Shown: positions 1 through 32,000 of the stretch, piece after piece | Numbering within the stretch: position 1 is the stretch's first letter | Layout: each line of letters begins with the position of its first letter | Origin: Geobacter metallireducens GS-15 | GTDB taxonomy: Bacteria > Desulfobacterota > Desulfuromonadia > Geobacterales > Geobacteraceae | DNA: 32,000 bases | Reading direction: 5' to 3' | Assembly (NCBI RefSeq): GCF_000012925.1 | Contig: NC_007517.1 | Coordinates: 60,001 to 92,000 of the forward strand | The notes under the pieces: model-generated | What the model saw: the letters and a program-made list of their open reading frames with translations, nothing else | What the model was told of the DNA's origin: nothing | Database searches by the model: none | Position numbers and translations under genes: made by a program

Positions 1-537
<537 letters not shown>

Positions 538-1425
538 TTAGAATTCCAATATTATACCCCGGCTGGCGCATGCGTCGCGGAAGGGGTCGTCGAGGGGTGC
601 CTCAGCAGTGATGGGACGCCTGTCGGCAGCGGTGAAGGACATGGCCCGGCAGTGGAGCATCATCCGCGGCGCCTTCTCGCCGCCGTAGGTGGGGTCGCCG
701 ACGATGGGAAGACCGCAGTGGGCCAGGTGGACCCGGATCTGGTGGGTGCGGCCGGTGAGGGGGCGGGCCTCCACGAGAACGCCGCAGGTCCCCCGGGCGA
801 TGACCGCGAAACGGGTCAGCGCCTCACGGCCTGGGGTGGCCACCCCGTAGCGGGCGCTCCCTACCTTGGCGATGGGGGCGTTGACCTCCCACTGGTCCGA
901 TGCCGGCTCGGCCGTAACAAGGGCCCAGTAGACCTTTTCCACCCTCCCCTCTTTCAGCTGAGCGGAGATGTGGGCCGCGGCCCGCTTTGTCTTGGGAAAG
1001 ATCATCACCCCCGAGGTCCCCCGGTCGAGACGGTGGATCACCCGGGCCGGCTCCTGGCTGCCGAGGGTGCGCAGGTAGAGGGTGACCGCATGCTCCACGG
1101 TCCCCTTGAGCTGGTAGGGGGTCCGCTGGCAGTTGAGCCCGGCCGCCTTGTTCACCGCCAGGTAGTCGTCATTCTCGAAGAGGAGGTCATCACGGGTGTA
1201 GGCCAACTCCTGGTAGCGCTCCGGCTCCATGACGCCGAGGACGATCTCCTCCCCGGCCCGCAGCGTGCGGGAGGCGACCCGCACCATGGCGCCGGCCACG
1301 GCGCATCCCCCCCAGTCGATGATCTTGCGGACACGGGTCTTGGAGAGCTGCGGGAAGAGCCGCACCGCCCCGTCGTCGAGACGCATCCCCGCCTCCCCTT
1401 CTCCTGCCCGGCCGGTGAGGATCAT
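538..1425 (-). CDS. RluA/RluD-family RNA pseudouridine synthase with N-terminal S4-like domain
   Basis: Contains the catalytic motif HRLDRGTSGVMIF and the downstream GRTHQIRVHLA motif. The start ATG overlaps the upstream gene's stop (ATGA at 1422-1425). Confidence 0.85.
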   Translation of the reverse strand: MILTGRAGEGEAGMRLDDGAVRLFPQLSKTRVRKIIDWGGCAVAGAMVRVASRTLRAGEEIVLGVMEPERYQELAYTRDDLLFENDDYLAVNKAAGLNCQRTPYQLKGTVEHAVTLYLRTLGSQEPARVIHRLDRGTSGVMIFPKTKRAAAHISAQLKEGRVEKVYWALVTAEPASDQWEVNAPIAKVGSARYGVATPGREALTRFAVIARGTCGVLVEARPLTGRTHQIRVHLAHCGLPIVGDPTYGGEKAPRMMLHCRAMSFTAADRRPITAEAPLDDPFRDACASRGIILEF

Positions 1426-1943
1426 GGCAATCCAGCCTTGGCCCGGAAAAGGGCAATGATAGTCTTGCCGTCGCGGATGCGGCCGTCCGTCGCCATGGTG
1501 ACAGCCTCCTCAAGGGGGACCCGCACCGTTTCAATCTCCTCGTACTGCTCCGGGTCGGCCTCCCCCTGGGAGAGTCCGGTGGCCAGGTAGAGATGGATCG
1601 CCTCGTCAAAGACTCCCGGTGAGGTGAGGATGACACCGAGGGATTCGAGCCGGGTCGAGGAGAGCCCCGTCTCTTCGGCCAGCTCCCGGAGGCCGCATGC
1701 CGCCGGCTCTTCTCCCGGATCGAGGCGGCCGGCCGGGATCTCAAGCAACGTTGCATCCACCGAGGGACGCAACTGCCGGATGAGGGTCACCGTGCCGTCG
1801 TCGTGGAGCGGCAGGACGCCCACCCCTCCCGGATGGCGTACAACCTGGAACGTGTGCCATCCCTTGTCGCCTATCCGTACGTCCATCTGCTCAATGTCGA
1901 CCACCAGCCCCTTGAAGGGAGTGGTCCGGTTGCGGGTGTCCAT
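1422..1943 (-). CDS. NUDIX hydrolase (ADP-ribose pyrophosphatase-like)
   Basis: Nudix box GRLDPGEEPAACGLRELAEETGL. The ATG at 1943 has an AAGGTGGA Shine-Dalgarno 6 nt upstream. The longer ORF start at 1976 has none. Confidence 0.8.
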   Translation of the reverse strand: MDTRNRTTPFKGLVVDIEQMDVRIGDKGWHTFQVVRHPGGVGVLPLHDDGTVTLIRQLRPSVDATLLEIPAGRLDPGEEPAACGLRELAEETGLSSTRLESLGVILTSPGVFDEAIHLYLATGLSQGEADPEQYEEIETVRVPLEEAVTMATDGRIRDGKTIIALFRAKAGLP

Positions 1944-2093
1944 GGCTTTCCACCTTTCAGCAAATGAGGCGAGCATATCACTAAGCGGGGAGAGAAGGGA
2001 AGAAGGGGCGTTTAATTTCTCAAGAAATGGGACATGTTACCGGAATAATACTGTAATGATGAACTTTATGGCGAACGTTACCTAAGGGTGCCC

Positions 2094-2626
2094 ATGGGAC
2101 GGATGAGCCTCAAAACCAAAATTGCAGCCTTCGTGATGCTCATTATGTCTACCTGCATCCCCTTGGCCGCGCACCTCTCCTCTTCTCCACTCGTGACTCC
2201 ATGACCGGCCTTTACAACCGGCGCTTTTTCGAGGCTGAGATGGACCGGATCGACCGGGGACGCCACTTTCCGGCCAGCGTCATCATGGTCGACGTGGACA
2301 GGCTCAAGTGGCTCGTCGGGGCATGCTGCCGGAGACCGGCTGATCGTCATGGCGGCCCGGGCGATCCAGGAGGCGTTTCGGGCAGAGGACGTGGTGGCGC
2401 GGGTGGGGGGGATGAGTTTGCCGTGATTCTCGAAGGTACCGACGGGGCTGCATCGGCTGAAGCTCTGGTTCGCTTGCGGGGAAGCGTAGCCGCACTCAAT
2501 GGCGGGTCAGCGGAGTGCGGCTTGAGCCTCTCGCTCGGCGCGGCAACGACCGATGCTCCCGGCACCCTGCGTGACGCCTGGCGCCTGGCCGACCGGCGGA
2601 TGTACGAGGACAAAGTCTCTCCATAA
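2094..2626 (+). pseudogene. Degraded GGDEF-domain (diguanylate cyclase) gene with at least three frame disruptions
   Basis: A TM-like N-terminus (MSLKTKIAAFVMLIMSTCIPLAA) runs in one frame and ends at a TGA at 2198-2200. DSMTGLYNRRFF...VDVDRLK follows in a second frame. The canonical GHAAGDRLIVMAARAIQEAFRAEDVVARVGG segment is readable only in a third frame (about 2319-2411). Reading returns to the GGDEF frame at a G7 run (2405-2411). Confidence 0.7.
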
Positions 2627-2681
2627 AGCCGGGATGGAGGCGAGGTGAGGCGGTTTCGGGGCAGGGGGAGGCGGGGGGGGG

Positions 2682-3137
2682 TTACAGGGCGCAGCGCAGC
2701 AGTTTCACCCCGTCCCTGAAGAGGATCTCCACCTTGTTGGGCTTGGTGACGGTCACAACGATGCCGATGCCGAAGACGGGATGGGAGACGACCTCGCCGG
2801 TGCGGAAGGGTCGGTCCATGGCATAGGGGGTGGCCGTGTCCGGATCGACCCTCTCCATGCTCAGCTCCCACTCCGACGGCCCCTTCGGAACCGGCTCCCT
2901 GCGGGGGCGACCCGCCGATGGGGTGCGGGGGGAGGCAGTGCGCTGGGAAGAGGAACGCTCGACCGGCTTCTTTTCTTCCTGGGGCTGGTGGTAGTTGTGC
3001 TGGCCGCCACAGGTGTTGCACTGAACCCGGACAATCCGCTCCCCCACCATCGCCACGATGGTGTGGTTCAGCACCGCCCGGCACCGGGTGCATTTCGCCT
3101 CGACAATATCTCCTGCTGAGCGCTTCCTGACGATCAT
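2682..3137 (-). CDS. Zinc-ribbon protein with a C-terminal SH3/Tudor-like HxxFGxGxV domain
   Basis: N-terminal CTRC...CNTC pair, a low-complexity P/R/S linker, and a C-terminal EVVSHPVFGIGIVVTVTKPNKVEILFRDGVKLL. The ATG at 3137 is preceded by GAGGTGG. The ORF-track start at 3152 is a TTG. Confidence 0.65.
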   Translation of the reverse strand: MIVRKRSAGDIVEAKCTRCRAVLNHTIVAMVGERIVRVQCNTCGGQHNYHQPQEEKKPVERSSSQRTASPRTPSAGRPRREPVPKGPSEWELSMERVDPDTATPYAMDRPFRTGEVVSHPVFGIGIVVTVTKPNKVEILFRDGVKLLRCAL

Positions 3138-3327
3138 TCTTCCACCTCGCAATATTTCCCCCGAAAGGGACGGCGTTTATAGCACTTTGCCCCTGACGTG
3201 TCAAGGGAGTTCCCCCCCACCGTCGCGCACGTCGGTATGGACCTGGCTACCGCAACAATGCTATGCTTTCACATTGCGGTAGTGAAGCTCAGTATTTTCA
3301 GGATGCATACGAGGTGTAGCGCACGTC

Positions 3328-4389
3328 ATGAACGTCGAACAGATGAAAACCGTCCTGCGGGAAATCCTGACCAGGACCGACCTTACCCCCTGCGTGGTGG
3401 GGCACCGGGGGGTCGGGAAGACCGCCGGGATCGTTCAGCTCTGCCGGGAGCTGGGGAGCAGCTACGTGCCGCTGCGCCTCGGTCAGATGGAGGTGGGGGA
3501 CCTGGTCGGCATACCCTACCGGGAGGGGGAGGTGATGAACTGGTCCCGCCCCTGCTGGTGGCCCGCCGATGACGAACCGGCCACGGTCATCCACTGCGAC
3601 GAGCTGAATCGGGCCCAGCAGGAGGACACCCTCCAGGCCATCTTCCAGTTCGTGGAGCCCCCGGCCGAGGGGATGCGCCGGGCCCTCCACACCCACTCCC
3701 TCCACCCGAAACACAAGGTGGTGGTGACCATCAACCCCTCCGACGGCACCTACCAGGTGGCGACCCTGGACCGGGCCCTCATCGACCGGATGGTGATGCT
3801 CTACGTGGAAACCGACTACCACTGCTGGGCCGGCTACGCCGCGGCCCGGGATCTGGACACCGGCGTGCGCCACTTCCTGGCCGCCAATTCCATGTTCCTC
3901 GCCAGCCAGGGGAGCCCCCTGGAGATGGATGCCGAGCCCACGGAGCGGGGATGGGAGATGGTGAGCATCCTCAGGAAGAGCTGCCGCTTCCCCAGGGACC
4001 TGGAGATGGAGATCTACGCCGGCATCGTCGGCAAGGAGGCGGCCATTGCGTTTCTGCGCTGGTGCGCCGAGAACACCCGCCGCCCCGTCACCGCCGTCGA
4101 GGTCCTCAACGGCGGTGACGGGGTGCGGGAGCGCCTGGAGGCCCAGCGGGACGATCTGCAGGCTTCCACCATGGGGGACATCGTGGCGACCCTCACCGCT
4201 GATCCGCGGCTCGGAGCGGAGCAGGAGGAGAACCTGGTCCGCTACATCGACATCCTCCCCCGGGACATGCGGTTCGGCCTCGTGAAGTCGCTCCTGAAGA
4301 TCCCCCCCGTGGCCCAGGCCATCTCCCAGGACAAGTACGACGCCGTCGTCTTCGACGCCATCCGGACCATCAGCGCGGAAGCCCCATGA
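3328..4389 (+). CDS. AAA_5 / MoxR-like ATPase with an uncharacterised C-terminal half
   Basis: Walker A GHRGVGKT, Walker B VIHCDELNRA, sensor-like VVVTINPSD, and an Arg-finger region LDRALIDRM. The stop overlaps the start of the next gene. Confidence 0.75.
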   Translation: MNVEQMKTVLREILTRTDLTPCVVGHRGVGKTAGIVQLCRELGSSYVPLRLGQMEVGDLVGIPYREGEVMNWSRPCWWPADDEPATVIHCDELNRAQQEDTLQAIFQFVEPPAEGMRRALHTHSLHPKHKVVVTINPSDGTYQVATLDRALIDRMVMLYVETDYHCWAGYAAARDLDTGVRHFLAANSMFLASQGSPLEMDAEPTERGWEMVSILRKSCRFPRDLEMEIYAGIVGKEAAIAFLRWCAENTRRPVTAVEVLNGGDGVRERLEAQRDDLQASTMGDIVATLTADPRLGAEQEENLVRYIDILPRDMRFGLVKSLLKIPPVAQAISQDKYDAVVFDAIRTISAEAP

Positions 4390-5684
4390 CTACCATCACT
4401 CCATCCCTGACAACCCTTCCCAACGGCCTCCGCGTGGTCGCCGTGGAGATGCCCCACCTCAACTCGGCAGAGATCGCCGTCTACCTCCGGGTGGGGGGCC
4501 GCCACGACAGCCGCGAGAAGGCGGGGCTTGCCCACTTCCTGGAGCACATGCTCTTCCGGGGTACCGCCGAGCACCCGTCGAGCTTGGAGCTGGAGGCGGA
4601 CTTCGAGGCCATCGGCGGTTGCATCAATGCCGCCACCGATGCCGAGACCACCTGCTACTACACCCGGGTCCACCCTGATCACGTGGCCGAGGGGGTGAGG
4701 CTTTTGTCGGTCATGCTCCTCTCACCACTCCTCACGGGGCTCGAGATCGAGAAGAAGATCATCACCGAGGAGGCCCTGGAGGATATCAACGAACAGGGGG
4801 AAGAGGTCAATCCCGACAACCTGGCGAGCCGGCTCTTGTGGCCCGGCCACGGGATCGGCATGCCCACCATCGGCTATCTTGACACCATTGCCGGCTTCAC
4901 CGAGGAGGATCTCCGGGGGCACATGGCCCGCCACTATGTGCCGGAAAACGCCGTCGTGGTGGCGGCGGGGAGGGTTTCTGTCGAGGAGGTTTTTGCCGCT
5001 GCCGGCCGGGCCTTCGCATCCTGGAGCGGTCCCCCGGCACCCGTCCAGGAATCGGTCTCCGATGTCCAGGACGCTCCGGTTTCCCTGTTCGTCAAGGACT
5101 CCGACAGCCAGGTGAACCTCCAGCTTGCCTTCCGGAGCTTTCCCCGGGAGGACCAGCGGCTGGCTGCTGCCCGGCTTATCCGGCGCATCCTCACCGGCGG
5201 CGGGTGCTCCCGGCTCCACCTGAACCTGCGGGAACGGCTCGGCATCGTCTATTCGGTGGACGCCCAGCTTGCCGCCTACGACGACACCGGCTGCTTCGCT
5301 GTGGAACTCTCCACGGCCCCGGAGAACCTGGCCGTGGCAGTGACGGAAGTGCTGCGCGAGACCCTGCGCCTGGCAACGGAGCCGGTGGGGGATGAGGAAC
5401 TGGATCGGGTTCGGCAGGGATATTTCTTCGACCTGGATTACAGCAGGGATTCCACCTTTGACATGCAGGTTCGCTACGGATGGGGTGAGCTCATGGGGAT
5501 GGTGCGGAGCATCGAGGAGGATCAGGCCGAGGCCGGCGCCGTGGATGCCGCGGCGGTCATGGCCACGGCCCGGGAGCTCTTCGCGCCGGCACGGCTCAAC
5601 CTGGTGGCCGTGGGTCCGGTGAAGGCGGCGGTCAAGCGGGAGATTGCCGGCATTGTCAGGCGGTACGAGGCTGAGTTTCGGTAA
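4386..5684 (+). CDS. M16 (pitrilysin/insulinase) family zinc peptidase, active-type subunit
   Basis: Inverted zinc motif HFLEH inside AHFLEHMLFRGT, and a downstream NAATDAETTCYY block. N-terminus LPNGLRVV is typical of M16B. ATGA overlap with the ATPase gene at 4386-4389. Confidence 0.85.
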   Translation: MTTITPSLTTLPNGLRVVAVEMPHLNSAEIAVYLRVGGRHDSREKAGLAHFLEHMLFRGTAEHPSSLELEADFEAIGGCINAATDAETTCYYTRVHPDHVAEGVRLLSVMLLSPLLTGLEIEKKIITEEALEDINEQGEEVNPDNLASRLLWPGHGIGMPTIGYLDTIAGFTEEDLRGHMARHYVPENAVVVAAGRVSVEEVFAAAGRAFASWSGPPAPVQESVSDVQDAPVSLFVKDSDSQVNLQLAFRSFPREDQRLAAARLIRRILTGGGCSRLHLNLRERLGIVYSVDAQLAAYDDTGCFAVELSTAPENLAVAVTEVLRETLRLATEPVGDEELDRVRQGYFFDLDYSRDSTFDMQVRYGWGELMGMVRSIEEDQAEAGAVDAAAVMATARELFAPARLNLVAVGPVKAAVKREIAGIVRRYEAEFR

Positions 5685-5715
5685 AAATGCATTAACCTGC
5701 AAAAGACAAGTATTC

Positions 5716-5800
5716 AATAACACGGAGAAACTGAGAGCACGGAGGACTAATAGAGCCCGATTTGTTGACTCCTCCGTGTTCTCCGTCTCTCCGTGTTATT
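5716..5800. repeat. Long imperfect inverted repeat built from CACGGAGA-type octamers; probable bidirectional terminator between convergent genes
   Basis: The arm at 5716-5746 (AATAACACGGAGAAACTGAGAGCACGGAGGA) pairs with the arm at 5770-5800 (TCCTCCGTGTTCTCCGTCTCTCCGTGTTATT) at 28 of 31 positions. The loop is 23 nt. Confidence 0.7.
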
Positions 5801-5818
5801 CTTGAGGTTTTCGAGGGT

Positions 5819-7273
5819 TTATTTCGCCTCAATCACCCGCGCTTTGATCTTACCCACCACCCCGGCGATGGCCGCCAGGTCGTCGGGGCCCTCGCCTTCC
5901 ACCAGCTTCACGTGGGTGGCATCGACGGGAACCTGACCGAAGGTGGGATCCACCTGCAGCCATCCCCCTTTAACGTAGCTTTCCGCCCAGCTGTGGTAGA
6001 GAAATCCCCTTCCTTCCAGATAGACGAGCCCCGAGACGAACCGGGTCGGGATTCCCGCGGCACGGGCCAGGGTGGCATAGAGCCGGGCGTGGGACTGGCA
6101 GTTCCCCTTCCGTGATTTGAGGGTGTCAAGGGGTGAGGGGGCATCGGTGACGGCGTCCTCCACGGTGGTTGCCACCCACTTGACGAGCCTTTCCACCTGC
6201 TTCAGAGGAGCTGTCTCTTCCCCCACCACTTCCCTGGCCCGGGCGATGATGTCGGGATGATCCGCCGGGAGCCGGTCAGCGGGCTCCGAGAAACGCTTCC
6301 GCTCCGGCTCGTCAAGGGGCGAGGCGCCTGCCTTTGCCGGCTCCACCGTGAACACCACCGTTCCGGCACCGGTCCGGCGGGCGGTTTGTCCCCCCCCCTG
6401 GATGAGGGGCATGGTGGCAGGCACGCCGTCAATTTCCAGCACAAGCCGGCTCAGGCTGGTTGCGTTGGCAAGAGGGGGATCGACCCGCACCAGGCTGAAG
6501 TCGAAGATAAGGTCCCGACGGGAGAGGGCCGCGGAGGCGATGAACTGCCGGGTGCGTCCCTCATCCTCGGCCACCGTTTCCACGAGGCCGTCCCGCACCG
6601 ACTCCCGTATCGTATTCCCCGCGGCGTCCACCCAGATGTCGTTGTCAACGAGGGGGAAAAGGTCGTTGCGGATGTGGAGGGCGCGGGCCCCGTCCGGGAG
6701 GGGCTCGAATCCCACGACCGTCACGGTCACCTTCTTCACTTTCACCGCCTCCACATCGAGCATCTGGACCTGGAGGCGCTTCCCCTTGGCGGTCCCCTTC
6801 ATGAGGGGGAGGATGTTCAGGACCGGCGGCGGGAAAACGGGACCTTTAGCCGTCAGGAGTTTCTCTTTCCTTTCTCCACCCGCATTCACAACCACCCTGA
6901 CTCCTTTGGGTGTCGCCTCCCCGGTAACTCCCATGGGGGTCCCGTCAATGACCTGCTCCACCGCGAATGACCTGAGAGAGAGGTCGGTCCCCACGATATA
7001 GCGTTCCCGGGAAGATGCCTCGCGGGAGAACCCCATGACGACCATCTTCACGCTCCCCTCGACCGTGATCTCGTACCCGCCGTCTTTTGCAGTGATATTC
7101 TGGTGAGCGAAGCCGGTCCGCTCGTTTCCGAGAAAGATGCCGAACCACCGTTCCCCCACGGGCGGCTTTTGCAGCAGGGTAGAGGCTTTGGTTTCGGCGT
7201 TGACGGAAAGCGCCGTGACGAGAACGAAAATGAGGATGCCGAGGCTCTGGGAATAAAGGTGTATGAGGCGCAT
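5819..7273 (-). CDS. Secreted transglutaminase-like (Cys-His-Asp) protein with a large N-terminal domain
   Basis: Signal peptide MRLIHLYSQSLGILIFVLVTALSVNA. The transglutaminase core is GNCQSHARLY (Cys), YHSWAE (His) and VDPTFG (Asp). Confidence 0.8.
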   Translation of the reverse strand: MRLIHLYSQSLGILIFVLVTALSVNAETKASTLLQKPPVGERWFGIFLGNERTGFAHQNITAKDGGYEITVEGSVKMVVMGFSREASSRERYIVGTDLSLRSFAVEQVIDGTPMGVTGEATPKGVRVVVNAGGERKEKLLTAKGPVFPPPVLNILPLMKGTAKGKRLQVQMLDVEAVKVKKVTVTVVGFEPLPDGARALHIRNDLFPLVDNDIWVDAAGNTIRESVRDGLVETVAEDEGRTRQFIASAALSRRDLIFDFSLVRVDPPLANATSLSRLVLEIDGVPATMPLIQGGGQTARRTGAGTVVFTVEPAKAGASPLDEPERKRFSEPADRLPADHPDIIARAREVVGEETAPLKQVERLVKWVATTVEDAVTDAPSPLDTLKSRKGNCQSHARLYATLARAAGIPTRFVSGLVYLEGRGFLYHSWAESYVKGGWLQVDPTFGQVPVDATHVKLVEGEGPDDLAAIAGVVGKIKARVIEAK

Positions 7274-7282
7274 GGCGTGAGG

Positions 7283-7489
7283 TTACTCCGTGAAGAGCGG
7301 TTCCTTGGTCGTTTCGGGACGCTCCTCCTTGCGGTCGAGAGTACAGCTGTCCCGGGTGGCAGAGGCCGTCGCCCCTTCATCCTGGCGCTTGAGCAGGAGG
7401 GAGGCCAAGTCGAGAATCTCCTGCTTTCCGGCAGGATTCAGACGGCGAAATTCAGATATGAGACGGTGTTCGTCAAGGGTCAGGTCCAT
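7283..7489 (-). CDS. Small (68 aa) hypothetical helical protein, probably co-transcribed with the transglutaminase-like gene
   Basis: The ATG at 7489 is preceded by AAGGAG at 6 nt spacing. The longer ORF-track start (7567) would overlap the predicted promoter. The stop lies 9 nt before the next start. Confidence 0.5.
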   Translation of the reverse strand: MDLTLDEHRLISEFRRLNPAGKQEILDLASLLLKRQDEGATASATRDSCTLDRKEERPETTKEPLFTE

Positions 7490-7538
7490 GGAGGGCTCCT
7501 TTGGTGGAATTGTTGGAAAATCGGCTGAATCTGAGGAG

Positions 7539-7567
7539 GTTATACCATAAACCGCAGAGGGGAGCAA
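7539..7567 (-). promoter_or_regulatory. Sigma70-type promoter for the small-protein/transglutaminase operon
   Basis: On the minus strand: TTGCTC (7567-7562), a 17-nt spacer, then TATAAC (7544-7539). Confidence 0.45.
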
Positions 7568-7643
7568 TTGGAGGCAAGGGGAGGCTTTGGCGGGAGAAAA
7601 GATGAAAAAACTTTGTATATTAATTAGTTAGAAATATTTTTTG

Positions 7644-7672
7644 TTGCAGGGGTGGCAGCAGCACGGTATACT
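7644..7672 (+). promoter_or_regulatory. Strong sigma70-type promoter with no ORF immediately downstream
   Basis: TTGCAG (7644-7649), an exactly 17-nt spacer, then TATACT (7667-7672), preceded by an AT-rich tract. Confidence 0.5.
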
Positions 7673-7678
7673 ATAAGT

Positions 7679-7754
7679 GAAAGAATTGCGAGGGTCGCAA
7701 GGCCCTCATTATGCCCTAGTTGACTTTCCCTCCTAGTCGCTAGGGTGTTTTTTT
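7679..7754 (+). ncRNA. Candidate ~75-nt small RNA or terminated leader
   Basis: Begins about 7 nt after the -10 element. Hairpin GAGGGTC-GCAA-GGCCCTC (7690-7707) has a GNRA loop. A second hairpin pairs CCCTAG (7714-7719) with CTAGGG (7740-7745) and is followed by a T7 run (7748-7754). No credible ORF lies inside. Confidence 0.35.
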
Positions 7755-7763
7755 GCCTGCTGG

Positions 7764-7781
7764 TGTGCCACGTGTGACACA
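7764..7781. promoter_or_regulatory. Site A of a repeated 18-bp palindromic motif (putative activator binding site)
   Basis: TGTGCCAcgtGTGACACA. The two halves are reverse-complementary at 7 of 9 positions. Confidence 0.5.
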
Positions 7782-7793
7782 GTGCTCTCCGGG

Positions 7794-7811
7794 TGTGCCA
7801 TTGGTTGCACA
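7794..7811. promoter_or_regulatory. Site B of the 18-bp motif, 30 bp from site A and overlapping a possible -35 of the regulator gene
   Basis: TGTGCCAttgGTTGCACA. It contains TTGCAC (7805-7810), which lies 16 nt upstream of TATATG (7827-7832). Confidence 0.45.
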
Positions 7812-7894
7812 GGGAGGCGGGCCTGGTATATGATCCAGCGGTGGATCAGGCAATCAACAGAGTGTCAGGCCTAACATTATCAGCTGGGAGAACC

Positions 7895-10165
7895 ATGGAA
7901 CCGATCATTACCGTAAAAGAGAAGTGCCGTAAATGCTACTGCTGTGTCCGGAGTTGCCCGGTCAAGGCGATCAAGGTGGCCAAGAGCTACACCGAGATCA
8001 TCGTCGACCGGTGCATCGGCTGCGGCAACTGTCTCAGCAACTGCCCCCAGCAGGCAAAGATGGTGGCCGACAAGGTGGGGGTGACCGAAAAGCTCCTCTC
8101 CTCGGGGGAGGAAGTTATCGCCGTGCTCGGATCCTCTTTTCCCGCCTTTTTCCACAATGTTACCCCCGGTCAGTTGGTGGCGGGCCTCAGGAAGATCGGC
8201 TTTGCCGAGGTCCACGAAGGATCCTATGGGGCCGAACTGATTGCCGACGATTATGCCCGAATCACGTCGGAAAAGGGACACCCCCGTATCTCGTCCCACT
8301 GCCCTGCCATCGTCGATCTCATCGAGCGCCACTACCCGAAGCTCGTGGGGAACCTCGTGCCGGTGGTGTCCCCCATGGTGGCCATGGGGCGGTATCTCAA
8401 GGGGACCCTGGGGCAGCACGTGAGGGTTGTCTACATAAGCTCCTGCGTTGCCAACAAGCTGGAAACGCAGACCCAGGAGACCCGCGGCGCCGTTGACATC
8501 GTTCTGACCTACCGGGAACTGGAGGGTATCTTCCGGAGCCGCCAGATAGCCCTGCCGGCCCTTGCCGACGAGCCCCTCGACGGAATCAGGCCGGGGGCCG
8601 GCCGGCTTTTTCCCATTGCCGACGGGACGTTCCGGGCCTTCGGCATCCCTTTTGATCCCCTGGACACCGAGATCGTCGCCGCCTGTGGCGAGGTGAACGT
8701 CATGGGTATCATCAATGACCTGGCAGCTGGCCGCATCTCCCCCCGGATCGCCGACCTCCGTTTCTGCTACGACGGCTGCATCGGCGGCCCCGGCAGAAAC
8801 CGGGCGCTTACGGAGTTTTACCGCCGCAACCGGGTGATTGCCCACTTCAAGCAGGAGGTCCCCTGCCGGACGGTCCCCAATTCCCTCCTTGAGGCAGGGC
8901 GGGTCTCCTTTGGCCGCAGCTTCGCCAGCAAGTACGCGAAACTGGAGGCCCCCAAGGCGAACGACGTCCGCAAGATCCTCAACGCCACCAACAAGTTCAC
9001 GGTGAAGGACGAGCTCAACTGCCGGGCCTGCGGTTACCGCACCTGCCGCGAGTACGCTGTGGCAGTCTTTCAGGGGCTCGCGGAGATTGAGATGTGCCTC
9101 CCTTACAACCTCCAGCAACTGGAGGAGGACCGGGGGCGCCTCATTCAGAAGTACGAGTTGGCGCGGCGGGAACTGGAACGGGAGTACGGGGACGAGTTCA
9201 TCGTGGGCAACGACCGCAAGACCCTGGATGTGCTCGGCCTCATCAAACAGGTGGGACCCACCCCCACAACGGTTCTCATTCGGGGGGAGTCAGGTACCGG
9301 CAAGGAGCTCACCGCCCGGGCGATCCACCGCTACAGCAAGCGCAACGACAAACCGCTGGTTACCGTCAACTGCACCACTATCACCGACTCTCTCCTGGAG
9401 AGCGAACTCTTTGGCCACAAGCGGGGAGCCTTCACCGGTGCCGTTGCCGACAAGAAAGGGCTCTTTGAGGCCGCCGACGGGGGGACGATCTTCCTCGATG
9501 AGATCGGCGACATAACCCCCAAGCTCCAGGCGGAGCTCTTGCGGGTTCTCGATATGGGGGAGGTGCGCCCCGTGGGGGGGACTGCAGCAAAAAAGGTGGA
9601 TGTGCGCCTCATTGCCGCCACCAACAAGAACCTGGAACAGGGGGTCCGCGAGGGGTGGTTCCGGGAGGATCTCTATTACCGGCTCAACGTCTTCACCATT
9701 ACCATGCCCCCCCTGCGAAGCCGCGTCGAGTCGATTCCCATTCTGGTCCACCACTTTATGGACAAGGCAAGCACCAAGCTCAACAAGCGGATGGTCGGCA
9801 TCGAGGACCGTGCCGTCAAGGCGCTCACAAAGTACCCGTGGCCCGGCAATATCCGTGAGATGCAGAACGTCATCGAGCGGGCTGCCGTTCTCACCCATGA
9901 CGGCGTGATCCGGGTCGAGAACTTTCCCCTTGCCCTCTCTGAGGGGCTTGAGGAGGGGTTCGCCACGGGGCTCGACATCCACGCAGCATCGTTTCGGTCC
10001 GAGCGGGAGCAACATATGGGGAAGCTGGAGAAAAAGCTTATACAGCGCTACCTGACGGAGGCCAACGGCAATATTTCGCGGGCGGCGAAGCTGGCAAACA
10101 TCCCCCGGCGGACCTTTTATCGGCTTCTCGATAAGTACCGCCTCAGGGAACGGGATGTTCGCTAA
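7895..10165 (+). CDS. Sigma54-dependent transcriptional activator with N-terminal 2x[4Fe-4S] ferredoxin and [FeFe]-hydrogenase-like sensor domains and a C-terminal Fis-type HTH
   Basis: Ferredoxin motifs CRKCYCCVRSCP and CIGCGNCLSNCP. Hydrogenase-like motifs SSHCPA, SSCVANKLE and FCYDGCIGGPG, plus a CRACGYRTC Fe-S-like motif. AAA+ core with GESGTGKE, GAFTGA and ESELFGH. HTH NISRAAKLANIPRRTFYRLL. The ATG at 7895 follows GGGAG. The ORF-track start at 7793 is a GTG inside motif site B. Confidence 0.85.
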   Translation: MEPIITVKEKCRKCYCCVRSCPVKAIKVAKSYTEIIVDRCIGCGNCLSNCPQQAKMVADKVGVTEKLLSSGEEVIAVLGSSFPAFFHNVTPGQLVAGLRKIGFAEVHEGSYGAELIADDYARITSEKGHPRISSHCPAIVDLIERHYPKLVGNLVPVVSPMVAMGRYLKGTLGQHVRVVYISSCVANKLETQTQETRGAVDIVLTYRELEGIFRSRQIALPALADEPLDGIRPGAGRLFPIADGTFRAFGIPFDPLDTEIVAACGEVNVMGIINDLAAGRISPRIADLRFCYDGCIGGPGRNRALTEFYRRNRVIAHFKQEVPCRTVPNSLLEAGRVSFGRSFASKYAKLEAPKANDVRKILNATNKFTVKDELNCRACGYRTCREYAVAVFQGLAEIEMCLPYNLQQLEEDRGRLIQKYELARRELEREYGDEFIVGNDRKTLDVLGLIKQVGPTPTTVLIRGESGTGKELTARAIHRYSKRNDKPLVTVNCTTITDSLLESELFGHKRGAFTGAVADKKGLFEAADGGTIFLDEIGDITPKLQAELLRVLDMGEVRPVGGTAAKKVDVRLIAATNKNLEQGVREGWFREDLYYRLNVFTITMPPLRSRVESIPILVHHFMDKASTKLNKRMVGIEDRAVKALTKYPWPGNIREMQNVIERAAVLTHDGVIRVENFPLALSEGLEEGFATGLDIHAASFRSEREQHMGKLEKKLIQRYLTEANGNISRAAKLANIPRRTFYRLLDKYRLRERDVR

Positions 10166-10212
10166 CTCCTTGATGGCGCAGCGTAAACAAAGTGTGCACT
10201 TTTGGCCAACTC

Positions 10213-10230
10213 TGTGCCATCGGTGACACA
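10213..10230. promoter_or_regulatory. Site C of the 18-bp motif, in UAS position about 95-110 bp upstream of the sigma54 promoter
   Basis: TGTGCCAtcgGTGACACA, followed by an AT-rich stretch (about 10240-10320) that could accommodate DNA bending. Confidence 0.55.
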
Positions 10231-10324
10231 ATTGTGTATACAGAATATTTTATTAATTCAAACCAATGTTCTAAAAATGCAATAATTTTGAACCGTTGCG
10301 ACTGAGTTATCGATTTCCGTGTTT

Positions 10325-10340
10325 TGGCATGCAAATGGCA
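10325..10340 (+). promoter_or_regulatory. Sigma54 (-24/-12) promoter
   Basis: TGGCATgcaaaTGGCA. GG is at 10326-10327 and GC at 10338-10339, the canonical 12-nt register of TGGCACG-N4-TTGCW. It lies about 60 nt upstream of the ATG at 10400. Confidence 0.7.
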
Positions 10341-10399
10341 ATAGTGTTGTCTCATACGATTGAACGTAACCGAGCACACTATACACGGAGGAACAGACC

Positions 10400-10591
10400 A
10401 TGGGCAGAATGAGAGAAAATCCGCGGTACAACGTCATATCCATGAGAATCAGCGACGAGGAGCGTGATCGGCTCCAGCAGATAATGGAGGCAACCCAGAA
10501 GAGTGTCTCCGACATCATGCGCGAGGCCATGGAGATTTTCGCCGTTCAATTGCAAAAGACGGAGCAGCCCCACCACCAGAAGGCCGCTTAA
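10400..10591 (+). CDS. 63-aa ribbon-helix-helix (CopG/Arc-like) DNA-binding protein
   Basis: NVISMRISDEERDRLQQIMEATQKSVSDIMREAMEIF fits a beta-strand/helix/helix RHH pattern. GGAGGA sits 7 nt before the ATG. The gene is followed directly by a strong terminator. Confidence 0.65.
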   Translation: MGRMRENPRYNVISMRISDEERDRLQQIMEATQKSVSDIMREAMEIFAVQLQKTEQPHHQKAA

Positions 10592-10627
10592 GAAAAAAGG
10601 GCCGCTACTTGCGGCCCTTTTTCTTAA
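10592..10627. terminator. Bidirectional intrinsic terminator shared by the RHH gene (+) and cysS (-)
   Basis: A6-GGGCCGC-tactt-GCGGCCC-T5, nested in a near-perfect CTTAAG...CTTAAG palindrome. Confidence 0.8.
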
Positions 10628-10633
10628 GCTGAT

Positions 10634-10651
10634 TGTGCCAAAGGTGTCACA
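10634..10651. promoter_or_regulatory. Site D of the 18-bp motif, between the terminator and the cysS stop codon
   Basis: TGTGCCAaagGTGTCACA. Confidence 0.4.
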
Positions 10652-10680
10652 GGGGATGGGAATCCTGTGGCAACCATATG

Positions 10681-12138
<1,458 letters not shown>

Positions 12139-12157
12139 GCAACTAACCTCTTTGAGT

Positions 12158-13819
12158 TTATTTCTTGGTCCAGGAATCCCGCAGGGTCACCGTCCGGTTG
12201 AAGACCGGCGCCCCTGGTCGTGAATCCTTCAGGTCAACGCAGAAGTATCCCTGCCGTTCAAACTGGAAGCGGTCCTCGGCCTGGGCTGTAGCAAGGGAGG
12301 GTTCCAGCCGGCAGTCGGCCAGAATCTCCATGGATGCCGGATTCAGGTGGTCCTTCCAGTCGTCGCCGGAGGGGTTAGGGTCGGTGAAGAGCCGGTCGTA
12401 GAGGCGCACCTTCGCTGTTTCGGCGTGGCGGGCCGACACCCAGTGGATGACCCCCTTCACCTTCCGCTCGGACCCTGGGAGACCGCTGCGGGTTTCGGGA
12501 TCGTAGGTACAGCGGACCGCGGTGACGGCGCCCTCGGCATCCTTCTCCACGTCGACGCACTTAATGATGTATGCCCCCCGCAGCCGGATCTCCTCCCCGG
12601 GGGAGAGGCGCTTGAATCCCTTGGGGGGAACTTCCGCAAAATCATCCTGCTCGATGAAGAGCTCGCTGCAGAAGGGGACCACCCGGCTCCCCAGCTCAGG
12701 CTTCTGGGGGTGGTACGGGATGGTGAGCTCCTCCGCCTCCCCTTCCGGATAATCCTCTATGACGAGCCGCAGGGGCTTCAGCACCGCCATGACCCGGGGT
12801 GCCCGCTCGTTCAGGTCCTGGCGAACGCTCTCCTCCAGGATGCTCATGTCGATCCAGCTGTCGCTCCGCCCCACGCCGATGGTCTCGCAGAAGTTTCTGA
12901 CCGCCTCGGGAGTGTAGCCACGGCGCCGGATCCCCATGATGGTAGGCATGCGCGGGTCGTCCCAGCCGGAGACGTCGCCGTCCTTCACCAACTGCAGGAG
13001 CTTGCGCTTGCTCATGACCGCGTAGGTGAGGTTCAGGCGCGCGAACTCGTACTGGCGGGGGCGGTTGGGCACCGGCAGGTTGTCCAGGAACCACTCGTAG
13101 AGAGGCTTGTGGTCCTCGAACTCCAGGGTGCAGATGGAGTGGGTGATCCCCTCGATGGCGTCGGACTGGCCGTGGGCGTAGTCGTACATGGGGTAGATGC
13201 GCCAGGCGTCACCCACGTGGGGGTGGGAGGCGTGGATGATCCGGTACATGACCGGGTCCCGGAGGTTCATGTTGGGGGAGGCCATGTCTATCTTCGCCCG
13301 GAGCACCTTGGCGCCGTCGGGAAACTCCCCGGCCCGCATCCGGCGGAAAAGATCCAGGTTCTCCTCCGGGGAGCGGTTGCGCCAGGGGCTCTCCTTCCCC
13401 GCCTCGGTCAGGGTGCCGCGGTGGGCCCGGATCTCCTCGGCCGTCAGGTCGTCCACGTAGGCCTTCCCCTGGAGGATTAGGTGCTCTGCCCACTGGTAGA
13501 GCTGCTCGAAGTACTCGGAGGCGTAGTAGAGGTGCGTCCCCCATGAGAAGCCGAGCCACCGCACGCTTTCCTTGATGGATTCCACATACTCGGTTTCTTC
13601 CTTTACCGGGTTCGTGTCGTCGAAGCGGAGGTGGCAGCGGCCCCCGAACTCCTTTGCCAGGCCGAAGTTCAGGCAGATGGACTTGGCGTGGCCGATGTGG
13701 AGATAGCCGTTGGGCTCAGGGGGGAAGCGGGTGACGATGGTTTCGCGTTTGCCGCCCTTCAGGTCCTCCTGAACGATGGTGCGGAGGAAGTTGGCGGTGT
13801 GGGGCGTTTCGGTTGACAT
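12158..13819 (-). CDS. glnS: Glutamine--tRNA ligase
   Basis: [29 protein letters not shown], and the length (553 aa) and C-terminal anticodon-binding region typical of GlnRS. Confidence 0.93.
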
Positions 13820-13855
13820 GGACTCGATCCTTTGGACGTGATTTCAGGGGGGGCG

Positions 13856-14329
13856 CTACCTGCGCTCCATGAGGACCACCGCATAAGCGGCGATTCCCTC
13901 GCCTCGGCCGGCAAAGCCGAGTTGCTCGGTGGTAGTGGCCTTGACGTTGATCCGATCGATCTCAGCGATGAGGTCTTCGGCGAGATTCGCGCGCATCTCC
14001 GGGATGAAGGGAGCCAGCTTGGGGCGCTGGGCCACGATGGTGGCATCCACGTTGCCGAGGACATATCCCTTCTGGCCGGCCAGGGCCATGACGTGGCGCA
14101 GGAGCTTGCGGCTGTCGGCCCCCTTGAACTGGGGGTCGGTGTCGGGGAAGTGCTTCCCGATGTCCCCAAGGGCCAACGCCCCGAGGATGGCGTCGGCGAT
14201 GGCATGGAGGAGGACGTCGGCGTCCGAGTGTCCCAAAAGCCCCCGTTCGTAGGGAACATCAACTCCTCCGAGAATCAGTTTCCGCCCCTCCACGAGGCAA
14301 TGGACGTCGTAGCCGTGCCCGATTCTCAT
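13856..14329 (-). CDS. ispF: 2-C-methyl-D-erythritol 2,4-cyclodiphosphate synthase
   Basis: [23 protein letters not shown]...[19 protein letters not shown] overlap with ispD. Confidence 0.95.
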
Positions 14330-15024
14330 GGCAGCTTCTCCTTGATGAACGCTTCTGCCAGAACCATATCCTCCGGCGTCGTGATCTTAACGTTGCGGTA
14401 GTCTCCCAGAACGATCCGTACCTGTCGCCCCAGGCGTTCCACGAGCATGGCGTCGTCGGTGCCGAGGAACCGCTCGGCGTCGGCCACCTCGTGGGCTGCG
14501 CGGATGACGCCGTAGCGGAAGGCCTGGGGAGTCTGGGCGAGCCAGAGGGTCTCCCGTGACGGCGTTGCGGTGATGATGCCGTCCTCCACCACCTTCACCG
14601 TGTCCTTGGCCGGTACCGCCACAAGGGCTCCGTCGTTTTCCCGGGCCGTTGCGGTTGCCCGGCCGAGGATATCCTCCGTGACAAAGGGGCGGACCCCGTC
14701 GTGGATGAGAATCACGTCGTACTCCCCCGCCGTCCCCTCCATGGCCCGCAGGCCGTTCAGTACCGACTGCTGACGCTCGGCTCCGCCGGCAACGATGCTC
14801 CGCACCTTCGAAAAGCCGTGCCGCTCCACCACCTGCTCCCGGCAGAAAGGGATCTCGTCCGCTGGAATCACGACGAAGATGCCGTCCACCAGGGGGGAGC
14901 GCTCGAAGACTTCCAGGGTGCGGGCAAGGATCGGCATTCCGCCCAGGAGCAGATACTGCTTGTTGATGGAGGCACCCATCCGCTTGCCCATGCCTGCCGC
15001 TGGAATCAGGGCGAAAACTGCCAT
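14326..15024 (-). CDS. ispD: 2-C-methyl-D-erythritol 4-phosphate cytidylyltransferase
   Basis: [13 protein letters not shown]-terminal motif, 232 aa, immediately upstream of ispF. Confidence 0.93.
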
Positions 15025-15080
15025 GTGTCGACCTCATTACGGGCCGGTGCGCTGCGGGAGCAGCCGGCCGGAATTATCCG

Positions 15081-15088
15081 ATTATACA
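15081..15088 (-). promoter_or_regulatory. Extended -10 element (TGTATAAT) upstream of ispD
   Basis: The minus strand reads TGTATAAT about 57 nt upstream of the ispD ATG. No good -35 is seen. Confidence 0.35.
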
Positions 15089-15139
15089 AAAGGATAGGCA
15101 AAAGACCAGACAAAAGTCGCGCCACAACGGTAGGAGTTC

Positions 15140-16528
15140 CTAGTCGGCAAGACTGCTGAGGGCCGCGGCTATGAACGGGATATCGTCATCCTGGAGGGTG
15201 CGGACATCGAGGAGGAACCGTCCCCTGTGGATGCGGCCGGTGACCGGAACCTCCATTCCCCGGAGGCGGATTTCCATCTCCTGGGGAGAGATGCCGTCGG
15301 CCTCCATGGCCATGAGGGTCGTTGGCAGTTCGAGGAGGGGATAGGCTCCTCCCCCCACCTGGGAGATGCCGCTGGTGAGGGTGAGTCGGATGTCCGGCGG
15401 GGATGCCCGGCGGATGCGTCGCGCAAAGCTCCTGGCACGGGTCGCCAGCTCCGCGGCCGACGCGGTAAGCATCCGGAGGGTCGGGATCTCGGCCAGGGCC
15501 AGCCGTTCGTCCCGGTAGAGGCGGAGCGTTCCTTCCAGTGCAGCCAGGGTCAGCTTGTCGATCCGCAGCGCCCGCAGGAGGGGATGCTGCGTGAGGGGAG
15601 CGATGAATTCCCTGCGGCCGACGATGATCCCTGCCTGGGGGCCGCCGAGGAGCTTGTCGCCGCTGAAGGTGATGACGTCGACTCCCGCCTTGACGAATTC
15701 CTGAACCGTCGGCTCGCCCCGGATGCCGAAGGGAGAGAGGTCCAGGAGGCATCCACTCCCGATGTCGGCCATGACCGGCACGGAATGCTCTTTGCCGATG
15801 GCGACAAGCTCGGTGGCGGACACTTCGGCAGTAAAGCCGACCACGGCAAAATTGCTGGAATGGACCTTGAGGAGAAGCGCCGTCTGCTCCGAGACCGCCT
15901 GGTGGTAGTCGCGGGGATGGGTCCGGTTGGTGGTCCCCACCTCCCGGAGAATAGCGCCTCCCTGCCCCATGACATCGGGAATGCGGAAGGACCCCCCAAT
16001 CTCCACCAGTTCCCCCCGGGAAACGACGACTTCCTTCCCGGCCGCCAGGGCCGACAGGGCAAGGAGCACGGCGGCAGCGTTATTGTTCACCACCAGGGCC
16101 GCCTCGGCACCGGTCAGGTCGCAGAGAAGCCGTTCCACGTGGCTGTAACGGCTTCCCCGCTCTCCCTTTTCCAGGTCGAATTCGAGGTTGGAGTAGCCGA
16201 AGGCGATCTCGTCCAGGAGCGGTTTCACCCGCTTCGACAGGGGGGAGCGCCCCAGGTTCGTATGGATCACGACGCCGGTCCCGTTGACCACACGCCGCAG
16301 ACTGAAGGCGGTCGAGCGGGCAACTTCCCGCTCGATTCTCGACGCTACCGCACCTTCGAGCAGTTCCTCTTCCTTGAGAAAGCCGCTGCGGGCAGCGGTG
16401 CGGAGGGAGTCAAGAACGGACCTGACAGCGTTGAGGACGGTCGGGCGGGGATGAATGCCGAGAAGGACCTTGGTCCCATCCCATTCGAGAATTTTGTCAA
16501 CTTTGGGGATACGCGCAAAGAGCGTCAC
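15140..16528 (-). CDS. selA: L-seryl-tRNA(Sec) selenium transferase
   Basis: FSGDKLLGGPQAGIIVG (PLP-lysine region) and SRGELVEIGGSFRIPD. The GTG at 16528 follows GAGGA at 6 nt and gives an N-terminus (VTLFARIPKVDKIL) of typical SelA length. The ORF-track start at 16579 is another GTG and remains possible. Confidence 0.88.
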   Translation of the reverse strand: MTLFARIPKVDKILEWDGTKVLLGIHPRPTVLNAVRSVLDSLRTAARSGFLKEEELLEGAVASRIEREVARSTAFSLRRVVNGTGVVIHTNLGRSPLSKRVKPLLDEIAFGYSNLEFDLEKGERGSRYSHVERLLCDLTGAEAALVVNNNAAAVLLALSALAAGKEVVVSRGELVEIGGSFRIPDVMGQGGAILREVGTTNRTHPRDYHQAVSEQTALLLKVHSSNFAVVGFTAEVSATELVAIGKEHSVPVMADIGSGCLLDLSPFGIRGEPTVQEFVKAGVDVITFSGDKLLGGPQAGIIVGRREFIAPLTQHPLLRALRIDKLTLAALEGTLRLYRDERLALAEIPTLRMLTASAAELATRARSFARRIRRASPPDIRLTLTSGISQVGGGAYPLLELPTTLMAMEADGISPQEMEIRLRGMEVPVTGRIHRGRFLLDVRTLQDDDIPFIAAALSSLAD

Positions 16529-16633
16529 GGGGGCGTCCTCTGTCTGGGGAGGTGGAGGTTGTGGAACGAGAAACCTCACTACCAGATCGATGCCGGCCTG
16601 TCAAGGCCGCCCCGTGACAGGGAAAAGGAAGTG

Positions 16634-17338
16634 TTAGAGGTCGAGATGGAGGGCGGCTGCGCGCTCCGCCGGCTTGAGGGGAGGCGCTCCGTCGTTCTGC
16701 ATGAGGACCTTGCCGCCGTACTCGGCGTTTTTCCGGACGAGAACTTCGGCCTTGTCCGGGTCCCGCTTGAGGAAAGCCTCGATGATTTTATCGTGCTCCT
16801 GCACCGATATCTTCATCCGTCCGGGTAGGCTCAGGGACGCGTAGCGCAGGCGCTGGAACTTGCGAACGAGGTTTGTAATCAGTTCGTAGAGCTTTTCGTT
16901 GTCGGCTGCCTTGAGGAAAAGATCGTGAAAGTCATTATGGATTCGAAAGAAGTGCTTGATGTCACCGTCGTCGGCCATGTGCCGAAGCCGGTCATTGATG
17001 TTGCGGAGTCGCTCGATATCCTTCGAGGAGAGTTTTTCGCAGGCCCGGCGGGCCGCATACCCTTCGAGGATGCTCTTGATGGCGTAAAATTCCTCCACAT
17101 CCCGGGGGGAGAAGGCCGTTACCACAGCACCCTTGCGGGGGATGACGGTCAGGTACCCTTCCGACTCCAGCTGGCGGAACGCCTCGCGGATCGGGGTGCG
17201 GCTGATGCCGAAACGCTCGGCGAGGTCGGGCTCGGCAACCTTTTCCCCCGGCCTGAGCGCGCCGGTCATGATGGCGTCGCGGATGGTTTCGAGTATCTTT
17301 TCCCTGAGGGTCAGGTGCTTTTCCAGCGTTTTTTTCAT
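16634..17338 (-). CDS. GntR-family (FadR/FCD subtype) transcriptional regulator
   Basis: Winged-helix region LAERFGISRTPIREAFRQLESEGYL, followed by an all-helical FCD-like C-terminal domain. Confidence 0.88.
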   Translation of the reverse strand: MKKTLEKHLTLREKILETIRDAIMTGALRPGEKVAEPDLAERFGISRTPIREAFRQLESEGYLTVIPRKGAVVTAFSPRDVEEFYAIKSILEGYAARRACEKLSSKDIERLRNINDRLRHMADDGDIKHFFRIHNDFHDLFLKAADNEKLYELITNLVRKFQRLRYASLSLPGRMKISVQEHDKIIEAFLKRDPDKAEVLVRKNAEYGGKVLMQNDGAPPLKPAERAAALHLDL

Positions 17339-17367
17339 TGAATCACTCCGGTAGGGGGTGCTTGCTT

Positions 17368-17395
17368 ATTGTATACAGTATACAAGAATTGTCAA
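17368..17395 (-). promoter_or_regulatory. Promoter of the GntR gene with an embedded perfect palindromic operator
   Basis: Minus strand: TTGACA (17395-17390), a 16-nt spacer, then TACAAT (17373-17368). The 17-bp palindrome TTGTATAC-A-GTATACAA (17369-17385) covers the spacer and -10 and matches the GntR-type GT-Nx-AC pattern. Confidence 0.65.
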
Positions 17396-17503
17396 GCAGG
17401 AGTTAACATGGCCTAAAAAAAAGAAAAAAGAGCGGTTCGTGGCCCGGTTACGCTCTTGCCAAGGAGGCTGGTCCGATAGTATCTTGAGTGCGAAAGAGAG
17501 GCC

Positions 17504-18559
17504 ATGGACCCCGTACGCCATTTTAAAATTTCCATAGCTGTTCTGCTGCTCCTCGTCTCTGTCGGGACGGCCGGCTACATGGCCATTGAGGGGTGGCAGT
17601 TCCTCGACGCTCTCTACATGACGGTCATCACCCTCGGCACCGTGGGTTTCAAGGAGGTCCACGACCTAAGCAATGCGGGGAAGATATTCACCATCGGGTT
17701 GATAATTTTCGGGGTGAGCGTTCTCGGCTACATCGTCGGCAGTCTCGCCCAGATCATGTTCGAGGGGCAGATACAGCGGATCATCGGGAGGAAGAAGGTG
17801 GAGCGAAAGATAGAGGCCCTGCATGACCACTACATCATCTGCGGCTTTGGCCGGATCGGCGCCCTCATCTGCCGGGAATTCGCGGCCAAGCCGATGCCGT
17901 TTCTGGTCATCGAGAAGCATCCGGAGGTGCACGAGAAACTGCACCATGAGGAGTACCTCCACATCCGGGGCGACGCCACCGAGGACGAGACGCTGCTGCG
18001 GGCCGGGATCAAGCGGGCCAAGGGGCTGATCTCGGTGGTCACCTCCGATACGGAGAACGTCTACATAACCCTCACGGCCCGGGGGCTCAACCCCGACCTC
18101 TTTATTCTGGCCCGCTCCGGCGAGGAGGGGTCCGAACTCAAGCTCAAGCGGGCCGGCGCCAACAAGGTGGTTTCGCCGTACGTCATCGGCGGGAGCCGGA
18201 TGGCCCAGGCGATCCTTCGCCCCAACGTGGTGGATTTCATCGAGATCGCCACGGGCCGGGAGCACCTGGATCTTCAGATGGAGGAGATTCAAATTCCCGA
18301 GAAATCAGCCTTTATTGGCGAGAACCTGGTAACTTCCGGATTCCGCAAGGAGACCGGCGTCATCATTGTGGGGATAAAAAAGGCCTCGGGCAAGATGGTT
18401 TTCAACCCGAATCCCCACACCAAGATAGAAGCCCTCGACACCCTTATCGTCCTCGGCGAACCGGTGGCTATTACAAAGCTGGAGCAACTGGTCGCCTGCG
18501 AATCGTGCGCCGATACGATCATCAAAAAACACCGAAAAGAGCACCCCGATCATGTCTAA
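17504..18559 (+). CDS. Two-TM pore-loop cation channel with a cytoplasmic RCK (TrkA-N + TrkA-C) domain
   Basis: M1 [20 protein letters not shown], pore region [17 protein letters not shown]2 [19 protein letters not shown], Rossmann motif IICGFGRIG, and a TrkA-C-like end. Confidence 0.85.
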
Positions 18560-19322
18560 TTGCGTCTATGCCCACGTCCCCTATTCGATGCTGGCGGCAA
18601 ACCTGCCAGCCATTATCTCCCGGCGTATCAACCCGGAGATATTTTTTTCCGGCGATACCCTCGATACCCTCGTCCCCGAGGAAGTGGGCGCAATCGCCGG
18701 GCAGCTGGCCGAGGCGGGGCTCCGCTGTACCTTCCACGGGGCCTTTATCGACCTGAATCCCGGGTCGGTGGAGCGCCTCATCCGCGAGGCGACCATGCAC
18801 CGCTTCGGGCAGGTGCTGGATGCGGCGCAAATCCTCAAACCCGACGTCATCGTCTTCCATCCGGGATACGACAAGTGGCGCTATGGTGAGAGCCAGGACA
18901 AGTGGCTTGCCCACAGCATTGTCGCGTGGCGGCAGGTGCTTGAGCGGACCGACTCCCTCGGCACCACCATCGCAGTGGAGAACATCTTCGAGGAGGAGCC
19001 GTCGACCCTGAAGGCGCTTTTTGAGGCAATCGACCACCCCCGTCTGCGGCACTGCTTCGACGTGGGGCACTGGAACCTGTTCCACACCGTGGGGATGGAG
19101 GAGTGGTTCGCCGAACTGGGCTCTTTCGTGGCCGAGGCCCATATCCACGACAATTTCGGCAAACGGGATGACCACCTACCCCTTGGGGAGGCAGCCATCG
19201 ACTTTGACCTCTTTTTCTCCCTCATGGAGCGTTACGCCCCCGGCGCCGCGTGGACCATCGAGGCCCATTGCCGCGACGCCCTCGACCGGGCGCTGGTCGC
19301 CATCGAGAAATACCGCACGTGA
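18552..19322 (+). CDS. Sugar phosphate isomerase/epimerase (xylose isomerase-like TIM barrel) family protein
   Basis: [26 protein letters not shown] and AHIHDN metal-ligand-type motifs. It overlaps the channel gene by 8 nt. Confidence 0.75.
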
Positions 19323-19327
19323 CCATG

Positions 19328-19348
19328 GCCCGCGCAAGCGGGCTTTTT
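19328..19348 (+). terminator. Intrinsic terminator
   Basis: GCCCGC-gcaa-GCGGGC followed by TTTTT, 6 nt after the stop codon. Confidence 0.8.
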
Positions 19349-19367
19349 CATGGATTTCTGTGGAGGG

Positions 19368-20852
19368 CTACAGATAGGGGGAGAAGAGCTTGGCCACCCC
19401 GTCCCGCAGCTTTTCCGGCAGGGGGCGGTTGTCCATTTGCTCGAGGGTTACCTCGCGGGACCGGGCCAGCACGCCGGCTACATGCTTGGTCAGGGTTCCG
19501 GCGAATTCCCGGTCATAGACCTCCAGGTTCAGCTCGAAGTTGAGGCGGAGGCTGCGGGGATCGAGATTGGCGGAGCCGATGAGGCTCCAGAGGCCGTCCA
19601 CAATGAAGAGCTTGGTGTGGACGAAGGGGGGAGGTTGGTAGAAGACCCGGATCCCCTGCTGGAGGAGCTCCCAGAGGTAGGCCCGGGAGGCCCAGTGGAC
19701 AAAGGGAAGGTTGTTCTTCTCGGGGAGGACGAGAGTCACTTCCACGCCACGCAGGGCAGTGGTGACAAGGGCTGCCACCAGTGCCCGGTCGGGAATGAAA
19801 TAGGGGGTCATGATCTGCACCTGCCGGGTGGCGCAGGAGAGTGCCCCCATGAGGATCAGGAAGAGCTTGCGGAACTCCTTGTCGGGGCCGTCGCCGATGG
19901 CCCGGGATATGGCGTGCCCCGCCGCGGGGAGGGGGGGGAAGTGGTGCCGGTTGTCCAGGAGCTCTCCGGAAACGAAGTACCAGTCTTCCAGGAAGATCTG
20001 TTGAAGCTCGCCCACCACCGGCCCTGCGACGGCAAAGTGCAGATCCTTCACCACCGTCGGGAGCGGCCGCTCCACCATGTGGCGGTCACCGATGTTCATC
20101 CCTCCCGTGAACGCCCGTTCCCCGTCTATAATCAGCATTTTCCTGTGGTTGCGCAGATTCATGTAAAACCCCTGCCTCAACGGCAGGAAGCGGGCGACCC
20201 GGATGCCGGTCCTCTCCATGAGCGTTCGGGCACGGGGGAAGGAATACTTTTCGCCGAGGCCGTCGATGATGACCCGCACGTCGACCCCCCGCCTCGCGGC
20301 GTCGGCCAGGGCATCGATGAAGCGGCGACCCGCGGCGTCCGAGTCGAAGATGTAGGTGGAGAGGTGGATCGACCGGCGGGCGCCGGCGATGGCTTCGAGC
20401 ATGGCAGGATAGGCACCTTCGCCGTTTACCAGGGGGGTGAACCGATTTCCCGTCACGAGGGGAGTGCTCACCACCCGGTCGGCCAGACGGCGGAGCTCGC
20501 TCAGGTACTCGGCGCCGGGGGGGAGGGCCGTGGCGGTGTTCTGTTCGAGGGTCGATTTGAAGAACTCGGGGTCGGCCAGGCGACGGCCACTTTCGAGCCA
20601 TGTACGGGCGCGGCGGAAGATCCGGTTGACCCCCATCCCCCAGTAAAAAAAGGGGCCGAGCAGGGGGATGGTGAGGCAGGTGACGATCCACCCCAGGGAG
20701 GAACGGGGATCGCGCTTCATGATCAAGGCGTGCCCTGCCGAAAAGAGCGAGAGGGCAATGAGGGCCGCTGTTCCCAGTGCTAAGGCCAGTTCGTCGATCA
20801 CATCACCTCTCCATAACAAGATGCACAAAAACCGCGGCGGGTCGGCCGGCAC
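19368..20852 (-). CDS. cls: Cardiolipin synthase (two-HKD phospholipase D family)
   Basis: HKD motifs HRKMLIIDGERAFTGGMNIGD and HTKLFIVDGLWSLIGSANLD, with two N-terminal TM segments. An alternative GTG start at 20801 is preceded by GGAGAGG. Confidence 0.9.
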   Translation of the reverse strand: MPADPPRFLCILLWRGDVIDELALALGTAALIALSLFSAGHALIMKRDPRSSLGWIVTCLTIPLLGPFFYWGMGVNRIFRRARTWLESGRRLADPEFFKSTLEQNTATALPPGAEYLSELRRLADRVVSTPLVTGNRFTPLVNGEGAYPAMLEAIAGARRSIHLSTYIFDSDAAGRRFIDALADAARRGVDVRVIIDGLGEKYSFPRARTLMERTGIRVARFLPLRQGFYMNLRNHRKMLIIDGERAFTGGMNIGDRHMVERPLPTVVKDLHFAVAGPVVGELQQIFLEDWYFVSGELLDNRHHFPPLPAAGHAISRAIGDGPDKEFRKLFLILMGALSCATRQVQIMTPYFIPDRALVAALVTTALRGVEVTLVLPEKNNLPFVHWASRAYLWELLQQGIRVFYQPPPFVHTKLFIVDGLWSLIGSANLDPRSLRLNFELNLEVYDREFAGTLTKHVAGVLARSREVTLEQMDNRPLPEKLRDGVAKLFSPYL

Positions 20853-20907
20853 ACGTCAAGGTTAGCTCACCGTCCGGTCAAGTCAAGCAGCAGGCCGAAG
20901 CCGTTTC

Positions 20908-20936
20908 TTGAGGTTTCGGGCGGGAATTACTATACT
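20908..20936 (+). promoter_or_regulatory. Sigma70-type promoter of rsmB
   Basis: TTGAGG (20908-20913), a 17-nt spacer, then TATACT (20931-20936). Confidence 0.5.
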
Positions 20937-20967
20937 CAGAACCAATACAACGATAAAGGAATTATCC

Positions 20968-22308
20968 GTGACGAGAAGCAATCCGCGCCGAACGGCGCTC
21001 GACATCCTTCTGCGGGTCGAACGGGACCGCGCCTTTGCCGAGCAGCTCCTGGACCGGGAGCTTTCCCTGGGGACCCTTACGGGGCCCGACCGGGGGCTTC
21101 TGACTGAGCTGGTCTACGGGGTGCTCCGCCGCCAGGGAACCCTCGACTTTCTGGTGGACGCCTTTGCCGCCAGCCGCAGCGGCAAGCTGGAGCGGGCGAT
21201 CCTGGTCATCCTTCGGCTCGGGCTCTATCAGCTCTTCTTCCTGGACCGGATCCCCACTTCGGCCGCCGTGAACGAATCGGTGAACCTGGCCAAGGCCGTG
21301 GCGCCCCGGGCCGCGGGGTTCGTGAACGCGGTGCTGCGCCGGGCCGACCGGGAGCGGGACTCCCTCCCCTGGCCCGATCGCGGGGCTGACCCCGCTGCCT
21401 ACATCGCGGTGCGTCACTCCCATCCCCGCTGGCTCGTGGAGCAGTGGATCGAGCAGCTCGGCATCCCGGAAGCGGAGGAGCTTGCGGTCGCCATGGCCGA
21501 GCAGGCCCCCCTTACCATCCGGGTCAATACGCTGAAGACCACCCGAGAGGCCTTCATGGAGGAGCTTGCCGCCGCCGGGATCACGGCTGAGCCCACCGTC
21601 TGGGCGCCCCACGGGGTTCGCATCCTCTCCCGTACGGCAGTCACCACCCTTCCCGGCTTTGCCGAGGGGCTCTTTACGGTGCAGGACGAGTCGTCGCAGC
21701 TGGCGGCGTTTTTTCTCGATCCCCAACCCGGCGAGCGGATTCTCGACGTCTGTGCCGCCCCCGGGGGCAAGGCCACGTACCTGGCCCAGCTCATGGAAAA
21801 CCGGGGAGAGGTCCTGGCCTGCGACATCTCGGCCAAGAAGCTCCGGCTCGTGGCCGAGGCTGCGGCCCGGCTCGGCATCGGCATCATCCGCACCATGGCC
21901 GGCGACGCAACGAAGCCCGGTGCCGGTGAGCCCCCCTTCGACCGGATCCTCCTCGATGCCCCCTGTTCGGGATTCGGCGTCATCCGCCGCAATCCCGAGG
22001 GGAAGTGGTGGAAGACCCCCGACGATCTGGCCCGTCTCGCCGCCACCCAGCGGAACATCCTCGCTGCCGTCGCCCCGAGGCTCCGGCCCGGCGGGGTCCT
22101 CCTCTACTCCACCTGCTCGACCATGGTGGCCGAGGACGAAGACGTCGTGGATGATTTCCTTTCCCGGCACGAAGATTTTGTGTTAGAAGATTTGAATGCC
22201 ATTTCCCCCGATTTTCCCGGACAATTTACCGGTCGGGGGCATTTCCGGAGCTGGCCCCACCGGCACGGCATGGACGGTTTTTTCGCCGCCCGGATCAGAA
22301 AGCTCTAG
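20968..22308 (+). CDS. rsmB: 16S rRNA (cytosine967-C5)-methyltransferase
   Basis: NusB-like N-terminus, FTVQDESSQL, DVCAAPGGKATY and DAPCSGFGVIRRNPE. The GTG at 20968 follows AAAGGA at 7 nt. The ORF-track TTG at 20908 coincides with the -35 element. Confidence 0.9.
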   Translation: MTRSNPRRTALDILLRVERDRAFAEQLLDRELSLGTLTGPDRGLLTELVYGVLRRQGTLDFLVDAFAASRSGKLERAILVILRLGLYQLFFLDRIPTSAAVNESVNLAKAVAPRAAGFVNAVLRRADRERDSLPWPDRGADPAAYIAVRHSHPRWLVEQWIEQLGIPEAEELAVAMAEQAPLTIRVNTLKTTREAFMEELAAAGITAEPTVWAPHGVRILSRTAVTTLPGFAEGLFTVQDESSQLAAFFLDPQPGERILDVCAAPGGKATYLAQLMENRGEVLACDISAKKLRLVAEAAARLGIGIIRTMAGDATKPGAGEPPFDRILLDAPCSGFGVIRRNPEGKWWKTPDDLARLAATQRNILAAVAPRLRPGGVLLYSTCSTMVAEDEDVVDDFLSRHEDFVLEDLNAISPDFPGQFTGRGHFRSWPHRHGMDGFFAARIRKL

Positions 22309-22323
22309 CACGTGGAGGATGCA

Positions 22324-22989
22324 ATGAAGAAGATAGCGCCATCAATTCTGTCCGCCGATTTTTCCCGGCTCGGCGACGAGGTCAGGGCCGTGGCAGCCGC
22401 CGGGGCCGACTATATCCACGTGGACGTCATGGACGGGCACTTCGTGCCCAACATCACCATCGGTCCCCCGGTGGTGGAGGCGGTCCGGAAGGTGACCGAA
22501 CTTCCCCTCGACGTGCACCTCATGATCGAAAACCCCGACCGCTACATTCCCGATTTCGCCAAGGCCGGCTCCGACATCATCGTCGTTCATGCCGAGGCAT
22601 CGGTTCACCTCCACCGGACCATCCAGCTCATCAAGTCCCTGGGAAAAAAGGCAGGGGTATCCCTTAACCCGGCCACCCCCCTGTCGGTCCTGGAGTATGT
22701 CCTTGACGAACTGGACCTGGTCCTCCTCATGACCGTCAACCCCGGCTTTGGGGGACAGTCATTCATCGAGGCCTGCCTGCCGAAGATCCAGGCCCTGCGG
22801 GCCATGCTCGACCGGCGGGGATGCAATGCCGAACTGGAAGTGGACGGCGGCGTGAAGATCGACAACATCGACCGGATCGCCCATGCGGGAGCCAATGTCT
22901 TCGTGGCCGGAAGCGCCGTTTTCGGAAGCAAAGATTACAAGGAAACAATAAAAGAACTAAAGCGCCGGGCAAAAGAGCCGATACTGTAA
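22324..22989 (+). CDS. rpe: Ribulose-phosphate 3-epimerase
   Basis: [17 protein letters not shown] and [16 protein letters not shown]. The ATG at 22324 follows GGAGGA. Confidence 0.93.
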
Positions 22990-23026
22990 CTACGTGTCGT
23001 GCACGTTATTCGACAAGCGTTTAGAA

Positions 23027-23611
23027 ATGACAGAGTTGGTTGTCAAGCAGAGTGAACTCCCGGAGCGGATCAGGACCGCCCTGGCAAACCGGAAGCGGGT
23101 ACCCATGGCGCCGGGGCCGGTTCCGGCCGCCATCCTCGTTCCCCTCTTCCTGGAGGGGGGTGAGTACCATATCCTCTTTACCAAGAGGGCGGAGCACCTG
23201 AACCATCACCGGGGAGAGATTTCCTTCCCCGGCGGGGTACGCCACCCCGACGACGGGGGCCCCCGCGAGACGGCCCTGCGGGAGACCTGGGAAGAAGTTG
23301 GCATCAGACCGGGGGATGTGGACGTGCTGGGGGAACTGGATGATTATTTCTCCATCCACAACTACCTGGTGACGCCGGTGGTGGGGATCTTCCCTCCCCG
23401 CTACCCGCTGGAAGTGAACCCGGACGAAATCGAGCGGATCATCACGGTGCCGCTGACGCATCTCCTCAGGCCGGAAATCTTTCGGGTCGAGGATTGGAAC
23501 TGGAAGGGACGTACCCATCCGGTCTGTTTTTTCACGTACGAAGGGGACGAGATCTGGGGGCTGACCGCTGCCATCCTCAAGCAGTTCCTGGATCTGACGT
23601 TCCAGCGGTAA
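23027..23611 (+). CDS. NUDIX hydrolase, CoA pyrophosphatase-like
   Basis: Nudix box FPGGVRHPDDGGPRETALRETWEEVGI. The start is uncertain: ATG at 23027 or GTG at 22994, and neither has a clear Shine-Dalgarno sequence. Confidence 0.75.
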   Translation: MTELVVKQSELPERIRTALANRKRVPMAPGPVPAAILVPLFLEGGEYHILFTKRAEHLNHHRGEISFPGGVRHPDDGGPRETALRETWEEVGIRPGDVDVLGELDDYFSIHNYLVTPVVGIFPPRYPLEVNPDEIERIITVPLTHLLRPEIFRVEDWNWKGRTHPVCFFTYEGDEIWGLTAAILKQFLDLTFQR

Positions 23612-23665
23612 CGTGTGGAGCAGGAGAAATCGCGTAGCCAGGTGCTACGGGAGCATAGGGCTGAA

Positions 23666-24610
23666 ATGAAGAAGACAGTCTTGGTTATCGACGACTCGGA
23701 CACCCTGCGGGAGGAGATCCTCCGGTCACTCCGGGGAGTATCCCTTTTCGACACCTACCTGGAGGCCGGTGACGGGCTTGACGGGTTCAAGGTTCTCCTC
23801 AACAACCGGGTGGACCTGGTCCTCTGCGACCTGGAAATGCCGCGGATGGACGGCTTCCGTTTTCTTACCATGATGCGGGCCCGGGAGGAGTTTCAGGACC
23901 TGCCGGTCATCATCCTGACGGGGCGTGAGGACCGGGACACGAAGATTCGTGGCCTTGAGCAGGGGGCTTCCGACTTCGTGACCAAACCGTTCGACACCGG
24001 GGAACTGGTGGCCCGGGTGCGGGTCCAACTCAAGATGAAGGGACTTCAGGACGAGTTGAAGCGCTCCAACGAGATGCTGCGTACCCTCTCCATCACCGAT
24101 CCCCTGACCCACCTCCACAACCGCCGCCACCTCATGGAGATGGTGGATAAGGAGTTCCAGCGCTCCTCCCGCAAGGGGGCGCCCCTCTCCCTCGTCATCC
24201 TCGACATCGACTACTTCAAGAAAATCAACGATACCTACGGGCACCAGGAGGGGGACCGGGTCCTCACCATCCTGGCCGACATCGTCCGAAGGCGGCTTCG
24301 GAGCTACGACCTCGCGGCCCGCTACGGCGGGGAAGAGTTCGTGCTGCTGCTGCCGGAAACTCCCGTCCAAGAGGCCCTCTCCATAGCTGAGCGGTTGCGG
24401 CTGGAGGTTCAGGAACATGTCTTCGAGGGAAGCCTCGGGGGGCTGGTGATAACCATCAGTCTTGGCGTGGCCACGTACCCGTCGTCCCGGGTGGAGAGCA
24501 TCGACTCGCTCTTCAGGCAGGCCGACGAGGCACTCTACCGTGCCAAACAGGGGGGACGCAACCGCGTTGAGCTCATGGCAGGGGCAAGCATTGAAAAAGG
24601 GGTGCCTTAA
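23666..24610 (+). CDS. Response regulator receiver + GGDEF diguanylate cyclase (PleD-like)
   Basis: Receiver domain with VLVIDDS and DLVLCDLEMPRMDG. GGDEF domain with TGLxNRR-like THLHNRRH, active-site GGEEF, and an RSYD I-site 5 residues upstream. An alternative GTG start is at 23615. Confidence 0.88.
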   Translation: MKKTVLVIDDSDTLREEILRSLRGVSLFDTYLEAGDGLDGFKVLLNNRVDLVLCDLEMPRMDGFRFLTMMRAREEFQDLPVIILTGREDRDTKIRGLEQGASDFVTKPFDTGELVARVRVQLKMKGLQDELKRSNEMLRTLSITDPLTHLHNRRHLMEMVDKEFQRSSRKGAPLSLVILDIDYFKKINDTYGHQEGDRVLTILADIVRRRLRSYDLAARYGGEEFVLLLPETPVQEALSIAERLRLEVQEHVFEGSLGGLVITISLGVATYPSSRVESIDSLFRQADEALYRAKQGGRNRVELMAGASIEKGVP

Positions 24611-24642
24611 GGCGCTCAGGTGCTCGTTTCTGACTGACGGAA

Positions 24643-25314
24643 TTATGATGCCGGCCGTTCCGTAACGTGGCTTCGACAGAAGAGGTGGAGGCCACAGCCG
24701 GGGCAGAGGGGGCGCTTGCGGCAGTGGCGCTTGCCGTGCTCCACGATGAGGGCGTGGTACTCGTTGAAGAGCCGGACGTCGGGCGGCAGGTTGGCCATGA
24801 AGAGATCTCGCACCTCATCGTAGCCGGCCGACCCGTTCAGAATCCCCAGGGCCGCGAAGAGACGCTTCGTGTAGGCATCCACCACGAAGGTCGGTTTCCC
24901 CCCCGCGTAGAGAAGGATCGAATCAGCGGTCTCCGGGCCGATCCCCCGCACCCCCAGCAGTTCCTCCCGCAACGCGTGCCAATCCCCTGCGAACATCCGC
25001 TCCAGGCTTCCCCCGTGCCGTTCCCAGAGATACCCCGCGAAATCCTTGAGCCGGAGGCTCTTCACATTGAAGTACCCGGCCGGCCGGATGGCCTCCGCCA
25101 GGGAGGCGGCCGGCACGTCGCGGAGGGCTTCGGGGGAGAGGAGGCTCTCACGCTTCAGGTTTGAGATGGCTTTTTCCACGTTTCCCCAGTTGGTGTTCTG
25201 GGTCAGGATTGCGCCGACGCAGACCTCGAAGGGGGTGTCGGCGGGCCACCAGTGGCGGGGTCCGTAGGCGGCATGGAGGATGTCGAAGATCTCCTGCAGG
25301 ACCGCGTCGAGCAT
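24643..25314 (-). CDS. Endonuclease III-like HhH-GPD DNA glycosylase family protein with a C-terminal [4Fe-4S] motif
   Basis: Helix-hairpin-helix LLGVRGIGPETADSILLYA, catalytic-Asp region VVDAYTKR, and cluster motif CRKRPLCPGCGLHLFC (C-x6-C-x2-C-x5-C). The start ATG shares one base with the glnE stop (TGATG). Confidence 0.8.
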   Translation of the reverse strand: MLDAVLQEIFDILHAAYGPRHWWPADTPFEVCVGAILTQNTNWGNVEKAISNLKRESLLSPEALRDVPAASLAEAIRPAGYFNVKSLRLKDFAGYLWERHGGSLERMFAGDWHALREELLGVRGIGPETADSILLYAGGKPTFVVDAYTKRLFAALGILNGSAGYDEVRDLFMANLPPDVRLFNEYHALIVEHGKRHCRKRPLCPGCGLHLFCRSHVTERPAS

Positions 25315-28300
25315 CAGGCCGTCCCGCCGGGGGAGTCTCCCCCCATAATCCGCTCGTAGATCCGCCGCACCGCCTCGGTGGTCTCCTCGTACTCCCGCAT
25401 GAGAAGATCTCCCGGGTGCCGCAGCTTCGGGTCGTAGCCGAGGCGGCGGGCCAGCTTGTCCAGGTACTCCCGGGGACCCCCCAGGTCGTTGATGGAGTAG
25501 TCGTGGATGAGGCGGAGCCGGTTCTCCAGCCGGCGAAGGAACTTGTATCCCGCTTGGAGCGTCGCGAATTCCTCCTCGGTCAGCACCCCGCAGAGCCGCA
25601 TCGCCTTCAGGGCCAGGAGCGTGTTGGTGCTCCGGACCTCGGGGAGATTCACCCCGTGGCAAAGCTGGAGGTACTGGACCATGAACTCGATGTCCACGAT
25701 TCCCCCCCGGCCGGTCTTGATGTTGTAGCTCCCCTCTTTCTCCTTGGCCAGCTCCACCTCCATGCGGGTCCGCAGCCGGTGGATCTCTCCGCGTACCGTC
25801 TCGTCGGCGCCGGAGCCGTAGACCGTTCCCCGCATGACCTCCTCGATCTGGCGCCGCAGGCGCTCGTCGCCAAAGACCACCCGCGCCTTGGTGAGGGCCT
25901 GGCGTTCCCAGACCTGGGCCTCCTCCCGGTGGTAGGTCCGGAACGACTCCAGGGAGGTGACGAGGGGGCCGGCGTTCCCCGAGGGGCGGAGCCGGGTGTC
26001 GATTTTGTAGACATACCCCTCGCGGGTGGGGGTGGTGAGGATGGAGATGATCTTCTGCCCCAGTTTGGCGAAATACTCCCGGTTCGTTATCTGCTTCTCG
26101 CCGTCGGTTTCTCCCTGCTCATCGTAGATGTAGATGATGTCCAGGTCCGAGTGGTAGTTGAGCTCGTTCCCCCCCATTTTCCCCATGGCCACCACGGCGA
26201 AGTGGGCCTGGCGCAGATCGCCGTCGGCGTCCCGGTACATGGGCCTGCCAAAGCGGGCCAGCTCTTTTTTGCCCATGCGGCAGGCGGCGGAGAGGCAGAC
26301 CTCGGCGAGCCCCGTCAGCTGGTAGGTGAGTTCCGACTGCCCCAGCTTGCCGTAGATGTCGGTAAGTCCAATCCGGAGGAATTCTTCGTTGCGGTACCGC
26401 CGCAGGATGTCGAGGCGCTCCTCGTAGTCCACTGCCGCGGCGAGCATCCCTTCCAGTTCTCCTTCCATGGCCTCCCGATCCTTGATGAAGGAGGCGTAGG
26501 AACGGGAGACGAGGCTGTCCAGCAGTTCCGGGTGGCCGATGAAGATCTTGGACAGGAGCTCCGAGGTGGCGAAGAAGGAGACCAGGAGCTTCAGTATCTC
26601 CCGGTTCTCGGCCAGGAGGGCGTAGAAGGAGGAGCGGGAGCCCACGGCGCAGAGGAACCGCTCCAGGTTGGTGAGGGCCATGTCCGGATCGGGGGAGGCA
26701 AAGATCTCCTGGAGGAGGAGCGGTGATATCTGCTCCAGAAGCCGCCGGGACCGCTCGGTGAGATGGGCCCGGGGAGGGCCGTCCCGCAACAGCAGCAGGT
26801 TCTCGTAGGCGGCATCCACGTTCTCGAAGCGCCGCTCCGCCAGCATGTCCTTGATGAAGTCTGGGTCGGCGCCCCGGTCGAAGAAGTAATACGTCTCCGG
26901 CCGCACTTCCTCCTTCAGCTTCTCATCCCGGGAGAGGAAGAGTCCGCCGTAGATGGACGAGACCCGCTCCCGATGCCCCTCCAGGACCTCTCTGAACTTA
27001 GTCAGGCCGTCCTGCCGCAGGTAGCCGCAGCGCCGGGCCAGGGCCAGCATCTCGTCGTCCTTCTTGGGAAGGGAGTGGGTTTGGCGCTCCTGGACCACCT
27101 GGATCCGGTGCTCCACGGTGCGGAGGAACCGGTAGGCCTCGGCCAGGGCCGCAGCATCCTCCTCGGCGATGATGCGGCCGTCCTTCAGGGTCTCCAGGGC
27201 TTTGAGGGAGTTCCGTTCCCGCAGGGCCGGGTTTTTGCCGGCGTAGACGAGCTGGAGCGCCTGGATGAAAAACTCGATCTCCCTGATGCCGCCGCGCCCC
27301 AGCTTGATGTTCAGCTCCCCCTCCTGCTGCCGGGCCAGGGAGGCGTCGATCTTTTTCTTCATGGCCATCATGTCCTCGATCAGGTTGTAATCGAGGTACT
27401 TGCGGTAGATGAAGGGCTCGATGGCGGCCAGGATTCGTTTTCCCAGTTCGATGGAGCCGGCCACGGGGCGGGCCTTGAGCATGGCGGCCCGCTCCCATGA
27501 CTGGCCCCAGTACTCATAGTAGGTGACCGCCGAGTGGAACGAGCAGGCCATGTCGCCGCTCTTCCCCTCGGGGCGAAGCCCCATGTCGACCCGGAAGACG
27601 AAGCCGTCGGCCGTCACCTGGGAGAGCGCCTTGCTGACCATCTCCCCCAGCTTCACGAAGAAGGCGTGGAGGGTGGTCGTGCCCGTTGCCCCTCCCCGGC
27701 CGTCGGGAATGCCTGCCGTCTCCCCCTGGTCCGAGGAGTAGAAGTAGATGAGATCGATGTCCGAGGAGAAGTTCAGTTCCCGGCCGCCGAACTTCCCCAT
27801 ACCCAGGATGGTGAACTCCGCCTCCCGGAGGCCGTCGGGGGTCTCCATGAGGGGGAGGCCGTGCTCGGCCACGAGCTTTTTCCGGGCCACGTCGTGGGCC
27901 ACCTGGAGGGCGGCCGCGGCCAGGGACGACAGCTCCCCCGTTACCTCCTCCAGGGGGGCGACGCCGGTCAGGTCCCGGGCCGCGATCCGGAGGATCTCCA
28001 TGAACTTGAAACGGCGCAGGAGCGGGAAGAGGGCGGCGTAGTCGGTATCCTTCGGCACCTGGGCGCGGAGCTCCGCCAGCATCTCCGTCTCGCTCCGGCG
28101 GATTGCCAGTGCTTTGCGGATAAAGAGATAGTGGAAGTAGGAGGGGTCGCGGCAGAGGATGTTGACCAGGAAGGGGGAGGAGCCGCAGATGGTGAGGAGC
28201 TGGGAGAGCCCGTCCCGCCGGGAGCAGACGTCGAGGAGCTCGTCCCGGTCCGCCACGCCGCTCACCCGCTCCAGCCCGTTCAGGGCCATGTCCGCCTGGG

Positions 28301-28505
28301 GCGCGGCCAGGGAGGCGGCGGCGATGCCGCGGACGAGGCTGTCGGGGAAGACATGCTGAAGGAGGCGGAGGTTCGTGGCCGACCGGGCCGCGTAGGTGAA
28401 CCCCAGCTCCTCCAGGAGCGCCATGAGGAGCTGGTCGTTGTCGATGTCGGGGGAGGTGCCGATGGCCTCCTCCAGGCGGCGGGCCAGGGAATCGGTAGGG
28501 GTCAT
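25314..28505 (-). CDS. glnE: Bifunctional glutamine synthetase adenylyltransferase/adenylyl-removing enzyme
   Basis: Two nucleotidyltransferase modules: [20 protein letters not shown] and [21 protein letters not shown]. The ATG at 28505 overlaps the mtnA stop (ATGA). The longer ORF-track N-terminus lies out of frame inside mtnA. Confidence 0.9.
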
Positions 28506-29542
28506 GGTTTCACGAGGGCCTTGAGCTTCGCCGTGTAATCGCCGGTAATCACCCCCTTCTCGGTGATGATGCCGGCGATGTAGCGGGCCGGCGTCACGTC
28601 GAAGGCGGGATTGCGGACCGCGATCCCCTCCGGCGCCACGGGAAGCCCCTGGAGGTGGGTCACCTCCCGGGCGTGGCGCTCCTCGATGGGGATCTGGTCG
28701 CCGTTTTCGAGCGACAGGTCGAGGGTGGAGGTGGGGGCCGCCACGTAGAAGGGGATGTTGTTTTCCTTGGCCAGAACCGCCACGCTGTAGGTGCCGATCT
28801 TGTTGGCCGTGTCGCCGTTGGCCGCGATCCGGTCGGCTCCCACCACGCAGCAGGTGATCTCGCCCCGCTTCATGAAGAAGCCGGCCATGTTGTCGGAAAT
28901 GAGGGTCACGGGGATGCCGTCCTTCATGAGCTCCCACGCCGTGAGCCGCGCCCCCTGGAGCCAGGGGCGGGTCTCGTCGGCGAAGACCTGGATGTTCTTC
29001 CCCGCCTCGTGGGCCGCCCGGATGACCCCCAGGGCCGTACCGTAGCCGGCCGTGGCAAGGCCGCCGGCGTTGCAGTGGGTGAGTACCGTGGCCCCCTCGG
29101 GGATCAGGCCGGCGCCGTGGCGGCCGATGGCCTTGCAGAGCGCCAGATCCTCCTCCTCGATGCGGATCGCCTCGGCCTTGAGGACTTCGCGCACCTCGTC
29201 CAGGGAACCGCCGCAGTTATCGGCGGCCACCCGTTTCATACGCTCGATGGCCCAGAAGAGGTTCACGGCCGTGGGGCGGGTGCGGGCCAGGACGTCGCAG
29301 ACGTTATCCAGCTGCCGCAGGAACGACTCGTGGGTATCCGCGATGATCTCCCTGGCCCCCAGGGCCACACCCATGGCCGCCGCCACCCCGATGGCCGGCG
29401 CCCCCCGGATGATCATCCCCCGGATCGCCTCGGCCACACTCTTGTAGTCGCCGTACTCGCAGTAGACCTCTTCGCCCGGAAGCCGGGTCTGGTCGATCAT
29501 TATTACCTTGTCGTCGCGCCATTCGATAGTTCTAAAGGACAT
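28502..29542 (-). CDS. mtnA: S-methyl-5-thioribose-1-phosphate isomerase
   Basis: [18 protein letters not shown]-terminus, eIF-2B-like fold motifs, [18 protein letters not shown]. Confidence 0.9.
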
Positions 29543-29562
29543 AAATAACCCTCACAATCTGC

Positions 29563-29586
29563 CACAGAGACACGGAGACACAGAGA
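29563..29586. repeat. Three tandem octamers (CACAGAGA CACGGAGA CACAGAGA), same family as the arms at 5716-5800
   Basis: Read directly in the 59-nt gatB-mtnA spacer. Confidence 0.6.
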
Positions 29587-29601
29587 ACAGCAAGTTGAAT
29601 C

Positions 29602-31041
29602 TCACCCCTTGAGCTTCTTCAGTAACAGCTCGTTCACCACCGCCGGGTTCGCCTTCCCCTTGGAGGCCCGCATCACCTGCCCCACGAAGAAGCCGAAGAC
29701 CTTCTCCTTGCCGCCGCGGAACTCCTCCACCTGCCCCATGTTGGCGGCCATGATCTCGTCGATGATCTTCTCGATGGCGCCGGTGTCGGAGACCTGGACG
29801 AGCCCCTTCTCCTCCACGATGGCCTCGGGGGCCTTGTCGTTCGTCCACATCTCGTCGAAGACGGTCTTGGCGATTTTGCCCGAGATGGTCCCCTTCTCGA
29901 TGAGCTGGAGCAGGGCCGTGAGGCGCTCCGGCGTCACCGGGCAGTCGGCGATTCCCGTGCCCGCCTCGTTGAGGGAGCGAGTCACCTCACCCATCACCCA
30001 GTTGGCGGCCCCCTTGGCCGGGGCGCCGGCGGCGAGGCACGCTTCGAAGTACTCGGCCATTTCCCGCGTCGCGGTCAGGACCTCGGCGTCGTAGTCGGAA
30101 AGCCCCAAGTCGGAGCGGTAGCGATTGCGCCGGGCCTCGGGGAGTTCGGGGAGCGACAGGGCCACGTCGGCCACCCAGTCGTTGGAGATGACGAGCGGCA
30201 CGAGATCGGGATCGGGGAAGTAGCGGTAGTCGTGGGCCTCCTCCTTGCCGCGCATGGAGCGGGTTTCGCCGCTGTCCGGGTTGAAGAGGCGGGTCTCCTG
30301 GACCACCTTCCCCCCCTCCTCGATGAGCTCGATCTGCCGCTCGATCTCGTACTCGATGGCCTGTTTCACGAAGCGGAAGGAGTTGACGTTCTTGGTCTCG
30401 GTGCGGGTCCCGAAAGTCGTGGAGCCCACCGGCATCACCGACACGTTGGCGTCGCAGCGGAAGCTCCCCTCCTCCATGTTCCCGTCGCAGATGCCGAGGT
30501 AGACCACGATCTGATGGAGCTTCTTCAGGTAGGCCACCGCTTCGTCGGCGCTGCGGATGTCCGGCTCCGACACGATTTCCAGGAGCGGCGTGCAGGCCCG
30601 GTTCAGGTCCACCCCGGAGCCGCTTCCCAGGCCGGGGATGTCGCTGTGGACCAGCTTGCCGGCGTCCTCCTCCATGTGGATGCGGGTGATGCCGATCCGC
30701 TTAGTCTCACCCTCCACCTCGATGTCCAGGTGGCCGTTCTGGCAGATGGGGAGTTCGAACTGGCTGATCTGGTACCCCTTGGGGAGGTCCGGGTAGAAGT
30801 AGTTCTTCCGGGCGAAGACGCTGCGCGGCGCGATCCGGCAGTTGGTGGCGAGACCGGCCTTGATGGCGAACTCCACCACCTTCCGGTTCAGGACCGGCAG
30901 GGCGCCGGGCATCCCGAGGCAGACCGGGCAGGTCTGGGAGTTGGGGCTGGCACCGAACTGGGTGGAGCAGCCGCAGAAGATCTTGGTGTCGGTTTTCAGC
31001 TGGACGTGGACTTCAAGGCCGATGACGGCTTGGTAGTTCAT
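29602..31041 (-). CDS. gatB: Aspartyl/glutamyl-tRNA amidotransferase subunit B
   Basis: [26 protein letters not shown]-terminus and a C-terminal GatB/YqeY domain. Confidence 0.95.
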
Positions 31042-31102
31042 TCGGTTTCTCCTGGTTCAGGGAGTTCGGATAGTAGCTTTTTCTGTTTTTTCTCCAACTT
31101 CT

Positions 31103-31474
31103 TTATGCTGTCGGCAACCGGCAATAGGTCTGGCCAAGGGCGACGATTTCTTTGCTGGGGTCGGCATTTTGAACGATCAAATAACAGGCGTAGCGGGATA
31201 GAAATACCGATTTTACCTGGCGTTTCGCGCCACTGCCGAGATCGACCATTTCGGTGACGTCAACGAAATGGTCATCTATCCGCTGGCCGCTGTTGAAGCA
31301 GGCGGTACGTGCCTTGGTGACTACCTGCTCGAAGTTGCGATAGTCAGCATAATCCAGAATCTGGGCAAAATCGCGGCTTGACCAGAATTCACTGCCCGCG
31401 TCATTGGTGCGTTTGATCTGCTCGAAGGGAGAGACGTGTTTACCGGCAATGTCTTTCGATAATCGTTTGCTCAT
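31103..31474 (-). pseudogene. N-terminal fragment (about 123 codons) of a DinD-like (DNA-damage-inducible protein D, Bro-N-related) gene
   Basis: SPFEQIKRTNDAGSEFWSSRDFAQILDY...IDDHFVDV...LSRYACYLIVQNADP...ALGQTY then stops. Full-length DinD continues about 150 aa past this point. GC is visibly lower than in the flanks. The ATG at 31474 follows GGTGAGGG. Confidence 0.7.
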
Positions 31475-31512
31475 TTCAGAGCCCTCACCATTCCCGCCTT
31501 TTGTGATCGCCC

Positions 31513-32000
31513 CTATATCCCGGCCTTTTGCGTATGCCACGCCGTGGCCTGCTCGAAGGCGTGGGCGGCGCGCAGTATGGTTTCCTCCCCGAAGGGGCGG
31601 CCGATGAGCTGGAGGCCGATGGGGAGTCCGGCGCCGCTCATCCCGGCGGGGACGGAGACGGCGCAGGTGCCGGCCAGGTTCACGGGGATGGTGAAGATGT
31701 CCGACAGGTACATCCGGAGCGGATCGCTCGTCTTCTCGCCGATTTTGAAGGCCGGGGTCGGGGCCACGGGGGTGAGGATGGCGTCCACGGCCTCGAAGGC
31801 CTTGAGGAAGTCCTGCATGATGAGGGTGCGGACTTTCTGGGCCTTCAGGTAGTAGGCGTCGTAGTAGCCGGAGGAGAGGGCATAGGTGCCGATCATGATC
31901 CGCCGCTTCACCTCGTCTCCGAACCCTTCGGAGCGGGTCTTGCGGAACATGTCGATAAGGTTTGCGGCCCCTTCCGTCCGGTGACCGAAGCGGACCCCCT
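31513..32000 (-). CDS. gatA: Aspartyl/glutamyl-tRNA amidotransferase subunit A, C-terminal part (5' end off-window)
   Basis: Frame is open to the window edge. Contains [19 protein letters not shown] and [13 protein letters not shown]...[10 protein letters not shown], the amidase-signature C-terminal region. Confidence 0.92.

Follow-up and report, generated by a model that had tools for sequence, protein, structure and literature searches.

The 32-kb window analysed here (the whole 32,000-nucleotide stretch of Geobacter metallireducens GS-15 DNA) represents the Geobacter hgtR locus and carries four copies of an 18-bp palindrome, TGTGCCA-N4-TGGCACA, which recurs at two fixed places across a comparison set of 80 related loci. 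Judging from sequence comparison, it is probable that the palindrome acts both as the enhancer used by a sigma-54 enhancer-binding protein (EBP) and as the site of its autoregulation. The relevant features of the window (with the strand, where one is assigned) are as follows:

7644-7649 (TTGCAG) and 7667-7672 (TATACT), plus strand: sigma-70-like promoter of the atoC RNA itself
7665-7752, plus strand: atoC RNA motif (Rfam RF01733; 93.9 bits vs a gathering score of 50)
7731-7752, plus strand: terminator of the atoC RNA
7764-7781: site A, TGTGCCACGTGTGACACA; predicted distal operator upstream of the EBP gene
7794-7811: site B, TGTGCCATTGGTTGCACA; predicted proximal operator, whose right half holds the predicted -35 of the EBP promoter
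7805-7832, plus strand: predicted sigma-70 promoter of the EBP gene (-35 TTGCAC, 7805-7810; 16-nt spacer; TG-extended -10 TGgTATATG, 7824-7832)
7895-10165, plus strand: EBP gene, ortholog of G. sulfurreducens GSU3363
10193-10209: site C′, TGTGCACTTTTGGCCAA; degenerate extra site with N3 spacing
10213-10230: site C, TGTGCCATCGGTGACACA; predicted enhancer (UAS) of the hgtR sigma-54 promoter
10231-10300: AT-rich tract separating the UAS from the hgtR promoter; 20-30% GC
10235-10249: HgtR-operator-like box, TGTATACAGAATATT
10325-10340, plus strand: conserved sigma-54 promoter of hgtR, TGGCATGCAAATGGCA (GG 10326-10327; GC 10338-10339)
10400-10591, plus strand: hgtR, encoding a 63-aa ribbon-helix-helix repressor
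10594-10622: bidirectional terminator common to hgtR and cysS
10634-10651: site D, TGTGCCAAAGGTGTCACA; located beyond the hgtR terminator, within the 3′ untranslated region of cysS
10681-10683: cysS stop codon
16634-17338, minus strand: gntR, ortholog of GSU3370
17370-17384: reference HgtR operator in the gntR promoter, TGTATACAGTATACA

A search for TGTGCCANNNGTNNCACA returned exactly four matches in the window, all on the plus strand and at the positions reported in the initial annotation, while none of 100 dinucleotide-preserving shuffles contained a match. When up to two mismatches were allowed, the sole extra match in the 32-kb window was a weak one, located inside glnS at 13198. The motif is better given as the imperfect inverted repeat named above. 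All four copies are non-coding, as had been claimed: sites A and B are flanked by the terminator of the atoC RNA (ending at 7752) and the EBP start codon (7895), site C is placed between the EBP stop (10165) and hgtR (10400), and site D lies between the shared hgtR/cysS terminator and the cysS stop codon, exactly where it had been assigned.

The identity of hgtR is supported by the GSU3364 cloning primer of PMC2817479, which encodes MGRMREN, and the gntR primers from the same study match the window gene at 16634-17338. The predicted EBP contains two [4Fe-4S] ferredoxin domains as well as Fe_hyd_lg_C, FeS, AAA+ and HTH_8 domains; its sensor region is [FeFe]-hydrogenase-like, its Walker A motif is intact, and both GAFTGA and the C-terminal HTH_8 are present. 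A candidate cognate activator of the GAFTGA AAA+/HTH type is encoded close to the candidate enhancer, and its gene is located immediately 5′ of hgtR in approximately 60 of the 80 loci. Expression of hgtR is RpoN-dependent and hydrogen-induced, with the upstream EBP put forward as the sensor (PMC2817479; PMC2725144), i.e. as a candidate hydrogen sensor activating hgtR (PMC2817479). HgtR is a switch that shuts down TCA cycle and respiratory genes during growth on hydrogen, and is essential for this growth of Geobacter (PMC2817479).

The initial annotation had conceded that the motif was defined post hoc. This concern is answered by independent data: the motif recurs at the same relative positions in dozens of related genomes whose flanking intergenic DNA is unalignable; in multi-locus alignments the columns of the sites are conserved and the surrounding intergenic DNA is not. 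Count matrices for the three sites (72 sequences of C, 40 of B and 13 of A) are symmetric (TGTGCCA/TGGCACA) and describe a dyad in the size range of approximately 16-18 bp that suits a dimeric Fis-type HTH. Across about 0.8 Mb of related sequence, the motif is essentially limited to the hgtR locus.

Site C begins 112 bp upstream of the -24 element TGGCAT (at 10325) of the hgtR promoter, for which an RpoN-type -24/-12 promoter has been mapped in G. sulfurreducens (PMC2817479). With up to three mismatches allowed, site C is present at a fixed distance from the conserved sigma-54 promoter in 74 of the 79 loci scored for the hgtR upstream region. Of these loci, 44 have a distance of 101-103 bp, one of 105 bp and 29 of 111-118 bp, so that the earlier placement of the site about 100 bp upstream, at a UAS position, is borne out; the entire range (101-118 bp) falls within the roughly 80-150 bp expected of an enhancer 5′ of a GG-N10-GC promoter. 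The two distance modes differ by one helical turn. We also found an additional site, C′, absent from the initial annotation, whose centre is situated approximately 20.5 bp upstream of that of site C. Its block TGTG.A....TGG.C is conserved in an alignment of 15 Geobacter-clade loci, and C′ is identical in G. sulfurreducens. The C′/C and A/B pairs and the bimodal UAS-promoter distance all place the sites on the same face of the helix, an arrangement suited to oligomer assembly. A bend or an IHF-type region may be formed by the AT-rich tract that separates the UAS from the promoter; a scan of this interval for the IHF consensus WATCAANNNNTTR gave no match.

The second fixed place is upstream of the EBP gene. 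The proximal site B is kept in 55 of the 58 loci with sequence available there, 46-115 bp upstream of the EBP start codon (with one exception, L009, at -259). Sites B and C differ at position 13: 33 of 40 distinct B sequences have T there, and 62 of 72 C sequences have G. T13 creates TTGCAC, and the right half of site B, TTGCACA, would double as a sigma-70 -35. A TATAAT-like, TG-extended -10 is conserved 16-17 nt downstream; in the 55 loci aligned on B, gTGTATAaT stands 17 nt after TTGCAC, and in the window a promoter-like site is predicted at 7805-7832. This consensus matching, from which we infer that the sigma-70 promoter of the EBP gene overlaps site B, agrees with the overlap with a -35 proposed originally, and site B would therefore have the position of an operator overlapping the -35 of its regulator's own promoter. 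The 30-bp phasing of sites A and B, also pointed out before, has been retained: measured start to start, the two sites are 30 bp apart in 11 loci, and 29 bp apart in another 2. Site A is confined to Geobacter sensu stricto (a distal site is present in these 13 loci and in G. sulfurreducens).

Several loci deviate from the standard arrangement. Approximately 12 loci with full upstream sequence contain the motif (some as the variant CGTGCCAGAGWTGGTACA) and no EBP gene within 5 kb, and a tblastn search over the 10-kb loci bearing the motif without an adjacent EBP detected no EBP gene; in these loci the binder must be encoded elsewhere. Three loci (L007, L010 and L038) have neither an adjacent EBP nor the motif and retain the sigma-54 promoter; in L007, the UAS position is occupied by a different palindrome, TGGCTGTAAACAGCCA. 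Two further EBP homologs (in L084 and L085) occur in the standard EBP-hgtR-rng arrangement.

We infer as follows which protein binds, whether it activates or represses at each site, and which signal it senses. The adjacent EBP would bind the palindrome as a dimer through its C-terminal HTH_8. Sites C and C′ would together form the enhancer, offering four half-sites at 10-11-bp intervals, approximately 105-125 bp upstream of the -24 element. Hydrogen, or a reduced state, would be registered by the hydrogenase-like Fe-S sensor domain, whereupon the EBP would assemble on C and C′, contact the sigma-54 RNA polymerase at TGGCAT-N5-TGGCA across the AT-rich spacer, and open the hgtR promoter. Bound to B and A, the EBP would limit its own synthesis, because these sites overlap the predicted -35 of its own sigma-70 promoter. 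HgtR then represses TCA-cycle and respiratory genes via a separate operator, GTATAC-N-GTATAC.

Ribbon-helix-helix proteins commonly autoregulate, and hgtR is encoded between sites C and D. The initial annotation accordingly named the ribbon-helix-helix protein as an alternative binder; the palindromes would then be HgtR operators, through which HgtR regulates both itself and its activator. This is very unlikely, since the HgtR operator is different. HgtR footprinted the gntR promoter of G. sulfurreducens, and its footprint, obtained at gltA, gntR, atpG and nuoA, is a 13-nt dyad (PMC2817479). We deduced the operator sequence from the dyad of the gntR promoter, which is GTATAC-N-GTATAC (TGTATAC-N-GTATACA) both in the window and in G. 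sulfurreducens; the TGTGCCA motif was found at the gntR promoter in neither of them, and the palindrome does not conform to the 13-nt dyad as footprinted. HgtR autoregulation would be explained without the palindrome by a separate box: GTATAC is present in the hgtR upstream region of 52 of 79 loci, vs 3.3% of background windows, and these boxes and the palindrome co-occur there as separate conserved elements. In the window, such a box (matching 12 of 15 positions of TGTATAC-N-GTATACA) begins 5 bp after site C, and its location beside the enhancer suggests that HgtR also represses its own gene. The operator of Ueki and Lovley (2010; PMC2817479) therefore shares with the palindrome the cascade and the locus, including a GTATAC-type box next to site C, but differs from it in sequence and length, in the protein that binds it, and in its position, which is over sigma-70 promoters or transcription starts.

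We consider it unlikely that the sites bind a factor encoded outside the locus, such as another sigma-54 activator or a CRP/FNR-like global regulator. The loci in which the motif persists although no EBP gene lies next to it are in favour of such a factor, as are the TGTG/CACA ends, which recall CRP-type sites, and the effect of deleting an unrelated EBP, BccR, which raises hgtR expression more than 1000-fold (bioRxiv 10.1101/2021.04.15.440034). However, the 18-bp sites have the form TGTG-N10-CACA and fit neither of the 16-bp sequences TGTGA-N6-TCACA (CRP) and TTGAT-N4-ATCAA, and the motif is essentially restricted to this locus in the 0.8 Mb of related sequence. Moreover, its occurrence before both the EBP gene and the target is the classic signature of a cis-encoded regulator, and it occupies an enhancer position relative to a sigma-54 promoter. 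The half-site TGGCACA equals the -24 consensus, and the sites might be viewed as sigma-54 decoys or a divergent sigma-54 promoter: on the minus strand, the left half of C and the right half of C′ combine into TGGCACAGAGTTGGCC, with GG-N10-GC in approximately 24 loci, and the true hgtR promoter also has TGGC at -12. This explanation is highly improbable, although sigma-54 itself may make some contribution. Single sites do not match TGGCAC-N5-TTGC, their -24-like halves being oppositely oriented, and a -12 element at the correct spacing is missing from A, B and D; only the minus-strand C/C′ composite mimics a promoter, and the sole product of such a promoter would be an antisense RNA to the 3′ end of the EBP gene. 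There is no variation in the outer TGTG of C′, though it would lie downstream of such a promoter, and the conservation is symmetric, as for a dimeric binder. Finally, any palindrome can fold into a hairpin, site D is part of the transcribed 3′ untranslated region of cysS, and read-through from the atoC RNA could extend transcription into A and B, yet it is extremely improbable that the palindromes function at the RNA level, as hairpins serving as terminators, attenuators or mRNA-stability elements, and not as DNA sites. The predicted folding is weak, at -2 to -4.6 kcal/mol, and shuffles fold equally well; hgtR transcription starts downstream of site C; and the loci preserve sequence over pairing: TGTGCCA/TGACACA and the conserved T13 of site B give mismatches without compensatory changes.

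The proposed binding by the EBP finds parallels in known systems. The NtrC enhancer at glnA/glnL of enteric bacteria is TGCACCA-N3-TGGTGCA, and NtrC represses the sigma-70 promoters glnAp1 and glnLp by overlap. The system proposed here resembles it in (i) the dyad with 7-bp half-sites and inner CCA...TGG, (ii) helically phased tandem sites approximately 100-140 bp upstream of a sigma-54 promoter, and (iii) Fis-type HTH binding by one protein that represses overlapped sigma-70 promoters (glnAp1 and glnLp in the case of NtrC). The two differ in that the sequence described here is distinct, its N4 spacing being longer by one base (18 bp in all), the activator carries an [FeFe]-hydrogenase-like Fe-S sensor and does not belong to the two-component response regulators, and the target is a single small repressor gene. 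Likewise, the PspF UAS of E. coli (pspF-pspA) comprises sites that activate a sigma-54 promoter and autorepress the activator's sigma-70 promoter; the psp genes, however, are divergent with common sites, whereas the genes described here are in tandem, with separate site sets and the downstream site D. NifA sites share the TGT...ACA ends and the enhancer position upstream of a -24/-12 promoter, but have N10 spacing and lack the longer conserved half-site TGTGCCA. All sites of the window are TGT-N12-ACA, in accordance with the distinction drawn initially, and an assignment as NifA sites (TGT-N10-ACA) was rejected.

Outside the window, site D is conserved in just two loci, L002 (+236) and L003 (+235); in the closest relative (L001) a 1-bp deletion has degraded it, and G. 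sulfurreducens lacks it altogether. Another Geobacterales clade has a third site inside a radical-SAM coding sequence, approximately 2 kb downstream, where synonymous positions are frozen; no sigma-54 promoter with the correct spacing to drive rng was found near it. Neither site D nor this coding-embedded site is explained by a simple role as UAS or operator. One rather doubtful possibility is that activator sites also function downstream of or inside other genes, the EBP bracketing the entire EBP-hgtR unit in a looped complex of higher order, or controlling further genes (the radical-SAM/rng operon, the atoC RNA) by roadblock or from a remote enhancer. Under this tentative reading, DNA-level selection might have frozen the synonymous codon positions of the coding-embedded site. 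If true, it would exceed the textbook UAS model.

The atoC RNA of the window ends 12 bp before site A. This RNA is also found upstream of the sites in five other loci (L001, L005, L020, L023 and L075), while in L051 and L007 it immediately precedes the hgtR UAS.

An enhancer combined with an autoregulatory operator is in itself a conventional, fairly ordinary type of regulatory element. We found no account of the motif in the literature searched on GSU3363, HgtR, the atoC RNA, hydrogenase-domain EBPs, Geobacter genomes, the RpoN regulon and Desulfovibrio EBPs, and its mapping places the orphan atoC RNA motif within the hgtR circuit. The activation of hgtR has so far been understood no further than the proposal that hydrogen may be sensed by the hydrogenase-like domain of an upstream EBP. 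Now that a conserved recognition motif has been defined and its positions mapped, this proposal becomes directly testable, and the motif also provides a handle on whether an [FeFe]-hydrogenase-like domain can act as a transcriptional hydrogen or redox sensor.

The initial annotation had reported four copies of an 18-bp palindrome around the gene of a sigma-54 enhancer-binding protein (EBP) and its target. A scan of the window with the motif TGTGCCANNNGTNNCACA returned exactly four matches, starting at positions 7764, 7794, 10213 and 10634 (sites A to D), and none in dinucleotide-preserving shuffles (0/100). When two mismatches were allowed, a single further match, a weak one within glnS, was detected. 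The palindrome has the form TGTGCCA-N4-TGGCACA, and every copy contains one imperfect half. The relevant features of the region are listed below.

7644-7649 and 7667-7672: sigma-70-like promoter of the atoC RNA (TTGCAG and TATACT)
7665-7752, plus strand: atoC RNA motif (Rfam RF01733, 93.9 bits), ending 12 bp before site A
7764-7781: site A
7794-7811: site B
7824-7832: TGgTATATG, the downstream partner of the TTGCAC of site B
7895-10165: gene of the EBP (756 aa)
10193-10209: site C' (TGTGCACTTTTGGCCAA), a degenerate fifth site with N3 spacing, about 20 bp upstream of C
10204-10219, minus strand: sigma-54-promoter-like sequence TGGCACAGAGTTGGCC (GG-N10-GC), made up of one half each of C (left) and C' (right)
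10213-10230: site C
10400-10591: hgtR, encoding a 63-aa ribbon-helix-helix (RHH) protein
10634-10651: site D
17369-17385: perfect 17-bp palindrome TTGTATACAGTATACAA in the promoter of the window gntR (GntR/FCD regulator)

The EBP contains two [4Fe-4S] ferredoxin motifs, as well as iron-only-hydrogenase large-subunit, FeS, sigma-54 interaction AAA+ and Fis-type HTH_8 domains (HTH_8 at about residues 700-756); its Walker A and GAFTGA motifs are both intact. The sensor domain (7895-9190, residues 1-432) has kept the H-cluster cysteine motifs (SSHCP, SSCVANKLE and FCYDGCIGGPG), while the residues adjoining these cysteines appear to be unlike those of catalytic [FeFe] hydrogenases. The RHH protein is HgtR (75-98% identity to named Geobacter homologs). 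Its gene is followed by cysS, glnS, ispF, ispD, selA and the genes of a GntR/FCD regulator (nearest named relatives in G. grbiciae and G. hydrogenophilus), a Trk-type channel and a xylose-isomerase-like protein, a gene order which agrees with the surroundings of GSU3363-GSU3370 in G. sulfurreducens. HgtR represses gltA, nuoA, atpG, gntR and other genes; hgtR is required for growth on hydrogen and is induced by hydrogen from an RpoN-type -24/-12 promoter (Ueki and Lovley, PMC2817479). The same authors suggested the EBP encoded upstream, with its hydrogenase-like domain, as a possible sensor (PMC2817479); the EBP upstream of GSU3364 was also pointed out by Leang et al. (PMC2725144). An EBP-hgtR cascade had thus far been put forward as a hypothesis. 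The binding site of the activator is described neither in these two papers nor in other searchable literature, in which we also found no account of C', of the motif itself or its autoregulatory copy, or of the HgtR self-box and intragenic site described below.

For comparison, 80 loci were fetched by HgtR homolog alignment from one-genome-per-species Geobacterales assemblies (61-98% identity to the window for HgtR and 52-99% for the EBP). In nearly all of them site C (≤3 mismatches) precedes the hgtR ATG by 177-206 bp, and in 74 of 79 its distance to a conserved sigma-54 promoter is fixed, at 101-103 bp (44 loci), 105 bp (1 locus) or 111-118 bp (29 loci). The two main modes are one helical turn apart, as expected for an enhancer obliged to face its promoter, and site C does occupy the classic upstream activating sequence (UAS) position proposed for it. 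A MAFFT alignment of 15 intergenic regions of the Geobacter clade revealed conservation of site C, the -24/-12 promoter and the ribosome-binding site, as well as of C', which is identical in G. sulfurreducens; the remaining sequence could not be aligned. Together, C' and C provide four half-sites at intervals of 10, 10 and 11 bp.

Upstream of the EBP start codon, a proximal site (B in the window) was found in 55 of 58 loci. Anchoring of these 55 loci on it gave near-maximal information across the 14 positions of the motif, and the flank upstream of it had no information; 17 nt after TTGCAC there is another conserved block, gTGTATAaT. Position 13 of the 18-mer is mostly T in B (33 of 40 distinct sequences) and mostly G in C (62 of 72), so that the right half of B is kept as TTGCAC, a good -35 element. 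These data support the suggested overlap of B with the promoter of the regulator, the simplest consequence of which would be negative autoregulation of the EBP gene. Precedents for negative autoregulation are NtrC at glnAp1/glnLp and PspF at its own promoter. The likeness to these systems consists in the combination of an enhancer for a sigma-54 promoter with an operator that overlaps the sigma-70 promoter of the activator gene itself, and, judged from sequence, the functional class here is an NtrC/PspF-style arrangement. Only the Geobacter sensu stricto clade has the distal site A, and the 30-bp A-to-B distance noted in the window recurs there (30 bp in 11 loci and 29 bp in 2); in G. sulfurreducens it is likewise 30 bp.

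The EBP is the best candidate for the protein that would bind the palindrome, because of the enhancer position of the sites, their dyad form, the presence of copies before both the EBP gene and its target, and their near-absence elsewhere (in approximately 0.8 Mb of related sequence). Three loci with neither an adjacent EBP gene nor the motif retain the sigma-54 promoter, and in locus L007 the place of the UAS before this promoter is taken by a different perfect palindrome, TGGCTGTAAACAGCCA (4795-4830), which may reflect an activator swap; these loci lend weak additional support to the EBP as the binder. The assignment is qualified by about a dozen loci that retain the motif, in some cases as the variant CGTGCCAGAGWTGGTACA, and have no EBP gene within 5 kb. 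The RHH protein had been named as an alternative binder, with the palindrome as its operator. This is very unlikely, since the HgtR operator recovered at gntR, both in the window and in G. sulfurreducens, is of the GTATAC type. The gntR gene footprinted with HgtR (PMC2817479) is the ortholog of GSU3370, and the primers used in that study match the window gene at 16634-17338. The palindrome TTGTATACAGTATACAA in its promoter is likely to be the footprinted operator; it agrees with the reported 13-nt dyad (PMC2817479) and is unrelated to TGTGCCA-N4-TGGCACA. The G. sulfurreducens gntR promoter carries TGTATACTGTATACA between its -35 (TTGACA) and -10 (TACAAT) elements. GTATAC is also enriched in the region upstream of hgtR (52 of 79 loci versus 3.3% of equal-sized background windows), where it (i) starts 4-5 bp after site C, as does the window copy TGTATACAGAATATT (10235-10249), or (ii) lies directly past the -12 element of the sigma-54 promoter, in the region of the transcription start (e.g. 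GTATACAGTATAT in L060). In L060 and L064 the box is at about -68 from the hgtR ATG. Since the gntR operator differs from the palindrome and GTATAC is enriched here, the most likely arrangement is an autoregulatory box for HgtR that is separate from the TGTGCCA element, and the conservation of this box suggests that HgtR represses its own gene.

The half-sites might instead act as sigma-54 promoter elements: a half-site resembles a -24 element, and in approximately 24 loci a look-alike of a GG-N10-GC promoter arises on the minus strand from C (left half) and C' (right half), TGGCACAGAGTTGGCC in the window, which could be read as a divergent antisense promoter. A dimeric DNA-binding protein is nevertheless favoured by the symmetric conservation and by the outer TGTG of C', which is invariant, and the sigma-54-like arrangement is probably a by-product of C and C'. 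A NifA-type site is excluded by its N10 spacing, a difference already pointed out in the initial annotation, and a CRP-type site by the spacing of TGTGA-N6-TCACA. RNA hairpins were predicted to be weak and no better than those of shuffles, and natural variation retains the sequence, not the pairing. The palindrome does not conform to a NifA site, CRP site, HgtR operator or sigma-54 promoter; its position, symmetry, phasing and cognate EBP are those of a bacterial enhancer.

Site D is located, as first described, in the cysS 3' untranslated region, with the shared terminator on one side and the cysS stop codon on the other. It fits the motif and is conserved only in L002 and L003; in the closest relative, L001 (G. 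hydrogenophilus), it carries a 1-bp deletion, and nothing comparable was found in G. sulfurreducens. An auxiliary or downstream enhancer site specific to the lineage is one possibility for D, and a decaying site of this kind is another. A half-site-like element, TGTGGCA, is present about 14 bp downstream of D (10652-10672; an exact TGTGCCA in L003); its pairing with D's right half can produce a hairpin in the untranslated region.

A third full match, TGTGCCAAAAATTGCACA, was identified in the clade that has rng and a radical-SAM gene after hgtR (L060, 7066-7083, and roughly 40 other loci, at about +2030 to +2150 from hgtR). Embedded in the radical-SAM coding sequence, it follows the hgtR start at approximately 2.0-2.4 kb and precedes rng by about 260 bp. 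The residues encoded by this match are CVQF(L/M)A, and its synonymous positions are nearly frozen (Cys TGT 35/35, Val GTG 32/32, Ala GCA 38/40, Leu TTG 24/26), whereas conserved residues flanking it use all codons (e.g. Val GTC 24, GTT 7, GTG 2). This contrast indicates nucleotide-level selection on the embedded site; a search for a sigma-54 promoter near it found none.

The atoC RNA, which also has its own terminator, was originally placed in potential 5' UTRs of genes that include those of response regulators (Weinberg et al. 2010). In L051 and L007 it immediately precedes the hgtR enhancer, without an intervening EBP gene, which argues that its constant partner is the regulatory region and not the "atoC" gene.

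The main value of the motif is that the hydrogen-sensing step in the control of Geobacter central metabolism becomes directly testable.

Follow-up and report, generated by a model that had tools for sequence, protein, structure and literature searches.

The way in which putative sensory [FeFe] hydrogenases (groups C and D) hand on their signal is an unsettled question in the field. A gene of Geobacter metallireducens GS-15 that joins a hydrogenase-like module directly to a sigma-54 activator raises this question in a compact form: what does such a module sense, and what does it control? The gene lies at 7895..10165 (+) of the window, the 32,000-nucleotide stretch of contig NC_007517.1 that was analysed. 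An earlier note, made from the sequence alone, had read it as a sigma-54 enhancer-binding protein (EBP) with a hydrogenase-like sensor. Its interpretation is partly supported: the domain reading and the choice of target promoter were right, and three corrections are needed. With hgtR, the gene directly downstream, the Geobacter activator forms a single-polypeptide input-output system with a candidate enhancer; its sigma-54 promoter has been mapped, and its regulon and a growth phenotype are known. Joining the hydrogenase and Geobacter literatures could therefore make signalling by sensory hydrogenases directly testable, and the pair could also clarify how the TCA cycle is shut down in Geobacter under excess reducing power.

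Identity and domain architecture of the activator

The protein, 756 aa long, matches ABB30304.1, WP_004514179.1 and UniProt Q39ZM0 exactly, which identifies the ATG at 7895 as the start codon. In Geobacter, an enhancer-binding protein is encoded upstream of hgtR, and this gene is its G. metallireducens GS-15 orthologue. Neither the protein nor its architecture is new, since UniProt annotates the same architecture under the name 'Iron-sulfur cluster-binding sigma-54-dependent transcriptional regulator, FehydlgC ...'. For G. sulfurreducens, Leang et al. (2009) drew attention to the activator gene and to the RpoN promoter in front of GSU3364 (hgtR), and Ueki and Lovley (2010; NAR 38:810; PMC2817479) described a hydrogenase-like activator encoded upstream of the same gene, which they put forward as an H2 sensor. 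In addition, Nie et al. (2019) catalogued Fer4, Fe_hyd_lg_C and FeS among the sensor domains that occur in Clostridiales activators. The earlier statement that the system was not characterised thus fails for the architecture and holds for the biochemistry of the protein, of which we found no characterisation in the literature. We found no mention of the Geobacter activator-hgtR pair in the hydrogenase reviews and papers that we consulted, and no follow-up in the Geobacter literature after the 2010 proposal. The present analysis establishes the identity, architecture and synteny of the gene and its conserved DNA sites; new here are the co-linearity with TamHydS, the remodelled [2Fe] pocket of the clade, the conserved palindrome and the atoC RNA just upstream.

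The exact database match and the Pfam domains confirm that the reading frame encodes a sigma-54 activator with a hydrogenase-like sensor, and the HMM searches that had been suggested for it matched Fer4, Fe_hyd_lg_C, PF04060, Sigma54_activat and HTH_8. Two ferredoxin-type four-Cys motifs had been picked out at the N-terminus, and these form a 2x[4Fe-4S] ferredoxin-like domain (7910..8056, +; aa 6-54; Pfam Fer4 / Fer4_10) with two CxxCxxCxxxC motifs (C11/14/17/21 and C40/43/46/50), all eight Cys of which are conserved among the aligned homologues. There follows an [FeFe]-hydrogenase H-domain (8114..8791, +; aa 74-299; PF02906 Fe_hyd_lg_C, E=8e-45), which phmmer matched in the PDB to HDCR HydA2 (1e-23). 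The further CxxCx4C...C motif is also present and belongs to a C-terminal four-Cys FeS domain (9014..9103, +; aa 374-403; PF04060 'Putative Fe-S cluster', E=7e-11) with ligands C376, C379, C384 and C401, which are invariant across the family. In the AlphaFold model, a long helix (9098..9190, +; aa 402-432) bridges the final cluster ligand and the AAA+ core, and it may have a role in signalling.

The sigma-54 AAA+ core with its lid (9200..9949, +; aa 436-685; PF00158 and PF25601) consists of a full-length Sigma54_activat match (PF00158, aa 436-602, E=2.3e-68) and AAA_lid_14 (PF25601, aa 608-685), and carries Walker A (GESGTGKE), FLDEIGD and GAFTGA (aa 511-516). A Fis-type HTH (10022..10138, +; aa 710-748; Pfam HTH_8, E=1.4e-9) completes the protein. 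With Walker A and Walker B motifs in an AAA+ domain, a GAFTGA loop and a C-terminal HTH, it has the features of the NtrC family, and Pfam agrees with the proposed one-polypeptide fusion of the sensor to a complete AAA+ core and a Fis-type HTH. Foldseek returned only AAA+ matches for the full-length model, with TM up to 0.95 (0.9-0.95) to NtrC1, FleQ and FlrC. For a sensor-only AlphaFold model, which is based on a shallow alignment and of modest quality (pLDDT 66), the PDB matches were exclusively [FeFe] hydrogenases (all of the top 50; E about 1e-16, TMq 0.50-0.60).

Control sites around the activator gene and hgtR

Downstream of the activator gene, a small open reading frame (10400..10591, +) encodes an exact match to ABB30305.1, named 'Hydrogen-dependent growth transcriptional repressor' in UniProt. 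This is the hgtR orthologue, encoding a 63-aa ribbon-helix-helix (RHH) repressor with weak Pfam RHH_1 / DUF6290 matches and with N- and C-termini that agree with the ends specified by the cloning primers published for HgtR. Others have shown for the orthologous system of G. sulfurreducens that HgtR is an H2-induced, RpoN-dependent RHH protein which represses TCA-cycle and energy genes, and that hgtR is required for growth on H2 and is monocistronic with a terminator; its RpoN-dependent promoter was mapped there by primer extension (PMC2817479). In G. metallireducens, an intrinsic terminator was read from the sequence at 10599..10625 (+), and a sigma-54 -24/-12 element, TGGCATGCAAATGGCA (TGGCAT-N5-TGGCA), lies at 10325..10340 (+). 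The bare -24/-12 pattern occurs three times in the window against 2.2 expected and is not significant alone; the position of the hgtR element is kept in the compared loci L001 and L002. The earlier choice of this promoter as the likely target was right.

The order of activator gene, palindrome (described below), sigma-54 promoter, hgtR and terminator is kept in L001 and L002. In G. metallireducens, a hydrogenase-like activator gene stands directly upstream of an hgtR with a sigma-54 promoter, the layout of the Geobacter activator-HgtR cascade. The EBP upstream of hgtR (GSU3364) in G. sulfurreducens is of the same family, with the same synteny (activator, RpoN promoter, monocistronic hgtR, terminator) and an iron-only-hydrogenase-like domain. 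The two systems are the same in kind and differ in their hosts, G. metallireducens being without growth on H2. Adjacency and conserved sites together suggest that hgtR is the target of the activator.

A second type of conserved site is the palindrome TGTGCCA-N4-TGGCACA, of which there are four copies in the window where 0.09 would be expected by chance. In five loci it is kept both upstream of the activator gene and at the position of palindrome 3 (below). Palindrome 1, TGTGCCAcgtgTGACACA (7764..7781), is a candidate activator site upstream of its own gene, with the equivalent position kept in L001 to L004. Palindrome 2, TGTGCCAttggTTGCACA (7794..7811), overlaps the -35 of a predicted sigma-70-like promoter of the activator gene (TGCACA-17-TATGAT; 7806..7834, +), a consensus match at 9 of 12 positions. 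Palindrome 3, TGTGCCAtcggTGACACA (10213..10230), some 130 bp ahead of the hgtR start site, is a candidate enhancer (UAS); L001 has a perfect TGTGCCAgacaTGGCACA at this position, and equivalents occur in L002 to L004. Palindrome 4, TGTGCCAaaggTGTCACA (10634..10651), lies 3' of the hgtR terminator and is not conserved in L001. It is likely, judging from these sequence patterns, that the palindrome marks the enhancer and autoregulatory sites of the activator. The palindromes would then be its binding sites, and the overlap of palindrome 2 with the -35 suggests that the autoregulation is negative.

Further upstream, cmscan identified an atoC RNA motif (Rfam RF01733; 7665..7752, +), a hairpin followed by an intrinsic terminator, which scored 93.9 bits where the gathering score is 50. 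The motif agrees with the Rfam seed NC_007517.1/67665-67752 at 100% identity, has a fold energy of -30.3 kcal/mol (z = -4.6) and is found upstream of the activator gene in both G. metallireducens and G. sulfurreducens. A putative sigma-70-like promoter for this RNA (TTGCAG-17-TATACT; 7644..7672, +) was read from the sequence below the threshold of the consensus scanner, and L001 has the same arrangement (TTGCAG-17-TATAAT). A sigma-54-driven non-coding stretch in L003 and L004 was considered as a copy of the atoC RNA and rejected, as it gave no Rfam atoC match and only a sub-threshold mmgR match.

The sensor module among [FeFe] hydrogenases and their relatives

Close counterparts of the module are the putative sensory [FeFe] hydrogenases TamHydS, of group D (M2e), and TmHydS, of group C (M2f), which share its order of 2x[4Fe-4S], H-domain and C-terminal CxxCx4C...C cluster, the replacement of the proton-relay Cys299 and the GCIGGP form of motif 3. 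The group D / M2e layout of F-domain, H-domain and four-Cys cluster, with C299 not Cys and without PAS, is seen in full. For this comparison, the TamHydS sequence was stitched from three reading frames of a damaged published coding sequence and reproduced 17 published residue numbers. The C-terminal FeS domain of the activator aligns to the C379...C404 cluster of TamHydS. On the group D proton path (E252 / E289 / S249 / D265), E289 corresponds to the invariant D287, and the E252 region aligns poorly, with no clear acidic equivalent. Differences are also apparent: the activator carries its own output (AAA+ and HTH) in direct fusion, whereas group D has none and group C has a PAS domain; the C299 position is His and not Ala; and K358, P231, P354 and M497 are also replaced.

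The earlier note had recognised relatives of the three H-cluster motifs. These motifs and their four Cys do align with those of solved [FeFe] hydrogenases (SSH135-C136-PA with TSC299-C300-P, SSC184-VANKLE with MPC355-TAKKFE, and FC291-YDGC295-IGGPG with AC499-xxGC503-xxGGGQP), but several residues of the [2Fe] pocket are replaced in the clade. The equivalents of CpI C300, C355, C499 and C503 are C136, C184, C291 and C295, invariant in 32 homologues. Where the canonical L1 is TSCCPxW, the activator reads SSHCPA (C299 -> His135); L2, canonically MPCxxKxxE, is SSCVANKLE (M353 -> S, P354 -> S, K358 -> N, with the Lys shifted +1); and L3, canonically ExMxCxxGCxxGGGQP, is DLRFCYDGCIGGPG (M497 -> R, GGGQP -> GGPG). 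Across the Desulfuromonadales clade, the swaps are C299 -> His, P231 -> Ser/Cys, P354 -> Ser, K358 -> Asn/Ala/Gly and M497 -> Arg, where His135, Arg289 and Ser/Cys80, in activator numbering, stand for C299, M497 and P231. Canonical APS and GPCxxKKxE are retained in histidine-kinase-fused and Clostridia-type relatives. The N found at position 358 in the activator is the same change as K358N, a known H-cluster-destabilising variant.

S81, the equivalent of CpI S232, is invariant, and an invariant Lys stands one residue past the K358 position, with Arg289 nearby; these two basic residues could still stabilise a [2Fe] subsite. We also considered K188 as the true K358 equivalent, displaced by one extra residue that TamHydS lacks (SSCIAAK, against SPC-AAK in TamHydS). 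The GPCIAKK sequences of the relatives fused to kinases or of Clostridia type need no gap in the alignment, and K188 therefore appears to fall at the K359 position.

The histidine-kinase-fused sensors (HydDB [FeFe] group C1-type; P0060, P0077, P0098 and P0117) are about 40% identical over the full sensor module and share with the activator the C-terminal cluster and the C-L-P-Y junction into the helix. They differ in their output (HisKA and HATPase_c), in their canonical APS and GPCxxKKxE and in the CxGC spacing of motif 3. The Clostridiales sigma-54 activators (Nie et al. 2019) have the same Pfam architecture, but the Clostridia-type homologues (P0078, P0106, L005 and L006) are about 40% identical, have the canonical [2Fe]-pocket lysine and APS, and have no hgtR downstream. 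A scan of a genome collection by full-length alignment gave mostly generic sigma-54 activators, with at least six full fusions among the matches listed, where G. metallireducens does not appear. In the Syntrophotalea-type homologues P0081 and P0112, GAFTGA is lost. Cupriavidus necator (Ralstonia eutropha) likewise uses a hydrogenase-type sensor and a sigma-54 activator for H2-dependent expression (PMC2817479), but divides the task among three proteins, the regulatory [NiFe] hydrogenase HoxBC, the kinase HoxJ and HoxA, in a phosphorelay, and the sensors are not homologous.

The nature of the signal

Taken as a whole, our reading is that the protein is a palindrome-binding activator of hgtR with a hydrogenase-derived redox sensor, and we judge the chances of this to be evenly balanced. 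A dimer or oligomer would bind the TGTGCCA-N4-TGGCACA palindromes, and once the N-terminal HydS-type iron-sulfur module is switched on, the AAA+ core would assemble and remodel sigma-54 RNA polymerase at the 10325 promoter (TGGCAT-N5-TGGCA), leading to transcription of the monocistronic hgtR. HgtR would then repress citrate synthase, ATP synthase, NADH dehydrogenase and other genes, and the two palindromes over the activator's own sigma-70-type promoter would provide negative autoregulation. The sensor would hold four [4Fe-4S] sites (two N-terminal, [4Fe-4S]H and one C-terminal), and this chain would become reduced in an over-reduced cytoplasm, whether through H2 oxidised by [NiFe] hydrogenases or through limiting electron acceptors. 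The signal might pass via the C-terminal cluster (ligand C401) and the linker helix (aa 402-432), thereby releasing the AAA+ core.

Whether the module holds a genuine H-cluster is uncertain, because pocket residues are replaced and because published hydrogenase inventories for Geobacter give no [FeFe] enzymes and no Hyd maturation clusters. No hyd genes were found within the 32-kb window. Even a true absence of HydEFG would be indecisive, since active [FeFe] hydrogenases, or maturase-independent H-cluster formation, have been reported in other lineages that lack these maturases.

We lean slightly towards redox state, read by [4Fe-4S] clusters alone, over H2 at a true H-cluster, for several reasons. 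The [2Fe]-pocket replacements, including K358 -> N/A/G, are specific to the clade; in published G. sulfurreducens inventories, the hydrogenases are all of the [NiFe] type, next to Hyp/Ehr/Hdr clusters; the activator-hgtR pair is kept in G. metallireducens, a species without growth on H2; hgtR was up over 1000-fold in a delta-bccR mutant during Fe(III) reduction with no added H2; and the C-terminal cluster of TamHydS looks structural or signalling rather than reducible by H2. In its more specific form, which we put forward tentatively and at somewhat under even chances, the Desulfuromonadales H-domain has been converted to a site that does not activate H2. It would be either a Nar1-like redox sensor with [4Fe-4S] only or a site whose former [2Fe] cavity takes up a different ligand or cofactor, and it would report cytoplasmic over-reduction, not H2 itself, to sigma-54. 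This is suggested by the replaced pocket (His135, Arg289, Ser/Cys80, Lys358 lost) in organisms reported to lack [FeFe] hydrogenases. The eukaryotic Nar1 / NARFL (IOP1) has the H-domain fold, retains the cluster Cys and is functional without the [2Fe] subcluster. It is a possible analogue, with no membership claimed, and differs from the activator in serving cytosolic Fe-S assembly instead of signalling and in having neither AAA+ nor HTH. If this form of the reading is true, it would be a bacterial case of a hydrogenase fold exapted to signal redox state, and one that is amenable to genetics, with promoter and phenotype already known.

Direct H2 sensing, the hypothesis of both the earlier note and Ueki and Lovley, appears possible but rather unlikely. 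With a complete H-cluster, assembled by HydEFG or in some other way, the H-domain would bind or oxidise H2 at [2Fe], and reduction of the cluster chain or a conformational shift would turn on the AAA+ core, as proposed for TmHydS and TamHydS. The invariance of the four H-cluster Cys (the bridging one included) and of S81 favours it and counts against the redox reading, as does the induction of hgtR by H2. D287 at the TamHydS E289 position, the GC-IGGP motif, co-linearity with a protein that binds an H-cluster in vitro, the need for hgtR in growth on H2, a 90%-identity cluster member auto-classified as 'hydrogenase, group C2' and the reported maturase-independent H-cluster formation are likewise in its favour. 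On the other hand, canonical K358, P231, P354, M353 and M497 are replaced in the clade and retained in sister clades, and the Geobacter inventories, the retention of the pair in G. metallireducens and the delta-bccR response speak against it as they speak for redox sensing.

An oxidant sensor, in which intact reduced clusters would hold the protein active or inactive and O2, NO or CO would flip this state by cluster damage or ligand binding (FNR, NsrR or NorR-type logic) and hgtR would track anoxia or stress instead of electron-donor status, is improbable. The four predicted [4Fe-4S] sites would be inherently sensitive to O2 and NO, and NorR and NifA are precedents for iron-based sensing in sigma-54 activators. 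Against this, the neighbourhood has no oxidative or nitrosative stress genes, and hgtR expression differs between H2- and acetate-grown cultures, both strictly anoxic (PMC2817479). Most improbable of all is a structural relic without sensing on a constitutive activator, its output set by its own expression (atoC RNA, autoregulation) or by a partner protein, as the elaborate upstream control region (atoC RNA, two palindromes, own promoter) might suggest, given that histidine kinases have recruited the same module, as they typically do with input domains, and that all 16 cluster Cys, together with many further sensor residues, are invariant among homologues of only 40-70% identity.

Architecture of the activator and its sensor module

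The ORF at window 7895-10165(+) encodes a 756-aa protein, the activator, in which Pfam profiles placed, in this order, two ferredoxin-type 4Fe-4S motifs at aa 6-54, the C-terminal domain of the [FeFe]-hydrogenase large subunit, or H-domain, at aa 74-299 (E=8e-45), the 'putative Fe-S cluster' domain PF04060 at aa 374-403, a complete Sigma54_activat AAA+ domain at aa 436-602 (E=2e-68) together with its lid, and a Fis-type HTH_8 at aa 710-748. GAFTGA occupies aa 511-516. Every element that the earlier note had named is therefore present in the place assigned to it. The H-cluster motif equivalences proposed there were also borne out by pairwise alignments to solved [FeFe] hydrogenases, in which SSH-C136-PA corresponds to TSC299-C300-P, SSC184-VANKLE to MPC355-TAKKFE and FC291-YDGC295-IGGPG to AC499-xxGC503-xxGGGQP. 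The full-length AlphaFold model (mean pLDDT 86, about 90 over the sensor) returned mostly sigma-54 AAA+ cores in Foldseek (TM up to 0.95). A separate model of aa 1-430 was weaker (pLDDT 66) and matched [FeFe] hydrogenases only, namely TmHydA, CbA5H, CpI, HDCR HydA2, DdH and apo-CrHydA1 (E 1e-16 to 1e-14, TMq 0.50-0.60).

Searching with aa 1-430 yielded more than 1100 relatives. The best matches were full fusions to a sigma-54 AAA+ core. Relatives of about 40% identity have the module joined to HisKA and HATPase_c (HydDB group C1 type), and there are also a few stand-alone copies. We also compared the sensor with TamHydS, a characterised group D sensory hydrogenase whose sequence was rebuilt from an OCR-damaged coding sequence (2026 supplement) and checked against 17 published residue numbers. 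The two are co-linear: both have the two 4-Cys motifs of the F-domain, ISSA137CPA of TamHydS aligns with ISSH135CPA at motif 1, E289-GLAC-IGGC-IGGP with D287-LRFC-YDGC-IGGP at motif 3, and DC379GSCGSPTC...DC404 with NC376RACGYRTC...MC401 at the C-terminal cluster. Because of this co-linearity the sensor is, as judged by alignment, a HydS-type (group C/D-like) unit in which a directly fused activator stands where the output would be PAS or absent. The AlphaFold model shows a long helix (aa 402-432) beginning at the last cluster ligand, C401, and running into the AAA+ domain, and a C-L-P-Y junction is common to the activator and its kinase-fused relatives. Together these features suggest that both types of sensor may use a common helical relay.

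Among histidine-kinase-fused and Clostridia-type sensor modules (P0060, P0077, P0098, P0117, P0078 and P0106), H-cluster motif 3 is CxGC, with three-residue spacing, whereas it is CxxxC in group A enzymes, in TamHydS and in the Geobacter type, which reads CxxGC; the difference falls at the bridging cysteine. Two fusion proteins of the Syntrophotalea acetylenica type, P0081 and P0112, have a 5-residue deletion (alignment A1 columns ~520-530) that removes the GAFTGA loop and may thus be unable to activate sigma-54.

hgtR, the palindromes and the atoC RNA

The layout 3' of the activator stop codon is that of a sigma-54-dependent gene. It consists of a near-palindrome, TGTGCCAtcggTGACACA, at 10213-10230, an AT-rich stretch, a sigma-54 -24/-12 element, TGGCATGCAAATGGCA, at 10325-10340, a Shine-Dalgarno sequence, a 63-aa ORF at 10400-10591 with weak ribbon-helix-helix matches, and an intrinsic terminator. 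The ORF product is ABB30305.1, named 'Hydrogen-dependent growth transcriptional repressor' in UniProt, and both of its ends (MGRMREN... and ...QPHHQKAA) correspond to the ones specified by the cloning primers for G. sulfurreducens HgtR (MGRMREN... and ...SQPGDQKAA). In that species, HgtR (GSU3364) is induced by H2 and needed for growth on H2, and its gene is monocistronic and driven by an RpoN -24/-12 promoter (Ueki and Lovley, NAR 2010, PMC2817479). The same adjacency of activator and hgtR, with a predicted RpoN promoter, was described by Leang et al. 2009. A gntR gene is a direct HgtR target in G. sulfurreducens (PMC2817479); a GntR/FCD-family regulator gene lies at window 16634-17338(-), about 6 kb from hgtR.

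Four copies of the pattern TGTGCCA-N4-TGaCACA are present in the window, where 0.09 would be expected by chance. Palindromes 1 and 2 (7764 and 7794) lie between the atoC RNA terminator and the activator start codon, palindrome 3 (10213) is 5' of the hgtR promoter, and palindrome 4 (10634-10651) is past the terminator of hgtR, in the interval separating that gene from the convergent cysS, with no conserved counterpart in L001. Four loci among the matches listed in a genome scan were compared for regulatory sites, allowing at most two mismatches to TGTGCCA-N4-TGGCACA: L001 and L002 from Geobacteraceae MAGs (75% and 61% identical), L003 from a Desulfuromonas MAG (57%) and L004 from a deltaproteobacterial MAG (58%). 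All four have a palindrome 5' of the activator gene and another that follows its stop codon and precedes a downstream sigma-54 promoter, and L001 has a perfect copy. Because it recurs at both positions, the palindrome has good comparative support as a candidate binding site of the activator. Palindrome 2 (7794-7811) contains the -35 of a sigma-70-like promoter of the activator gene (TGCACA-17-TATGAT, 7806-7834(+)), an overlap which suggests that the activator may repress its own gene.

L001 and L002 keep hgtR at 70-78% identity. L003 (2461-2715) and L004 (8288-8595) have the palindromes and sigma-54 promoter after the activator gene without hgtR; there the promoter is followed by a non-coding stretch of about 110 nt that closes with a near-identical terminator (CGCCGCACCGGGATCTCTCTCCCCCGGGCGGCG-T8) and is a candidate for a sigma-54-dependent small RNA. 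The sole Rfam match to this stretch, to mmgR, scored 22.5 bits, below the gathering score of 41.

Directly 5' of the activator gene, at 7665-7752(+), is the Rfam atoC RNA motif RF01733 (93.9 bits). The seed alignment of Weinberg et al. 2010 includes NC_007517.1/67665-67752, an exact match at window position 7665, which places the window at NC_007517.1:60001-92000 of Geobacter metallireducens GS-15. This RNA may serve the activator gene as leader or attenuator, or it may be an independent small RNA. Within 7644-7752(+) it comes with a sigma-70-like promoter of its own (TTGCAG-17-TATACT), a hairpin and an intrinsic terminator. The loop of the terminator, CUUUCCCUCCUAG, is rich in C and U and anti-Shine-Dalgarno in appearance (the hgtR ribosome-binding site is GGAGGA).

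The [2Fe] pocket and the nature of the signal

In 32 fusion proteins none of the 16 cluster cysteines varies wherever the sequence is complete, and S81 (equivalent to CpI S232) and K188 are likewise invariant. Common to the Desulfuromonadales-type proteins is a characteristic pattern of replacements among residues that line the [2Fe] pocket (CpI numbering): C299 to His, P231 to either Ser or Cys, M353 and P354 each to Ser, M497 to Arg, and K358 to Asn, Ala or Gly with an invariant Lys one position on. In contrast, Clostridia-type activators, kinase-fused proteins and stand-alone relatives keep APS and GPCxxKKxE. Published inventories of G. sulfurreducens contain four [NiFe] hydrogenases and Hyp, Ehr and Hdr clusters, with no [FeFe] enzymes. 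Coppi, in 2005, reportedly agrees. G. metallireducens, without the Hyb uptake hydrogenase, does not grow on H2, and the activator-hgtR pair is retained there. In addition, a delta-bccR mutant reducing Fe(III) without added H2 shows an increase in hgtR of over 1000-fold, and the C-terminal cluster of TamHydS, thought to be structural or signalling, is not reduced by H2.

Taken together, these points modestly favour redox sensing, in which the module would report cytoplasmic over-reduction through its [4Fe-4S] chain, and we give this reading about an even chance. Against it, the bridging cysteine is kept, the role of K358 could pass to Lys188 or Arg289, H2 does induce hgtR, and active [FeFe] hydrogenases exist in organisms without HydEFG maturases (Greening et al. 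2024). Direct sensing of H2 by the hydrogenase-like module, to which these same observations lend some weight, appears less likely than redox sensing.

Earlier work and genomic neighbourhood

Exact-sequence look-up identified the activator as ABB30304.1 / WP_004514179.1 / UniProt Q39ZM0, the last named 'Iron-sulfur cluster-binding sigma-54-dependent transcriptional regulator, FehydlgC and ...'. Its 90%-identity cluster includes G. hydrogenophilus and G. grbiciae members, one member of the cluster being auto-named 'hydrogenase, group C2'. For Clostridiales activators, Fer4, Fe_hyd_lg_C and FeS were catalogued as input domains by Nie et al. 2019, and an H2-sensor role for the activator was proposed by Ueki and Lovley in 2010, its likely target hgtR being experimentally characterised in the sister species. 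Both the fusion architecture and the H2-sensor hypothesis can thus be found in earlier papers and in database annotation, and the interpretation in the earlier note was right in outline but not new, the gene being known and annotated. Its statement that the system had not been characterised holds for the biochemistry of the protein, for which our literature search found no characterising paper, but not for the architecture or the H2-sensor idea. A 2022 review of [FeFe]-hydrogenase diversity makes no mention of the sigma-54 fusion. What sequence comparison adds here is the apparent clade-specific remodelling of the [2Fe] pocket, the co-linearity with TamHydS, the candidate enhancer and autoregulatory palindromes and the putative atoC RNA link. 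The activator-hgtR system offers a tractable route to how sensory [FeFe]-hydrogenase modules signal.

The 32 kb window contains no gene for a hydrogenase or a maturase. Neighbours of the activator encode M16 peptidases, a transglutaminase-like protein, CysS, GlnS, IspF, IspD, SelA, the GntR/FCD regulator, a TrkA-type channel, RsmB, Rpe, a NUDIX protein, a response-regulator diguanylate cyclase, an MtnA-like (IF-2B family) protein, GatB and GatA. A C-terminal fragment of an IS110/IS116-family transposase (22-504(+)) and an ORF for a truncated GGDEF domain (2201-2626(+)) are likely remnants of insertion or rearrangement. A putative 94-aa ORF with no Pfam match (7283-7567(-)) is divergent from the atoC RNA and activator region. 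Finally, a 1207-aa ORF at 25314-28937(-) lies opposite three plus-strand ORFs without Pfam matches (25161-26726, 26763-27500 and 27534-28538), and either strand is a candidate for coding.
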